In this document: positions 1 through 64,000 of the stretch, piece by piece | Numbering within the stretch: position 1 is the first letter of the stretch | Layout: every line of letters begins with the position of its first letter | Assembly: GCA_041946735.1 (NCBI GenBank) | Contig: JBHGAY010000028.1 | Span: 1-64,000 of the forward strand | Source of the DNA: Candidatus Eiseniibacteriota bacterium | GTDB taxonomy: Bacteria > Eisenbacteria > RBG-16-71-46 > CAIMUX01 > VGJL01 | Direction: 5' to 3' | DNA length: 64,000 nt | Notes under the pieces: model-generated | The model's database searches: none | Told to the model about the DNA's origin: nothing | What the model saw: the letters and a program-made list of their open reading frames with translations, nothing else | Translations under genes and position numbers: made by a program

Positions 1-333
1 AATCGCTCGAGAGGCTCTCGTTCGCTGGATCCTCCGGAGGCATCCGAATCGAGCGTCCTCAGTCTAATACGCGCAGCAGGGCTTCATAAGTCCATTTGTG
101 ATACGAGAAGAAGATCTATTCGTGAGTACAGGCATCGGTGAATGCATCTAATCGATTACTACCGAACACCGTAGACGCTGGGGGCGATCGCGGAGGCGTA
201 ACCGTCCATCATCGGCTCAGTTCCTATGAACATAAGACGCTCCGATCGATCGATCGGACTCCAACCACCATTCGAATGCTCCCCCAGCGCCGTGACACCG
301 TCACGCCCTACGCGGCTCTTCCCCTCAAGCTCC

Positions 334-2571
334 TTACGGCTGAAGGAGGACCAGAGAGCGGACCGCTTCCAGGTGAACACCCCGCAACCGGACGAAGTAG
401 AGCCCGGCTGGAAGAGGCCGGTCTCCATCTCCCCTCTGGTCCCACTCGATCCGACCGAATCCGGCCGCCGCATCATGCACGCCAAGGTCGCGCACACACC
501 GGCCCGTGACATCGTGCACGGCGATGTGGGCCGGACCTGGCTCGGGAACCGAGAAGGAGATGGAGAGCTTGCCGTTCGAAGCAGGGTTCGGCGAGAGCCG
601 AAGCGAGGCGATGCCCGCGCTTTCGAGTGTGTCGGGGGCGCGGCTCGCTCCTCGTCGCACTTCATCGAGAATCCACGCCGCGTTCTCCGCCCCGATGTCG
701 ACGTGCTCCTGATTGCCTCCTCCGGAAGGGAAGTACACCGCATCGAATGGCGTGAGCGAAAGCAGATCGGGATCTCCGGCAACGTCGTGAAAGAGATCCG
801 CAGTGTCCAGGTCGAGCGCGCTCACCGTCGGGATGAAGCAATGATTGGGATGGAGCGCGATGATGTCGCCGTACGGGGCTTCCACCGCGTCCATCTGAGC
901 CATGCTGTCCCGCCATCCCCCCGGGGCGCCGTCGAACGGCCGCGTGCCGGATACGGTGACTGTCGTCTCGTCGGGCGGCAGGAGAATCACGTCGATCTCC
1001 CCACGGAAGATCGTCGCTGCGCTACCGTCGGGGACCGCCCAGACGTCTCCGGTCACGTCCACGAGCCAGCTCGAGTATTCCCATAGGAGGATCTGCTGCG
1101 CGGGCGCGAACCCCTGGTCTTCGCGCGAACCCGATCCGTTCGCGACGGCTGCCTTGCGAAGCTGGACGGGATAGCCTCCGGCGGCCTGGAGGTCTGCCAG
1201 TAGCTCGGTGCGCAGCGGATCGCTCTCGCCCGTTCCGCCGGGCGGGCTCGTATGGTGGTAGACGAGCATCTGCCGCGCGCCCGGCGTATCGAGCGCGGCG
1301 AGCAGCGCGGCCGCCTCCGCGGAGTCGTTCGCGAAGAAGTCGAGCCAGTACTGGATCCCGAGCGGCACATCGGCGCCCGCCTGCGGGGAATCGAAGGAGA
1401 GGAAGGTACGCGTGCGGTGCGGAATGCCGTGGGTCTCCATCCAGGCGAGCGCGTAGCGTCCCACCAATCCCCCCATGCTCGCGCCCACGACGACCATCGT
1501 CTCTTGCGGAAGGAGCGAGGAAGCCACCTGCTCGAGCAGCGCCTCCGCGACGAAAGCGTTCCTCTGGATGTAGTCGACCGCGTCGGTGAAGTCCAAGACG
1601 ACCGCATCGAATCCCTCGCCGCGCAGGGTCTCGAGAAGGTTCTGCCGATTGAGGAGCGCGTACAGCTCGTCCCAGTGCATCGTGTTGTCGATGTCGAACC
1701 CCTCGATCACGACGACCGGGTTGGTGATGGTGTCATGCCCCTCGGCCAGGTAGACGTAGGCATCGCCCGTTCCGTACTGGCCAAGGTACGGGATCGTCGC
1801 GGTGACGTGGATGGTGTCGTTCGGCGAGGGCGTCCGGAGATCGCGGACGAGGAAGGAAGTCCTCGCTTCGAAGGACCGCCCGTCGGCGAGGATCGCGCGC
1901 ACGCGCAAGCTCTTCCTCCCCGTCGTCGCATAGTGGACGCGCGCATCGCCGGAAGGATCGACATCGAGCGGTCCGCGGCCGTCGTCGAAGTCGATCGAGA
2001 GTCGCGCCAGCGGTGCCGGATCGTTGCTCAGAAAGAGGGAGGGGTCCAGGCGGAAACGGACGGTCGTGCCCCTGTGAGTGAAGGGACGGAGCGGCGCGGC
2101 CAACTCGGCCCGTCCGGCGACGAAAGCCTCCCCTCGACCGAGCCGTAGCGTGCCGCCCGCAGTCACGATCGCTCCCGTCTCCAACGCGTCGCTTCGCAAG
2201 CGGTCGTAGCGGACGTCGAGGATGGCGAGCGGGATCAGGTCCTCCCCGTCTTCGATCCGTCCGGACGGAAGGTCCGCGAGCCGCGGCAGGAAGGGGGCGC
2301 CGAGCGTGGCGCGGCGAAGCTCGTCCTCGGCCTGCCGCCAGTCCCCAAGGTCGGTCTCAGGCGCGTTCGACGTGCCGTCGAAGCGCTCGATGCGGGAAAG
2401 GGGAAGGACGCGGTCGTAGAGCACACCGCTCGGAACGGCGCCGGCCGGAATCCCGGCGAGCGCTTCTTCAAGCGCGGCGGCCGCGCCCCGCGGCTCGACG
2501 GCCGAGGCCGAAGCGGCAGCCCATAGGGCAGCCATGAGCAAGAGGACGGTCAGGCGAAGAGACGCAGGCAT
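334..2571 (-). CDS. Secreted alpha/beta-hydrolase (lipase/esterase, PGAP1-like) with C-terminal FlgD-Ig/T9SS-like domain, ~745 aa
   Basis: Start moved to the ATG at 2571 (MPASLRLTVLLLMAALWAAASASA signal peptide). Contains 'VVIEGFD' and the nucleophile elbow GASMGG. C-terminus reads 'SPNP...VHDVTGRCVR...WDQRGDGDRPLPAGLYFVRL'. Confidence 0.8.
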   Translation of the reverse strand: MPASLRLTVLLLMAALWAAASASAVEPRGAAAALEEALAGIPAGAVPSGVLYDRVLPLSRIERFDGTSNAPETDLGDWRQAEDELRRATLGAPFLPRLADLPSGRIEDGEDLIPLAILDVRYDRLRSDALETGAIVTAGGTLRLGRGEAFVAGRAELAAPLRPFTHRGTTVRFRLDPSLFLSNDPAPLARLSIDFDDGRGPLDVDPSGDARVHYATTGRKSLRVRAILADGRSFEARTSFLVRDLRTPSPNDTIHVTATIPYLGQYGTGDAYVYLAEGHDTITNPVVVIEGFDIDNTMHWDELYALLNRQNLLETLRGEGFDAVVLDFTDAVDYIQRNAFVAEALLEQVASSLLPQETMVVVGASMGGLVGRYALAWMETHGIPHRTRTFLSFDSPQAGADVPLGIQYWLDFFANDSAEAAALLAALDTPGARQMLVYHHTSPPGGTGESDPLRTELLADLQAAGGYPVQLRKAAVANGSGSREDQGFAPAQQILLWEYSSWLVDVTGDVWAVPDGSAATIFRGEIDVILLPPDETTVTVSGTRPFDGAPGGWRDSMAQMDAVEAPYGDIIALHPNHCFIPTVSALDLDTADLFHDVAGDPDLLSLTPFDAVYFPSGGGNQEHVDIGAENAAWILDEVRRGASRAPDTLESAGIASLRLSPNPASNGKLSISFSVPEPGPAHIAVHDVTGRCVRDLGVHDAAAGFGRIEWDQRGDGDRPLPAGLYFVRLRGVHLEAVRSLVLLQP

Positions 2572-2812
2572 GCAACCTCCGGCCGCGACGCGGGGCGGTA
2601 ACGCTGCCGCGCGGGGAACACGTGGAACGGCAACGAAAGATTCTAGCAGATCTCCGGGGGGGCGAGGCGATGCGGGCGCGAGGGGATGCGGGCACGAGGC
2701 GATGCGGGGCGATGCGGTGCGGTAGGGTGTGGTCGCTTGCGTTGCGCCCACCGGGGACGTACGATTCCCGCCGGCGTTCCGACTCCAAGCCACCATTCAA
2801 CGAGGAGAAACG

Positions 2813-4792
2813 ATGGCCGCCGCGTTGCGCCCCCTGCCCGAGGAAGAAATTCGCCAATGGACTCGGGAGCAAAAGGATCGCCACTGGCTCGAAAACGTTT
2901 ACCGCGGAGACATGCCGCAGCTCACCCTCCGCTCCGCGCTGACCGGGTTTCTCCTCGGAGGGATCCTCTCGGCCACGAACCTCTACGTCGGCGCGAAGAC
3001 CGGCTGGACCCTCGGCGTCGGAATCACCTCGGTCATCTTGGCGTTCGCGATGTTCAAGGTGCTCTCGCGGCTCGGGGCGAAGGACATGACGATCCTCGAG
3101 AACAATTGCATGCAGTCGATCGCGACGGCGGCGGGCTACATGACCGGGCCGCTGATCTCGGGGATGGCCGCGTACATGATGGTGCAGAACCGGCCGATGC
3201 AGTGGAGCCAGATGCTCCTCTTCAACGTCGTCCTCTCCCTGCTCGGGGTCCTCGTCGCCTTTCCGATGAAGCGTCGCTTCATCAACGACGAGCAGCAGCC
3301 CTTCCCGGAAGGACGGGCGTGCGGTGTAGTTCTCGAAACCCTGTACAGCTCCCACGCATCCGTCGGGCTCTTCAAGGCGAAGGCGCTCGCGTATGCGGCG
3401 CTGATTGCGGGCGGTCTGAAGTTCGTGAGCGGCGAGAACATCATGCGATGGATCCAGGTGAAGCTGCTCGGGCTGAAGGCGTTCGTCCACGTGCCGGAGC
3501 ACCTCGATGCCTGGTACTACTCGCTCGCCGACAAGGGCCGGCTGCCGATTCCGAAGCTCGCCGGCGTGGACATCCGCCAGCTCGGCCTTTCCCCGACCCT
3601 CGACCTCGCGATGTTCGGCGCCGGTGGTCTCATGGGGATTCGCGCCGCCATGAGCATGCTCGCCGGCGCGGTGCTGAACTTCTGCGTGATCGTGCCCTGG
3701 ATGATCGCGATCGGGGAGATCCCGGCGCGGCCCGACGGAACCTTCAGCCGCATCCATGTGCTGAATAGCTGGGCGCTCTGGTGGGGCATCGCGATCATGG
3801 TGACCGCGGCTCTCGTCTCCCTCTTCGCTCGCCCGAAGCTGATCCTGACCGCGTTCCGTGGCCTCTTCCGGCGCCGCCGCGAGACCGGGGCAGCGGCCGG
3901 AAGCGACCCGCTCGCCTCGATCGAGCTCCCCCTCTGGGTCTCCTTCGTCGGAGTCCCGATCATCGGCGCGATCGGGGTCTGGATGACTCACGCCTGGTTC
4001 GGCGTCCGCATCGACATGGGAGCGCTCGCGATTCCTTTGATCCTCGTCCTCACGCTGATCGCCGCGAACTCTACCGCCCTCACCGGAATCACCCCCACCG
4101 GCTCGCTCTCGAAGATCCCCCAATTCCTCTTCGGTTCGCTCCACCCCAAGCATCCGCCGACGAACCTGATGACCGCGCTGATGTGTACGGAGGTGGCGTC
4201 GAACGCATCGAACCTCCTGATGGACATCAAGCCGGGCTACATGCTCGGCGCCAAGCCCCGCCAGCAGGCGATCGGCCATTGCATCGGCATCCTCGCCGGC
4301 GCTCTGGCGAGCACGCCGCTCTTCTACCTGCTCTTTCTCTCCAACTACACGCCCGGCGGCAACCTGCAGGACGCGATGGTGACGGATCAGTTCGGCTTCC
4401 CCTCGGCTCTCCAGTGGAAAGGCGTCTCCGATCTCGTTGCGGCGGTCTTCTCCCAAGGCCGTTCGCCGATTCCGGCGTCGGCGGTGTGGTCGATGGGAAT
4501 CGCGGCGGCGGTCGGCCTCGGGCTCGAGCTGCTGCGGATCCTGCGGTGGCGGTCGTTCCCGCTCTCGCCGCTCGCGATCGGGCTGGGCGTCGTCATTCCT
4601 CCCGATTCCTCGCTCGCGATGTTCGCGGGAGCCGGCTTCTTCTGGTGGATGTCGCGCCGCTACTCCGGCCGTCCGCGGACGCTCGGATTCCGGCTCTGGG
4701 TCGACACGCTCGAGCCGATCTGCGCAGGGATGATCGCGGGGGCGGCGTTGATCGGGATCGCCGACGTCCTCGTCCGGGTCTTCCTTCTCTAG
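2813..4792 (+). CDS. OPT family oligopeptide transporter, ~659 aa
   Basis: RBS GAGGAG before ATG 2813. Motifs 'NLYVGAKTG', 'ENNCMQSIATAAG', 'PFPEG' and 'DIKPGYMLGAKPRQQ'. Many TM helices. Confidence 0.92.
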   Translation: MAAALRPLPEEEIRQWTREQKDRHWLENVYRGDMPQLTLRSALTGFLLGGILSATNLYVGAKTGWTLGVGITSVILAFAMFKVLSRLGAKDMTILENNCMQSIATAAGYMTGPLISGMAAYMMVQNRPMQWSQMLLFNVVLSLLGVLVAFPMKRRFINDEQQPFPEGRACGVVLETLYSSHASVGLFKAKALAYAALIAGGLKFVSGENIMRWIQVKLLGLKAFVHVPEHLDAWYYSLADKGRLPIPKLAGVDIRQLGLSPTLDLAMFGAGGLMGIRAAMSMLAGAVLNFCVIVPWMIAIGEIPARPDGTFSRIHVLNSWALWWGIAIMVTAALVSLFARPKLILTAFRGLFRRRRETGAAAGSDPLASIELPLWVSFVGVPIIGAIGVWMTHAWFGVRIDMGALAIPLILVLTLIAANSTALTGITPTGSLSKIPQFLFGSLHPKHPPTNLMTALMCTEVASNASNLLMDIKPGYMLGAKPRQQAIGHCIGILAGALASTPLFYLLFLSNYTPGGNLQDAMVTDQFGFPSALQWKGVSDLVAAVFSQGRSPIPASAVWSMGIAAAVGLGLELLRILRWRSFPLSPLAIGLGVVIPPDSSLAMFAGAGFFWWMSRRYSGRPRTLGFRLWVDTLEPICAGMIAGAALIGIADVLVRVFLL

Positions 4793-4866
4793 CGGGATCC
4801 CGGGCCCGGGACAAACCTACGGCGAGTCTCAGCGCGAGCGCGGGGTCGACAGGACGCCGAGGAGTC

Positions 4867-6963
4867 TCAGCGCGAGCGCCCTTCCATCTCGTCGGCGAGC
4901 GCGCCATCGTCGTACATGACCCGCAGCGCTTCCAGGATCGCGCGAACGTCGACCGCGACCGCGCGCGCCTGCGCATCCGAGTACGCCACGTCCCAGGCGA
5001 GCGATTGGATGTTGCCGTCGAAGATCAGGCCGATCAGGCGGCCCTGCCGGTCGACAACCGGGCTCCCGGAATTTCCGCCGATGATGTCGGCCGTGCAGAC
5101 GAAGTTCAGCGGGGTGTCGGGGCGCAGGCGGGCTCGTCGCGAAAGCCAGCGCTCGGGCAACTCGAATCCCGGCTGTCCCTTCTTCTCCGCGTACCGCTCG
5201 AACATTCCGGCGAAGTGGGTGAACGCGGGGATCTCACGTCCCTGCTCCTCGTAGCCGCGGATCGGCCCGAAGGCGATCCGCAGCGTCCCGGTCGCGTCGG
5301 GGTACGTCGCGTTCCCGCGTCGCGCGAACTGCGCCGCGCCGATCTTGGCGTACGCCTCGGTTTCCACTCCCTCCACCTCGTTCTCGTAGCGCTTGCGAAG
5401 CTGGCGCGCCTCGGGGTCGACGAGCGCCGCCAGGACGAGCATCGGATCGTCCGAGTCGGCAAGGGCCGCCGCTCCGCCCTCCACGAGCGAGCGGCGGAAG
5501 GATACGTCCGCGAGGCGCGTGCCGGAGACGATCTCGGCCGCCCGCTCCGCGGGCGGCTTCCCATCGAGAAGCTGCCGGACGAGAGGATCGTCGCCTCCCA
5601 GCGTCTCCACCGCATAGGAGATCCAGCTCGCCAGCCGGTCAGCCTCGAGAACCGGATAGATGGGAGCGGGAGAGTACAGATCGAGCCACAGCGACTCGAG
5701 GTTCGTGTCGCGATACTCCCGCAGGCGCGCGGTCGAGGCCTTCGGCAGCTCCGCAGCGAGCCGGACGACGCGGCGGGCGATGTCGAACAGGGCGGACCGG
5801 CCGCCCGCCCGGCTTTCGAGGAGCTGATAGCGAGGGAAGAAGCCCCGGTAGACGCGATACGCGCCATCGATCTGATCCCAGGCATCGCCCCAGAGGCGCC
5901 CGCGATCGGAATCCTGGTCGACCCAGCTCCGCAGATCCCGCTCCACGGCCTCCTTCGCCTCGAACAGCTTCGGGTCCTGCAGAGCGGCGAGATAGCCGGT
6001 CCTCGATTTGCGGCTGTTCTGCACGCCGAAGTAGTCCCCTTCGCCGATCCGGGCGTTTTCCGGCGAACGGGCGAGGAAGGTGGCGAGCTGAGCTTCGCGG
6101 CGCCAGAGCCAAGCGAGGGTTGCAGGCACCTCGACGTCGCGCTGAAAGCGCAGGTGGCCGACCGTGCAGAGGCGGTTCGTGCGCCCCGGATGGCCGAAGA
6201 CGAACGCGAGATCCCCTTCGCGCGCCCCCTCGGGCGCGACGCGCAGGTAGTACTCGACCTCGAGCGGCTTGCCGCGGTCGTAGACGCGGAAGAAGCAGAC
6301 GTCGAAGTCGTAGCGCGGGTACTCGAAGTTGTCGGCGTCGCCACCGAAGAAGGCGGCCGCCTTCTCCGGGGCCATGACGAGCCGTACGTCGGTGTAGCGG
6401 CGGTATTCATACAGCTCGTAGCGCGCTCCGCGGTAGAGCTTCACGACCTGGCACTTCAGACCGCTCGCCGCCTCCGCCTCCGCCTCGACCTCGGTCATCC
6501 GGCTGCGGCGGGCCTCCTCCGCCTCCGCCGCGTTCATTCCCGGCCCCGCCGCGCTCACGATTCGTCCCGTCACGTCCCGATGGCTCCACAACACCTGCAC
6601 TTCCATGTCGGGACACGGAATCTCTTCGGCCAGGCTGCGAGCGACGAAGCCGGTCTCGACGAGATTGCGCTCAGGGGTCGAGAGCTTCTCGAGCTGGCCG
6701 GAGCCGACGTGATGGTTCGTCAGGATCAATCCGTGGGGAGAAACGAACGAGCCGGAGGCGCCGATCTTCACGCAGGACTTCTGCAGGTGCTCCAGCCATT
6801 CGGGGGTCGGCGAGAAGCCGTAGCGCTCCTCGAGGAACGCGCCGGGAGGAGCATCCGGGAGCCACATCCCCTCCTCGGCGTATGCTGCGGCGATCCAGAG
6901 CGAAAGGATGAGGAGCGAGAGCAGGACGGAGCAAGCAAGGAGCGGGAAGCGGCACAACTTCAT
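4867..6963 (-). CDS. S46 family dipeptidyl peptidase (DPP7/DPP11-like), 698 aa
   Basis: Signal peptide followed by 'EEGMW', 'SGSFVSPHGLILTNHHV', 'TYPDATGTLR' and 'DIIGGNSGSPV'. Confidence 0.93.
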   Translation of the reverse strand: MKLCRFPLLACSVLLSLLILSLWIAAAYAEEGMWLPDAPPGAFLEERYGFSPTPEWLEHLQKSCVKIGASGSFVSPHGLILTNHHVGSGQLEKLSTPERNLVETGFVARSLAEEIPCPDMEVQVLWSHRDVTGRIVSAAGPGMNAAEAEEARRSRMTEVEAEAEAASGLKCQVVKLYRGARYELYEYRRYTDVRLVMAPEKAAAFFGGDADNFEYPRYDFDVCFFRVYDRGKPLEVEYYLRVAPEGAREGDLAFVFGHPGRTNRLCTVGHLRFQRDVEVPATLAWLWRREAQLATFLARSPENARIGEGDYFGVQNSRKSRTGYLAALQDPKLFEAKEAVERDLRSWVDQDSDRGRLWGDAWDQIDGAYRVYRGFFPRYQLLESRAGGRSALFDIARRVVRLAAELPKASTARLREYRDTNLESLWLDLYSPAPIYPVLEADRLASWISYAVETLGGDDPLVRQLLDGKPPAERAAEIVSGTRLADVSFRRSLVEGGAAALADSDDPMLVLAALVDPEARQLRKRYENEVEGVETEAYAKIGAAQFARRGNATYPDATGTLRIAFGPIRGYEEQGREIPAFTHFAGMFERYAEKKGQPGFELPERWLSRRARLRPDTPLNFVCTADIIGGNSGSPVVDRQGRLIGLIFDGNIQSLAWDVAYSDAQARAVAVDVRAILEALRVMYDDGALADEMEGRSR

Positions 6964-7207
6964 CGAAGCACTCCTCGGGGACCTGGGAGATCGCGCTGGG
7001 GACGGTTTGGCGGAATCGATGCCACGGGCGCGGAGCTTACGTCAGGCGGAGGCGCCGATCAATCGGCCGGTCGTCGGGGCCATTCGGATCATCCCATCGC
7101 GGCCATTCCAATCATCCCCAGGTTCATCTCCCGACCGGCGGGAATCGACGGCGGCCGGTCCGCGATCGGACGCCGGCCGCCGGCCACCCGGAGAAGTTGA
7201 TCTCCTG

Positions 7208-7271
7208 GTCCCGGGACACCGCGCTAGTCGCAGGGCACCGCGCTAGTCCCTGGGCACTAGTCCCAGCGCAC
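7208..7271. repeat. Short degenerate direct repeats (GTCCC..GGCACCGCGCTA-like units) abutting the NmrA stop codon
   Basis: CACCGCGCTAGTC occurs twice, followed by CACTAGTCCC, which resembles the gene's own 3' end. Confidence 0.5.
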
Positions 7272-8123
7272 GGTGCGCGCCCACTCCTCGAACGGGGTCG
7301 GACGGATTCCAAACTCGCGCGCGTTCCCCTCGATGTCGGCGTCGTAGCCGACCGCGTCGAACCACTCGAGCATGATGGCGTACTCCTGGCTTGCAGACCG
7401 CGCCACCTCGATCGGGAGGCGCTCGAACCCGATCCGCCGCCCGGTGACGCGGCTCAGGATCTCCGCGACCTCGGGCATCGTCTTCGCGTCGCCGGCGATG
7501 TCGATCTCACGACCGTTCAATCTCTGATGCTCCTCGAACGCGAGCCGGCCGTATTTGCCGATGTCCGCCACGGCGATCATCTGCAGCTTGGTCTTCGGAT
7601 CGAGGGCGACGCGCAGCGTCCCCTGGTCGATCGACGGCTTGAAGAAGGGGCCGAGAAGGTTCTCCATGAAAAACACCGGCCGGAGGACCGTCCAGGACGG
7701 GAAGGCTGCCGCTCGGAGCGACTCCTCGACTCGCCACTTGTTGTCGAAGTGGGGGATCCCGGTGCGCCGATGCGCAGATCCAACGGAGGAGTAGACGTAG
7801 TGGTAGACGTTGTTCTCACGGGCCACCTCGACGAGACGCTTCCCCTGCGCCTCTTCGCGCTCGACGCCCGCCTCCCACGTGTTCTGGACGCCATGCACGC
7901 CCCACGCTCCGCGGACGGCGCGCGCGAGCGAGTCCCTGTCGTCCAGATCGCCTCGCACGATCTCGAGGCCGAGCGCGGCCAACTCCCGCGCCTTCTCCCC
8001 CTCCGGGTGTCGCGTCATTGCCCGAACCTTCGCGCCCGCGCCCGCGGCCTGGAGCTGCCGGGCCACGGCACCCCCCTGCTGCCCGGTCGCTCCGGTGACC
8101 AGCACAATCCCGTCGATGCTCAT
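7257..8123 (-). CDS. NmrA/HSCARG family NAD(P)-binding protein, ~288 aa
   Basis: Start MSIDGIVLVTGATGQQGG (Rossmann motif). Also 'VYSSVG', 'IPHFDNK' and 'LRPVFFMEN'. Confidence 0.9.
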   Translation of the reverse strand: MSIDGIVLVTGATGQQGGAVARQLQAAGAGAKVRAMTRHPEGEKARELAALGLEIVRGDLDDRDSLARAVRGAWGVHGVQNTWEAGVEREEAQGKRLVEVARENNVYHYVYSSVGSAHRRTGIPHFDNKWRVEESLRAAAFPSWTVLRPVFFMENLLGPFFKPSIDQGTLRVALDPKTKLQMIAVADIGKYGRLAFEEHQRLNGREIDIAGDAKTMPEVAEILSRVTGRRIGFERLPIEVARSASQEYAIMLEWFDAVGYDADIEGNAREFGIRPTPFEEWARTVRWD

Positions 8124-8457
8124 CCTGCTTCTCCTTCGCTTTGCTTCCCGGTGCCTTCCCGCATCCGCCGCCCGGAAATCCGCCTTCCCTGAAGGTCCCC
8201 GCTCCTGCGGAAGATCGGTCGGTAGCGCGAGGACACGGAACAAGGGAGCATAACGGGGAAGCTCCTCCCGACAAACAATTCCAAGGCGAATGTATCGGAC
8301 CGAGGATTGTTCGGTGGCGGAGGCGGTGGACGACGAGGAGGGGAGACGCCGCGGTCTTGATGCCAGGGTCCCGTTCGCCTACGATCGCGTCTTATGTGAG
8401 GAGCGCCGGGCTATCCAAGACTTGGTCGTCCTTCCGACCCAGAGACGGAGGACCGCG

Positions 8458-8979
8458 ATGATCCGAGACATCGATTTCGAGGCATTGACGCTACAAGACG
8501 CCCTAGACCTCGCCATTCTGATCGAGGAGGAGGCGGAGGAGCGCTACCTCGAGTTCGCCGACCAGATGGAGGCCTTTTTCACTCCGGAAGCGGCGCGCTT
8601 CTTCCGATACATGGCCGCCAACGAGGCGAAGCACGGATCGGAGCTTCGGGCTCGCCGGCAGCAGCGCTTCGCGGACGCTCCGGCGACGATCGACCGCGAC
8701 GCGGTCTGGGAGATCGAGGCTCCCGCGTACGAAAAGGCGCGAGCATTCATCACGCCCCGCCGCGTGCTGGAGATCGCTCTCGATTCCGAGGAGAAGGCGC
8801 ACGACTTCTTCGCGAAAGCCGCGCCGTATCTGAAGGATCCCGAGGTGAGGAAGTTGTTCGAGGAGCTGCGGCTCGAGGAGATCGAGCATCAGCGACTCGT
8901 CCGAGAGGAGATCGCGAAGCAGCCGCCCGATAGCGACACCGACCCCGAAGCGATTCTGGACGAGCCCTACGAGATGTAA
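8458..8979 (+). CDS. Ferritin-like/rubrerythrin family di-iron protein without rubredoxin domain, ~173 aa
   Basis: RBS GGAGG before ATG 8458. Two E...ExxH halves: 'AILIEEEA...NEAKH' and 'ALDSEEKA...EEIEH'. Confidence 0.88.
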   Translation: MIRDIDFEALTLQDALDLAILIEEEAEERYLEFADQMEAFFTPEAARFFRYMAANEAKHGSELRARRQQRFADAPATIDRDAVWEIEAPAYEKARAFITPRRVLEIALDSEEKAHDFFAKAAPYLKDPEVRKLFEELRLEEIEHQRLVREEIAKQPPDSDTDPEAILDEPYEM

Positions 8980-9236
8980 CTTCCCTCTCGCGCATCGCTG
9001 TGCGGGTTCCGCCGGCGGCAGCGGGATGGTGATCCCCGCTGCCGTTGCGGGCGATCCGGCGGAGCGCGACGGCTCCCCCTCGCCGAAAGCGCAAACGAAC
9101 GATCCCCCCTCGAGCATTTCCCGCGTTGCATCCAGCCGCTCCCGGCGGTAATCTCATCTGTCATTCATTCCGGGTTCACCCGGGTCCGGCGTCAGCAACC
9201 CGAAGCCACCAAGCACCAACCCGAGAGGTCTGCCCC

Positions 9237-11513
9237 ATGGTCCACAGATTGATATGGAGGTCCCTGGCGCTCGTTCTCCTCGCCTCGGCCGTCTGGGTGG
9301 GAGCCGCGAGCGCTGCGATGCAGCCCTGGTCCGACGTCTCCCCTTCCTCGATCCCTTCGACCGGTGAGCGATGGATCGCTCCCGATTCCTATCGCGCGTT
9401 GGCGCTGGACGTCCCCGCGCTCGAAGACTTCCTCGCCGCAGTCCCTCTCGAGGGAACCGACGCAGCGAGTGCCGGCCGCGCGGAGATCTCGCTCCCTCTT
9501 CCCGACGGCAGTCTGGGGCGTTTCTCGATCGTCGAGAGTCCCGTCATGGCGCCCGAGCTGCAAGCGCGCTATCCGGAGATCCGCACCTACGCGGGATACG
9601 GCCTCGATGATCCCTCGGCGCACGTTCGCCTCGATCTGACTCCGCATGGGTTCCACGCGCAGATCCGGTCCGCGAACGGCTCGATCTACATTGATCCCTA
9701 CCAGCAGAACGACACGGTGCACTACCAGAGCTACCTCAAAAGCGACCTGCGGTCGCATAGCATGCTGGAAGGCTGCACGGTCATCGATGAGGACGGAATG
9801 TCGGAGGAGATCCACCGGCTGATGGGCGGAGCCCAGGGCCGAAGCGGCGCGAATCTCCGCACGTACCGGACGGCGATCGCCGCGACCGGCGAGTACACGA
9901 CATTCCACGGCGGCACCGTTCCGCTCGGCCTCGCCGCCGTCGTCACCGCGCTCAACCGAGTGGACGGAGTGTACGAGGATGAGGTGGCGGTCCGGATGGT
10001 GTTGGTCGCCAACAACGACCTGCTCATTTACACGAACGGGAACACCGACCCGTACACGAACAACGACGGCTACACGATGCTGGGCCAGAACCAGGCGAAC
10101 ATCGACGCCGTGATCGGCTCGGCGAACTACGACATCGGCCACGTCTTCTCGACCGGCGGCGGTGGGATCGCGGGCCTCGGCGTCGTCTGCAGGGCCGGGA
10201 ACAAGGCGCGCGGTGTCACCGGCTTGTTCGCGCCGATCGGTGACGCCTTCTATATCGATTACGTGGCCCACGAGATGGGGCACCAGTACGGATCGAACCA
10301 CTGCTTCAACGGAAACGCGGGCGCCTGCGGAGGCGGCAACCGCTACGGGCCGACCGCCTACGAGCCGGGCAGCGGATCGACGATCATGGCGTACGCCGGA
10401 ATCTGCGGGAGCCAGAACCTGCAGTTGCATAGCGACGCCTACTTCGTCTGGATCAGCCTCCAGGAGATCGTCACGTATACGACGGTCGGTGCGGGGAGCG
10501 TCTGCCCGGTCACGACTCCGGCCGGCGTGATCGAGCCGGTGGCGGACGCCGGCCCCGGCGGCTACACGATTCCGATCAGCACGCCGTTCACGCTCACCGG
10601 TTCGGCGACGACGACCGGCACGGCAAGCTACTGCTGGGAGGAAGCGGACCTCGGACCGGCCGGACACCCCAACACGCCGACCGGCAATGCCCCGATCTTC
10701 CGCTCCTTCTTCGCCACCGATTCTCCGCAGCGGACCTTCCCGAAGCTCTCCGATCTGCTGAACAACAGCCAGACGATCGGGGAGATTCTTCCGTCCTACG
10801 CGCGGACTCTCAACTTCCGTCTGACGGTTCGTGACGTGCAGCCGGGCGGGGTCGGAGTGAACACCGACGCGATGACGGCGTCCATCACGGTCGACTCGCA
10901 CGGACCGTTCCGGGTCACCTATCCCAACGATGTGGTGAACTGGACCGGTGGGAACCAGGAGACGATCACCTGGGACGTCGCGGGAACCAACGCGGCTCCC
11001 ATCAACTGCCAGACGGTGAACATCCTGCTTTCCACCGACGGCGGGACGACCTGGCCGACGGCGATCGTCTCCGGCACGCCGAACGACGGCTCCGAAGCGA
11101 TCACGGTTCCCAACGTCGACGCGCCTACTGCGCGCATCAAGGTCGAGGCTGCGGACAACATCTTCTTCGACATCAGCAACCGCAACTTCGTCATCGAGCC
11201 GACTCCGGCGGGCGTCGAGCCCCTCGCTGCGGCCGCGGGCCTCACGCTCTACGCCAACCATCCGAATCCGTTCAACCCGGAGACGACGATCGGCTTCGAG
11301 ATCCCCCAGACCGCGGACGTCGCGCTGCGCGTGTACGATCCTGCCGGACGCCTTGTGCGCACGCTCCTCGAGGGCCGGATGCCGGCAGGGCGCCATCAGA
11401 GCCTGTGGGACGGCCGGGACGACCACGGCCGCGCAGTCACGACCGGCGTGTATCTCTACAGACTCTCCGCGATCGGCCGGACCCTGACGGGAAGGATGAC
11501 GATCGTCAGATAG
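9237..11513 (+). CDS. Secreted reprolysin-like (M12B) zinc metalloprotease with C-terminal FlgD-Ig domain, ~758 aa
   Basis: Signal peptide, zinc motif HEMGHQYGSNH and Met-turn 'GSTIMAYAG'. C-terminal 'NHPNPFNPET...VYDPAGRLVRTL...WDGRDDHG...GVYLYRL'. Confidence 0.92.
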   Translation: MVHRLIWRSLALVLLASAVWVGAASAAMQPWSDVSPSSIPSTGERWIAPDSYRALALDVPALEDFLAAVPLEGTDAASAGRAEISLPLPDGSLGRFSIVESPVMAPELQARYPEIRTYAGYGLDDPSAHVRLDLTPHGFHAQIRSANGSIYIDPYQQNDTVHYQSYLKSDLRSHSMLEGCTVIDEDGMSEEIHRLMGGAQGRSGANLRTYRTAIAATGEYTTFHGGTVPLGLAAVVTALNRVDGVYEDEVAVRMVLVANNDLLIYTNGNTDPYTNNDGYTMLGQNQANIDAVIGSANYDIGHVFSTGGGGIAGLGVVCRAGNKARGVTGLFAPIGDAFYIDYVAHEMGHQYGSNHCFNGNAGACGGGNRYGPTAYEPGSGSTIMAYAGICGSQNLQLHSDAYFVWISLQEIVTYTTVGAGSVCPVTTPAGVIEPVADAGPGGYTIPISTPFTLTGSATTTGTASYCWEEADLGPAGHPNTPTGNAPIFRSFFATDSPQRTFPKLSDLLNNSQTIGEILPSYARTLNFRLTVRDVQPGGVGVNTDAMTASITVDSHGPFRVTYPNDVVNWTGGNQETITWDVAGTNAAPINCQTVNILLSTDGGTTWPTAIVSGTPNDGSEAITVPNVDAPTARIKVEAADNIFFDISNRNFVIEPTPAGVEPLAAAAGLTLYANHPNPFNPETTIGFEIPQTADVALRVYDPAGRLVRTLLEGRMPAGRHQSLWDGRDDHGRAVTTGVYLYRLSAIGRTLTGRMTIVR

Positions 11514-11558
11514 TACGACGAAAGCGCGCTCGCCGGCGCACCTGTCGTCCTCGTCCAA

Positions 11559-11599
11559 CGGCGACCGTCCTCTCGATCGAGGGGGCGGTCGCCGCTTTT
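11559..11599 (+). terminator. Probable intrinsic terminator after the metalloprotease gene
   Basis: Hairpin CGGCGACCGTCCTCTCG-AT-CGAGGGGGCGGTCGCCG followed by CTTTT. Confidence 0.7.
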
Positions 11600-11653
11600 G
11601 TCATCGATCGGCAGCAAGAACCGGGGGGCCGGCCGGCGAGGGAGCGCCAGGCC

Positions 11654-12844
11654 TCAGAATGCGGACCCGGCGCTTCCGTCGTACTCGTCGCCGCTCGGAT
11701 CCATCGAGTTGCCCGAGACGTCCGTGCCCCGGAATTGGAAGACCAGATGGGATGGGTCGATTCGAGCGTCCGCCGCCGCGTTCTGCAGGATCCGGAAGCG
11801 GATGGTCGCGCGGTAGGTGCGCGGATCGTAGGAGACGGAGACGGGGATCGGTGAGACCGCGGCGTCGGCCTGCGGAAACAGGTTCGCGCCGTAGTTGTAG
11901 GCTCCGCCTGGACCCCCCGTCGCCTTGCGGATCGACCAGTTGTAGACGTTCTGCACGGAGCCGATGTCCATCCTCTGGTTGAACTGCAGGACGATCGTGA
12001 AAGTCTCGGACGCACCCGCCGCGGCGAGGGTGGGATCGAGATCGGCCAGCGAGGTCCCGGGTCCGAGACGGGAAGGGAAGCTGCTGCTGGTCGCATCCTG
12101 GAAGAGGATCTTCGGCGTGTACATCGTCAGCTGCACTTCGCCCGCGAGCGCCGTCGCTTCCTCTGTCTGCAACGAGAGAAGAGTCTGCACCTGACTCTCC
12201 GCCATCTCCGGCTGTTCGAGCGCGAGGTAGGAGTAGGCAAGGTCCGCGTACGCGGCGGCGTACCCGCGATCGCGCTGGATCGCCCGCTCGAACTCGGAAA
12301 CCGCTTCCCGGTAGCGCCCTTCCTGATGGAACACGAGACCGAGACTGTAGTGGGCAGCCGCTTCGTTCGGTGAGAGCCGGACCGCTTTCGCGAGCTGCGT
12401 CTCGGCTTCCGCGAGACGGCCGGTCGCGAGATAGATGTGGCCCAGCGAGGCGGCCGGGCCGGCCCAGGTGGGATGCAGCTTCGCGATCTGCAGAAACTCT
12501 TGCTCGGCTTCCGGGTACCGCTCGTTCGTCATGTACAGCCGGGCGAGGTCCTCGCGCGCCTCGGTCGCTGCCGGGTCGACCTGGACGGCTCTCCGGTACG
12601 CGAGAACCGCCTCTTCCGTTCGGCCCTGGGCGGCAAAGGTCGCCCCCAGATAGCGTTGGGCCTCGATCAGATCTGGTTTGAAAGCGACGGCCCGCTGAAA
12701 CTCGATGCGGGCAAGGTCGTACTCTTTCGCCGCGAACCTGGTCGCGCCCCGGCCAAGTGCCGAGTATGCGATCGACTCCCGCTGGGCCTGCTGGCTAGAG
12801 AGCGCGGAGACCAGCGAGTCGACCGAACCCGACGTGATGTCCAC
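11654..12844 (-). CDS. Tetratricopeptide repeat protein with beta-rich C-terminal domain, 396 aa
   Basis: About 6 TPR helical pairs (e.g. 'AAAHYSLGLVFHQEGRYREAVSEFERAI'). GTG start with GGAGGG RBS. Confidence 0.85.
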   Translation of the reverse strand: MDITSGSVDSLVSALSSQQAQRESIAYSALGRGATRFAAKEYDLARIEFQRAVAFKPDLIEAQRYLGATFAAQGRTEEAVLAYRRAVQVDPAATEAREDLARLYMTNERYPEAEQEFLQIAKLHPTWAGPAASLGHIYLATGRLAEAETQLAKAVRLSPNEAAAHYSLGLVFHQEGRYREAVSEFERAIQRDRGYAAAYADLAYSYLALEQPEMAESQVQTLLSLQTEEATALAGEVQLTMYTPKILFQDATSSSFPSRLGPGTSLADLDPTLAAAGASETFTIVLQFNQRMDIGSVQNVYNWSIRKATGGPGGAYNYGANLFPQADAAVSPIPVSVSYDPRTYRATIRFRILQNAAADARIDPSHLVFQFRGTDVSGNSMDPSGDEYDGSAGSAF

Positions 12845-12958
12845 CGCGATTCCCCTCCGATCCTCGGATCTCTCAATTCCGCTATGGGATCCCCGAGCCG
12901 TCGTCCCCTGCAGGAGCCGCGCGCGAGCGGCACGAACGCCCGTGTGTCACCTGCTTGA

Positions 12959-12985
12959 GTATCGGCCGACGCCTCTCACGCTTGA
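12959..12985 (-). promoter_or_regulatory. Sigma-28 (FliA/SigD)-type promoter upstream of the TPR gene
   Basis: Minus strand reads TCAA-N15-GCCGATAC, against the consensus TAAA-N15-GCCGATAA, about 115 bp upstream of the start. Confidence 0.6.
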
Positions 12986-13089
12986 CCCACTTCCTGCCCT
13001 GCGCTCATCGCGTAGCCAGGTCGCAGCCCGCCCGGCGCCGCCGTCGGGAGCCGGCCAGCGCCGAAACGGGTCCGGACGGCGGGAAAGCT

Positions 13090-13118
13090 TTGGCCACCAA
13101 AGACTTTTGTGTTACAAT
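13090..13118 (+). promoter_or_regulatory. Sigma-70-type promoter (extended -10) for the 13236 gene
   Basis: TTGGCC-17 bp-TACAAT, with TG immediately upstream (TGtTACAAT), in an AT-richer patch. Confidence 0.55.
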
Positions 13119-13235
13119 GGCTTCGCTCCACCCGATGGGTATGCAGGAGCCTCGGCCGGGGCTCACTCTGCGGGTGGCTAAACGTGCACGTTGCCGTCGA
13201 GCATGACGGTGAACTCAAGTCTCTTGGAGGTCGAC

Positions 13236-14012
13236 ATGAAGAAACTGCTAGCGTTCCTCGCTCTCGGTCTGATGGTTACGGGAAGCGCCTTTGCCGTCGG
13301 CAGCTCGGATCCGAGCATCCCGATGAACAATGACGGTTGGATCATCGGGCCCGACCGTGCGGACGTGCTGCTCATCTCGACGACGGACGTCGCATTGAAC
13401 GGCGCTCTCGACCAGCTCGGCGTCGTCTACGACTACTACGCTGGCGAGGACTTCTCCGGCGTGGATCTCAGCGGCTACACCCACGTGTTCGTCGCGATGG
13501 ACGGTGGGTTGGTGGAAGGGCCGAGCGTCTCCCACGGAGCCGACTTCGCAACGGCGGGCGGCCATCTCCACTTCTATGGCGGGACGTGCTACCAGCCGTT
13601 CGCGATGGCGGTGAACGACTACCTCGTCCAGAACGACATCAACAACTACTGCTGGCAGACGGTCGGTGGAGTTCCTCATTCGACGGTCACCGATCCGAAC
13701 AACTGCCTCGCCATCGGGCTTCCCAGTTCCTACAACTTCGCGGACATCTCGGCTACCTACTATTCGCTCCGGGCGACCGATCCGGGCATTGCGGTCGCGG
13801 CGGTCAACGGGGATGGGGTTCCTCACCTCTTCTCGAAGGCGATCGGCGCAGGCAGCTTCGATATCTGCATCAACAGCCCGTACGTTTCCTACTACAACAA
13901 CGGCTCGGACTTCGACTGGCTGAAGACCGTCGTCAACAACATGCTGAACTGCGGCGGTCCCGTCGCGGTCCAGGAGACGACGCTCGGCCGTGTGAAGGCT
14001 CTCTACCGCTAA
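13236..14012 (+). CDS. Secreted hypothetical protein with C-terminal '(T/S)xGxxKxxY/R' tail, ~258 aa
   Basis: RBS GGAGG, signal peptide MKKLLAFLALGLMVTGSAFA, ends 'PVAVQETTLGRVKALYR'. Confidence 0.85.
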   Translation: MKKLLAFLALGLMVTGSAFAVGSSDPSIPMNNDGWIIGPDRADVLLISTTDVALNGALDQLGVVYDYYAGEDFSGVDLSGYTHVFVAMDGGLVEGPSVSHGADFATAGGHLHFYGGTCYQPFAMAVNDYLVQNDINNYCWQTVGGVPHSTVTDPNNCLAIGLPSSYNFADISATYYSLRATDPGIAVAAVNGDGVPHLFSKAIGAGSFDICINSPYVSYYNNGSDFDWLKTVVNNMLNCGGPVAVQETTLGRVKALYR

Positions 14013-14048
14013 GAGCAACTGCGAGCCGATCGGAGTCGTTTCGTAAGG

Positions 14049-14079
14049 GACGGCCGGGGGCGAAGCGCCCCCGGCCGTC
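14049..14079. terminator. Perfect 14-bp hairpin between convergent genes (possible bidirectional terminator)
   Basis: GACGGCCGGGGGCG-AAG-CGCCCCCGGCCGTC. The U tract is weak. Confidence 0.6.
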
Positions 14080-14159
14080 TCTCATGCCTGTCCCACTCGC
14101 TGCCTGCCCCATCCGCTGCTCCGCTCCGACGAACAGCCCTCGTATGGTGCAGACTCTGC

Positions 14160-16094
14160 TTAGGGGATCGAGACTCCGTGAGACTCGGCCACCGATAGGA
14201 TCGTCTGCAGCAACCGCGACGGCTCCACCGGCTTGGTGAGATGGGTGAGGAATCCGGCGAGCAGGCTGGCGTCCACGTCCTGTTCCTGGCCATGTCCGCT
14301 CAGCGCGATCGCGGGCAGGCGAATGCCCAGGTCGCGGATGCGGGCCATGAGATCCAGCCCGCTTCCGTCGGGCAGTCCGAGATCGCTGATCAACAGATCG
14401 AACCGCTCCCGATGGGCGATCTCGACGCCAGCGGCGACGCTCGATGCGGTCTGCACCTCGTGTCCCTGCAGACCCAGCAAGCGCTCCATCGCCCACACCG
14501 TGTCCTCGTGATCCTCGACGAGAAGGATCTTCAGCCGCAACGCGGGAGCCTTCTCTTCGGCCGGGGGAGGAACGGATCGGGCGGTGGAGGCGAGGGCAGC
14601 CGACTCGTCGAGCGGGAGTCGGACGAGGAACAGGGAGCCAAGTCCCTTGCCGCCGCTCCGCGCCTCGATGGAGCCCCCGTGAAGCTCCACCAGCGCCTTG
14701 CTGATCGCCAGCCCGAGCCCGAGCCCGCCGAGCTTGCGTGGGGCTTCCGCTTGCTCGAACGCGTCGAAGATCCGCTCGAGCAAGCTCGGCTCGATACCGG
14801 CGCCGTCGTCCTCGATCTCGGCAAGGACGGTCGAGCCTCCATCGCGCCGGCAGCTCACGCGCACGCGCCCGCCCGGAGGCGTGAACTTGATCGCGTTCTT
14901 CAGAAGATTCCACAAGACCTGTTGCAGCCTCGCCCCGTCGCCCTCGACCGGGAACGGTCCCGGCTCGATCGCCATCTCGAGGTCGAGATCCGCCGCCTCG
15001 AGATCGGCGTGGCACACCTCGATCGCCTCGCGCAAGACCTCGGCGAGATCGAGGGGACGCCGCGACAGCTCGATCTTGCCTCGCGCAATCCGCGTGAGAT
15101 CGAGGAGATCGTCGATCAGGCGCGCCTCCAGTTCGACGTTGCGCCGGATGACTGCGAGACCCTCCCGGGCTTGCGGGGCGAGCCCCACTTCGGACTGGAG
15201 CATGCCGATCGTCGCCAGGACGGGGGTGAGAGGAGTCCGCAGCTCGTGTGACAGGACGGCGAGGAAGTAGTCCTTCGCCCGGTTCGCCTCCTCGGCCGCC
15301 GCTTTCGCGCGCACCAGCTCGGTCACGTCGGTCATTGCGGCGGTTACTCCGGAGATCACGCCCGAGGGACCGAACAGCGGCTCCGCCGTCACGTCATAGC
15401 AGAGCGTCCCGGTCTCGTCGATGCGGATGGTGATCTGGCGCCGGATGCGCGCGCCGCTCCTCAGCACGTCGCACTTCAGGTCGGTCAGCTCCCGCACGTT
15501 CTCGGGTGCGAACAGCTCGTCGTCGCGCTTGCCTTCCATCTGGCCGGCGGTCAGGCCGTCCCATGGGTTGTACACCCAGACATACCGGAGGTCGGCGTCG
15601 CAGGAGTGGACCGAGATCGCCGAGTTGGACAATGCGATGCGAAAGCGCTCCTCGCTCACCCGCAGCGCTTGCTCGACCTCCCTGCGACGTTTCTGCTCCT
15701 GAGCCTCGCCCAGCGCGCGGCGAACGACGGAGCCGAGGCGGGAGAGCCGGTCCTTCAGCACGTAGTCGGTCGCGCCGCGCCGAAGCGTCTCGGTGGCGAG
15801 TTCCTCTCCCAGGGCCCCGGTCACGAACACGAACGGGACGGACGGAAGGCGGCTCTGGCGCATTTCCAGCGCCTCCAGCCCATCGAACGCCGGGAGGCGA
15901 TAGTCGGCCAGGATGAGATCGCACTCCGCCTTCTCGAGCTCCCGAAGGAAATCGGCCCGACTCCCGACGGTGCGGATGTCGGCGTCGATTCCTTCGGCGG
16001 CCAGCGCGTGGTGCACGAGGATCGCGTCCTGCGGATCATCCTCGAGGTGCAGGATGCGGAACCGAGCCTCTACCCGCTCGCCGTGTCCGTCCAT
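14160..16094 (-). CDS. Hybrid histidine kinase REC-PAS-HisKA-HATPase-REC, ~644 aa
   Basis: N-terminal 'ILHLEDD...LADYRLP', H-box 'LSHELRTPL', 'NLLKNAIKFT', 'GGLGLGL', C-terminal 'LLVEDH...ISDLGLPD'. Confidence 0.92.
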   Translation of the reverse strand: MDGHGERVEARFRILHLEDDPQDAILVHHALAAEGIDADIRTVGSRADFLRELEKAECDLILADYRLPAFDGLEALEMRQSRLPSVPFVFVTGALGEELATETLRRGATDYVLKDRLSRLGSVVRRALGEAQEQKRRREVEQALRVSEERFRIALSNSAISVHSCDADLRYVWVYNPWDGLTAGQMEGKRDDELFAPENVRELTDLKCDVLRSGARIRRQITIRIDETGTLCYDVTAEPLFGPSGVISGVTAAMTDVTELVRAKAAAEEANRAKDYFLAVLSHELRTPLTPVLATIGMLQSEVGLAPQAREGLAVIRRNVELEARLIDDLLDLTRIARGKIELSRRPLDLAEVLREAIEVCHADLEAADLDLEMAIEPGPFPVEGDGARLQQVLWNLLKNAIKFTPPGGRVRVSCRRDGGSTVLAEIEDDGAGIEPSLLERIFDAFEQAEAPRKLGGLGLGLAISKALVELHGGSIEARSGGKGLGSLFLVRLPLDESAALASTARSVPPPAEEKAPALRLKILLVEDHEDTVWAMERLLGLQGHEVQTASSVAAGVEIAHRERFDLLISDLGLPDGSGLDLMARIRDLGIRLPAIALSGHGQEQDVDASLLAGFLTHLTKPVEPSRLLQTILSVAESHGVSIP

Positions 16095-16609
16095 GAGTCC
16101 TCCATCGGCTCGGGGCCGCGCCACCTCGGAGGCGGCTCGTTGACGGCCGTCCAGAACCGTCCTGCGACCTCTAGGGCCGAGCAGTACCGATCGAAGTCGA
16201 TCACCTTCACCATGTACCCGTTGGCCCCCAGGCCGTAGGCGCGCGTCACGTCTCGCACTTCGCGGGAAGAAGTCAATACGACGACAGGTAGAGACTTGAG
16301 GGCCGGATCCTCCTTGATCTGTCGCAACACCTCGAATCCGTCGATGACTGGCAGCTTCAGATCGAGCAGGACGACGGAGGGTGGGTTCGGCCGAGGCACC
16401 GAGTCGAAGGGAGCCCGTCCGTACAGGTAGGCCAGCGCGAGGCTGCCGTCGGTGACCAGCGTCACCTGCTCGTCCAGGGAACTGCGAGCGAACGCGGCGA
16501 GCGCGAGGCGCGCATCGTTCGGATCGTCATCGACCAAGAGGATCCTTTTCGCAACGTCGCCCAGCAGACTGCTCGGTTGCGCACTTTCTTGTCCGGGTTT
16601 CTCCGTCAT
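16070..16609 (-). CDS. Single-domain response regulator (Rcp1-like), ~179 aa
   Basis: 'ILLVDDD', 'LLDLKLP', 'VVVLTSS', 'GANGYMVK'. ATGA overlap with the upstream kinase stop. Confidence 0.88.
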   Translation of the reverse strand: MTEKPGQESAQPSSLLGDVAKRILLVDDDPNDARLALAAFARSSLDEQVTLVTDGSLALAYLYGRAPFDSVPRPNPPSVVLLDLKLPVIDGFEVLRQIKEDPALKSLPVVVLTSSREVRDVTRAYGLGANGYMVKVIDFDRYCSALEVAGRFWTAVNEPPPRWRGPEPMEDSWTDTASG

Positions 16610-17858
16610 GTGGCATCCTGCCCTTCCTTCGGAAGGGTGAAGTAGAGAGTGGTCCCTTCTCCGGGAATGCTGTCCGCCCAGATCCGCCCCCCGTGCCTCT
16701 GCACGATCCGCCGAACGCTGGCCAGACCGATCCCGGTCCCCTCGAACTCCGTCCGCGGGTGCATCCGCTGGAACACCCCGAACAGCTTCCCCGCATGGCT
16801 CATGTCGAATCCGGCTCCGTTGTCCCGCACCCAAAAAAGCATCTCGGCGCCGCCATTCGCCTGCCAACCGATCTCGATCACCGCCCGCGGCTTCTTGCTC
16901 GTGAACTTGACGGCGTTGTCCAGGAGGTTCCACCACACCTGCCGGAGCATCGGCTCGTCTCCCTGGACGACAGGAAGCGGCGCGACCCTCCATTCGATCT
17001 CCCTCCCCTGCGTTTCCAAGGGAATCCCACGCAACGTCTGATCGAGAAGCAGCGCGAGATCGACCGGCCCCTGGCGCATCTCCGTGCGGCCGAAGCGCGA
17101 GAACTCGAGCAGCCCGTCGACGAGCTGCCCCATGCGAGCGGCCGCCTCGCGGACCGCATGCAGGTACTCGCGCGACTCCTCGTCCAGCTTCTCCGCCGAC
17201 CGTTCCTCGAGCAGCCGTACGAACCCCGCGACGTGGCGTAACGGCGCGCGCAAGTCGTGACTGACCGAGTAGCTGAACTCCTCCAGCTCCTGGTTGGCGG
17301 CCGCCAGCTCCGCGACCCGCGCCGTCAGCTGATCGTTCAGCTTCTGGATCTGCCGCTCCGCCTCCCGCCGTTCGTTCACCTCGAACACGAGCGCCCTCGC
17401 CTTGCGGAACAGCTCGACGAAGACGGCTACCTTGGACCGCAGCACCTCCGGATGCACCGGCTTGCTGAGATAGTCGACGCCCCCGGCTCCGTACCCCTCC
17501 AGGACCTGCTGGTCCTCGCCGTAGTAGGCGGTCAGGAAGAGGATCGGAAGGTCGTGCGTCTTCCGCCGCTGCTTGACCATTTGCGCCAGCTCGATCCCGT
17601 TCATGTCGGGCATCCGCACGTCGAGCACCATGACGGCGAAATCGTCGTCGAGCAGGGCCCGTAGCGCCTCCGCCCCCGACGACGCTCGGACGAGCCGGTA
17701 GTCCGGGGATTCGAGAACGCTCTCGAGGGCGTCGAGGTTGCGCGCGTCGTCGTCGACGAGCAGGATGTTCACCTTTCCATGGATCATCGATCTCGGCCCC
17801 TCCCCGCTCCCCGCCTCGGACGGTCCTGCGCCGGCATCTCCGAGCCGGAAAGCGCTCT

Positions 17859-17862
<4 letters not shown>
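16606..17862 (-). CDS. REC-HisKA-HATPase sensor kinase, ~418 aa
   Basis: 'ILLVDDD...LDVRMP', '[12 protein letters not shown]', 'NLLDNAVKF', 'GTGIGL'. ATG 17862 overlaps the upstream TGA; alternative start at 17787. Confidence 0.92.
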
Positions 17863-24746
<6,884 letters not shown>

Positions 24747-25153
24747 CGACGATTCACACTCCTGAAGAATCACCGCGGCAGTCGCTGGTTTGGCAGTCCA
24801 TCGAATACGGTTGAAGATCGCAGGGGAGGGACAGGTTCGTCAACAAGATGGATTAAAAGAGCAGCCAAGCGAAAAAATGATCATGTACTACTCTTCATGG
24901 CTTACGCGTTTTGTTCTATCGCTGCTGTGTTTTGGCGATGTGCCTGGGTGACACGCAGCCTGTCACCGATCTCGCGTCCGGCCAGGTTTCCGGGAGGCAC
25001 AGGTCGGTCACCCTCGGCCGACGTTCGAGACGATCGACTTCGCGTGCCGACCATTGTTCGGGCGCTCCGGTGATCGGCCTCGCTCTGACCCTGGCCCTCC
25101 ATTTCGCCGCTGGCGCTCTGCGAAAGCGCGACCCGACGCTCTTCCGCGCACCT

Positions 25154-27343
25154 TCAGGCGATCCCCGAAACCCAGGGACGGAGATAGATCGTTGCGTGCC
25201 CGGAGCCGTCGCGCGACAGAGTCCTCGTGAAGAGCGAATGCATGCGAAGGTGGCCGGCTGTCGAGGAGGCGTCCGCAGACTGCCAGTCGGGGAGCAACCG
25301 GCCGAGAACCGCACGGTAGGAGTCGACGCACCAGCCCTGCCCCTCGATCCAGCTCGCCACCCGCCGGCTGGTCTCCTGGGGGGTCAGCATCGGAACGGGG
25401 AACCCCGCCGCGACGGTGAGAGCGATCGCCCCCCCGCTCGAGGGATCGATGGCGAAAGCGATGCCGGAGCGGCTCCTCGATGCGAGCGACTCCCTCAGGA
25501 TCCCCGGGATCTCCGGGACGAGGAGACCGGGATCGGCTGGCAGTCCGAGCGAGGAGAGGAGGTCGGCGACGAGCACGCGCCGCCATCCGGGCAGCTGATA
25601 ATAGATCTTGCAGGCGAGCCGGCCGCCCGGCGCCAAGCCGAAGCCGACCTCGTGCGGGTAGCCGTCTGCACGCTCCAACTGGTCGAGCGCGTCTCGGACT
25701 TCCTTCGCGAGGGGCAGGCACGCCGCAGAGAGCGCCTTCTCCAGCCGCGGGCGTCCGCCGCCCCCTAGCTCCACATCCAGCAGATTCAAATAGACCTTCA
25801 GCGTCACCAGAGCGGGAAGCGCCTCGCCGCCCGATCCAACGGCGTCTGCCACCGCGTCGACGCCCCCCCAGATCCGGAACCGGGCCCCGGCGGGAACACG
25901 AGCGGCCGGGTCGAGGAGGACGCGCGCAGCGGCGGTCACTCGTCCGAGGGCATCGCCGCAGCCGAGGCGCGCCGCCTGGACGGCCAGCGTCGCTAGCCCG
26001 GAACGGGCGCGCTCGTCGCTGGAGCGCAGCGGGTCGCCGATCTCCACCGCGTAGCGCAGGGCGCGGCGGACCTGCGGAGCGGCGTCGATGGAGAACTCGA
26101 CCGGCACGCCGCCGGCCAGAGCGGAGATTTGACTCGAGGGGAATGGCGTCGGAGCCAGGAGGCTCCGGCCCGTCAGGCGGGTGAAGATACGGCGCTGCTC
26201 GCGAGCGGCTTCCTCTCCGAAGCCGAGGGTTCGCGCGAGATCCTCCACGAGCCGGTCGAGCCGGCGCCCGAGCGTGGAGCGCCGCCGTGCCGGCCCTCGA
26301 GTCGATCCGCGAGCGATCGCGCGGCTCCCGGTCGCGCCGTTGGCCTCGGCCTCGACCTCGACCTCGGGCCCTGCCTGGGCTGGCCGCCGCCCTCCGGCCG
26401 TCCCTTCGATTCCGGCCCAAGAGGGAGTGTGAAGCGCAAGCGCCCGCAGCGCCGAAGCCGTCGCGAAAAGACGTCGCGCATCGCGCGCGACGATAGAGCC
26501 GCGGGCGGAGGCCGCCGGATGGGAAGGCGGAACGCGCAGAATCTCTGCCGACCGCCAACCTCCGTCTTCCTGCTGGCGCCGTAGAAGGCGACGCGCGCAA
26601 CGCCGCGCCCCTTGATGATCGCTGACAAGCGCCCGGGCGTGCAGCGTCCAGGCAAGATCGAAGGCTGTCGCAGCGCGCTGATGGCTCGCCTGCGCCGGCG
26701 ACGCCCCTCCGTCGTCGTTCTCATCGGGCTGCAGGGCGCAGCCTGCCATCGATCCGATCTCGAGCGCCATCGCCGTCGGATAGGACGGGCTCACCCACCA
26801 AATCCCTCTCCAGAGACCGTCCTCACCACGCGAAGGCGCCAGGTAGCCGCGCCACTGCGCCTCGAGATCCGCGCTGCTCAGGCGCCGTGCGTCCGACAGT
26901 GCACGGATGGCAGCCGCAGTTACGTCCGGAGACGGGTGTGTCCATTCATGGCCGGGATCGGAGAAGTCATAGGTGCGGAAACCACCAGCCGTCCGATGTG
27001 AGAGGAGGAATGCGATCGACTCGTCCGGGACCGGTTCGCCGAGACGGGCAAGGAGCGAGACGACATGGGCCGTGGAATCGCAGTCGGCCGCGACCACTCC
27101 GTTGTACCCCCACCCGCCTCGCGGGCCTGGCCGCCCGCGCAGCCAGGCGGCGCCCTTGCGCGCTCCCTCGAGGGCCGAGGCTCGCGACGAACGCGGCAGA
27201 GAGAGACAGCGGGCGGCGGACTCCAAGGCGAGCGCGACGAACGCGGTCGCCCAGGCGTCGGAGGTTCCGACAGGGAGCCAGAAGTCGGTCCATTCGCCGG
27301 TCGATGCCTGCGCGCGTCGCAGGTATCGGATCGCGTCCCTCAT
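25154..27343 (-). CDS. Prenyltransferase/squalene-hopene-cyclase-repeat domain fused to a putative ABBA/DMATS-like prenyltransferase domain, ~729 aa
   Basis: QW-like repeats 'LRRAQASTGEW' and 'RQQEDGGW', and 'GGWGYN...ADCDST'. The C-terminal half has 'VPVEFS', 'LRYAVE', 'LKVYL' and 'CKIYY'. The long ORF extension to 28252 overlaps real genes, so the start is uncertain. Confidence 0.65.
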   Translation of the reverse strand: MRDAIRYLRRAQASTGEWTDFWLPVGTSDAWATAFVALALESAARCLSLPRSSRASALEGARKGAAWLRGRPGPRGGWGYNGVVAADCDSTAHVVSLLARLGEPVPDESIAFLLSHRTAGGFRTYDFSDPGHEWTHPSPDVTAAAIRALSDARRLSSADLEAQWRGYLAPSRGEDGLWRGIWWVSPSYPTAMALEIGSMAGCALQPDENDDGGASPAQASHQRAATAFDLAWTLHARALVSDHQGARRCARRLLRRQQEDGGWRSAEILRVPPSHPAASARGSIVARDARRLFATASALRALALHTPSWAGIEGTAGGRRPAQAGPEVEVEAEANGATGSRAIARGSTRGPARRRSTLGRRLDRLVEDLARTLGFGEEAAREQRRIFTRLTGRSLLAPTPFPSSQISALAGGVPVEFSIDAAPQVRRALRYAVEIGDPLRSSDERARSGLATLAVQAARLGCGDALGRVTAAARVLLDPAARVPAGARFRIWGGVDAVADAVGSGGEALPALVTLKVYLNLLDVELGGGGRPRLEKALSAACLPLAKEVRDALDQLERADGYPHEVGFGLAPGGRLACKIYYQLPGWRRVLVADLLSSLGLPADPGLLVPEIPGILRESLASRSRSGIAFAIDPSSGGAIALTVAAGFPVPMLTPQETSRRVASWIEGQGWCVDSYRAVLGRLLPDWQSADASSTAGHLRMHSLFTRTLSRDGSGHATIYLRPWVSGIA

Positions 27344-27414
27344 GGCGCGGGCCGGATCGAGAGCGATCGGCGAAGGGCGCGAATCGCCCCTCAGGCAGTG
27401 CGGGTTGGGCAAGC

Positions 27415-27912
27415 TCAGACGTTCTTCTCGAGGAGCTTCGCCACCTCCATCTTCCCTTCGAGGACGGCGAGCTGCTGCAGTAGGCTCAGAGGCTGCCAGC
27501 ACGTGCGGATCCCCGCGATTCGGCCACCGTCGATCCCGAAGAGGGTGATCGCGGACCCTACGATCCTTCGACCGGTGGGCGCGATCTCCGCCCCCCCGGT
27601 GAGACCCATTCCGAGGCGAACGGCGCCCTCGTGCGTCCCGACCGCGTTCCACCAGACAGCTACCGCGTCTCCCTCCGCGAGCATGCTCTCCACCTCCACG
27701 CGAAGATCGGGGAACGCGGTCCGATTCGCGCGGATCTCGACCCACAGCGACTGCCCCATGCCCGAGACGCGCGTGGGGCCGACGATCGGATCCTCGTCGT
27801 AGCGGAACCCGGAAGTCAGGAGGGTCGAGGCCGAATCCGTCGTCTCCCCGGCAGCCCCCCATGCCTCTTCGAGGAACCGGCGAGCCAGCGCCTTGTTTTC
27901 CTCGGTCGCCAT
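27415..27912 (-). CDS. SnoaL-like ester cyclase (NTF2 fold), 165 aa
   Basis: RBS AGGAGG. 'EENKALARRFLEEAW', 'AFPDL', 'LAEGDAV', 'GTHEG', 'APTGRRI'. Confidence 0.88.
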   Translation of the reverse strand: MATEENKALARRFLEEAWGAAGETTDSASTLLTSGFRYDEDPIVGPTRVSGMGQSLWVEIRANRTAFPDLRVEVESMLAEGDAVAVWWNAVGTHEGAVRLGMGLTGGAEIAPTGRRIVGSAITLFGIDGGRIAGIRTCWQPLSLLQQLAVLEGKMEVAKLLEKNV

Positions 27913-28061
27913 TGCGACCTCCTTTCTGCGCGGCCTCTCCTTGCTCCGGCCGTCGCCCCCGGCCGGCGCCCTCGTTCAGCGCCCCCGGCCGGCGCCCTGG
28001 TCGTCGCCCCCGATCGTGGCCCCCAGTCGTCGCACCTGCCCGTTCCCGGTCTATCCTCCGG

Positions 28062-30290
28062 TCAGTCCCCTTCGGGCGGATTGGGGAAGGCGAACAGCGA
28101 AGTGCCCTCGCCATCCTTCTCGGCGCTCCACTGTCCCTCGTGATCGAAGTAGACATTCTGCACCTGATAGCGATACGTCGCGAGGCGCGCGGCGTCCGTG
28201 GCGAGGATCTCCTGCAAGCTGCGCTGCAGAGTGATCTGCGCCGCAGCGGCATCCTTGGCGAGAACCACGATCTCCGGGGCGAAGCCGGCGCGCGTGACCT
28301 TCACCTTGATTCGGAAAAGGTTCTGCAGCTTCTCAGGGAGCGCCGGCTGCTGGAAAACGGGACTCTCGACGGTGATCTTCCAGGCGAGCGCCGCGGCGGG
28401 AACGAGCTCGTGGATCCGCTCGAGGGTCTTCTTCGGCGCCTCGACGAGATTCAGCGTCACAAGTTCCGCCTGCACCGCATTCCACCACTGCTCCTCCCGC
28501 TCGGCTTTCGGCTTGAGCTTCACCGCGAGCGAGCCCTTCCCCGCGATCCGGGCCGGAAAAGCGGGACTCTCGAGGAGCGCCTCGTACACCTCCAGCGGGG
28601 CGACGGAGTTCGAATCGTACTGCAGGAGGCGCGGGACGCATCCGCCGACCTCCACCTCCTGGGAACTGGCGTTCGCGATCTCCATGGCGAGAGGGGACAA
28701 CAGATCCTCCGGGATTCGCACCTCGAGCGGCAGCCCGGCCAGATCGTCGAACGAGAGCCGCACGGGGACGCGCCGCTCGAGCACGACCGGAGGCGCCCCC
28801 TCGGACGCCGGCGCGCGCGACTCGAGCCGCACCGTCACCTCCCCGGTCAAGCCCGGGGAGTTCTCCGTCACGAGGAGATCGGCGAGAAACTTGTAGAACG
28901 ACAGGCTCAGATCGAGAGTGAGCTGAAAGCCGTTCTCGAGGCTCACGACCGGCTCCCCGCCGCCGCCATCGAGGATCCGGATCTCTTCCGGGAAGGCGCT
29001 CGTCAGTCGCAGCCTCGCCTCCTCATAGCCTCCCGTCACGACGCTCGGCGAGGCGAGCTCGCCGCCCGTCGAGACACGCAGGAAGTCGCGCAGCTTGACG
29101 AGCTGCTGAGGATCGTGCCACGGCATGGCTCCGATCGACACGCGCACGCGCACCTCATCCTGATCGGTGCGATAGAGATTCGGGACGACGTACGGAGTCT
29201 GCATCTCGGTATGGAACGCGAGGCGGATCTCGTCGGGCAGCCGGAACACCGTGTTCGGGAAGGAAGCGCGCCGGATCATCCCAAACCCGCTGTCGGTCCA
29301 GCGGTCGGTCAAGCTCGTGTCTCCAAGGATCGCTGCGTAGATTCGGCGGTTCGCCTCGATCTGGGGATCGAACGTGAAAGGAACGATCCTCTCCAGCGTG
29401 GCGTTGTGGAAATTCGGCTTCGACTGCCGACCCCGCTGCGCCTCGACGATCTCCCGAAGCCTCGATGCGTCGCGCAGCGCGATGACACGAGTGAAAGCGC
29501 CGCGCGCCGTCGCCGGCCGCGCCGCCGCCACCCCGGCCGCAGCCCGAGCGACAGACGGCGTCCCGGCGCCGGCAGCCCGAAGGAAGCCCGCACGCCTGTG
29601 GTCCCGGATGTGCGCGCCGGCCCAAGTCGTACCTCCGCCACCGCCGCCGGACGCCCGATCCGGACCCGGACCCGGATCCGGATCGTCCGTCCAGTAGCCG
29701 TACGAGAGAACCGCCCGGAGAGCCGCCCCCGAAGTGGGAATGCTCAGCGCCTGGTGGATCGCTTCGACCTCTTGCGGCTGCAACTCCGCAGCCACTCGGA
29801 CCTCGAAGTTCGGATGCGTGGGGTCCTGCGGATCGTCCGTCGCGACCAGGGTCGGCTGCGCGAAGTCCCTCTGCTGCGCTTGCCCCTGTGTGTCCTTCCA
29901 GCGCAGCTGCACGCTCTCGAGTTTCACATTGAACGGCTCGGCATTCGCCGGGAGACCGGCGGGCGGAGACTCCTCGAGAATGAGCTGCAGCCATACCTTC
30001 CCCTGCGCATCCTTGAGGAGCCGCACATCCGGCCCGGGCAGGTCGCCGGCGCGCTGCGCCACCCGCAAGGAGGGGCGATAGAGCGGAAGCCCCTCCTTCG
30101 ACATGTAGGCGCGGCCATCCTGTAGCGGCTCCTCCTGCGGCGCGAAGTGGGGCGCCTTCTCGTCCCCCGCGACCGCCGAGAGGTAGCGCACACGAGCATA
30201 CGGAAGCGCGACGGCGAGCCGGGTCGCGACGGCCGGCTCCGTGGCCGCCATCCGGAGGCTCCCGATCTCCAGCGTGCTCTTTGCTGCCAT
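28062..30290 (-). CDS. Hypothetical protein, probable divergent member of the paralog family, ~742 aa
   Basis: Coding-like codon bias and RBS GGAGGG. Internal 'RRASFPNTVFRLPDEIRLA' resembles the family motif, and the C-terminal 'YRYQVQNVYFD..G.W' resembles the family beta module. Confidence 0.75.
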   Translation of the reverse strand: MAAKSTLEIGSLRMAATEPAVATRLAVALPYARVRYLSAVAGDEKAPHFAPQEEPLQDGRAYMSKEGLPLYRPSLRVAQRAGDLPGPDVRLLKDAQGKVWLQLILEESPPAGLPANAEPFNVKLESVQLRWKDTQGQAQQRDFAQPTLVATDDPQDPTHPNFEVRVAAELQPQEVEAIHQALSIPTSGAALRAVLSYGYWTDDPDPGPGPDRASGGGGGGTTWAGAHIRDHRRAGFLRAAGAGTPSVARAAAGVAAARPATARGAFTRVIALRDASRLREIVEAQRGRQSKPNFHNATLERIVPFTFDPQIEANRRIYAAILGDTSLTDRWTDSGFGMIRRASFPNTVFRLPDEIRLAFHTEMQTPYVVPNLYRTDQDEVRVRVSIGAMPWHDPQQLVKLRDFLRVSTGGELASPSVVTGGYEEARLRLTSAFPEEIRILDGGGGEPVVSLENGFQLTLDLSLSFYKFLADLLVTENSPGLTGEVTVRLESRAPASEGAPPVVLERRVPVRLSFDDLAGLPLEVRIPEDLLSPLAMEIANASSQEVEVGGCVPRLLQYDSNSVAPLEVYEALLESPAFPARIAGKGSLAVKLKPKAEREEQWWNAVQAELVTLNLVEAPKKTLERIHELVPAAALAWKITVESPVFQQPALPEKLQNLFRIKVKVTRAGFAPEIVVLAKDAAAAQITLQRSLQEILATDAARLATYRYQVQNVYFDHEGQWSAEKDGEGTSLFAFPNPPEGD

Positions 30291-30310
30291 ACGGTTCCCC
30301 TCCCGGCGGG

Positions 30311-32578
30311 CTACTGGATCACCAGCACCGCCTCTTCGGTGGTCTTCCAATCGTCTTCCCGATTGTCCGTGGCCGCTGCGGCGACGAGCTTGATCCGGTA
30401 CTGATAGCTCTTCTTCGACCGGTCGCGGAGCAGGACCCTCCAGCTCTGGTCGGCGGAGGTAGCCTGCTGGAACGTGAAGCTCTTCGCTTCATGAACCGCG
30501 TTCGCGTCGTCGTCGTACTTCAGCGAGACGATCGCGATCTTGTACTTCGACCAGTCGACCAGGCTCCCGATGACCGTGACGTCGAGCGCGTCGACCGCTC
30601 CCACTCCGACCGGGATCGTCTGGCCGAGCGTGCCGGCGAGACCCTTCTGCTCCTGGCGAGATCCGTTCTTGAACACGACGATGACGTCATAGGAGAACTG
30701 CAGCTTGTTCGGATCCCGGAGCCCGAGCGACCAGGCCACCGACTCGCCGTTGCTCGCCATCTCCCCGTGGAAGTTGGTCGCCAGGTCGTTGGCGGCATCC
30801 TCGTAGCGCGCGTCGACCAGCACCTTGTCCACCACGCTGAAGTCGGCCTGCGCGAGGAAACGGGTGTTCATCGTCCGCTCGAACGGATCGGGAACGACGA
30901 GCACCTCCGCCTGGCTCTCCTGCTCCTGCGTCTCCATCTTCTGCCCGTCCGCAAGGGTGTAGACGAACTTGTAGCGGTACGGCCCAGGCTCTCCGGTCTT
31001 CCCGGTGTAGGTGAAGTACGAGGCGGTCGGCTTCTCCCGTGTCATCTCGAACTGCTGCTGCGCCGTTGGCGAGGAGATCCCGGGATAGTTCACCTGCGCC
31101 TGCACCGACTTGACGTTGTCGGGGAGACTGCCGAGCGTCAGATTCACCTTGACGAAGCCGAGGCGGCGGTAGGAGATCACGAGCTGCCGCTCGCGCGACT
31201 CGATCGCGCCCGACGGCGGGATCCGGATCGCCTGCCCCGTGTCCTTGTAGGTCACCTCGCTCCAGTAGCGGTAACTGTCCTTCGGCGCCCCGTCGCTCCC
31301 CTTCGCGAGCACGACGCGCCACCGGCCGATCTGGTCCGCCTGCTTGAACAGGAAGTCCTTCGCGCGCTTGATCTGCTCCCCGCGCACGTCGTCCTTCTGG
31401 TCGTAGTCCAGCGACACCTTGAGCGCGAAGACCGGGTCCTCGGTGAAGTTCACGTTCGGGTGGACGGTGACGTCCAGCTCCTGGAAGAACGTCTGGCTCA
31501 GATCGACGTAGATCGTGTTCGCCTTGATCTCCTCGGTCGTCATGGCGTTGAACAGCAGGGCATTCGGATTCGCCTGCTTCTCGACGATCTGTGAGCGGGT
31601 GATCGTCATGTCGATGCTTCCCCGGAACGACTCGTGCACCGGGATCATCGCGTGCGGGTCCTTCTCCTGCTGCCCAACGTCCTTCAGCGCCTGCTCGAAG
31701 AAGGCGGGAAGGATGTTCGACTGGATGATGCTGAAGGCCATCTCCTCCAGCTTGTCCTTCATCTCGTTCCGCTCGTCGCTCGGCAGCGAGCTGTCGTCGA
31801 CCTCGATCCGGAGATTGTGGAACTCGCTCCGGAACTTGCTGATACTCGACAGCTCCGACCATGTGGTGGTCCAGCGTCGTTCCGACAGCGTGAATCCTAG
31901 GAACTCGGTCCGCTGGATGTGCGTCCAGGTCTTCGTGACGTAGTTCTTCACCTCGTCGTAGAACGCGCCTCTGTCGCCAACGACCCGGATCGTGATTGCG
32001 GGAATGCGCGCCGCGAACTTCAGGTTGTACCAGACCCCCGAAGGGTTCTTCCCCTTCTCCACCGACTGCCGGAACAGCTCCGCTCCGTTCTGATCGAGAT
32101 GCGCCGTGAAGCTCGCCACGTTCGTTCCGATGAGCGACGGGACGCTCGATCCCGCCGCCTTGATCACCATGTCCTCCGGCACGACGCGGAAGTCGACCTT
32201 CCCATCGAGCCACAGGGGCGGGTATCCGAGCTCCGGCTCCGCCGATGCGACCAGGTTCCGCAGGAAGCGGAAGCGGCGCGACCGCTCGTCCGCCAGCTTC
32301 TGCCGCAAGAAGGCGCGGATCTTCTCCTCCGCCTCCTTCGTCACGGCCGCCTGGGTCGTCATCGCCACGTATCCGCGCTCCACCTCCAGCTGATCGGCGG
32401 GGAGCTTGTCCACGTCGCGCGCATAGAGGATGAAGAGAAAGATCGGATGCCCCTCGTCGTCGCGAGCCACGGTCGCGCGCTCGGAGACCATGTAGAACCG
32501 GTGCGGGACCTGGTCGTCCCGGTAGATCTTCACATTCGGGACATCGGGGACGTCGAACGAATCGTACAAGGTAAGCAT
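30311..32578 (-). CDS. Uncharacterised paralog-family protein, ~755 aa
   Basis: RBS GGAGGAG. N-terminal 'IYRDDQVPHRFYMV...VARDDEGHPIFLFILY...RGYV'. Repeated C-terminal beta modules. Confidence 0.85.
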   Translation of the reverse strand: MLTLYDSFDVPDVPNVKIYRDDQVPHRFYMVSERATVARDDEGHPIFLFILYARDVDKLPADQLEVERGYVAMTTQAAVTKEAEEKIRAFLRQKLADERSRRFRFLRNLVASAEPELGYPPLWLDGKVDFRVVPEDMVIKAAGSSVPSLIGTNVASFTAHLDQNGAELFRQSVEKGKNPSGVWYNLKFAARIPAITIRVVGDRGAFYDEVKNYVTKTWTHIQRTEFLGFTLSERRWTTTWSELSSISKFRSEFHNLRIEVDDSSLPSDERNEMKDKLEEMAFSIIQSNILPAFFEQALKDVGQQEKDPHAMIPVHESFRGSIDMTITRSQIVEKQANPNALLFNAMTTEEIKANTIYVDLSQTFFQELDVTVHPNVNFTEDPVFALKVSLDYDQKDDVRGEQIKRAKDFLFKQADQIGRWRVVLAKGSDGAPKDSYRYWSEVTYKDTGQAIRIPPSGAIESRERQLVISYRRLGFVKVNLTLGSLPDNVKSVQAQVNYPGISSPTAQQQFEMTREKPTASYFTYTGKTGEPGPYRYKFVYTLADGQKMETQEQESQAEVLVVPDPFERTMNTRFLAQADFSVVDKVLVDARYEDAANDLATNFHGEMASNGESVAWSLGLRDPNKLQFSYDVIVVFKNGSRQEQKGLAGTLGQTIPVGVGAVDALDVTVIGSLVDWSKYKIAIVSLKYDDDANAVHEAKSFTFQQATSADQSWRVLLRDRSKKSYQYRIKLVAAAATDNREDDWKTTEEAVLVIQ

Positions 32579-32665
32579 CCGGATCTCCTCCTGCCGTTCT
32601 CCTTGGGATGGTGCGGCGCCGATCATCGAATCCGCGGCCACGTGCGCCCGCCCGCAAGCGGCGTT

Positions 32666-33391
32666 CTAGCCTCCCAGCTCCTGCATCGCCGCTCGCGCTT
32701 CGGCCCGGCTCAGCCGCAGCGGCCCCTCCGCCTCGATCGGGAACGGCACCGCGGTCGTCGATTCGATCGACGACCGGACCCGAGACTCATCGACGCTCTC
32801 GTACCCCGGCCCTCGGACCTCGGTCGAGCGTGTCGCTTCGCCGCCGGAGCGCGTCTTCCGCGCCGCATGCCCGGACAGCCGGTAGCGAATCGTCGCCCCC
32901 TCCAGCCCTGCCTCCCAGTGCCGCCTCAGTCGGCCCGCCCCTTCCGAATCGAAGCTCGCCGTGATCGCAGCCTCGTTGCCGCCGAGCAGCGACGGGGTCC
33001 CACGCAGGCTCGTCCCTTCCCCGAGCCGGACGTCCACCTCTCCGGCGCTCCATTCGGGCGAGACCACCTGCACGTCCAGCCGTGCCCCGGCGGGAAGGCC
33101 GCGCTCGCGGCGGAGCCTCTCTGCGATCGCCGACCGGATCGCCTCGACCTCGGCCTCCTTCAAGGCGAATCGCGTCGTCAGCGTGAGGTAGGCGCCGGCC
33201 GGCTGGAACAGGCCCCCGACCTTCCGCCCGTGCACCAGAAGGGAGATCGCGGGCGCTCCGTCCGCCGATCGAGCCAGCTCCGGAGCGGCGGGGAAGGCAT
33301 AGAACCGCTCCGCGCTCCGGTCGTCCGCGAAGACCCTTACACCGGGCGCTCCCGCAGCCGCGATCGGCCGATTCGGATCGAGCATCGCCAC
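32666..33391 (-). CDS. Short paralog-family protein (N-terminal domain only), 241 aa
   Basis: 'VFADDRSAERFYAFPAAPELARSADGAPAISLL...GAYLTLTT', 'GTPSLLGGNEA'. Lacks the C-terminal repeats. Confidence 0.8.
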   Translation of the reverse strand: MAMLDPNRPIAAAGAPGVRVFADDRSAERFYAFPAAPELARSADGAPAISLLVHGRKVGGLFQPAGAYLTLTTRFALKEAEVEAIRSAIAERLRRERGLPAGARLDVQVVSPEWSAGEVDVRLGEGTSLRGTPSLLGGNEAAITASFDSEGAGRLRRHWEAGLEGATIRYRLSGHAARKTRSGGEATRSTEVRGPGYESVDESRVRSSIESTTAVPFPIEAEGPLRLSRAEARAAMQELGG

Positions 33392-33399
33392 GCCTCCCG

Positions 33400-35106
33400 T
33401 CAGGGTCCGGATCGCCCGCCACCGCCACCGCCTCCTCCGCCGCCGGATCGATCGTCGCCTCCACCTCCACCGGTCCCGGCATCACCGCCGCCGCCTCCGA
33501 CCGCCGCGGCTCCCGACATGCTCATCAACGCCTTCACGAGGTGGGTGCCCCAGGTGACCGTCGAGTTGACGTCCATCAGCTCGTCGAGCTGCAGGACGTC
33601 ATCTCCCGTGAGGCTCTTCTCCTTGAAGAAGCTGCCGGCCGGGAAGATCGGTGCCCGCCAGAACAGCAGGGAGTTCGCCGCACCCGATCCCTGCATCGGG
33701 ATCGCGAACCACTTCGCGATCGCCGCGTCGATGTCGGGATTCGACGACTTCAGGTGGAAGTTCCACATTTCGGTGCGATACTCGCGGACCCCCTTGTCCT
33801 CCTCGTCCATGAAGGCGACGGAGTGCTCGATGTCGGTGTAGAGGCTGCGCCGCATCGCGTTCGCCGACCCGATCAGGGCCCACTGGTCGTCGACGATCGT
33901 CGACTTCGGGTGGATCAGCCGGCCCGTTCCGAACACCTCCTTCGACCGATCGAGGAACAGGCCGATGCGCCCTGCCTGAGCGGCGGTGAGGCCATCCAAG
34001 AGGTCCTTGTTCACGGCCACGTGGAAGGCGTGCGCGAGCGCATCGGGGTTCGGGGCGGTCGGATCGTCCGCTCCCGCCACAAGGATCACCTTCAGCTCGT
34101 TGTTCGCCTTGACCGCCGTGTTGATCCACTGGAAGACCTCGGCCGAGGAGAACGCCTGATCCTCGATATAGATGTACTTGCGCGCCCCCTTGATCGCCTT
34201 CTCCCACACCGCTTTGATCTCCTGCGCCCCGTTCGGAGCGAAAGAGAGCGGCTTGTTGCCCGGAATCGACGGACCGATCGAGAACATCGACGGCGAGTGG
34301 ATCTTCATCTGCGGCAGCGTGCGCACGCTCTGCACGTGCATCTTCCCGCCGGTGCTCGTCAGCTTTCGGGCCGGCAAGTCGGGCATCGATGTCGTGTGAC
34401 TGTCGGCGATCGCCGTCGCGCCGTTGGGATGGAACGCTCGCAACTTGGGGCTGACCGGACGGCTCCTCACCTCGTTCCACATCGCGCGGAACAGCTCGAA
34501 CGGGCCTTCCACGGCTGGCCCGGTCACCATCGCCTGGACGTCGTGCCAGACTCGCTGGATGTGGCGGGTCTCCTCCAGGTCGAGCCCTCCGGTGTACGCC
34601 TCCGCCCAGCTCTTCCCGGTCAGGATGACCATCTTCGTATGGACCGCTCCGGCGGGATGCGGAAGAATGTTCAGCACCGCCTTGTGCTTCAGGGTGGCTT
34701 CGGTGCGCAGCTCGTTGATGAAGTCGATCGTGTCGGAGTTCATCGTCATCCCGAAGAGACCTGCGCCGACCGCCGCCACCTGCGGATGGTTCAAGACGTC
34801 CGGGGCCATCACCCACCCGAGAACGCGGACGTCGACCCCCGCCGCCGACTTCGTCTTCAGCACGCTCGTCAACGTCGGGGTCTTGCGAAGGCCATCGAGC
34901 GAGAAGTTGGGCCCGAGCCACCAGCCGGCGATGTAGACAGCGGTCAGGTCGGTCCGCGCGAGCGAGGCCTTCAGCTGATCGAAGTAGGCTTTTCCGCCGG
35001 AGCTGTTGTAGATCAGGGCTTTCACCTTGCTGTCGGTGAACGTCTTGATCGCCGGGGAGGACCCCGAGTACATCAACCTCTGCTTCGCCTCGTCGAAGTT
35101 GGCCAT
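33400..35106 (-). CDS. Phospholipase D superfamily protein, 568 aa
   Basis: 'VYIAGW', HxK motif 1 'HTKMVILT...TGGLD', 'WHDVQ', 'IYIEDQ', HKD motif 2 'HPKSTIVDD..ALIGSAN'. Gly-rich tail. Confidence 0.88.
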   Translation of the reverse strand: MANFDEAKQRLMYSGSSPAIKTFTDSKVKALIYNSSGGKAYFDQLKASLARTDLTAVYIAGWWLGPNFSLDGLRKTPTLTSVLKTKSAAGVDVRVLGWVMAPDVLNHPQVAAVGAGLFGMTMNSDTIDFINELRTEATLKHKAVLNILPHPAGAVHTKMVILTGKSWAEAYTGGLDLEETRHIQRVWHDVQAMVTGPAVEGPFELFRAMWNEVRSRPVSPKLRAFHPNGATAIADSHTTSMPDLPARKLTSTGGKMHVQSVRTLPQMKIHSPSMFSIGPSIPGNKPLSFAPNGAQEIKAVWEKAIKGARKYIYIEDQAFSSAEVFQWINTAVKANNELKVILVAGADDPTAPNPDALAHAFHVAVNKDLLDGLTAAQAGRIGLFLDRSKEVFGTGRLIHPKSTIVDDQWALIGSANAMRRSLYTDIEHSVAFMDEEDKGVREYRTEMWNFHLKSSNPDIDAAIAKWFAIPMQGSGAANSLLFWRAPIFPAGSFFKEKSLTGDDVLQLDELMDVNSTVTWGTHLVKALMSMSGAAAVGGGGGDAGTGGGGGDDRSGGGGGGGGGGRSGP

Positions 35107-35118
35107 CGGGTCCTCCGC

Positions 35119-45273: not shown

Positions 45274-45885
45274 TCAACCGCCGCCGGACGCCTCCGCTGC
45301 CGCTCGTGGAGCGATCGGCACGGCCGGCTCGAACGCGAGCCTTCCGGATCGGAGCAGCCGCCGCGTGCGCTTCTCCGCGAGCACCGCTCCCGCGACCCGG
45401 ACCCGCATCGCCAGCCGGCATCCGGCGATCGCCGCCTCGCGGATCGCCCCGCCGCGGATCCACAGATCGACCCCGTCGAACCGCAGAAGGACGGTCACCG
45501 CGCAGGGGAGGGTATGGACGACGTCGCCGTCGACGAGCAGCTCGATCCGCGGCTTCCAGGACGAGCGCACCGTGTGGGTTCCGAGCGAGACACGAACCGT
45601 GCGGTCCGGCGGATATCTCTTCGGGTCGGTATAGGGAAGCAGAGCCTCGTACTCGCCCCACGCGCTCTTGAGAATCTCCGGCAGCGGGACGTCAAGCAGT
45701 TCGAGCAACGCTTCGGCAACGCGCGCTGCGGCGGTCGGAAGGAACCGTCCGGCCAGCGGGGCCGGCAAGATCCCGCCGAGGACTCCGGGGAGCCGCGTTT
45801 CGAACGCCTCGGCATCGGACGCGATCTGCTTCAGCGCCACGTCCTTCAAGGAGGTCGCCGCCTCATCGCTGGCGGGTGCGCTCAT
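45274..45885 (-). CDS. Hypothetical protein, 203 aa
   Basis: ATGA-coupled to the upstream gene; plausible globular sequence. Confidence 0.65.
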   Translation of the reverse strand: MSAPASDEAATSLKDVALKQIASDAEAFETRLPGVLGGILPAPLAGRFLPTAAARVAEALLELLDVPLPEILKSAWGEYEALLPYTDPKRYPPDRTVRVSLGTHTVRSSWKPRIELLVDGDVVHTLPCAVTVLLRFDGVDLWIRGGAIREAAIAGCRLAMRVRVAGAVLAEKRTRRLLRSGRLAFEPAVPIAPRAAAEASGGG

Positions 45886-47369
45886 GTCGGTCCCCCCATC
45901 GGCTCGAGCGATTCGTGAATCTCCTGTGGCGGCGTGCGCTCCGTGCCGCTCACCTCGTCGCGCCTAGAGCCCCCGGCGATCCGGACGGCAATCTCCAGCA
46001 CGACGCCGATCGGGCTTTCGACCCCACCGAGGATCGCGACCGGCGGAGCCCCTGGGCGCGGGCGTGCCTCGATCGCCGGACTGGGAGGCGGGCGACGATC
46101 GCGATGCGACGCGCGACGGCCACGTCCGAGCCGCGTTGCGACAGCGATCCCGACAAGCGACACCGCGCCAACGAGGAGCAGGCCGACGGCGGTTCTCGCC
46201 CAGACGGGCGGCGCGACGACGATGGCGACGGCCGTGCCCGGATCGACCAGGGTCCCGGCGACCGGATCCTGACCGAGCACCCCGCGCTGCAACGAGAAGA
46301 ACGAGCCGGCCGGGCCGATCCGGACGGCGCCGAGGACGAGCCCGACCCTATCGAGCCGGCGAACCGCTTCCGCCCGATCGAGAGCGAGTAGCGCCGGCAC
46401 GGGCACGCGAACCGTCACCGGCTCCCGCCTCTCGTTGTTCCGCTCGTTCGATTCCCGGATGCGCTTCTGCGGATCGATCACCGCATCGAGGCGATGCATG
46501 CCTGGCGGAGGAGACGGGTCGAATGGCACGCGGATCCAGAGAGCGCCGCCCGCCCCGATCGCGGGCACCGCAGTCGTCGCCCGTCGACCGTCGAGGTCGG
46601 CGAGCAGGCGAGACTCGGGCGCATTCCCCTTCCCCTCGTTCTGGACGAGGACCTCGATCGACTGGCCGCCGGCCGCCGGGCCGGCGCTCACGCGGGCGCC
46701 GCCGATCGCCAGGTCCGGGAGGGGCCGAGGCGGCGCGTACTCGAACTCGAGATCGTCGAGCGCGAACGCGCTCAGGAGCGCCGGCGCATCGTTGCCGCCA
46801 CGCAGGCGAACCTCGACTTCACGGATGACCGCTTCCGGCGTGCGGACGGCGAGCTCGATCCCAATGGGGATCGGGACCGGCGACGGCAGGAAGCGTTGGA
46901 GATCCCGGGCGACCGGCGAGCCCGCCGAGTCCGAGGCGACCATCAGGATCGTGACGGGCCGCGCGAGCGGCGAATCGTAGCCGGCGCGCACGCGGAGGCT
47001 CCGGACCGGGCGATCGAAGGAGATCTGGAACGGGGTATCGCAGAACTCCATCGCGAAGCAGTGAACGATCGCGTTCGGCTCGGATCGCACGAAGTGAGGC
47101 CCCTCGGGAAAGCCCATCACCCGCGGCCCGTTGAAGTGAACGCCGCGGTCCGCATACTGATCGGTCAGCACGAACCCGCTTCGGCTGCCGTCCGGGCCGC
47201 CAGTGATGTCGTCGAACGTGAGGAGGACCGGCTCCGCGTGCGCCCGGCCCGCGACCACCGGCAGCGCCAGCATGAGCAGCGAAAGAGCCGCGAGCAGCCA
47301 CACACTCCACCGCGCCTCGCGTCGCGTCTTGCGCCACAGCTCGCCGCCCGTTCCCCGCCCGCCGATCAT
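45882..47369 (-). CDS. Exported membrane-anchored protein with CARDB and PASTA-like domains, ~495 aa
   Basis: ATG 47369 overlaps the upstream TGA. Signal peptide, CARDB 'LPDLAI...VQNEG...IDPQKRIRESNERNN', PASTA 'VPVPAL...VLGQDPVAGTLV', C-terminal TM helix. Confidence 0.75.
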   Translation of the reverse strand: MIGGRGTGGELWRKTRREARWSVWLLAALSLLMLALPVVAGRAHAEPVLLTFDDITGGPDGSRSGFVLTDQYADRGVHFNGPRVMGFPEGPHFVRSEPNAIVHCFAMEFCDTPFQISFDRPVRSLRVRAGYDSPLARPVTILMVASDSAGSPVARDLQRFLPSPVPIPIGIELAVRTPEAVIREVEVRLRGGNDAPALLSAFALDDLEFEYAPPRPLPDLAIGGARVSAGPAAGGQSIEVLVQNEGKGNAPESRLLADLDGRRATTAVPAIGAGGALWIRVPFDPSPPPGMHRLDAVIDPQKRIRESNERNNERREPVTVRVPVPALLALDRAEAVRRLDRVGLVLGAVRIGPAGSFFSLQRGVLGQDPVAGTLVDPGTAVAIVVAPPVWARTAVGLLLVGAVSLVGIAVATRLGRGRRASHRDRRPPPSPAIEARPRPGAPPVAILGGVESPIGVVLEIAVRIAGGSRRDEVSGTERTPPQEIHESLEPMGGPT

Positions 47370-48172
47370 CCCCTTGGATCTCCTGGAAGGTAGGAGCCGG
47401 TCACCTTCCGATAGGCATCGGAGGTGCGCGGCCCCGGGACTCCGTCGACCTTCACGAAGATCCCGGGGATCGTGTTCAGCCATCGCTGGAGCCCTTCGGC
47501 GCGCGCAACGACCGCGGGATCGGAGGGCAGCGTCTCGGAATAGCGGACAACGAGTGGCGGGGCGTCGGCGGGCGGGGCGGGTCGATCCGCAAACTCGATC
47601 ATCCCCCGTTCCACCATCCGCCTCAGCAGGACCGCGGCCCCGCATTGCTTGGATACGGCGGTGTCCGACCAGGTCCCGTCGGCCACGTACTTGCCGCTCT
47701 GGTAGTGGCGGCATCCCGCCCAGAGGTACGGCGACAAGACGTGGGGATGCTGCAAGCGATACCCCCAGCCGTTGTACGCCTCGAGCTGATAGAGCGTACC
47801 GGCCAGGCTCCAGTCGGTCTGCGCGCTCACTCCTCGCATCCCGAGCGCGTCGGCGGCGCTCTCCTCCCAACGGAAGGGAGGGTTGCCGGCGAGCGGCCTC
47901 CCCGCGGGCACATGGACGGTGCGATGGTCGAGAGGATCGCCGTTGTGGAGATGCTTCGTGAAATCGAGATCCGCTTCGAGGGAGTGCACCGCACCAGCGA
48001 AGAACCAGGGGACCCCGATCCGGGCCGTCGCCGCTTCGTACCGCGCGCGATTCTGCTGCAGCGTGGAGGTGATCGTCTCGATCGCCTGGGCCCGCTCGGG
48101 ACGGACCACGCAGGTCTCGAACAACCTCTCGTACTCGCGGCGCAGCGCTTCGGTGAATGAGACGGTGGGCAT
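47366..48172 (-). CDS. Lysozyme-family (COG5526-like) protein with C-terminal peptidoglycan-binding domain, ~268 aa
   Basis: 'VPWFFAGAVHSLE..LDF..HLHNGDPL', 'LEAYNGWGY', 'SPYLW', 'GKYVADG', and PG-binding 'LQRWLN...VDGVPGPRT'. Confidence 0.85.
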   Translation of the reverse strand: MPTVSFTEALRREYERLFETCVVRPERAQAIETITSTLQQNRARYEAATARIGVPWFFAGAVHSLEADLDFTKHLHNGDPLDHRTVHVPAGRPLAGNPPFRWEESAADALGMRGVSAQTDWSLAGTLYQLEAYNGWGYRLQHPHVLSPYLWAGCRHYQSGKYVADGTWSDTAVSKQCGAAVLLRRMVERGMIEFADRPAPPADAPPLVVRYSETLPSDPAVVARAEGLQRWLNTIPGIFVKVDGVPGPRTSDAYRKVTGSYLPGDPRG

Positions 48173-48352
48173 CCTTGCCCTCCCCGCGGCTCGCTCTCGG
48201 GCGATCGAAGAAAGGTCCTTGGACCAATCGCTTCCTTGGCTGCTCTTCGAAAACCGATGAAGATGGCAGGGAGCCGCGGGGGCCGTCAAGAGACCGATGA
48301 ACGGGGAGCCATAAGGCGCGAACAATGCAATGGCGGACACGGAAGGGGCCGC

Positions 48353-49577
48353 CTCTGGGTGGCCGAGTGCGACGGCCCGGGACATGACGGCGACAGCGGC
48401 AACGCCATCGCGCTCGACGACTCCTCGAACGTCTACGTCACCGGCATCAGCAACAGTTCCGAGACCGGGCTGAACATGGACGTGGTGACCATCAAGTACG
48501 ACTCCGCCGGCGTGCCGCAATGGGTCAGGCGCTACGACTCCCCCGTCCACGGCCGGGACCTCGGCGTCGACATCGCGTGGGACGGCGCCGCCGGCCTCTA
48601 CGTCACCGGCATCGCCGAAGGCTCGGGCGGCGTGCTCTCCGACGCGATCACCTTCCGCTACTCGACCGACGGCCAGCTCGAGTGGACACAGGAGTACGAC
48701 GGGCCGGCTCACGGCCACGACGCCTCGCTCGCCCTGGCGCTCGATCCTCGTGGCGGAGTCGCGATCACCGGCTTCACATCGACGGCCGCGGCCGGCTCCG
48801 ACTACCTGACGATCGACTACGACGCGGCAGGCACTCCCCGCTGGATGGGCACCTACGACGGGCCGGTCTCCGGCTACGACGAGGGTCAGGCGGTGACGGT
48901 CGGTCCGGACGGCAAGGTCTATATGACCGGCTACAGCGACGGTGGGACGGGGCTGGTCAACTACGACTTCGCGACGATTGGCTACGGCACCGACGGGACG
49001 GAGCTATGGACGGTCCGCTATCAGGGACCGGGAGACGACCGAAGGGACGGCGGACGTCGTTGCCTCGCAGCTCGTTTCGCCGGCTCTGCGCGCCTGGGCC
49101 GCCCCCAATCCATTCACCGCGTCCACCTCCATCGACTTCGTTCTCCGGGAAGCCCGCCCGGTCGAGGTGGATCTCTACGATGCGACCGGCCGCCGGGTGC
49201 GCGCCGTCGACGCGGGCACGCTCGCCGCCGGCGAGCACCGGATCGATCTGCCTGGGTCGGGCCTGCCCGCGGGGGTCTACCTGTATCGTGTGCAGGCCGG
49301 GAGTGAACGGGAGAGCGGGCGGCTCGTGCACCGGGCCCCATCCGCTCGCCAGGCACCGCAAGAGGCCCCGCCTTTCGAACCGTCGCGTAGCAGACGGCGT
49401 CCAGGCCGGCGGCTGCACCTGCGCCGCCAGAGACAAACCTGCACATATCTGACGTCGACGCGCCGACGGGCCCCCTCCTCCAAGATCTCTTGGTGCCAGC
49501 GCGCTGACCGGCCTGAACATTGCGGCCCTGGCTTGCGCTCGGCCCACGACGCGCGGCCGCTACCGCGGGCAAAGTGA
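48353..49577 (+). pseudogene. Truncated, frameshifted SBBP beta-propeller gene with C-terminal FlgD/T9SS-like domain (boundaries approximate)
   Basis: About four SBBP repeats ('W..RYDGP...D.G.AIA.D..GNVYVTG') in the 48236 frame, with no signal peptide or clear start. Coding switches near 49040 to the 48942 frame ('APNPFTAST...LYDATGRRV...LPAGVYLYRV'). Confidence 0.7.
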
Positions 49578-49922
49578 AGCGGCGCCCAACGTTCCTCTGG
49601 CTCGCCGAACCTCCGTCCCCTATGCTTACCGCGCATTCGCCGTGGTGGACATACGAGTGGCGCGCTTCGATCCCGTGTTCCTCGTGACCGTTCAAGAGAG
49701 GGAGGTCCGGTGTCTGGTCGTCGCGGCACCATCCCTTGGCAGGACAACCGGCACGAAAGTCTCGTCCGAGCAGTTCGCGGCACCGCGGGGCACGGTGTTT
49801 CGCGTTCCGGCCTGCTAAGGCCCCTTCGAACGTCGCCCCTTCGCCTCTCGCGGCTCCGCTTCGGCTTCCGGCCGGCGCGGCGTCGCTCCGATCGGCCGTT
49901 CCCATCCCTCAGGAGAGATAAC

Positions 49923-51257
49923 GTGAAGAGAGATCCCGTCTCCCGGGTTTCGCTCCCGTCGATTCTGCTGCTGTTGCCGCTCTTCCTGTTCGCGATCGGA
50001 GCGGTTGCTCCCGTTCGCGCCCAGGAGGCGCCGCGTCCCGTTCCCGAAACGACCCTGATCACGCTCGATGCCGATCAGATCGCCCTGACCGAAATTCTCC
50101 AGATCCTGGCGAATCGAGCAGGTCTCAACATCGTGACGAGCCCGGGCGTGCAGGATCGCCGGATCTCGCTCCACCTGAAGAACACGCCGTTCTACGAAGC
50201 GCTGAACCTCGTCGTGCGGGCCGCCGGTCTCGGTTACGAGCGGGTCGGCAACTCGATCCTGGTCGCCGACGTCCAGACGCTCAGCACCGAAACCGGTTTC
50301 GTGACGCGCGTCTTCGATCTCCAGTACGCGAGCGCCCAGGATGCGCAGAAGTTCCTGAACGTGATCAGCCAGGACGTAGAGGCGAACGTCTCCGGGGAGC
50401 AGCTGATCGTCCGCGGAAGCCCGTCCACGATCGAGCAGGTCGCGCAGGCGATCCAGCAGCTCGACCGCAAGCCGGCGCAAATCCTGCTCGAAGCGAGGCT
50501 CATCGAGGTCAACGCGAGCCGCTTGTGGGAGATGGGGATCGACTGGGAGAAGGTCATGAAGTTCTCCACGATCTTCACCGAGGGGGCTGTCGGGTCTTCC
50601 GCCCCGGGCGACCTTCCGGACGAGCTGGACTACGTCCCGGCCGACCAGACGGCCGACATCTACCGGCAGCTGGCCTACGCCCAGGTGGACCTCGACCTGC
50701 TCCTGACCGACGGCGCGGCCCGCCTGCTCTCGAACTCGAAGATCGTGACGCTCAACAACACCTCGGCGGAGATCTTCTCCGGCGAGACGGTGCCGGTGAT
50801 CGTCAGCTCGCTCGCCTCCCCCGCCGGCGGCGGCGGCGTGCTCCAGACGGTGCAAGTGGAGAAGATCGACGTCGGCGTCAAGCTGGTCGTGACGCCGCGC
50901 ATCTCCTCCGATGGCCTGATCACGGTCCTCGTCGAACCCGAGGTCTCCCGGATCATCGCCTTCGTCGGGCCGGCCAGCGACCTGCCCCAGACCTCGACCC
51001 GGCGCGCCCGCTCGCTCGTGCGCGTACACGACGGGGAGAAGATCTTCCTCGGCGGCCTGCTCTCGGACGAGACGCGCAAGACCGTCAAGAAGGTGCCGAT
51101 CCTCGGGCAGATCCCCATCCTCGGCGCACTGTTCCAGCACTATCGCGACGACCACACGCGGCTCGATCTCCTGATCGAGATCACGCCGCACATCGTCGGT
51201 GACACCGGCTCGGCGCTCCCCGACTCCACCCACTTCGGACCGCAGGAAATCAAGTAG
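49923..51257 (+). CDS. Secretin (PilQ/GspD family), ~444 aa
   Basis: GTG start with AGGAG RBS and signal peptide. STN and N domains, 'QILLEARLIEV', 'GVKLVVTPRI', 'KVPILGQIPILGALF'. Confidence 0.92.
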   Translation: MKRDPVSRVSLPSILLLLPLFLFAIGAVAPVRAQEAPRPVPETTLITLDADQIALTEILQILANRAGLNIVTSPGVQDRRISLHLKNTPFYEALNLVVRAAGLGYERVGNSILVADVQTLSTETGFVTRVFDLQYASAQDAQKFLNVISQDVEANVSGEQLIVRGSPSTIEQVAQAIQQLDRKPAQILLEARLIEVNASRLWEMGIDWEKVMKFSTIFTEGAVGSSAPGDLPDELDYVPADQTADIYRQLAYAQVDLDLLLTDGAARLLSNSKIVTLNNTSAEIFSGETVPVIVSSLASPAGGGGVLQTVQVEKIDVGVKLVVTPRISSDGLITVLVEPEVSRIIAFVGPASDLPQTSTRRARSLVRVHDGEKIFLGGLLSDETRKTVKKVPILGQIPILGALFQHYRDDHTRLDLLIEITPHIVGDTGSALPDSTHFGPQEIK

Positions 51258-51259
51258 CC

Positions 51260-52321
51260 ATGCGGGTGGAAGAGCTCCTTCTCGAGGCGGTCCGGCGCAA
51301 GGCGTCCGACGTCCTGATCTCCGCCGGAACCGCGGTCCATTACCACGTCTTCGGGCGGATGGAGAGGAGCGAGGACGGCAAGATCCTGACGACGGAGGAG
51401 AGCGAGGATCTGGTCTACCAGCTCCTCACGCCGCTCCAGAAGAAGGAGTTCGAGCAGACGCTCGAGCTGGACCTCTCCTTCCATCTGAAGGACGTCTCCC
51501 GCTTCCGCGTCTCGGTGCTCCGCCAGAAAGGCGCGGTGGGAGCGGTCATGCGTCTCGTGCCCCTCGCCATCCCGCGCTACACGGACCTGGGGATTCCCGA
51601 GCGGCTGCTGCTGCAGATCGTCAACACGCCGAACGGCTTGATCCTCGTGACCGGACCGACCGGCGCCGGGAAGTCCTCGACCGTCGCCGCCATCCTGAAC
51701 TGGATGAACACCGAATCGGAGTACCCGAAGCACATCATCACGATCGAGGACCCGATCGAGTTTCTCTTTCCGCCGCGCGTCTGCGTCGTCGATCAGCGCG
51801 AGATCGGGCCCGACACGAAGAGCTACGTGAACGGCCTGCGCAGCGCCTTGCGCCAGATGCCGCACATCATCTTCGTCGGCGAAATGCGTGACCGCGAGAC
51901 GATGGAGATCGCGCTCACGGCGGCCGAGACCGGAAACCTCGTGATCAGCACGCTGTCCACGCAGTCGGCGTCGAAGACGATCAACCGGATCATCGACGTC
52001 TTCCCGATCGAGGATCAGGCCGAGATCCGCGCGCGTCTGGCGCTCACCTTGAAGGTGATCGTCTCGCAGGTGCTCCTGCGGCGTCAGGACGTCGAGGGCC
52101 GGGTGGCGGCACGCGAGGTGCTCTTCGTCGATAGCCCGGTCGCGAATCTGATCCGCGAGGGAAAGATCCACCAGGTCGACAACGTGATTTCCGCCAGCGG
52201 CGCGCGCGGCATGGTCCTGCTCGACGACTCGCTGATCGAGCTCTACCAGCAGGGCATCGTGTCGAAGGCGGACGTCCTGTCGAGAATCCAGGACGCGGAG
52301 AAGATGCGGCGGCTCGGTTGA
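51260..52321 (+). CDS. pilT: PilT/PilU family type IV pilus retraction ATPase-like protein, 353 aa
   Basis: Walker A GPTGAGKS, Asp box 'TIEDPIE', Walker B 'IIFVGEMRD' and 'VANLIRE'. The His box is degenerate (TGNLVISTLST). Confidence 0.85.
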   Translation: MRVEELLLEAVRRKASDVLISAGTAVHYHVFGRMERSEDGKILTTEESEDLVYQLLTPLQKKEFEQTLELDLSFHLKDVSRFRVSVLRQKGAVGAVMRLVPLAIPRYTDLGIPERLLLQIVNTPNGLILVTGPTGAGKSSTVAAILNWMNTESEYPKHIITIEDPIEFLFPPRVCVVDQREIGPDTKSYVNGLRSALRQMPHIIFVGEMRDRETMEIALTAAETGNLVISTLSTQSASKTINRIIDVFPIEDQAEIRARLALTLKVIVSQVLLRRQDVEGRVAAREVLFVDSPVANLIREGKIHQVDNVISASGARGMVLLDDSLIELYQQGIVSKADVLSRIQDAEKMRRLG

Positions 52322-52342
52322 GCCCGAGCGCGGGAGACGAAG

Positions 52343-53083
52343 ATGATTCACACGACCGTTCTCGCCCGTCGCCAGTTGAACGATCTCATCGAGCGATGGG
52401 TCGAATACCGGGAAATGATCGAGCGGTACGAGGGAAAGCCCGAGGCGACGGAGGAGCAGGAGCGCGCGCTGCTGGCGCTGGAGGCGCGCATCGCGAGCCG
52501 GCTGCCTCTGCTGCTGAAGAGCGTCCCGTCCGAGGTGGCGCAGGAGGCGCGCAGCCAGATGGGCGGGATGCGCGAGCTGTTGACCCGCCATCGCACCCTG
52601 CGCACCGCGGAAGTGCCGGCGAACGTGCGCGAGATGTTCCTCCGCTCCTGGCACGTCCATTATCTCTTCCTCAACCAGCTGAAGGGACTGCCGCTCGGGG
52701 GTGGGAAGTCCGGCAATCTCACGCCGCCGCCGCGCTCCACGCCCGGACCGCTCTCCGGGCTTCCCCGCCATCTGGGCGGTGGCGGATGGCTGCCGGTGCT
52801 GTTCTCGTGGATCGTGCGTCTCGGGATCCTCGCGCTCATCGTCTTCGTGATCGTGAGGGTGCTCGGCGTCCATCGCGGCGAGGATGGACGCCTGGCCCTG
52901 CAGCAAGCCGGAGAGGGCGGAGACTACACGGAGCGGCTGCGCACCGCCGTCCAGTCGCTGTGGGGCGGCGCCACGGGCTGGCTGCAGCCGGTCACGGCGA
53001 CGTACGGGCTCGTCGTGACGCTGATCCTGGTCGGAATACTGCTCACATCGCTGATCTACTTCGTATTCGTCCGAACCCGATAG
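52343..53083 (+). CDS. Hypothetical membrane protein (helical N-domain, two C-terminal TM segments), 246 aa
   Basis: Operon position and two hydrophobic segments. Confidence 0.75.
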   Translation: MIHTTVLARRQLNDLIERWVEYREMIERYEGKPEATEEQERALLALEARIASRLPLLLKSVPSEVAQEARSQMGGMRELLTRHRTLRTAEVPANVREMFLRSWHVHYLFLNQLKGLPLGGGKSGNLTPPPRSTPGPLSGLPRHLGGGGWLPVLFSWIVRLGILALIVFVIVRVLGVHRGEDGRLALQQAGEGGDYTERLRTAVQSLWGGATGWLQPVTATYGLVVTLILVGILLTSLIYFVFVRTR

Positions 53084-53129
53084 CCGTGCAGTTCGAGACA
53101 GCGGCCGCGGACGCGGCCTGGGGAGAGCC

Positions 53130-55883
53130 ATGATGAAGCGCGTCTGGTTGGTCTTGGCGATCGCCGGTCTGGTGCTGGCCTTCGCATGCGAGAAGAACGA
53201 CGATGTCACCAACCCCGACGACACGGAAGACGGCGGCGGGATCGCCCCGGACGAGATCGATTTCGCCCGGACCTTCCCTCCCTTGCTCGCGAACGGCGCC
53301 GACGCGGTGCAAGTCGTGGCGACCGTCGTCGACTCGCGCGGCCGTGGCCTTTCCGGCGTGAAGGTGAACTTCTCCACGACGGAAGGGACGATCGACGGCT
53401 TCGCGCTGTCCGGCGACCGGGGCAAGGCGATCGCGACCCTGACGAGCGAAGCGTCGGCCGTCGACCTCGTGGCCACCGTGACGGCCGAGGCGAGCACGAG
53501 CCCGGTCGGGCAGGTGCAGGCAGAACGGGTCGACGGGGCGGCGGAGGGCGCGGGCGAAAGCGCGGGCGAGAAGCCGATCGTCCTGCTCTCCAACCAGCCG
53601 CTGAGCGGCGACGCGGTCGCCGCGGCGCTGCGGGCGCGCGCGGCGAAGCTCTCGAGCGGGCCGGAGGCGGTCGCAAGCGGCACGGCGTTGACGGCGGCCG
53701 CCGGCACGATCTCCGACGAGGTCCAGGTGCCGATGCTCGGCCTCACCCTCGCCCTGCGCGCCGACCCGGCCGCGCTCCCCGGCGACGGCATCCGGTCCAG
53801 CCGGATCGAGGCGAAGCTCCTCGAGACGACGCGGCGCGTGCCGGTCTCGGGTCAGGAGATCCGCTTCGGAACGACCGCCGGCACCATCACCGGCGCCATC
53901 GCGACCGACGAGTCGGGGATTGCCGAAGCCACGTTGACGAGCGAGCCGGGCGCTGCGTCGGCCGCGGTGACCGCCTACTACGGCGGCGATATGACCGCGA
54001 CCGTCACCGTCCCGTTCGAGGCGCTCGCCTTGACGTTGGAAGCGTCGAGCCCCGAGATCCCGGCCGACGGCGTGTCTGAGGTGCAGGTGGCGGCTCGCCT
54101 GCGCACGGCGAGCGGCGCCGCGGTCACGAACGCCCGGATCGAATTCACGACGACGCTCGGCACGATCGGCTCTCCGGTTGCGACCGACGAGGGCGGGGTC
54201 GCCCTCACCTCCCTGCGAGCCGGCAGCGCGACCGGCACCGCGGCCGTTCGCGCCAGCTTCGGCGAGGACCTCACGCAGTCGGTCGCCGTGACGTTCACCC
54301 AGCCGCCGGAGACGGCATCGCTTCTCTTCCACGCCGACCCTGTGGCGCTCGCCGCCGACGGCATCAGCGAGAGCCGGCTGATCGCCGACGCGCTCGACGC
54401 GGATGGCAACCCGATGCGCGACGGAACAGTCGTGGTTTTCTCGATCGTCTCGGGCGGCGGCCAGATCGTCTCCCCCGTCGCCGCGACCAGCGGCGGCCGC
54501 GCCGAGGCCACCTACGTCGCGGGAACGACCGCCGGCGACGTGCGCCTGCGGGCGACGTCGGGCGCCGCGCAAGCGGAAGAAGTCGTCCAGCTCGCGGCAT
54601 CCGGACCGGGCGGGCTCATCCTCGAGACCGAGCCCGGCCCGAGCATCCTTGCCGACGGCCTCGAGTGGACGGAGATCCGCGCGACCGTCACCGACCGCTT
54701 CGGCAACCCCGTCCCGGCCGGGACCGCGGTCGACTTCTCGACGAGCCGCGGCGTCCTCTTCGACGCCCAGCCGACCGACGCTTCCGGCGTCGCCACCGTC
54801 CGCCTGCGCTCCGAGCGCTTCGTGACGGGAACGGCCCGCGTGATCGCCAAGGTCGGCTCGCTGCAGCAGGTCCTCGACGTCCGGTTCGTGTCGGAAGCCG
54901 GGGCCCACGTCGAGGCGCTGAGCGCCCAGCCGCCGGCCATCGGGGTCCGCGGCGCCGGCGATCACGAGACGTCGACCGTGATCTTCCAGGTGCAGGACCG
55001 TCACGGCATCCCGGTCGACGAGGACCACGCAGTCGTGCTCGACTTCCATCTCGAGCAGCCTCAGAACACCGACGCGACGCTCTATCCGGAGTCGGCGGCG
55101 ACCGACGCGCGCGGCCTTGCCTGGACGACCGTGAACGCCGGCTTCCGCTCCGGAACGGTCGGGATCGCGGCGACGTCCGGTTCGCTCTACGGCGAGCCGA
55201 TCTTCGTCGCCATCCACGGCGGGAAGCCCGACGAGCGGCACTTCTCCATCTCCTTCGAGCGGCTGAACATTGCCGGGTTGGTCTACGACGGCATCCGCAA
55301 CGCGATCACCGCTCGAGTCGGCGACCGCTGGGGCAACCCGGTCCCCGACTCGACCCGCGTCTGGTTCCGCGCCGAGTACGGTCTCATCCAGGGGAGCGAG
55401 GGAAGCACCGAGTTCGGCGAGGCTACGGTGCAGGAGATCACAGCCGGGCCGCATCCGCAGATCCCGGGCGGAGACGGCCTGGTGCTCCTCACGGCGCAAA
55501 CGGTCGACAGCACGGCCCAATGGATCGAGACCGCCGGCCACGTCATGTGGTCGGGACCGACGATCGTCGAGATCCTGGAGCCTTCCAACGGGTTCGACAT
55601 TCCCAACGGCGGGTCGATCAACATCACCTATCGCGTGCGCGACGCGAACTTCAACCCGCTGGTCGGCGGAACGTCGATCACCATGTCCGCCACGGCGGGA
55701 GAGCTGGGCGGCGACGTCGGTTTCACCCTCCCGGACACGCAGAGCCGCAGCTACACGATGTTCGGCGGCACCCTGAGCGACGACGATCCGGAGACGAACG
55801 AGCCCGAGAGCGTCACGATCACCGTCACCGTCACGAGCCAGAACGGGAACCGAGCCGCGAGGGTGACAGGCATCAAGCATTGA
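53130..55883 (+). CDS. Invasin/intimin-like lipoprotein with tandem bacterial Ig-like (Big_1) domains, 917 aa
   Basis: Lipobox 'LAFA-C'. About 6-7 repeats of '.ADG......ATV.D..GNP...V.F.T..G......TD..G.A...L'. Confidence 0.85.
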   Translation: MMKRVWLVLAIAGLVLAFACEKNDDVTNPDDTEDGGGIAPDEIDFARTFPPLLANGADAVQVVATVVDSRGRGLSGVKVNFSTTEGTIDGFALSGDRGKAIATLTSEASAVDLVATVTAEASTSPVGQVQAERVDGAAEGAGESAGEKPIVLLSNQPLSGDAVAAALRARAAKLSSGPEAVASGTALTAAAGTISDEVQVPMLGLTLALRADPAALPGDGIRSSRIEAKLLETTRRVPVSGQEIRFGTTAGTITGAIATDESGIAEATLTSEPGAASAAVTAYYGGDMTATVTVPFEALALTLEASSPEIPADGVSEVQVAARLRTASGAAVTNARIEFTTTLGTIGSPVATDEGGVALTSLRAGSATGTAAVRASFGEDLTQSVAVTFTQPPETASLLFHADPVALAADGISESRLIADALDADGNPMRDGTVVVFSIVSGGGQIVSPVAATSGGRAEATYVAGTTAGDVRLRATSGAAQAEEVVQLAASGPGGLILETEPGPSILADGLEWTEIRATVTDRFGNPVPAGTAVDFSTSRGVLFDAQPTDASGVATVRLRSERFVTGTARVIAKVGSLQQVLDVRFVSEAGAHVEALSAQPPAIGVRGAGDHETSTVIFQVQDRHGIPVDEDHAVVLDFHLEQPQNTDATLYPESAATDARGLAWTTVNAGFRSGTVGIAATSGSLYGEPIFVAIHGGKPDERHFSISFERLNIAGLVYDGIRNAITARVGDRWGNPVPDSTRVWFRAEYGLIQGSEGSTEFGEATVQEITAGPHPQIPGGDGLVLLTAQTVDSTAQWIETAGHVMWSGPTIVEILEPSNGFDIPNGGSINITYRVRDANFNPLVGGTSITMSATAGELGGDVGFTLPDTQSRSYTMFGGTLSDDDPETNEPESVTITVTVTSQNGNRAARVTGIKH

Positions 55884-56070
55884 TCTGAACGGGCCTCCAG
55901 CACGCCCCGCGCGGCACCATCCGTGCGGGGCGACGCGCAGTGCCGGAATGCCGGAACGCGAGCGCATAGCCCGGCCCAGCGGGCGGCGCAGTTTCATGCG
56001 CGGTCAGCGGATCGCTTCTCGGCTGACCTTGGCGGATTGCAGTTCCGGTCCGCGCGGCCTGGGACCTCGT

Positions 56071-57264
56071 CTACACGAACCTCTCCCGCAGCCGCCGCGC
56101 AGCGGCCGTCATGCTCCTGAGCTTCGCCGCCGCCGTCTCAGCGTCGTTGACGCAGCGCTGGGCGAAGCAGCCGAAGCCGCAGTCGGGATTCAGGAAGACC
56201 CGCTCGGGCGGGAAAAAGGCGAGCGCCTCCGCGACTCTCGCGACGATCTCCTCGACCGTCTCGACCGCGTCGGTCCGCGGGTTGACGACGCCGAGGCCGA
56301 TCTCCCGCCCCGCGAGCGCCCGGCCGACCACCTCGAACTCGCCCGCGCGCGGCGTGGCGTACTCGAGAACGAACTGGTCGACCCGCATCCGCTGGAAGGC
56401 GGGAAGGAGCGGGGTGTAGTCGCCGCTCAACAGCACCGACTCGTCCCGGCTCCAGTTACCGCGACAGACGTGGAGGCCGATCCGCGGGCGCGACCCGGGG
56501 CCGGCGCCGAGCGGGCCGCGGTCCATGGGAGTCACGACGCCGTCGATCACCCGGTTCAGCAAGTCGGCCGCGTATTCCAGCTCCGTGCCCGCGTCCCGGC
56601 GGGTTGCGAGCGTCGCTCACATGAAGGTGCGGCGTTCACAGTCCTCCGACAGGACGATCTCCGTCAGCACCGGCTCGTCGAACTGGACGAACTCGCAGCC
56701 GGCCGCGGCGAGATCGAACAGCTCCTCGCGCAGGATCCGGACGACGTCGTCCCCCATCTCGGTCTTGTCGCGATAGGCGGCGCCCGAAAACGCGCCGACC
56801 CACATTGCGCGCGTCAGCAGATACGGGCCGGGAAGGGTGATCTTGACCGGCTTGTCGGTCAACGTCCGGAGGAATGCGAGGTCCCCGGCGGCGAGCGGCT
56901 CGCGCCGCGCGAGGCGCCCCACACAGGTCGGGTTGCGGATCGAGGAGGCGGGGACGTCGAGGGTGTCGAGCATCTCCTCGAACGCCGCCTTGTCCTCGAC
57001 GGTGTCGAGCATCTCGGCGAGCGACATCAGACGCGTCCCTTCGAGCTTCTCCGTGACGAAGGAGTAGAAGTTGTCGCGGCGGATTTCGCCGTCGACGACC
57101 ACGTCCACCCCCGCATCGTGCTGCGCAGCGACGCAGGCGGCGATCTCGCGACCAGCGATCTCGTCGAACTGCTCCCGCGACATCCGTCCGCGCTGCTTCT
57201 CTCGCAGCGCCGCGAGAAGCTCGCGCGAGCGCGGCCAGCTTCCGACCTGGGTCACGTCGAACAT
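56071..57264 (-). CDS. Cobalamin-independent methionine synthase II (MetE C-terminal-like) family protein with in-frame TGA (probable Sec216), 397 aa
   Basis: RBS GGAGG before ATG 57264. 'GSWPR', 'DGEIRR', 'KITLPGP', 'QFDEP', and Zn ligands 'LHVCRGN', 'LEYA', 'NPDCGFG'. ORFs 56617..57348 and 56071..56562 are in the same frame, joined through TGA 56617-56619 (RTFM-U-ATLA). Confidence 0.88.
56581..56616 (-). promoter_or_regulatory. Candidate bacterial SECIS element for the MetE-like gene
   Basis: TGA-GCGACGCTCGCAA-CCCGC-CGGGAC-GCGGG-CACGGAG. The apical loop follows 18 nt after the UGA and has G at loop position 2. Confidence 0.65.
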
Positions 57265-57276
57265 GCGATCCTCCGT

Positions 57277-57348
57277 CGCTGCGGCCGTCCGCACCGCGTC
57301 GGTCGCCCGCACTGCGGCGGTCGCCGGCACTGCCGCGGCCGTCCGCAC
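57277..57348. repeat. Four imperfect 18-bp tandem repeats upstream of the MetE-like RBS
   Basis: Minus strand: GTGCGGACGGCCGCGGCA / GTGCCGGCGACCGCCGCA / GTGCGGGCGACCGACGCG / GTGCGGACGGCCGCAGCG. Confidence 0.7.
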
Positions 57349-57379
57349 ACGCGCCAGGCACCGGCGCCTCTTCTCTTCC

Positions 57380-58147
57380 TCACAGAATCACCAGCTTGCA
57401 CGAAAGCGCGGTCGCCCGCGCGAGCGTGACGGCGACCGGAGAGCGGGCGACCGTCCGCTCCCATGCCTCGCGCACCGCCGCCGGCTCGGCGCCGGTCGAA
57501 GCGAAGCACTTCACATCGACCTGCGCGAGCCCCGGGTCCCCTTCGCCCAGGCCGAGCGGGGCAAGCGGGTTGCCCAGACGCCCACGGACCGTCAGCTCCA
57601 CGTCGTCGACGTCGAGGCCGGAGCGCCCGCACTCGGTAGCGAAGCCGCTCGCGAGCGCGGCGCCAAGGGATCCGAGCAGAAGCTCGACGGCCGAAGGGTG
57701 GGCGTCCTTCTCCTCGAAGCTCGCCGGCTGGCCCCCGTGGAACGAGAAGTTCCGGCAGTAGACGGTCGAGCGCTGCGGCCCCGACGCCCGCACGCGCAGC
57801 CGCCACTCGTACGACTCCGCCTTCCGCTTGTCGGCCGCGAGCGCTTCGGCTTCCTTCTCCGCGACCGCACCGCTCCCCTTGCGGACGAAGTAGCGCACCC
57901 CGCTCGCGTTTCCGCCGCCCGGCAGCGCTCCGAGGAACTGGTGCCCGACCATCCGGCACCACGGCGGCAGGTCGTCCCGGACCGTCGGCTCGCGCGAGCG
58001 CATCTCGAGGATCCCTCCTTCGGGGACCGCGAGCATCTGCTCGCGGATCAGAAGGACGAGCCCCGACCCGCAGTCCAGATCCCCGCCGTCGAAAACCCGG
58101 TCGGGACGGAGCCGCTCGAGAGATTCGGGAGATTCCTCGCCCGCCAT
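57380..58147 (-). CDS. TusA/SirA-like sulfur-carrier domain fused to an OsmC-like domain, 255 aa
   Basis: 'FDGGDLDCGSG...DDLPPWCRMVGH' (TusA-like) and 'HPSAVELLLGSLG...RSPVAVTL' (OsmC-like, Cys-less). RBS GGAGGG. Confidence 0.85.
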   Translation of the reverse strand: MAGEESPESLERLRPDRVFDGGDLDCGSGLVLLIREQMLAVPEGGILEMRSREPTVRDDLPPWCRMVGHQFLGALPGGGNASGVRYFVRKGSGAVAEKEAEALAADKRKAESYEWRLRVRASGPQRSTVYCRNFSFHGGQPASFEEKDAHPSAVELLLGSLGAALASGFATECGRSGLDVDDVELTVRGRLGNPLAPLGLGEGDPGLAQVDVKCFASTGAEPAAVREAWERTVARSPVAVTLARATALSCKLVIL

Positions 58148-58163
58148 GGCACCCTCCGTCGCG

Positions 58164-58529
58164 TCAGTAGGAGATGCAGGGAGTCCCGCCGGAGAGGAAC
58201 TCGACGAGCGCCGCTCCCCCGGCCGGCGTCGCTCCGGCGATCAGCCGCTCCGGCTCAATCGAGCGCTTCTTCATGCAAGGGGTGCAGACGAGGATCGTCC
58301 CGCCTCCGGCGACGAACTTGTCGACCAGCTCCTTCAGCGGCGCGAACGGCGCGCCTTCGTTCACCTTCTCGTATTCCCCCTGGACGGCGGCCCAGACGCC
58401 GTCGGTCGAGAGGAAGACCATCGTCTCCTTCTCGCTGCCAAGGGCGGCGTTCGCGACGACAAAGCCGACGGTCGCGGAGTCGCCGTTCTCCTTGCAGCGG
58501 GTGATCGAAACGCAGAACTTCTCGCTCAT
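58164..58529 (-). CDS. DsrE/DsrF-like sulfur relay protein, 121 aa
   Basis: RBS AGGAGA and ATGA overlap. 'VVANAA', 'VFLSTDGV', 'ILVCTPCMKKR'. Confidence 0.88.
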   Translation of the reverse strand: MSEKFCVSITRCKENGDSATVGFVVANAALGSEKETMVFLSTDGVWAAVQGEYEKVNEGAPFAPLKELVDKFVAGGGTILVCTPCMKKRSIEPERLIAGATPAGGAALVEFLSGGTPCISY

Positions 58530-58831
58530 GGTCGGTTCTCCTCCTTTGATGGTGGCCGGCCGGGGGTCGCTCCCCCGTGGCCGGGACGGACACGGACCAG
58601 ATAGAACGGGTGACGCGCATCGAGCAGCTCGTGCCCCGTGACGCGGCACCAGGCGCGCATCTCGACCGGCGCCCCCGGATCGCGCGCGAGGATCGCGACG
58701 CGCGCGCCGGGCGGCAGCGGCCGGAAGTGGATCCGGAGATCGATCAGGATCTCGCCGCAGCCGGTGTCCCGGCCATCGAAGCGGGAGTCCGGGCGCCAGT
58801 CGGACGGCATCTCTTCCCATCCCGCCATCAT
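58526..58831 (-). CDS. TusA family sulfurtransferase/sulfur carrier, ~101 aa
   Basis: 'FDGRDTGCGE...DPGAPVEMRAWCRVTGHEL'. ATGA overlaps at both ends. Confidence 0.85.
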   Translation of the reverse strand: MMAGWEEMPSDWRPDSRFDGRDTGCGEILIDLRIHFRPLPPGARVAILARDPGAPVEMRAWCRVTGHELLDARHPFYLVRVRPGHGGATPGRPPSKEENRP

Positions 58832-59937
58832 TCCGCCGTCGACTCCCCCGGCGCGGCCGGGTTCGGGCCGAACCTCCAGGCGGCCGAGAGCTGGAGCGTC
58901 CACTCCTGCACGTTGCCGCCGTTCTGTTGCACATTCCGGTAGACGGTCAACGGCACGGTCGCCGAGAGCGAGATGTCGTCCCGCGGCGACCAGTCGAGCC
59001 CCGGACCGACGAGGACGATCGGTCCGGCGCGCCGGAACCCCTCCGTATCGCCGATCAGGTCGTCGTACGGGACCCAGGCGACGTCGGCCACGGCGCGCGC
59101 GGCGAAGCGGCTCAGCGTCCCGCCGTTCAGACCCAGCAGGCTCCGGAAGGTGACACGCAGCGTCGCGGCGTCGGAGTCGGAGTTCTTCTCGGGCGCCGCG
59201 GAGGCCGGGTTCAGCTCGTGGCGGAAGTTGTTCACGGTCGTGGCGGACGGCGTGAAGACATAGCGCGCCGTCGCGCCGAGGCCGAAGCGCTCGCCGAGCG
59301 GACGGCTGCCTCCCAGCTCGATGATCCCCGCCCAGTTGCCCGTCCCTTCCTGGGCGGCCAGGTCCTTCGTGACGAGCGTGCCGTTCTTCGCGCGGAACTT
59401 CCCATCCGATCTGCCGGTGGGAAGGCGCGCGCCGAGCGAGACGTAGGCGGCGAGCCCCGGCCCGCCGGAGCCGCCGGAGCCGCCGGCCGCGAACCAGTAG
59501 CGAGCGAGCAGGCGGATGTCGCCCAGGCCGTTCGCCTGCATGTTGCCGGCGACACCACCGAACTCGCGGCTCTGCTCGTTGTGGACGAACGGGACCTCCG
59601 CGGCCACGGTGAATCGCTCGGAGAGGTCGTACTCGGCGGAGATCAAATGCTCGATCCCGAGGGTGGCGGGAGCGACGTTCGTCTCGGTCGCATCATCGCG
59701 CTCCTCACCGATGTAGTAGTGGTCGGTGTCCGAGTAGGTGAACCCGTACCCGAGTCGGAGCGAGCCGGGCAGATTGGCGTGCTGGATCTCCCCGACGGGG
59801 AGCGAGACCGGCACTCACCCACAGCCGCCGGCGAGCGCGCGGATCGGAACGGCGACGAGAGCGAGCGAAAGCGAGAGCGCGGCGAGTCTCGCGAGACTCA
59901 TGAGTCCCGAGAGTCTCGAGATCTTCTTGTTGCACAT
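58828..59937 (-). CDS. Outer-membrane beta-barrel (MetA-pathway/'transporter'-like) with N-terminal C-x-U motif (probable Sec41), 369 aa
   Basis: RBS GGAGG before ATG 59937. Signal peptide MCNKKISRLSGLMSLARLAALSLSLALVAVPIRALA, then GG-C-G-TGA(59815-59817)-VPVSLP in frame with the 58828..59814 ORF. Barrel motifs 'AAEVPFV', 'GLGDIRL', 'GARLPTG', 'QEGTG'. Confidence 0.82.
59785..59814 (-). promoter_or_regulatory. Candidate bacterial SECIS element for the barrel gene
   Basis: TGA-GTGCCGGTCTCG-CTCCCC-GTC-GGGGAG-ATC. Perfect 6-bp stem with a GU-starting loop that follows 18 nt after the UGA. Confidence 0.7.
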
Positions 59938-60417
59938 GAGAGCGGACTACCTCCCTGCGGCCGTTCGAACTGCCCAGAAACACCATGCCTCGCAAGACCC
60001 GAGGAAGCTCACGACAGCAGATCTGGGCGATTTGTCGAACCGAGGGAGTCCCGAAGGATGTCAGGCGCTCGGAGGGTTCAGCGACGCGCAGTCACGCTGC
60101 CGCGACGAGCAGCGCACTCAGGTGAACGGGGGCCGTTCCCAGGTCTCTTGGAGGACCTTGCGCATCGTTTCCTTCCGTTGAACGCGGAGCCGGCCGCAAT
60201 CGATTCGTCGGCGGCAGCTCCCATGGCCGTCTTCCGGGCAGGACGGTCGGCACCGTCGCCTCGCCCGGCTCAAGAGCATGACGGTCGAACATACGCGGTG
60301 GCGTGGGCGGCCGGCAACGGAAAACTGAGGCGGACCGACGGTCCACCCTCGGCGGCCGACCGGCGCCTGGAACTGTGCGGCGTCGGGAGAGCGTCGAGCT
60401 CCCCCGACTTCCTGCGG

Positions 60418-64000: not shown

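Follow-up and report, generated by a model that had tools for sequence, protein, structure and literature searches.

A five-gene operon with two predicted selenoproteins around three cysteine carriers in Candidatus Eiseniibacteriota

A five-gene operon of a Candidatus Eiseniibacteriota bacterium (GCA_041946735.1, contig JBHGAY010000028.1) encodes two predicted selenocysteine proteins, one a channel of the outer membrane and the other a short MetE-like zinc enzyme, arranged around three small cysteine carriers. What is conserved as a functional unit is a cytoplasmic module of four genes, TusA - DsrE - TusA/OsmC - MetE-like; the channel has been added to it in this lineage. Both selenoprotein families appear to be previously unlisted: Meth_synt_2/MetE-type and COG4313-type families are absent from the 119 families/subfamilies in Table 1 of a 2026 review (PMC13188914), and neither the MetE-like nor the barrel family has a model of its own in NCBIfam release 20. 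The review lists only two selenoproteins of the outer membrane, a barrel of MtrB/PioB type and a TonB-dependent receptor. We found no published description of the module or of its two selenoproteins, in line with the preliminary description of this DNA, which knew of no description of the system.

Operon organization

The window (the whole 64,000-nt stretch analysed, positions 1 to 64,000 of the contig) carries the five genes on the minus strand in the order barrel, TusA, DsrE, TusA-OsmC, MetE-like. The barrel gene (58828..59937, 369 aa; identified from its AlphaFold model and homologs) is joined by an ATGA overlap to the gene of a TusA-like carrier (58526..58831, 101 aa), which is joined by another to that of a DsrE-like protein (58164..58530, 121 aa; Pfam, invariant Cys). 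A TusA-OsmC fusion (57380..58147, 255 aa; Pfam OsmC plus TusA) follows after 16 nt, and 113 nt further on, across a spacer holding 4.2 copies of an 18-nt tandem repeat (57277..57353), lies the gene of the MetE-like zinc enzyme, a single-barrel selenoprotein (56071..57264, 397 aa; Pfam Meth_synt_2). This layout, with coupling of the first three genes, can be seen directly in the sequence, as had been described.

In-frame TGA codons occur at 59815..59817 in the barrel gene (residue 41) and at 56617..56619 in the MetE-like gene (residue 216 from Met1, 217 in P0002). Both are followed by the hairpin noted earlier, with its loop 18 nt after the UGA: a SECIS-like hairpin in the barrel gene (59788..59802, minus strand; CUCCCC-GUC-GGGGAG) and a SECIS hairpin in the MetE-like gene (56587..56604, minus strand; (A)CCCGC-CGGGAC-GCGGG(C)). 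Four of the five operon genes (barrel, TusA, DsrE and TusA-OsmC) end in TGA, which is thus a normal stop here, as the preliminary description held. Its expectation that annotation would break these genes was borne out by the window's barrel, whose recorded protein (P0123, 328 aa) begins immediately behind the TGA.

Selenocysteine decoding

The UGAs at 59817-59815 and 56619-56617 are predicted to be decoded as selenocysteine (Sec) through the hairpin 18 nt downstream, because the genome has Sec machinery, homologs show Cys/TGA pairs at both positions and the SECIS hairpins are constrained. The selA, selB, selC (tRNA-Sec) and selD genes were all found in the genome, and decoding of both UGAs would use these SelA/SelB/SelD/tRNA-Sec components. 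The selD gene of the genome itself carries one TGA. An in-frame UGA, Cys homologs and a SECIS hairpin soon after the UGA are shared with the known bacterial selenoproteins covered by PMC13188914.

In the MetE-like protein the Sec lies in the context RRTFM-U-ATLATRRD. Of 120 full-length database homologs, 119 have Cys at the site and the remaining one a gap, and across 80 related loci from GTDB species genomes of about ten phyla the codon is TGA in 74 and TGC/TGT in 6. Among the TGA-form loci are those of Desulfopila aestuarii DSM 18488 and of a complete chromosome from Desulfopila. In a tree of 136 MetE-like rows, 41 rows form a clade with Cys throughout and another clade mixes 72 Sec with 23 Cys forms; the tree forces at least five Sec/Cys switches. 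For the barrel, 5 genomes have TGA at this codon and a further 5 loci have TGC/TGT, and three distant homologs have a TGA directly behind the signal peptide. The motif GCGC covers the Sec position in 18/40 barrel homologs; another 18/40 begin immediately after it and are thus truncated calls.

Across genomes the MetE-like hairpin has the stem ACCCGC/GCGGGU, 18 nt after the UGA. Its codons are nearly fixed among the 73 Sec forms (ACC in 70/72, CGC in 73/73, GCG in 73/73, GGT in 66/73), the invariant residues flanking the stem are each encoded by 3-4 different codons, and the stem is absent from all 6 Cys forms. This pattern in the aligned genes indicates that the hairpin is held by synonymous-codon constraint. 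All 5 Sec forms keep the barrel hairpin, one of them through a U-G wobble pair; in the Cys forms it is broken in 3/5 and weakened in a fourth. Single-sequence folding of either hairpin is no better than that of shuffles (z -0.7 to -1.3; GC-rich sequence); only the comparison across genomes makes the hairpins significant. Of the covariation analysis that had been proposed, the constraint across genomes stood; the stem does not covary but is invariant, and the support is therefore synonymous constraint and not compensatory change.

Two readings dispense with Sec. One takes the TGAs for sequencing errors, or for nonsense mutations, in two broken genes; each is a single substitution from a Cys codon (TGC to TGA), and gene callers do give truncated products (P0123). 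This reading is already contradicted and its probability is negligible: TGA recurs in 74/80 MetE-like loci and 5 barrel genomes, both frames are open and conserved beyond it, constraint at the RNA level lies downstream of it, and a barrel begun after it would have no signal peptide. Read error, which had been named as a possible refutation, is also opposed by an independent metagenome (run X2), whose contigs span both TGAs with zero differing letters. The other reading, an altered code or near-cognate read-through as Trp, Cys or Gly, draws on the in-frame TGAs that recoded lineages do have. It is very improbable, given that four of five operon genes end in TGA, that homologs have Cys and not Trp or Gly at both sites, that the Sec machinery is complete and that a position-specific hairpin is under selection. 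The proposal that both TGAs are Sec codons is thus upheld by the machinery, the Cys/TGA pairs and the hairpin constraint.

The MetE-like enzyme

The MetE-like protein matches Pfam Meth_synt_2 (PF01717) at 123.8 bits (cut-off 21). Its fold matches Thermotoga maritima MetE (TM 0.71-0.73) and the single-barrel structures 3rpd and 1ypx (TM 0.82-0.83 on target). The (beta/alpha)8 fold and the Meth_synt_2 domain are shared with the C-terminal barrel of MetE and with the core methionine synthases MesA-MesD (Price et al. 2021, PMC7857596; PDB 1t7l, 1xdj, 3rpd, 1ypx). The motifs and their order (HxC, E, NPDC), with an alignment to T. maritima MetE, identify H266, C268, E302 and C363 as the zinc ligands (H-x-C, E, C); all four are invariant in 44 sequences. 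The homocysteine-binding residues S10, E61 and D197 are likewise invariant and align with GSFP, HGE and DEP of T. maritima MetE, through which the residues were mapped to the E. coli residues named in PMC7857596. The protein is thus probably one (beta/alpha)8 barrel in which the zinc ligands of MetE and the homocysteine-binding Ser/Glu/Asp are retained and which, like MesA-D, does without the folate-binding barrel.

The MetE-like protein is set apart from both MetE and MesA-D by a flexible insertion of ~20-25 residues that follows strand 5 and bears the Sec (or Cys), and by two further invariant Cys. Three invariant chalcogen residues are probably specific to the family: the Cys of NPTC, the Sec/Cys of RTFM-U and the second Cys of NPDCGFGC. 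The Sec falls within loop 207-225 (pLDDT about 52), which is probably mobile and which the model places at the barrel's catalytic face. The partners of the enzyme are TusA, DsrE and OsmC proteins, as opposed to a corrinoid protein or DUF1852, and a term search of the text of PMC7857596 returned no mention of selenocysteine, TusA, DsrE or OsmC.

Two assignments to known synthases were rejected. A canonical, 5-methyl-THF-triglutamate-dependent MetE would have the N-terminal folate-binding barrel, which is absent, and the protein scores 99.6 bits against 929.95 for TIGR01371, under the cut-off; all nine NCBIfam methionine-synthase models score it under their cut-offs. A MesD/MesX system does not fit either, as no DUF1852 gene is adjacent in the window or in related loci, where TusA, DsrE and TusA-OsmC adjoin instead. 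Unlike MesA-D, the MetE-like enzyme coexists with canonical methionine synthases elsewhere in the genome (a two-barrel MetE on contig C24, MetH-type genes on C27 and C11).

The cysteine carriers

TusA and DsrE proteins carry persulfides in tRNA thiolation and in sulfur oxidation, and the usual TusA motif is CPxP. The proteins of the module resemble these relay proteins: they are small and cytoplasmic, their folds are TusA-like and DsrE-like, and their reactive Cys are invariant; TusA, DsrE and TusA-OsmC all have no signal peptide. The stand-alone TusA scores 27.9 bits with Pfam PF01206, just under the cut-off of 28.6, and the TusA part of the fusion 20.1 bits. In place of CPxP, the module's TusA has C-G-E / C-G-S and a second invariant Cys in W-C-R; the two are Cys25 (C-G-E) and Cys62 (W-C-R) in the stand-alone protein, and Cys26 and Cys64 are invariant in the TusA domain of the fusion. 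DsrE (PF02635, 42.3 bits vs cut-off 22.7) has a C-T-P-C motif; its CxxC is invariant (65/65), and this position is UxxC in the DsrE-like selenoproteins listed in Table 1 of PMC13188914. The OsmC domain scores 42.1 bits with Pfam (cut-off 27.5); its Cys are kept in 38/67 and 55/67 orthologs and are not invariant, although OsmC/Ohr thiol peroxidases have two conserved catalytic Cys. The module also differs from TusA/DsrE relay systems in having no Dsr, Hdr or Tus partner genes, and the operon encodes no inner-membrane transporter.

The outer-membrane barrel

The barrel has a signal peptide ending in A-L-A and a mature N-terminus GGCGU (...ALAGGCG-U-VPVSLPVGE), which forms a Cys-Gly-Sec hook. The best structural match of its AlphaFold model is 4rl8, the outer-membrane COG4313 channel of Pseudomonas putida (E 3e-11, TM 0.78 on target), and the predicted fold is of the COG4313 / Phenol_MetA_deg channel type. 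The barrel differs from that channel in the conserved G-C-G-[C/U] at the mature N-terminus, and the query has no Pfam or NCBIfam match; PF13557 is recorded for 3/40 homologs.

Conservation of the module

The four-gene core was found across about ten phyla, with TusA-OsmC adjoining the MetE-like gene in 67/80 loci and DsrE in 65/80; some Sec-form MetE-like genes occur without carriers (L068, L074, L093). The barrel is joined to the core in only 5 genomes, all of Eisenbacteria type, and stands alone with unrelated neighbours in others. Of the operon as originally viewed, the core is therefore conserved as a unit and the barrel is not. In all 6 Cys-form loci an OsmC - ACAD - SBP-like trio directly precedes the MetE-like gene, and in 5 Sec-form loci it precedes TusA-DsrE-TusA/OsmC-MetE(Sec). 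The acyl-CoA-dehydrogenase-like protein (ACAD) of the trio resembles NF049984 (Rv1679-type, E about 1e-114), as well as SfnB, DszC and 3-sulfinopropanoyl-CoA desulfinase models, and the SBP-like protein resembles NF049985 (Rv1680-type, E about 1e-63) and sulfonate and putative selenate binding-protein models, all with scores below the cut-offs. The present genome has its ACAD/SBP pair on a separate contig (C16).

Possible function

Several roles can be weighed for the module. The MetE-like protein could be a fifth core methionine synthase family, turning homocysteine into methionine with a non-folate methyl donor from neighbouring proteins as MesD needs MesX; the invariant zinc and homocysteine-binding residues, the single barrel as in MesA-D, and the MesD protein 3rpd among the best fold matches fit this. 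We consider it rather unlikely, since a two-barrel MetE and MetH-type genes are already present in the genome, the partners are of the persulfide-carrier and not the methyl-carrier type, the three extra invariant Cys/Sec are unneeded for methionine synthesis, and every NCBIfam methionine-synthase model stays under its cut-off. Defence against soft metals or metalloids (Hg, As, Te, excess Se), with chelation by Cys/Sec, methylation by the MetE-fold enzyme and binding at the surface by the CGU hook of the barrel, would account for the Cys/Sec pairs in all five proteins and the three extra chalcogen ligands of the enzyme, and arsenite methyltransferase, MerT-like and MerB-like selenoprotein forms are present in Table 1 of PMC13188914. 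This role is distinctly unlikely: no mer, ars or efflux genes lie near any of the 17 loci with scanned flanks, the flanking genes are variable and not resistance islands, and the amino-acid-binding residues are kept, which favours an amino-acid substrate.

The module could also scavenge organosulfur or organoselenium compounds together with the Rv1679-type ACAD-like flavoenzyme and the Rv1680-type binding-protein-like protein, the MetE-like enzyme cleaving or forming a C-S/C-Se bond. The trio in 6/6 Cys-form and 5 Sec-form loci, and its likeness to sulfur, sulfonate and putative selenate models, speak for this; against it, all these scores are under family cut-offs, the pair is on another contig in this genome, and we found no paper on Rv1679-Rv1681. 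The linked loci are related (Verrucomicrobiota and Planctomycetota) and thus offer few independent cases. Such scavenging is a more specific version of the explanation that we prefer, and in this specific form it is unlikely.

The preferred explanation as a whole (two Sec proteins, a four-gene unit, chalcogen or alkyl transfer by the Sec loop with the carriers, an accessory role and entry through the barrel) we judge slightly favoured. The Sec loop of the MetE-like enzyme may act as a swinging nucleophile. The exchange would run between the Cys carriers TusA, DsrE and TusA-OsmC on one side and, on the other, the thiol or selenol that zinc binds in a substrate of homocysteine or methionine type; what is passed would be a chalcogen (as persulfide or selenenyl-sulfide) or else a methyl or other alkyl group. 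A barrel of the hydrophobic-molecule channel type would admit the external form of the compound, which its Sec perhaps captures first, so that capture at the outer membrane, relay, and then methylation or alkylation could form one pathway; given the linkage in only 5 genomes and the solitary barrels elsewhere, the barrel's part in it is tentative. The cytoplasmic location of the carriers and the lack of an inner-membrane transporter gene in the operon count against this pathway, as do the Sec-form MetE-like genes that occur without carriers and the variable Cys of the OsmC domain against the explanation as a whole. As canonical methionine synthases are encoded elsewhere in the genome, the role of the module would be accessory, most likely to salvage or detoxify some organic compound of sulfur or selenium.

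Operon organization

The five-gene operon lies on the reverse strand and encodes a barrel protein of 369 aa (59937..58828, in-frame TGA at 59817-59815), TusA (58831..58526; Pfam TusA, 27.9 bits, slightly below cut-off), DsrE (58530..58164; Pfam DsrE, 42.3 bits), TusA-OsmC (58147..57380; Pfam OsmC, 42.1 bits, and TusA, 20.1 bits) and a MetE-like protein of 397 aa (57264..56071; Pfam Meth_synt_2, 123.8 bits; in-frame TGA at 56619-56617). The preliminary description had the first three genes coupled by ATGA and TGA used otherwise as a normal stop; ATGA overlaps form both junctions concerned (barrel/TusA and TusA/DsrE), and TGA ends the first four operon genes, with TAG ending the fifth.

At 113 nt, the spacer that separates TusA-OsmC from the MetE-like gene is unusually long (about 10-25 nt in other genomes) and is filled by an 18-nt tandem repeat (57277-57353, 4.2 copies, 76% matches); an in-frame GTG at 57348, upstream of the MetE-like start, would make the repeat an Ala/Thr-rich N-terminal extension. 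An Rfam scan of 55800-60500 (E up to 1) returned no match and therefore no riboswitch clue, and a promoter/terminator scan found no promoter-like sites, and terminator-like sites only as often as expected by chance. Both operon neighbours encode large, repeat-rich, predicted secreted proteins (downstream, 53130-55883, + strand, 917 aa; upstream, 60418-62706, - strand, 762 aa).

Evidence for selenocysteine in the MetE-like protein

A search of the genome (4.89 Mb, 68% G+C, 94.8% complete) recovered the full Sec machinery, namely selA, selB, selD and tRNA-Sec. The selD gene (G000:C2:108941-109867, locus L003) is itself a selenoprotein gene, with a single in-frame TGA (CAG-U-ASK) and a hairpin about 20 nt downstream of it. 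Sequence error as the source of the operon TGAs is at odds with contigs from X2, a sequencing run of an independent metagenome sample, which cover both sites (56350-56889 and 59641-60000) with zero letter differences from the window.

Of 120 full-length homologs of the MetE-like protein from the database (56-73% identical), 119 have Cys in RTFM-C-ATLA, and one has a gap. Among 80 related loci, taken from contigs of one genome per species, the codon is a stop in 74 and TGC or TGT in six; TGA was confirmed for all 73 stop forms found by motif, the 74th being seen by tblastn only. Homologs thus have Cys or TGA at this position, the pattern that the preliminary description looked for. TGA forms occur in Planctomycetota, Verrucomicrobiota, Eisenbacteria, Krumholzibacteriota, Latescibacterota, Fibrobacterota, Acidobacteriota, Desulfobulbales, Armatimonadota and Chloroflexota; cultured carriers include Desulfopila aestuarii DSM 18488 (Desulfobulbales) and Desulfopila sp. 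IMCC35008.

Every TGA form shares the sequence UGA GCN ACN YUN GCN ACC CGC CGK GAY GCG GGU, which gives a hairpin with an ACCCGC/GCGGGU stem and a CGKGAY loop beginning 18 nt past the UGA. The stem codons are nearly fixed at synonymous sites in the Sec forms (ACC, 70/72; CGC, 73/73; GCG, 73/73; GGT, 66/73), neighbouring residues that are equally invariant use three or four codons each, and the stem is found in none of the six Cys forms. Judged from these codon counts, the frozen stem is under selection as RNA rather than as protein. Of the SECIS hairpins first proposed from the window, the MetE-like one is thus upheld by its conservation across Sec forms, but single-sequence folding of both window hairpins was no better than that of shuffles, so the case for Sec rests on comparison across genomes. 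One Cys form, locus L095, has a hairpin of another sequence (CCCGG-CGCGAT-CCGGG) downstream of its TGC, where the SECIS would lie, possibly the trace of a recent Sec-to-Cys change.

A FastTree phylogeny of 136 rows (77 of the 80 loci, three with short matches being left out, plus the window and every second database homolog) contains one all-Cys clade of 41 rows and one clade that mixes 72 Sec with 23 Cys rows; database protein P0013 is labelled Cys but has a gap at the site. Well-supported branches force at least five Sec/Cys switches.

The barrel protein and the evidence for its Sec site

The barrel protein has no Pfam or NCBIfam match. Its AlphaFold model is a beta-barrel (pLDDT 77.6) that, among solved structures, comes closest to 4rl8, an outer-membrane channel of COG4313 (E 3e-11, TM 0.78 on target), and its mature N-terminus, after an A-x-A signal-peptide end, reads GGCGU. 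Among 40 homologs, 18 are full length with G-C-G-C, 18 start at most two residues past the second Cys and four start still later; the 18 that start directly past the second Cys are read as truncated gene calls. They include P0123, the stored product of the window's own barrel gene, which starts past the Sec position, in line with the expectation that standard annotation would break these genes.

The codon is TGA in five Sec forms (the window and genomes G015, G019, G013 and G008) and TGC or TGT in five Cys forms (genomes G010 and G007, two copies in G009, and locus L031), so that this site, too, holds Cys or TGA. A hairpin, CUCCCC-GUY-GGGGAG, is kept in all five Sec forms (with a U-G wobble in one), and is broken in three and weakened in one of the five Cys forms. 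From these comparisons, it is highly probable that both operon TGAs are Sec codons.

Three distant barrel homologs (about 26-32% identity) have a TGA directly past the signal peptide: L028 (G124:C157, FAQG-U), L029 (G008:C55, SGQG-U) and L017 (G054:C72, AAVA-U). Hairpins with the loops CGUGAUU and CGUGUCU were seen by eye in two of them, and Sec at the N-terminus may be characteristic of a broader clade of outer-membrane channels. A metagenome scan with the barrel protein yielded only two loci, too few for covariation.

Conservation of the module

TusA-OsmC adjoins the MetE-like gene in 67 of the 80 loci and DsrE in 65, and several of the loci lacking such a neighbour are at contig ends. The small TusA gene follows, rather than precedes, the other module genes in many Planctomycetota. 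The flanks of the module in seven diverse loci held no conserved extra genes and varied by phylum, so the four genes make up a self-contained module. Operon conservation therefore extends to this four-gene core, which is kept across phyla, but not to the barrel, which is joined to it only in the window, G008, G010, G019 and L031; elsewhere barrel genes stand alone among unrelated neighbours, with no conserved extra genes in the flanks of five such loci. The lone Sec-form barrel of G015 has an AIR-synthase-family gene, possibly selD-like, about 5 kb upstream (L022:2122-3039, G015:C6).

Numbered from Met1 of each protein, the invariant Cys are C25 and C62 in TusA, C83-x-x-C86 in DsrE (with C7 in 64 of 65 orthologs) and C26 and C64 in TusA-OsmC, whose OsmC-domain Cys residues are not invariant; the MetE-like protein has C114, U/C216, C267, C362 and C366. 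Functional coupling between the enzyme and these carriers is somewhat favoured. In one deltaproteobacterial genome (L078:32-5462) the module lies directly 3' of a corrinoid methyltransferase cluster, in which two URO-D/MtaA-like genes stand alongside genes for a B12-binding protein and for an ABC transporter whose binding protein is of NMT1 type.

The six Cys-form loci are Verrucomicrobiota-type, and in each of them the MetE-like gene is preceded by genes for OsmC, an Rv1679-type acyl-CoA-dehydrogenase-like protein (ACAD; NF049984, E about 1e-114, below cut-off) and an Rv1680-type binding-protein-like (SBP-like) protein (NF049985, E about 1e-63, below cut-off). Five Sec-form loci carry this trio ahead of the TusA-DsrE-TusA/OsmC-MetE(Sec) module (trio loci: L061:4443-6992, L088, L095, L054, L090, L046, L048, L072, L092); the trio-linked loci come from related lineages and therefore represent few independent cases. 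The window's genome has the ACAD/SBP pair on contig C16 (G000:C16:55911-57860; L112:7846-9942), and the gene after the pair encodes a 408-aa protein that matched no family. The window TusA (58529-58831) shows a weak match to the N-terminal part of the Rv1681-family radical SAM model in NCBIfam (E 0.009, profile positions 1-56), a hint that the Rv1679-1681 cluster shares the same kind of TusA domain. Our literature search on the Mycobacterium namesakes Rv1679, Rv1680 and Rv1681 found no paper that names two of the three.

Active site and possible function

The AlphaFold model of the MetE-like protein (pLDDT 87.9) matches Thermotoga maritima MetE (TM 0.71-0.73) as well as two proteins with a single barrel, 3rpd and 1ypx. 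S10, E61, D197, H266, C268, E302 and C363 (numbering of database protein P0002, one above Met1 numbering) are invariant across 44 sequences, and align with the homocysteine-binding Ser/Glu/Asp and zinc ligands given in Price et al. (PMC7857596). Unlike canonical MetE, the enzyme is without the folate-binding barrel, and all NCBIfam methionine-synthase models score it under their cut-offs. The Sec site falls in a loop (207-225) past strand 193-197 and a short helix, with low pLDDT (about 52) although the surrounding residues are invariant; in the model, we read this as a mobile loop located on the barrel's catalytic face.

This active site would also suit a plain fifth core methionine synthase; the genome, however, has a canonical MetE on contig C24 (482 bits) and MetH-type genes on C27 and C11, and the operon enzyme is therefore more likely accessory. 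Metal(loid) detoxification is another candidate function, and organosulfur/selenium scavenging jointly with the ACAD/SBP pair is a third. Our own tentative proposal is an exchange chemistry in which a homocysteine/methionine-type substrate, its thiol or selenol activated by zinc, would react with the lid-loop Sec, and the Sec loop would swap a chalcogen or an alkyl group with the cysteine carriers.

In an extended form of the exchange proposal, the Sec lid loop would be a covalent carrier beside the zinc site, acting via Se-methyl or Se-S/Se-Se intermediates and replacing the cofactor of other methyltransferases, with neither corrinoid nor folate, and a dedicated TusA/DsrE/OsmC relay would load or unload it. 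In Eisenbacteria, the hydrophobic-substrate channel would take the system to the cell surface, where its N-terminal Cys-Gly-Sec hook would chemically capture insoluble chalcogen, e.g., elemental sulfur or selenium. An 'outer-membrane thiol' step in sulfur mobilisation has long been postulated, and hook capture would be that step. That a widespread MetE-fold selenoenzyme with a swinging carrier loop, the relay and surface capture in Eisenbacteria all hold jointly is improbable.

Novelty and significance

Table 1 of a 2026 review (PMC13188914), with 119 selenoprotein families, lists no MetE-type or COG4313-type family, and term searches found neither family mentioned in a 2022 review (PMC9312934) or the Haft preprint; selenocysteine, TusA, DsrE and OsmC were all absent from Price et al. 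(PMC7857596) as searched by term. Full-text literature searches, covering main texts, likewise found no description of the system, in agreement with the preliminary description. The new elements are the barrel as a selenoprotein, the evidence from synonymous sites, the tree of Sec and Cys forms and the link to the ACAD/SBP pair.

Current genome annotation splits or truncates both genes, and a family model would mend hundreds of records. The MetE-like enzyme is directly testable because cultured Desulfopila strains carry the Sec form. The prokaryotic selenoprotein inventory would gain two families: one, in about ten phyla, would be the first selenoprotein of the MetE/UroD superfamily, and the other a channel of the outer membrane whose mature N-terminus carries Sec. 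The former would also define a fifth kind of MetE-like enzyme that is independent of folate, tied to sulfur/selenium carriers and linked to an Rv1679/Rv1680-type gene pair.

What the first reader, a model, noticed from the sequence alone, without database searches (positions are those of the whole stretch)
56581..56619. Selenocysteine candidate in a MetE-like enzyme outside the canonical Zn ligands
Seen: ...CERRTFM-TGA-ATLATRRDAGTELEYAADLLNRV... reads seamlessly in frame. The HxC, E and C zinc ligands remain intact downstream, so U216 would be an additional reactive residue in an insert after 'DEP'. From recollection, unverified, homologs carry 'RTFMC'. Inference: a selenol acting as methyl/alkyl acceptor, fourth Zn ligand or relay site, meaning the enzyme may not be a true methionine synthase.
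Basis: partly seen in the sequence, partly recalled or inferred. Interest (0 to 1): 0.82.

Follow-up and report, generated by a model that had tools for sequence, protein, structure and literature searches.

The report
Selenocysteine codon in MetE-like enzyme
The apparent stop codon inside this methionine-synthase-like gene is almost certainly read as selenocysteine, so databases wrongly record a widespread, unstudied selenium enzyme encoded beside sulfur-carrier genes as a truncated gene.

Summary
On the minus strand, a 397-codon MetE-like gene (57264..56071) has one in-frame TGA at codon 216 (56619..56617).

Evidence that this TGA encodes selenocysteine:
- It aligns with an invariant Cys (motif RTFMC) in 119 of 120 full-length homologs.
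- The same TGA is present in 74 of 80 related species genomes, whose record titles name about ten phyla.
- A hairpin, ACCCGC-CGKGAY-GCGGGU, starts 12 nt after the TGA. Its codons are the most codon-fixed synonymous sites in the gene.
- The genome encodes tRNA-Sec, SelA, SelB and a Sec-containing SelD.
- Both halves of the protein are equally conserved.

I therefore read it as a genuine selenocysteine codon (about 0.9).

The residue lies outside the intact Zn ligands (H265, C267, E301, C362), in a low-confidence loop on the catalytic face. In 63 of 68 Sec loci with enough flank, the gene follows DsrE-like and TusA-OsmC genes, and a further TusA-like gene lies nearby.

The function is unknown. 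My best inference (about 0.35) is a redox or sulfur-relay nucleophile, not housekeeping methionine synthesis, because a canonical MetE exists elsewhere in the genome. I found no published description. Two earlier notes of this scan describe the same operon in other genomes.

The parts
56071..57264 (-). Sec-containing MetE-like gene: 397 codons, single PF01717 catalytic barrel, TAG stop at 56073..56071, ATG at 57264
   Evidence: Read-through translation. Pfam PF01717, 123.8 bits. AF2 model with pLDDT 88.8, whose best Foldseek hits are the T. maritima MetE catalytic barrel. Orthologs are 60-81% identical over the full length.
56617..56619 (-). UGA codon 216, read as selenocysteine
   Evidence: Aligns to Cys in 119 of 120 homologs. 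TGA is in the same column in 74 of 80 loci. The genome has Sec machinery.
56605..56616 (-). 12-nt spacer between the UGA and the hairpin (codons 217-220, A-T-L-A)
   Evidence: The amino acids are invariant, but the third positions vary freely: 13-23 of 28 ortholog pairs differ.
56587..56604 (-). Putative SECIS hairpin: 5' arm ACCCGC (56604..56599), loop CGGGAC (56598..56593), 3' arm GCGGGC (56592..56587). In this window the outermost A/C does not pair, leaving 5 bp.
   Evidence: Paired in 98.2% of 456 cells across 76 distinct sequences. Stem codons 225 GCG, 222 CGC, 221 ACC and 226 GGT are the four most codon-fixed of 108 conserved fourfold-or-more degenerate columns. The hairpin is absent from the 12 Cys-form loci examined.
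57269..57274 (-). GGAGGA ribosome-binding site 4 nt upstream of the ATG
   Evidence: Read directly from the sequence. Orthologs start at the same MF(D/E/T)VTQVGSWPRS.
57380..58147 (-). TusA-OsmC fusion gene (255 aa), directly upstream
   Evidence: Pfam OsmC 42.1 bits; TusA 20.1 bits, below its cut-off. Cys26 and Cys64 are invariant in 68 sequences. Directly upstream of the enzyme gene in 63 of 68 Sec loci with enough flank.
58164..58529 (-). DsrE-like gene (121 aa) with invariant C7 and a C83-x-x-C86 motif
   Evidence: Pfam DsrE 41.9 bits. Conserved cysteines. Conserved position in the operon.
58526..58903 (-). TusA-like gene (start codon uncertain). Its TGA stop overlaps the DsrE ATG as ATGA.
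   Evidence: Pfam TusA 27.2 bits, just below the 28.6 cut-off. Cys49 and Cys86 are conserved in 40 and 39 of 40 sequences. A separate TusA-like gene is present in all 63 operon loci, 50 upstream and 13 downstream.

Best explanation
The gene encodes one full-length 397-residue selenoprotein.

Proposed decoding: during translation, UGA216 is decoded by Sec-tRNA(Sec) delivered by SelB. SelB is recruited by a small hairpin inside the ORF that begins 12 nt after the UGA.

The protein is a single-barrel, Zn-dependent member of the MetE catalytic-domain family. It keeps all four Zn ligands and the three homocysteine-binding residues. It carries selenocysteine at a family-invariant Cys, in a mobile loop inserted after the DEP strand on the catalytic face.

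The gene is the last of a four-gene unit: TusA-like, DsrE-like, TusA-OsmC, Sec-MetE-like. This unit recurs in many phyla.

Shown here:
- recoding signature
- RNA-level selection on the hairpin
- presence of the Sec machinery
- equal purifying selection on both halves of the protein
- operon linkage

Inferred, about 0.35: residue 216 is a catalytic nucleophile or redox relay. It would work with the clade-specific Cys366/Cys371 next to Zn ligand C362, and would exchange sulfane sulfur or reducing equivalents with the cysteine carrier proteins while a homocysteine- or methionine-type substrate sits at the Zn site. On this reading the enzyme is not the housekeeping methionine synthase.
For: Recoding:
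- The TGA sits at a column that is Cys in 119 of 120 homologs.
- Within the window's phylum (206 genomes searched, 21 with a match), 8 genomes of one order carry exactly one TGA, all at this column. Twelve more distant matches carry no TGA; the nine with the motif in reach carry TGC (8) or TGT (1).
- Across species genomes, 74 of 80 loci have TGA and 6 have TGC/TGT.
- A tree places all Sec forms in one 88-row clade (support 96) with Cys forms nested inside it. It needs about 6-7 Sec/Cys switches, as is usual for Sec/Cys families.

Translation continues through the TGA:
- N-half and C-half identities are alike: 72-79% against 71-85%.
- Residues 217-226 are invariant, while spacer codons vary synonymously.

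Hairpin:
- It is invariant in all Sec forms and absent from Cys forms.
- Of 127 conserved degenerate columns in the 8 order-level orthologs, only 5 use a single codon, and 3 of those 5 are stem codons.
- In 63 genes from many phyla, the four most codon-fixed of 108 columns are hairpin codons at 100, 100, 98 and 90%, against a median of 51%.
- The only three stem changes are C to U and keep G.U pairing.
- Nested Cys forms have lost the Ala-Gly that the 3' arm encodes, reading DAS, DPG or DPA instead.
- The genome's own Sec-selD has the same 12-nt spacing and a GGGA loop.

Machinery: tRNA-Sec with anticodon TCA, SelA, SelB, and SelD with one TGA. SelA was found in 7 of the 8 other Sec-type genomes tested, counting G017; the miss is 75% complete.

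Not an assembly error: an independent DNA run has the identical sequence.

Operon: 63 of 68 Sec loci with enough flank have it, against 0 of 6 Cys loci.

Not the only MetE: a canonical MetE is found on contig C24.

Clade-specific cysteines: Cys366 is present in 63 of 63 Sec forms and 24 of 24 nested Cys forms, against Thr in 90 of 91 sister-clade rows.
Against: - There is no direct evidence of selenium in the protein or of read-through.
- The 86-nt region after the TGA folds no better than shuffled sequence (z = 0.60).
- The hairpin is short: 5 bp in this window and 6 bp in most relatives.
- By the same rule, such a hairpin follows 6.5% of ordinary Cys codons in this genome (142 of 2194). The hairpin alone is therefore weak evidence.
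- The stem is so conserved that no pair shows compensatory double changes (0 of 6). The structure is supported by conservation, not by covariation.
- The window's loop reads CGGGAC, not the CGUGAY of most relatives.
- Rfam has no match.
- Sec looks dispensable in evolution. Cys forms are nested in the Sec clade, and one relative (G017) has a 1-nt deletion at the codon.

Against the functional part:
- The loop holding residue 216 is modelled with low confidence (pLDDT 55-72), and no distance to Zn could be obtained.
- The OsmC cysteines of the fusion are only partly conserved (39 and 56 of 68).
- The link between Sec and the operon rests on few independent events, because the 6 Cys loci fall in two clades.
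Confidence: 0.88

Rival explanations
1. The gene is a pseudogene or a split gene. On this reading the TGA is a real stop, and either only the 215-residue N-terminal piece is made or the two halves are made separately.
For: Gene callers treat it this way. Of the 120 best database matches to the N-terminal half, 119 are 215-236-residue proteins ending in RTFM. One relative (G017) is frameshifted at the site.
Against: - The TGA is kept at one column in 74 of 80 species-level relatives that are only 60-81% identical.
- The C-terminal half, which holds all four Zn ligands, is as conserved as the N-terminal half.
- The ten residues right after the TGA are invariant. There is no start codon before codon 235, which is TTG here and CTN in most orthologs.
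- Half of a TIM barrel would lack either the substrate residues or the metal residues.
Confidence: 0.03
2. The TGA is a sequencing or assembly error, or a strain-private nonsense mutation.
For: The window comes from a draft genome of 72 contigs.
Against: An independent run from another study has the identical sequence over 56350-56889. The same codon appears in dozens of other assemblies.
Confidence: 0.01
3. The UGA is read through without selenocysteine, either by a reassigned code (Trp or Gly) or by near-cognate suppression that inserts Cys or Trp.
For: The frame is open under any code that reads TGA as a sense codon.
Against: - Only 46 in-frame TGAs with coding-like flanks exist in 4.9 Mb.
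- TGA ends ordinary genes here, for example the TusA-like gene and the C11 gene examined.
- The homologous residue is Cys, the usual counterpart of Sec.
- A full Sec machinery is present, and a conserved hairpin sits at SECIS distance.
Confidence: 0.02
4. Assuming Sec is inserted, residue 216 is a metal ligand. It would be an extra or alternating (fifth) ligand that caps the Zn in the resting state and is displaced by substrate. It would not be a relay or redox nucleophile.
For: - The residue sits on a flexible loop that follows the strand carrying the substrate-binding D196, so it is on the catalytic face (secondary structure).
- From recollection, MetE zinc is known to change ligands on substrate binding.
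- From recollection, Sec serves as a metal ligand in formate dehydrogenase and [NiFeSe] hydrogenase.
Against: All four canonical ligands are invariant. This reading gives no explanation for the clade-specific Cys366/Cys371 or for the linked cysteine carrier proteins. No geometry is available.
Confidence: 0.2
5. Assuming Sec is inserted, the enzyme is a genuine folate-independent 'core' methionine synthase. Residue 216 would help accept or pass the methyl group from an unknown donor.
For: The homocysteine-binding S/E/D and the Zn ligands H/C/E/C that define the core synthases in Price et al. 2021 (PMC7857596, sections 10 and 11 read) are all conserved. Sources name the relatives 'methionine synthase II'.
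Against: - No NCBIfam methionine-synthase model reaches its cut-off; the best is 169.6 bits against 406.
- The genome already has a canonical MetE.
- No corrinoid protein or MesX partner was seen in the locus.
- A selenoether is a poor methyl donor (chemical reasoning).
- The partners are sulfur-carrier-type proteins, not methyl carriers.
Confidence: 0.15

Closest known systems
MetE (cobalamin-independent methionine synthase), C-terminal catalytic barrel: T. maritima 1XPG/1XDJ, E. coli MetE
   Same: Same fold: Foldseek E = 3.7e-21 and TM 0.70 on the query. PF01717 match. The Zn ligands H-x-C, E and C and the homocysteine-binding S, E and D are conserved (residue roles from PMC7857596 section 11).
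   Different: - Single barrel of 397 residues, with no N-terminal folate-binding barrel (PF08267 scores 20.1 bits, below its 27-bit cut-off).
- About 23% identity.
- An insert after DEP carries RTFM-U and matches no solved chain.
- A selenocysteine, and extra cysteines C114, C366 and C371.
- Linked to TusA/DsrE/OsmC genes.
Core folate-independent methionine synthases MesA-MesD (Price, Deutschbauer, Arkin 2021; MesD structure 3RPD)
   Same: Single-barrel MetE-like Zn enzymes with the same metal-binding and homocysteine-binding residues. 3RPD is a structural neighbour (Foldseek E = 2.5e-20).
   Different: - Sequence match to 3RPD covers only residues 44-201.
- Curated models are not reached.
- MesX was not found in the genome, but that search had no positive control.
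- No Sec is reported for those families in the sections I read.
Cys-containing 'cobalamin-independent methionine synthase II family' homologs with RTFMC (for example P0001 and P0028)
   Same: Same family and length, 55-74% identical, with the same invariant residues. Some are nested inside the Sec clade.
   Different: - Cys instead of Sec, and no hairpin.
- The 6 Cys loci with flanks lack the TusA/DsrE/TusA-OsmC unit.
- They sit beside OsmC, an acyl-CoA-dehydrogenase-like gene and a PF12974 binding-protein gene.
- The sister clade has Thr366/Pro371 instead of Cys/Cys.
The other Sec-MetE-like family noted earlier in this scan, with Sec at the H-x-C zinc-ligand position (1YPX/YxjG-like)
   Same: A short MetE-like enzyme with one in-frame UGA that is mis-called as truncated (AI notes, not checked).
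   Different: Here the H-x-C cysteine is an ordinary Cys codon (C267), and the Sec lies 51 residues earlier at a position that is not a ligand. 1YPX is only a distant match (E = 2.1e-16).
Bacterial in-ORF SECIS elements (prototype: E. coli fdhF)
   Same: A hairpin starts 12 nt after the UGA. The loop G and U fall at positions 23 and 24 counted from the U of UGA in most relatives. From recollection, unverified, this is the register of the fdhF loop bases that SelB contacts.
   Different: - Shorter stem (5-6 bp) with no bulged U.
- A 6-nt loop, CGKGAY.
- The window itself has G at position 24.
- No Rfam model exists to test it against.

Membership tests
Bacterial selenoprotein gene (SelB-dependent UGA recoding) | In-frame UGA aligned with Cys in homologs | tested here: met
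   119 of 120 homologs have Cys and 1 has a gap. 115 of 115 Cys-form rows have Cys.
Bacterial selenoprotein gene (SelB-dependent UGA recoding) | UGA conserved in orthologs, with the downstream ORF under purifying selection | tested here: met
   74 of 80 loci have TGA. Both halves are equally conserved. Residues 217-226 are invariant.
Bacterial selenoprotein gene (SelB-dependent UGA recoding) | Stem-loop (SECIS) just downstream of the UGA, with G in the apical loop | tested here: met
   The hairpin starts 12 nt after the UGA. It is paired in 98.2% of cells, and its codons are the most codon-fixed in the gene. Caveats: no covariation, and a chance rate of 6.5% for such hairpins.
Bacterial selenoprotein gene (SelB-dependent UGA recoding) | tRNA-Sec, SelA, SelB and SelD in the genome | tested here: met
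Bacterial selenoprotein gene (SelB-dependent UGA recoding) | Selenium found in the protein, or selB-dependent read-through | not testable with these tools
   Needs 75Se labelling, mass spectrometry or genetics.
MetE catalytic-domain family (PF01717) | Profile match above the curated cut-off, and the MetE barrel fold | tested here: met
   123.8 bits against a 21-bit cut-off. Foldseek top hits are MetE chains.
MetE catalytic-domain family (PF01717) | Zn ligands H-x-C, E, C and homocysteine-binding S, E, D | tested here: met
   H265, C267, E301, C362, S9, E60 and D196 are invariant in 178 rows. Equivalence to E. coli H641/C643/E665/C726 and S433/E484/D599 is partly from the phmmer alignment and partly from motif position (PMC7857596 section 11).
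Canonical two-domain MetE (TIGR01371 / PRK05222) | N-terminal folate-binding barrel and a full-length score | tested here: not met
   TIGR01371 scores 99.5 bits against 929.95. PF08267 is below its cut-off. A separate canonical MetE is on contig C24.
Core methionine synthases MesA-MesD | Match to the curated short methionine-synthase models | tested here: not met
   The best is NF003317 at 169.6 bits against 406. All nine listed models are below their cut-offs.
Core methionine synthases MesA-MesD | MesD partner MesX (DUF1852), or a corrinoid methyl donor nearby | tested here: inconclusive
   PF08908 was not found in the 94.8%-complete genome, but the search rang in none of the 14 control genomes. 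No such gene lies in the operon.
Core methionine synthases MesA-MesD | Methionine synthase activity | not testable with these tools
   Needs an enzyme assay or complementation.
Sec-MetE-like family with Sec at the H-x-C Zn ligand (earlier notes of this scan) | UGA at the H-x-C cysteine | tested here: not met
   C267 is an ordinary Cys codon. The only TGA is codon 216.

The most novel reading that the evidence does not exclude
Residue U216 is the catalytic centre of a chemistry not yet described for the MetE/UroD superfamily. On this reading, a zinc-and-selenium enzyme holds a homocysteine- or methionine-type substrate at the Zn site. It uses the selenol, resolved by Cys366/Cys371, to transfer sulfane sulfur (or selenium) or reducing equivalents. 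The dedicated TusA-like, DsrE-like and TusA-OsmC cysteine carriers would serve it. That would make the four-gene unit a self-contained, horizontally spread sulfur/selenium amino-acid module and not a methionine synthase.
Probability: 0.35. Interest if true: 0.85.

Novelty: new variant of a known kind. Interest (0 to 1): 0.68.

Why it matters
- **A new selenoprotein family.** It would add a selenoprotein family in an enzyme superfamily (MetE/UroD) that is not in any selenoprotein list I could search. The Sec sits at a position that is not a metal ligand, which points to a second reactive centre beside the zinc.
- **Widespread mis-annotation.** Of the 120 best database matches to the N-terminal half, 119 stop at RTFM. 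At E <= 1e-40 there are 2227 such short clusters. Metabolic reconstructions therefore either miss the enzyme or call it a broken methionine synthase.
- **An unusually clear SECIS example.** The hairpin is nearly identical across genomes whose titles name about ten phyla. It also dictates two amino acids (Ala-Gly) of the protein.
- **A testable hypothesis.** The fixed partnership with TusA-like, DsrE-like and OsmC-like proteins suggests unstudied sulfur or selenium chemistry. Two cultured Desulfopila strains carry the operon, so it can be tested at the bench.

Tried and rejected
- **Thermodynamic test of the 86 nt after the TGA.** Not significant (z = 0.60), so stability alone is not used as evidence.
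- **Rfam scan of 56450-56700.** Only one chance-level snoRNA hit at E = 3.1.
- **Covariation.** None, because the stem is invariant.
- **Solved structures containing the insert.** None; querying residues 185-290 gave only chance hits.
- **U216-Zn distance.** Not obtainable. The structure tool returns no coordinates (one search shows no model file), and the loop has low confidence.
- **Contact between the enzyme and its carriers.** No complex prediction was obtained, so contact between them is untested.
- **Expression.** No RNA holder is listed for the operon.
- **A second 'TGA' in a homocysteine-methyltransferase-like gene on contig C11.** Checked and rejected; it is that gene's ordinary stop.
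- **A second ATGTGAGCNAC in L046, L061, L091 and L093.** For L061 I worked out by hand from the coordinates that it is out of frame with the DsrE-like gene, so I dropped it. The others were not checked.
- **MesX (PF08908).** Not found, but there was no positive control.
- **Conserved genes beyond the four-gene unit.** None present in more than 9 of 80 loci. The largest cluster was an antisense-ORF artefact of my crude ORF picking.
- **Literature.** Six searches (and 28 for the Mes families) found no MetE-like selenoprotein and no description of this operon. Haft & Gwadz 2023 (PMC9879109) is not held. I did not open the supplements of selenoprotein catalogues. A prior description there cannot be excluded.
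Full report
**What is in the sequence**

The feature lies on the minus strand. Reading from ATG 57264, preceded by GGAGGA 4 nt upstream, to TAG 56073..56071 gives a 397-codon frame. It is interrupted only by TGA at codon 216 (56619..56617). Standard ORF listing splits it into a 243-aa and a 163-aa ORF.

**Family and fold**

- The read-through protein matches PF01717 (MetE catalytic domain) at 123.8 bits. It does not match the N-terminal MetE barrel above its cut-off.
- No NCBIfam methionine-synthase model reaches its cut-off. The best is 169.6 bits against 406.
- An AlphaFold model built on 79 sequences has mean pLDDT 88.8. Residues 201-220 drop to 72 and 55.
- Its best structural matches are the catalytic barrel of T. 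maritima MetE and the short synthases 3RPD and 1YPX.
- By sequence, the solved chains align only up to about residue 202-215 and again from about 286.
- A query of residues 185-290 alone finds no solved relative. The RTFM-U insert therefore has no structural precedent.
- In the model, the insert follows strand 192-196, which carries substrate-binding D196, and a short helix at 199-205. That places it on the catalytic face of the barrel. No coordinates are returned, so I could not measure the distance to zinc.

**The column**

Among the 120 best full-length homologs (57-73% identical, 377-432 aa), the column is Cys in 119 and a gap in one. In a 178-row alignment, Cys/Sec216, the Zn ligands H265, C267, E301, C362 and the homocysteine-binding S9, E60, D196 are invariant. 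The residue roles come from Price et al. 2021, PMC7857596, sections 10-11, which I read.

**Conservation of the TGA**

- In 61 genomes related to the window's genome, 8 (the window's own plus 7) from two families of one order have orthologs 71-81% identical, each with exactly one TGA, all at this column.
- A ninth genome (G017) has lost one base at the codon and is frameshifted.
- In the whole phylum sample (206 genomes, 21 with a match), the other 12 matches have no TGA. The nine with the motif in reach carry TGC (8) or TGT (1).
- A scan of species-representative genomes returned 80 loci: 74 with TGA and 6 with TGC/TGT.
- Record titles of the Sec loci name:
  - Planctomycetota
  - Verrucomicrobiota
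  - Krumholzibacteriota
  - Latescibacterota
  - Fibrobacteraceae
  - Desulfobulbaceae, including the isolates Desulfopila aestuarii DSM 18488 and Desulfopila sp. IMCC35008
  - Eisenbacteria
  - Armatimonadota
  - Acidobacteriota
  - Chloroflexi
- Some of these loci are the same contigs as those, so the counts are not additive.
- A FastTree of 139 rows puts every Sec form in one 88-row clade (support 96) with Cys forms nested in several places. It needs 6-7 Sec/Cys changes. One row that I labelled Cys (P0011) in fact has a gap at the site.

**Translation continues through the TGA**

The C-terminal half is as conserved as the N-terminal half: 71-85% against 72-79%. Residues A217-G226 are invariant in 63 Sec forms, yet codons 217-220 vary freely at third positions. 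The first possible restart codon is at 235 and is CTN in most orthologs. A restart or a two-polypeptide reading does not fit these facts.

**The hairpin**

- Twelve nucleotides after the UGA lies ACCCGC-CGKGAY-GCGGGU. In this window it reads ACCCGC-CGGGAC-GCGGGC (56604..56587).
- It is present in all Sec-type loci and in none of the 12 Cys loci of the phylum.
- In 76 distinct sequences the six pairs are formed in 98.2% of 456 cells. The only stem changes are three C to U changes that keep G.U. No pair changes on both sides, so covariation offers no support either way.
- The evidence is at synonymous sites.
  - In the 8 order-level orthologs, only 5 of 127 conserved degenerate columns use one codon, and 3 of those are stem codons 221, 222 and 225.
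  - In 63 genes from many phyla, the four most codon-fixed of 108 such columns are 225 GCG (100%), 222 CGC (100%), 221 ACC (98%) and 226 GGT (90%), against a median of 51%.
- Cys forms nested in the Sec clade have drifted from D-A-G to D-A-S, D-P-G or D-P-A. This fits the 3' arm having dictated Ala-Gly.
- The genome's own selD has TGA, a 12-nt spacer and a hairpin with a GGGA loop.
- A crude genome scan found 46 in-frame TGAs with coding-like flanks, 9 of them with a hairpin. These include AhpD-like CxxU, thioredoxin-like UxxC and glutaredoxin-like UPYC candidates.
- Caveats:
  - The local fold is not more stable than shuffles.
  - The same hairpin rule is met after 6.5% of ordinary Cys codons.
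  - Rfam has nothing.
- From recollection only: the loop G and U of most relatives fall at positions 23-24 from the UGA, the register of the E. coli fdhF SECIS.

**Sec machinery and sequence reliability**

- The genome has tRNA-Sec with anticodon TCA, SelA, the SelB wing domain, and SelD with one TGA.
- SelA was found in 7 of the 8 other Sec-type genomes tested, counting G017. The miss is 75% complete. It was also found in both Cys-type genomes tested.
- An independent DNA run from a different study carries an identical contig across 56350-56889.

**Gene context**

- Upstream on the same strand lie:
  - a TusA-like gene (58903..58526)
  - a DsrE-like gene (58529..58164), whose start overlaps the previous stop as ATGA
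  - a TusA-OsmC fusion (58147..57380)
- Of 68 Sec loci with at least 1400 nt of upstream flank, 63 have DsrE-like then TusA-OsmC directly before the enzyme gene. All 63 also have a separate TusA-like gene, 50 upstream and 13 downstream. The exceptions are L055, L074, L080, L099 and L113.
- None of the 6 Cys loci has the unit. These 6 fall in only two clades, so this amounts to few independent events.
- The carriers keep invariant cysteines: TusA-OsmC C26 and C64; DsrE-like C7 and C83-x-x-C86; TusA-like C49 and C86. The OsmC-domain cysteines are only partly conserved.
- Cys forms, and a few Sec forms, lie beside an OsmC-like gene, an acyl-CoA-dehydrogenase-like gene and a PF12974 binding-protein gene. 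This is a set reminiscent of organosulfur utilisation (my inference).
- Nothing else recurs around the unit. In this window the flanks are unrelated surface-protein genes.

**Function**

- The enzyme keeps everything needed to bind zinc and a homocysteine-type substrate.
- The Sec-bearing clade has gained Cys366 (63 of 63 Sec forms, 24 of 24 nested Cys forms) and Cys371 (56 of 63, 22 of 24). The sister clade has Thr (90 of 91) and Pro (87 of 91) at these positions. Both lie just after Zn ligand C362.
- The genome has a canonical MetE elsewhere (481.8 bits in an 823-aa frame on C24) and no full MetH.
- I therefore favour, at about 0.35, a reading in which U216 is a redox or sulfur-relay nucleophile. 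It would work with Cys366/371 and the carrier proteins on a substrate held at the zinc.
- The alternatives are an extra or alternating zinc ligand (about 0.2) and a methyl-handling residue of a true core methionine synthase (about 0.15).
- None of these is tested here. No enzyme-carrier complex prediction was obtained.

**Known or new**

- Searches of the open literature found no MetE-like selenoprotein and no account of this operon.
- One relevant paper, Haft & Gwadz 2023, is not held. I know it only from a reference list in PMC10418091, of which I read passages. I did not open catalogue supplements.
- Earlier notes of this scan describe the same four-gene unit in two other genomes (e1-6379159, e1-6570602). 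My own counts agree with them.
- Those notes also describe a different Sec-MetE-like family with Sec at the H-x-C ligand. This gene does not belong to that family.
- Public databases treat the gene as truncated. Of the 120 best matches to the N-terminal half, 119 are 215-236-aa proteins ending in RTFM, and 2227 such short clusters score E <= 1e-40.

**Verdict**

The codon is a genuine, widely conserved selenocysteine codon (about 0.9) in an uncharacterised clade of MetE-like zinc enzymes, with a clear in-ORF SECIS and a fixed set of cysteine-carrier partners. The chemistry remains open.

Noticed in passing
G000 contigs C1 (+ strand, offset 159133), C12 (+, 257107), C61 (- strand, offset 2807 on the reverse complement), C38 (+, 703), C45 (-, 122310 and 54016), C67 (+, 12219): Other in-frame TGAs with coding-like flanks and a downstream hairpin. 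They include an AhpD-like CEY-U motif, a thioredoxin-like U-SG-C motif and a glutaredoxin-like U-PYC motif. Two have GGUC loops 13 nt after the TGA. This looks like a sizeable selenoproteome. The offsets come from my script and were not checked against homologs.
   Followed up: no
L011 (G000:C2), about 2397-2340 on the minus strand: The genome's selD has Sec in the ...MAACAG-U-ASKIAPGD motif. It is followed by a 12-nt spacer and the hairpin GCUCCGG-GGGA-CCUGGAGC. The layout matches that of the MetE-like gene.
   Followed up: partly
L022/L024 (G017:C28), at the codon-216 site: One relative reads ATG-AGC-GAC where the others read ATG-TGA-GCG-AC. A single base is missing, so the gene is frameshifted exactly at the Sec codon while the hairpin is still present. 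This could be recent decay or an assembly or polishing artefact.
   Followed up: no
Protein P0011 (377 aa): This protein is of the Sec type in every other respect: it keeps D-A-G and sits next to the Acidobacteriota Sec forms in the tree. It lacks exactly six residues around the Sec (R-T-F-M-U-A). This could be a real deletion or a gene-model artefact.
   Followed up: no
Loci L025-L032, L056, L060, L067, L094, L101 (Cys forms) and L052, L054, L079, L096, L098, L100 (Sec forms): An acyl-CoA-dehydrogenase-like gene and a PF12974 (phosphonate/sulfonate-type) binding-protein gene recur just upstream of the MetE-like gene or of its carrier unit. In several Cys loci a stand-alone OsmC-like gene accompanies them. 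This hints at organosulfur metabolism for the whole family.
   Followed up: partly
Window 56179..56162 region (codons 362-371, NPDCGFGCFAQRCVN): Cys366 and Cys371, just after Zn ligand C362, are specific to the clade that contains the Sec forms. The sister clade has Thr and Pro. They are candidate resolving cysteines for residue 216.
   Followed up: partly
Window 58526-58529: The stop of the TusA-like gene and the start of the DsrE-like gene overlap as ATGA. This suggests translational coupling within the operon.
   Followed up: no
Window 53130-55883 (+) and 60418-62706 (-): The flanking genes encode a 917-aa protein with Big_1/Invasin_D3 repeats and a 762-aa LVIVD-repeat beta-propeller with a Por-type secretion tail. 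They appear unrelated to the operon.
   Followed up: no

Follow-up and report, generated by a model that had tools for sequence, protein, structure and literature searches.

A predicted selenocysteine-containing outer-membrane barrel encoded with sulfur-relay-type proteins in Candidatus Eiseniibacteriota

Described channels, thiol/selenol pairs and sulfur relays

The channels of the COG4313/PF13557 (Phenol_MetA_deg) group, represented by Pput2725 of Pseudomonas putida F1 (4RL8), are monomeric 12-stranded barrels, and their known members are tied to the uptake of hydrophobic molecules such as trichlorophenol and sphingosine. The N-terminal 14 residues of Pput2725 fill the barrel lumen, according to the available text of PMC4493636. 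FapF (5O65/5O67) is a trimeric amyloid-secretion pore with a coiled coil and a helical plug. Outer-membrane barrels predicted to contain selenocysteine (Sec) are represented in Table 1 of PMC13188914, in its accessible form, by the MtrB/PioB-type GSU2204 family (NF041027), a large porin-cytochrome-type barrel with a CXXCH motif. Pairs of a thiol and a selenol in a C-x-U arrangement occur in rhodanese form 3 (NF041203), UshA-like (NF041198) and thioredoxin-like (Sec.1) selenoproteins. Animal thioredoxin reductase carries a G-C-U-G tail on a flexible terminal arm, where it forms a selenenylsulfide. Proteins of the TusA and DsrE types make up sulfur-relay systems, and YedE/YedF is a selenium-linked pair. 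Prokaryotes have no known specific high-affinity system for the transport of selenium, according to the review PMC13188914.

The locus described here lies in a stretch of 64,000 nucleotides, referred to as the window (contig JBHGAY010000028.1, positions 1 to 64,000), from a Candidatus Eiseniibacteriota bacterium. Its central gene is annotated as a 328-codon open reading frame (ORF; table 11) at 58828..59814 on the reverse strand, starting at GTG 59814-59812 and lacking a signal peptide. The AlphaFold2 model of the product bears out the barrel proposed in the preliminary description: it has 12 strands, with pLDDT 91.7 and pTM 0.89. The best structural match is Pput2725 (4rl8), with Z 24.3 and an rmsd of 2.7 Å over 259 of 268 residues; model residues 9-320 align to chain residues 1-268, from chain residue 1 on. 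The two proteins are alike in strand number and similar in size, but share 12% sequence identity. The window family also has an extra N-terminal extension with a Cys/Sec pair, and the known COG4313 members are not associated with sulfur-relay operons. Residues 8-23 of the model are non-strand (pLDDT about 82). The plug-like N-terminus suggested earlier is consistent with the lumen-filling segment of Pput2725 (PMC4493636, available text), with the reservation that the first seven mature residues, including the C-G-U tip itself, have pLDDT below 50.

FapF is the next structural match (Z 21.2) and provides the top Foldseek matches (E 3e-11, TM 0.66-0.70 by target). It differs in its trimeric architecture and its secretion role, it lacks a Cys/Sec motif, and the surroundings of the barrel gene contain no fap genes. 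The copper channel PcoB is also among the structural matches, at Z 13.0, far below Pput2725. The read-through protein has no match in Pfam or NCBIfam at E <= 0.01, NF041027 included. The GSU2204 family, like the present one, is an outer-membrane β-barrel predicted to contain Sec, but it is another family; the earlier remark that a Sec-containing outer-membrane channel would be unusual is thus overstated, as Table 1 of PMC13188914, in its accessible form, already holds one such barrel. A 67%-identical homologue, P0004, matches PF13557 with 29.5 bits (cut-off 22) over profile positions 38-109 of 242 only. Nine further homologues (P0026, P0045, P0048, P0049, P0053, P0054, P0056, P0062 and P0069) match it below the cut-off or not at all, and the single Pfam match of P0072 is to an unrelated family, below that family's cut-off. 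The C-x-U selenoproteins and thioredoxin reductase share the thiol/selenol pair with the window protein, its two members being adjacent in the reductase and one residue apart here. Those proteins are soluble enzymes of unrelated folds, whereas here the pair sits on the N-terminal tip of a membrane barrel.

Features of the barrel gene and its operon partners (window coordinates)
Feature	Position	Strand	Basis and details
Shine-Dalgarno-like GGGAGG	59950..59955	-	12 nt spacer to ATG 59937; direct sequence reading
Signal peptide (predicted), 36 codons, ends A-L-A	59830..59937	-	ATG 59937; features and conservation, by inspection
Mature N-terminus (predicted), G-G-C-G-U	59815..59829	-	Cys codon 59823-59821, Sec codon TGA 59817-59815; alignment with Cys homologues
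SECIS-type hairpin CUCCCC-GUC-GGGGAG	59788..59802	-	UGA-to-loop 18 nt; begins 12 nt past TGA
Barrel body (predicted), 12-stranded, outer-membrane	58828..59814	-	includes real stop TGA 58830-58828; AlphaFold2 model and structural matches
TusA-like gene	58526..58831	-	start overlaps barrel stop (ATGA); Pfam TusA 27.2 bits, cut-off 28.6
DsrE-like gene, C-x-x-C motif	58164..58526	-	start overlaps TusA stop; Pfam DsrE 39.5 bits
TusA-like + OsmC-like fusion gene	57380..58147	-	Pfam OsmC 42.1 bits; TusA 20.1 bits, below cut-off
MetE-type (Meth_synt_2) gene	56071..57348	-	TGA 56619-56617 (U244), hairpin 56603-56588; Pfam 123 bits

The in-frame TGA, the signal peptide and the hairpin

An in-frame TGA (59817-59815) directly precedes the GTG of the barrel ORF. 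Upstream of it, a 40-codon ORF at 59937..59815 on the reverse strand begins with ATG and reads MCNKKISRLSGLMSLARLAALSLSLALVAVPIRALA followed by GGCG-TGA. Reading through the TGA adds a ribosome-binding site, the ATG and a signal peptide ending in ALA, in agreement with the preliminary description. Since contigs of the independent metagenome run X2 cover 59641-60300 with no differences, TGA included, and since TGA occupies the same codon in four other species genomes (L021-L024), the triplet is not an assembly slip. An alternative genetic code was rejected, since TGA also serves as the terminal stop of the barrel gene and the genome encodes an ordinary Sec apparatus. This apparatus comprises a tRNA-Sec with anticodon tca (72 bits), SelB (349 bits), SelA (479 bits) and SelD (388 bits), whose gene also contains its own TGA; all exceed the curated cut-offs. 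SelB and tRNA-Sec are also above cut-off in all ten other genomes that carry the barrel gene. Within the phylum, SelB exceeds the cut-off in 177 of 206 genomes (a tally that includes the unpublished genome G072); with Sec use almost universal there, the joint presence of the barrel gene and Sec machinery carries no specific information. Rfam (E <= 1) finds neither a riboswitch nor any other RNA family in 55500-61000; a promoter scan gave no sites, and terminator-like sites occur only at chance level.

The predicted signal peptide starts with an n-region holding four Lys or Arg residues, continues with a hydrophobic core and closes on AxA. Judged by inspection, these are the features of a Sec-pathway substrate of signal peptidase I, namely a positive n-region, a hydrophobic core and small residues at positions -3 and -1. 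The 19 full-length family members all have Ala at position -1 and Ala, Ser or Gly at -3, and their n-regions contain one to five Lys or Arg residues. These features and their conservation support the earlier prediction that the product is exported and that its mature N-terminus carries a C-G-U pair. A lipobox has Leu, Val or Ile at position -3 before the lipid-modified Cys; here that position is Ala in 19 of 19.

Eleven species genomes have the barrel gene, and an in-frame ATG with a signal peptide precedes the Sec/Cys codon in all of them. Five have TGA (the window included; a small sample of related genomes) and six have TGC or TGT at the identical codon. Among 39 aligned database homologues, 18 read a signal peptide ending in Ala and then xxCGCVP, 15 start exactly one residue past the U position and six are cut elsewhere. 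The upstream TGA is visible in the DNA of all three shortened records examined (P0009, P0010 and P0022). The CGC motif is invariant in the 18 Cys forms, and the N-terminal extension of the family, CG[C/U]VP[VI]SLPVGE, is nearly so. The earlier reading of the TGA as Sec thus finds its Cys counterpart in 18 database proteins and six species genomes. In a tree built without the N-terminus, Cys forms and N-terminally shortened forms interleave, well-supported branches force at least four changes, and the window protein is sister to a Cys form (support 97/90). A scan of metagenome contigs for the barrel gene gave two loci, one duplicating L030 and the other without the N-terminus; a search of 12 genomes of a second phylum gave no further barrel loci.

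The perfect CTCCCC-GTC-GGGGAG hairpin previously described after the TGA is present at 59802-59788. It has a 6-bp stem and a 3-nt loop of the G-U-N type, with an energy of -10.3 kcal/mol, and 8 of 200 shuffled sequences fold as well. The published bSECIS limits are a loop of 3-9 nt, a stem of 4-16 bp, a G in the first two loop positions, a spacing of 16-37 nt from the UGA and an energy <= -7.5 kcal/mol (PMC13188914, available text); the window hairpin, with its loop GUC and its spacing of 18 nt, lies inside all of them. A perfect 6-bp Watson-Crick hairpin with a loop of 3-7 nt starts at nt 16 after 299 of the 79,303 TGA triplets in the genome (0.38%), and anywhere from nt 14 to 19 after 1,455 of them (1.8%). 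The hairpins of the SelD gene and the MetE-type gene of the same genome likewise start at nt 16-17 after the UGA. Only the local hairpin stands out, because the longer 63-nt region is no more stable than shuffled sequences (z -0.37).

All six stem pairs are kept in the five TGA forms, in one of which a C to U change gives a G-U pair. The hairpin is intact in 5/5 TGA forms, in contrast to 2/6 complete Cys forms. Over the nine codons past the site, pairs of TGA forms have identical codons in 70 of 90 comparisons, against 703 of 1370 in the remaining gene; for the Cys forms the corresponding counts are 32 of 75 and 1093 of 1800. On this codon comparison, the synonymous sites 3' of the TGA are frozen in the TGA forms only. 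The hairpin also encodes the conserved peptide L-P-V-G-E, so part of its conservation is due to protein constraint.

Operon partners of the barrel

The genes for the TusA-like, DsrE-like, TusA/OsmC fusion and MetE-type proteins follow the barrel gene in the window and in 6 of 10 other loci (the same proportion has the TusA-like gene downstream), with overlapping stop and start codons. The DsrE-like protein (PF02635, 39.5 bits against a cut-off of 22.7) is 74-86% identical between loci, and the Atlas groups it with DsrE and "peroxiredoxin family" clusters; a PDB sequence search with it gave no matches. The fusion protein is 71-76% identical between loci, and its OsmC domain (PF02566) scores 42.1 bits against 27.5. 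The two TusA-like domains (PF01206), with 27.2 and 20.1 bits, fall below the cut-off of 28.6, and both have a conserved Cys. The MetE-type protein matches Meth_synt_2 (PF01717) with 123.4 bits against 21, and the real start of its gene is probably ATG 57264. The TGA of this gene is at the same codon in 7/7 loci, and 118 of 120 database homologues have Cys there.

The operon partners resemble TusA/DsrE relays and YedE/YedF in that conserved Cys residues occur in their TusA-like and DsrE-like domains. They differ from YedE/YedF in that no YedE-type membrane transporter is encoded in the window operon and both TusA-like domains score below the cut-off. The operon contains no inner-membrane transporter of any kind, and the four proteins other than the barrel show no signal peptide. 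The four-gene cassette occurs without the barrel gene in three genomes, and the barrel gene occurs without an adjacent cassette in three. Because each also occurs without the other, the functional link between them is frequent rather than obligatory. Where either stands alone, it is flanked by unrelated genes (protease, desaturase, GH94, histidine kinase, VWA, kinase and FGE-sulfatase).

The NCBIfam selenium-metabolism models do not match the operon partners. Literature searches on the combination of TusA, DsrE and OsmC, on a selenoprotein form of cobalamin-independent methionine synthase with a SECIS element, and on selenocysteine with MetA-pathway channels gave nothing related. Neither NCBIfam nor the 2026 review table (PMC13188914, accessible form) includes the barrel family; BSepDB Table S2 or Haft & Tolstoy 2025 might list it.

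Proposed function and competing explanations

The TGA very probably encodes selenocysteine, and 58828-59937 on the reverse strand quite likely constitutes a single gene for an exported selenoprotein. The comparative evidence indicates that the UGA is decoded by the SelB/tRNA-Sec system of the cell, directed by the hairpin 12 nt downstream. Judging from the sequence features, signal peptidase I would cut after Ala36 to leave a mature protein beginning G-G-C-G-U. The predicted fold is that of a COG4313/FapF-type outer-membrane barrel with 12 strands; the N-terminal segment would lie in the lumen with the Cys-Gly-Sec pair at its tip. There the thiol/selenol pair may exchange with a reactive sulfur or selenium compound passing the channel, such as a polysulfide, thiosulfate, an organic di- or trisulfide or a selenotrisulfide. 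This cargo would supply a cytoplasmic relay made of the TusA-like, DsrE-like and TusA/OsmC fusion proteins and the MetE-type zinc methyltransferase, itself a predicted selenoprotein, all from the same operon. Exchange of sulfur or selenium at a channel that feeds an operon-encoded relay is put forward tentatively, as a possibility with the balance somewhat against it. The operon context (TusA, DsrE, OsmC and a MetE-type selenoenzyme) leans towards sulfur/selenium chemistry. The choice of reactive sulfur/selenium species as the leading candidate substrate, with a soft metal as its rival, is a guess.

A soft metal ion such as Cu(I), Hg(II), Ag(I) or Cd, or an organometal, could instead be bound by a genuine Cys-Gly-Sec tip, with a role in metal uptake, sensing or detoxification. 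CxC motifs and thiol/selenol pairs are classic soft-metal ligands, and PcoB does appear among the structural matches. Its score is far from that of Pput2725, however, the conserved partners are sulfur-relay-type proteins, and a scan of the window and flanks gave no metal-resistance, metal-sensing or efflux gene adjoining the barrel gene; the proposal is rather unlikely. Sec would also be genuine if the first Cys were lipid-modified through signal peptidase II, so that the mature protein started at Cys39 with Sec two residues from the anchor. The small residues before this Cys (A-G-G-C in the window, A-[GST]-[GA]-C in relatives) are lipobox-like, and a permissive lipoprotein pattern would accept them. 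What makes lipidation improbable is that the residue at -3 from the Cys is never Leu, Val or Ile, while the residue at -5 is Ala, Ser or Gly in 19/19, as the AxA rule of signal peptidase I needs and the lipobox does not. Moreover, the corresponding segment of the closest structure lies inside its barrel (PMC4493636, available text), which fits poorly with a membrane anchor.

The position of the UGA at the very start of the mature protein makes termination cheap, and raises the possibility that the codon is mainly a selenium-dependent gate: charged Sec-tRNA would allow the full exported channel to be made, translation would otherwise stop after a 40-codon leader, and the Sec residue would be incidental. 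The next codon is GTG in 5/5 TGA forms, against 3/7 Cys-form copies (six complete and the partial L041). Against such a gate, Cys is strictly conserved at the aligned position across the 18 Cys forms, showing that selection acts on the side chain; switches between Sec and Cys have also recurred, the behaviour of functional Sec/Cys pairs. This explanation is very improbable. Least credible is a true stop at the TGA, by which the upstream frame would be a small ORF or part of a pseudogene and the barrel would either start at GTG 59814, lacking a signal peptide, or never be made. Automatic gene callers do agree with it, as 15 database records start at the GTG codon and the table 11 ORF begins there. 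But a barrel needs a signal peptide to reach the outer membrane, and in each of the five TGA-bearing species an open upstream frame supplies a conserved one. In 4/7 Cys-form copies the supposed start Val is encoded by GTT, which is no start codon, and the TGA falls exactly at the conserved Cys position and recurs in an independent sample. A true stop is thus extremely unlikely.

Since gene callers cut the family at the UGA (15/39 records), its proteins look like signal-less ORFs of unknown function. Read correctly, they would form an outer-membrane selenoprotein family, in a compartment for which the accessible review table (PMC13188914) has one other, unrelated entry. Its genetic context links the barrel to another apparently uncatalogued selenoprotein, the MetE-type methyltransferase, and to sulfur-relay proteins, and the operon is a concrete candidate for trafficking reactive sulfur or selenium. 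Sec-decoding annotations are added for an uncultured phylum (related MAGs: Candidatus Eisenbacteria), and the Cys forms lend themselves directly to heterologous expression. A further proposal, itself quite unlikely, is that barrel and operon form a dedicated acquisition route for selenium (or sulfane sulfur), in which the selenol-tipped channel captures selenium by selenosulfide exchange and hands it to the TusA/DsrE/OsmC relay and the Sec-containing MetE-type methyltransferase. If true, this would be the first specific selenium uptake system in prokaryotes, and it would point to a wider unrecognised class of COG4313-like channels with an N-terminal Cys/Sec "hook" in the lumen.

The in-frame TGA and its counterpart in homologues

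The preliminary description gave the barrel gene an annotated GTG start, a read-through TGA, an upstream ATG with a ribosome-binding site, a mature terminus GGCGU and a hairpin, and is accurate in all these details. Translation through the TGA gives MCNKKISRLSGLMSLARLAALSLSLALVAVPIRALA followed by GGCGUVPVSLPVGE... The TGA region, 59641-60300, has 0 differences in contigs of the independent metagenome run X2, from a different study; run X1, possibly the source sample, is not counted as independent. One loop of the window's barrel (about 59380-59400, minus strand; precursor residues about 150-160) contains the Gly/Ser-rich insertion GGSGGSGG, which 0 of the 39 aligned homologues share.

Features of the barrel gene, the MetE-type gene and SelD
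Feature	Position	Strand	Remark
Table-11 ORF of barrel gene (328 aa)	58828..59814	minus	begins GTG 59814-59812, directly after in-frame TGA
In-frame TGA of barrel gene	59817-59815	minus	read from sequence
Upstream ORF, 40 codons, in the barrel-ORF frame	from ATG 59937	minus	read from sequence
GGGAGG before ATG 59937	59955-59950	minus	read from sequence
Hairpin CTCCCC-GTC-GGGGAG of barrel gene	59802-59788	minus	begins 12 nt past TGA
MetE-type gene (cobalamin-independent methionine synthase II family), last in operon	56071-57348	minus	Meth_synt_2
Candidate Sec codon TGA of MetE-type gene (..RRTFM-U-ATL..)	56619-56617	minus	in frame
Hairpin of MetE-type gene	56588-56603	minus	conserved, 18 nt downstream of TGA
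SelD, itself a selenoprotein (..ACAG-U-ASK..)	contig C2:108941-109867 of the window's genome (G000)	minus	own in-frame TGA

A protein search gave 40 barrel relatives, every one at E <= 3.4e-88, and the read-through protein was aligned with 39 of them, P0002, the window's own truncated ORF, being left out. A Cys at the TGA position, whose lack in homologues had been named as counting against the reading, is present in 18 of the 39 aligned database proteins, in which a signal peptide is followed by [GST][GA]-C-G-C-V-P-[VI]-S. Another 15 start exactly one residue past the U position ([MV]PVSLPVGE), and six are cut at other places. Among the truncated records, the three with encoding DNA at hand (P0009, P0010 and P0022, from loci L022, L023 and L024) all owe their truncation to the TGA.

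The barrel gene occurs at 10 loci in the species-representative genome collection. At the codon in question, four loci (L021-L024) read TGA, with an in-frame ATG and a signal peptide upstream of each, and six (L025-L030) read TGC or TGT. A search of the window's whole phylum (206 genomes) found the gene in eight, the sole addition being L041, a partial second copy with Cys. In a maximum-likelihood tree of the sequence past the motif only (39 rows; P0039, too short, was dropped), Cys and truncated forms are interleaved, at least four changes are forced by well-supported branches, and a Cys form stands as sister to the window's protein (97/90). According to PMC13188914, the standard sign by which selenoproteins are called is that Sec and Cys replace each other repeatedly at a single invariant position. 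Judged by sequence comparison, the barrel gene is very probably a genuine selenoprotein gene that has been mis-annotated.

The hairpin and the Sec-decoding machinery

The bacterial SECIS consensus in PMC13188914 (Fig. 2 legend) has an apical loop of 3-9 nt and an upper stem of 4-16 bp, a G within the first two bases of the loop, mostly with G or U next, a UGA-to-loop distance of 16-37 nt and an energy <= -7.5 kcal/mol. The barrel-gene hairpin agrees with this consensus on all four counts, because its loop (G-U-C), stem (6 bp), spacing (18 nt) and energy (-10.3 kcal/mol) fall within the limits. In a small sample of related genomes, all six pairs are kept in 5/5 TGA forms (the window and L021-L024), one as a G-U pair after a C-to-U change, with the caveat that the hairpin codes for the conserved peptide L-P-V-G-E. 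The third loop base is the sole freely varying hairpin position among these five forms; near-invariance extends over nucleotides 1-30 from the TGA but not over the following 30. At conserved residues, identical-codon pairs in the TGA forms number 70/90 (0.78) in the nine codons past the site versus 703/1370 (0.51) elsewhere in the gene; for the six complete Cys forms, the partial copy L041 being left out, they number 32/75 (0.43) versus 1093/1800 (0.61). The hairpin is lost in four of these six Cys forms and retained in L027 and L028. Of all TGA triplets in the window's genome, 0.38% are followed by a perfect 6-bp hairpin that starts at nt 16; the hairpins of the SelD and MetE-type TGAs in this genome begin at nt 16-17. 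The wider 63-nt region at the barrel TGA is no more stable than its shuffles.

The window's genome (4.89 Mb, 72 contigs, 94.8% complete) has tRNA-Sec (72 bits; called tRNA-SeC, anticodon tca, by ARAGORN), SelB (349 bits), SelA (479 bits) and SelD (388 bits), all above curated cut-offs; the SelD hairpin has 8 bp and starts 12 nt past the UGA. SelB and tRNA-Sec also exceed their cut-offs in 10/10 other genomes with the barrel gene. This machinery is not specific to barrel carriers, since SelB passes in 177/206 genomes of the phylum, a tally that includes one unpublished genome, G072. The Sec-decoding mechanism of the barrel gene is canonical.

The operon and its MetE-type gene

The barrel gene is linked with an operon, being followed by four same-strand genes, TusA-like, DsrE-like (C-x-x-C), a TusA/OsmC fusion and MetE-type (Meth_synt_2), whose stops and starts overlap or lie close. 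The same four-gene order is found downstream of the barrel in 6/10 loci; L021, L025 and L026 are without it, and L023 is too short to tell. The scan of the flanks found neither an inner-membrane transporter nor a gene for metal resistance. Neighbours unrelated to the operon encode an LVIVD-repeat protein with a FlgD-Ig / secretion-tail end (60418-62706, minus strand), a Big_1/invasin-repeat protein (53130-55883, plus) and a secretin (49710-51257, plus).

The MetE-type gene has TGA at the same codon in 7/7 loci, and one TGA in four further phylum genomes (G006, G007, G012 and G015). Cys occupies the position in 118/120 full-length database homologues, the remaining two lying outside the pattern used, which argues for this gene as a second, well-supported candidate Sec/Cys case. 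It keeps Sec even at loci whose barrel has Cys and is apparently an uncatalogued selenoprotein. The cassette, with Sec in MetE, also occurs with no barrel gene in front at L045 (G006), L046 (G007) and L047 (G015), and Cys-type MetE relatives adjoin only an OsmC-like gene in 4/4 further loci (L048-L051, in four other phylum genomes). This makes the pairing of MetE with OsmC the older core.

The predicted barrel and its proposed reactive tip

In 19/19 full-length sequences (18 database proteins and the window's), an Ala lies two positions before the first Cys, with A, S or G a further two positions back; their n-regions have 1-5 K/R. Position -3 from the Cys is L, V or I in 0/19, so signal peptidase I, with its AxA rule, fits better than a lipobox, and the barrel protein would be cleaved by this peptidase after AxA. 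The model of the mature protein has a predicted barrel fold (pLDDT 91.7, pTM 0.89, 130-sequence alignment), with pLDDT < 50 in residues 1-7 only. Its best Foldseek matches are FapF and the COG4313 channel Pput2725 (E about 1e-10 to 3e-11), and VIA-align ranks Pput2725 (4rl8) first (Z 24.3, rmsd 2.7 Å, 259/268 residues aligned), pairing model residues 9-320 with 4rl8 chain residues 1-268. The lumen of Pput2725 is filled by its N-terminal 14 residues, according to PMC4493636. By analogy, residues 9-23 of the mature protein would form a plug in the barrel, from whose free end the C-G-U tip would project.

Membership in PF13557 is marginal by sequence: homologue P0004 passes, over part of the profile only, and the window's protein has no match to it. 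Searching 1.84 billion representatives with a profile gave 549 proteins at E <= 0.001 but no more than 8 at E <= 1e-30, so that the CGC/CGU subfamily is a small one. Many distant relatives (P0053-P0075 and others) have a signal peptide ending in A and then QGC, in many cases followed by another Cys 6-10 residues along, and CGC is found in P0049 and CC in P0048. Thus, the Cys at the tip of the mature protein dates far back in this barrel branch. Several distant representatives, e.g. P0058, P0059, P0063 and P0074, are without any signal peptide and may likewise have been truncated at a TGA.

No model in NCBIfam release 20 represents the barrel. A text search of Table 1 in the 2026 review PMC13188914 gave 0 matches for PF13557, 'phenol', PF01717 and 'methionine synthase'; the sole outer-membrane barrel entry there, the GSU2204 family, is unrelated to the window's barrel. 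The terms searched for are absent from deep-Sep (PMC12013277). The barrel family was thus found in none of the catalogues compared, namely NCBIfam release 20, Table 1 of PMC13188914 and deep-Sep.

The barrel is a subfamily marked by its C-x-U motif and by neighbours of sulfur-relay type, its Sec decoding shown by comparison of sequences. Set one residue apart at a mobile tip that would lie within the lumen or close to it, the thiol and selenol of the pair would form a selenenylsulfide that exchanges with a passing chalcogen compound. Alternatively, the pair might ligate a soft metal instead; the sulfur-relay partners in the operon favour chalcogen exchange over soft-metal ligation.
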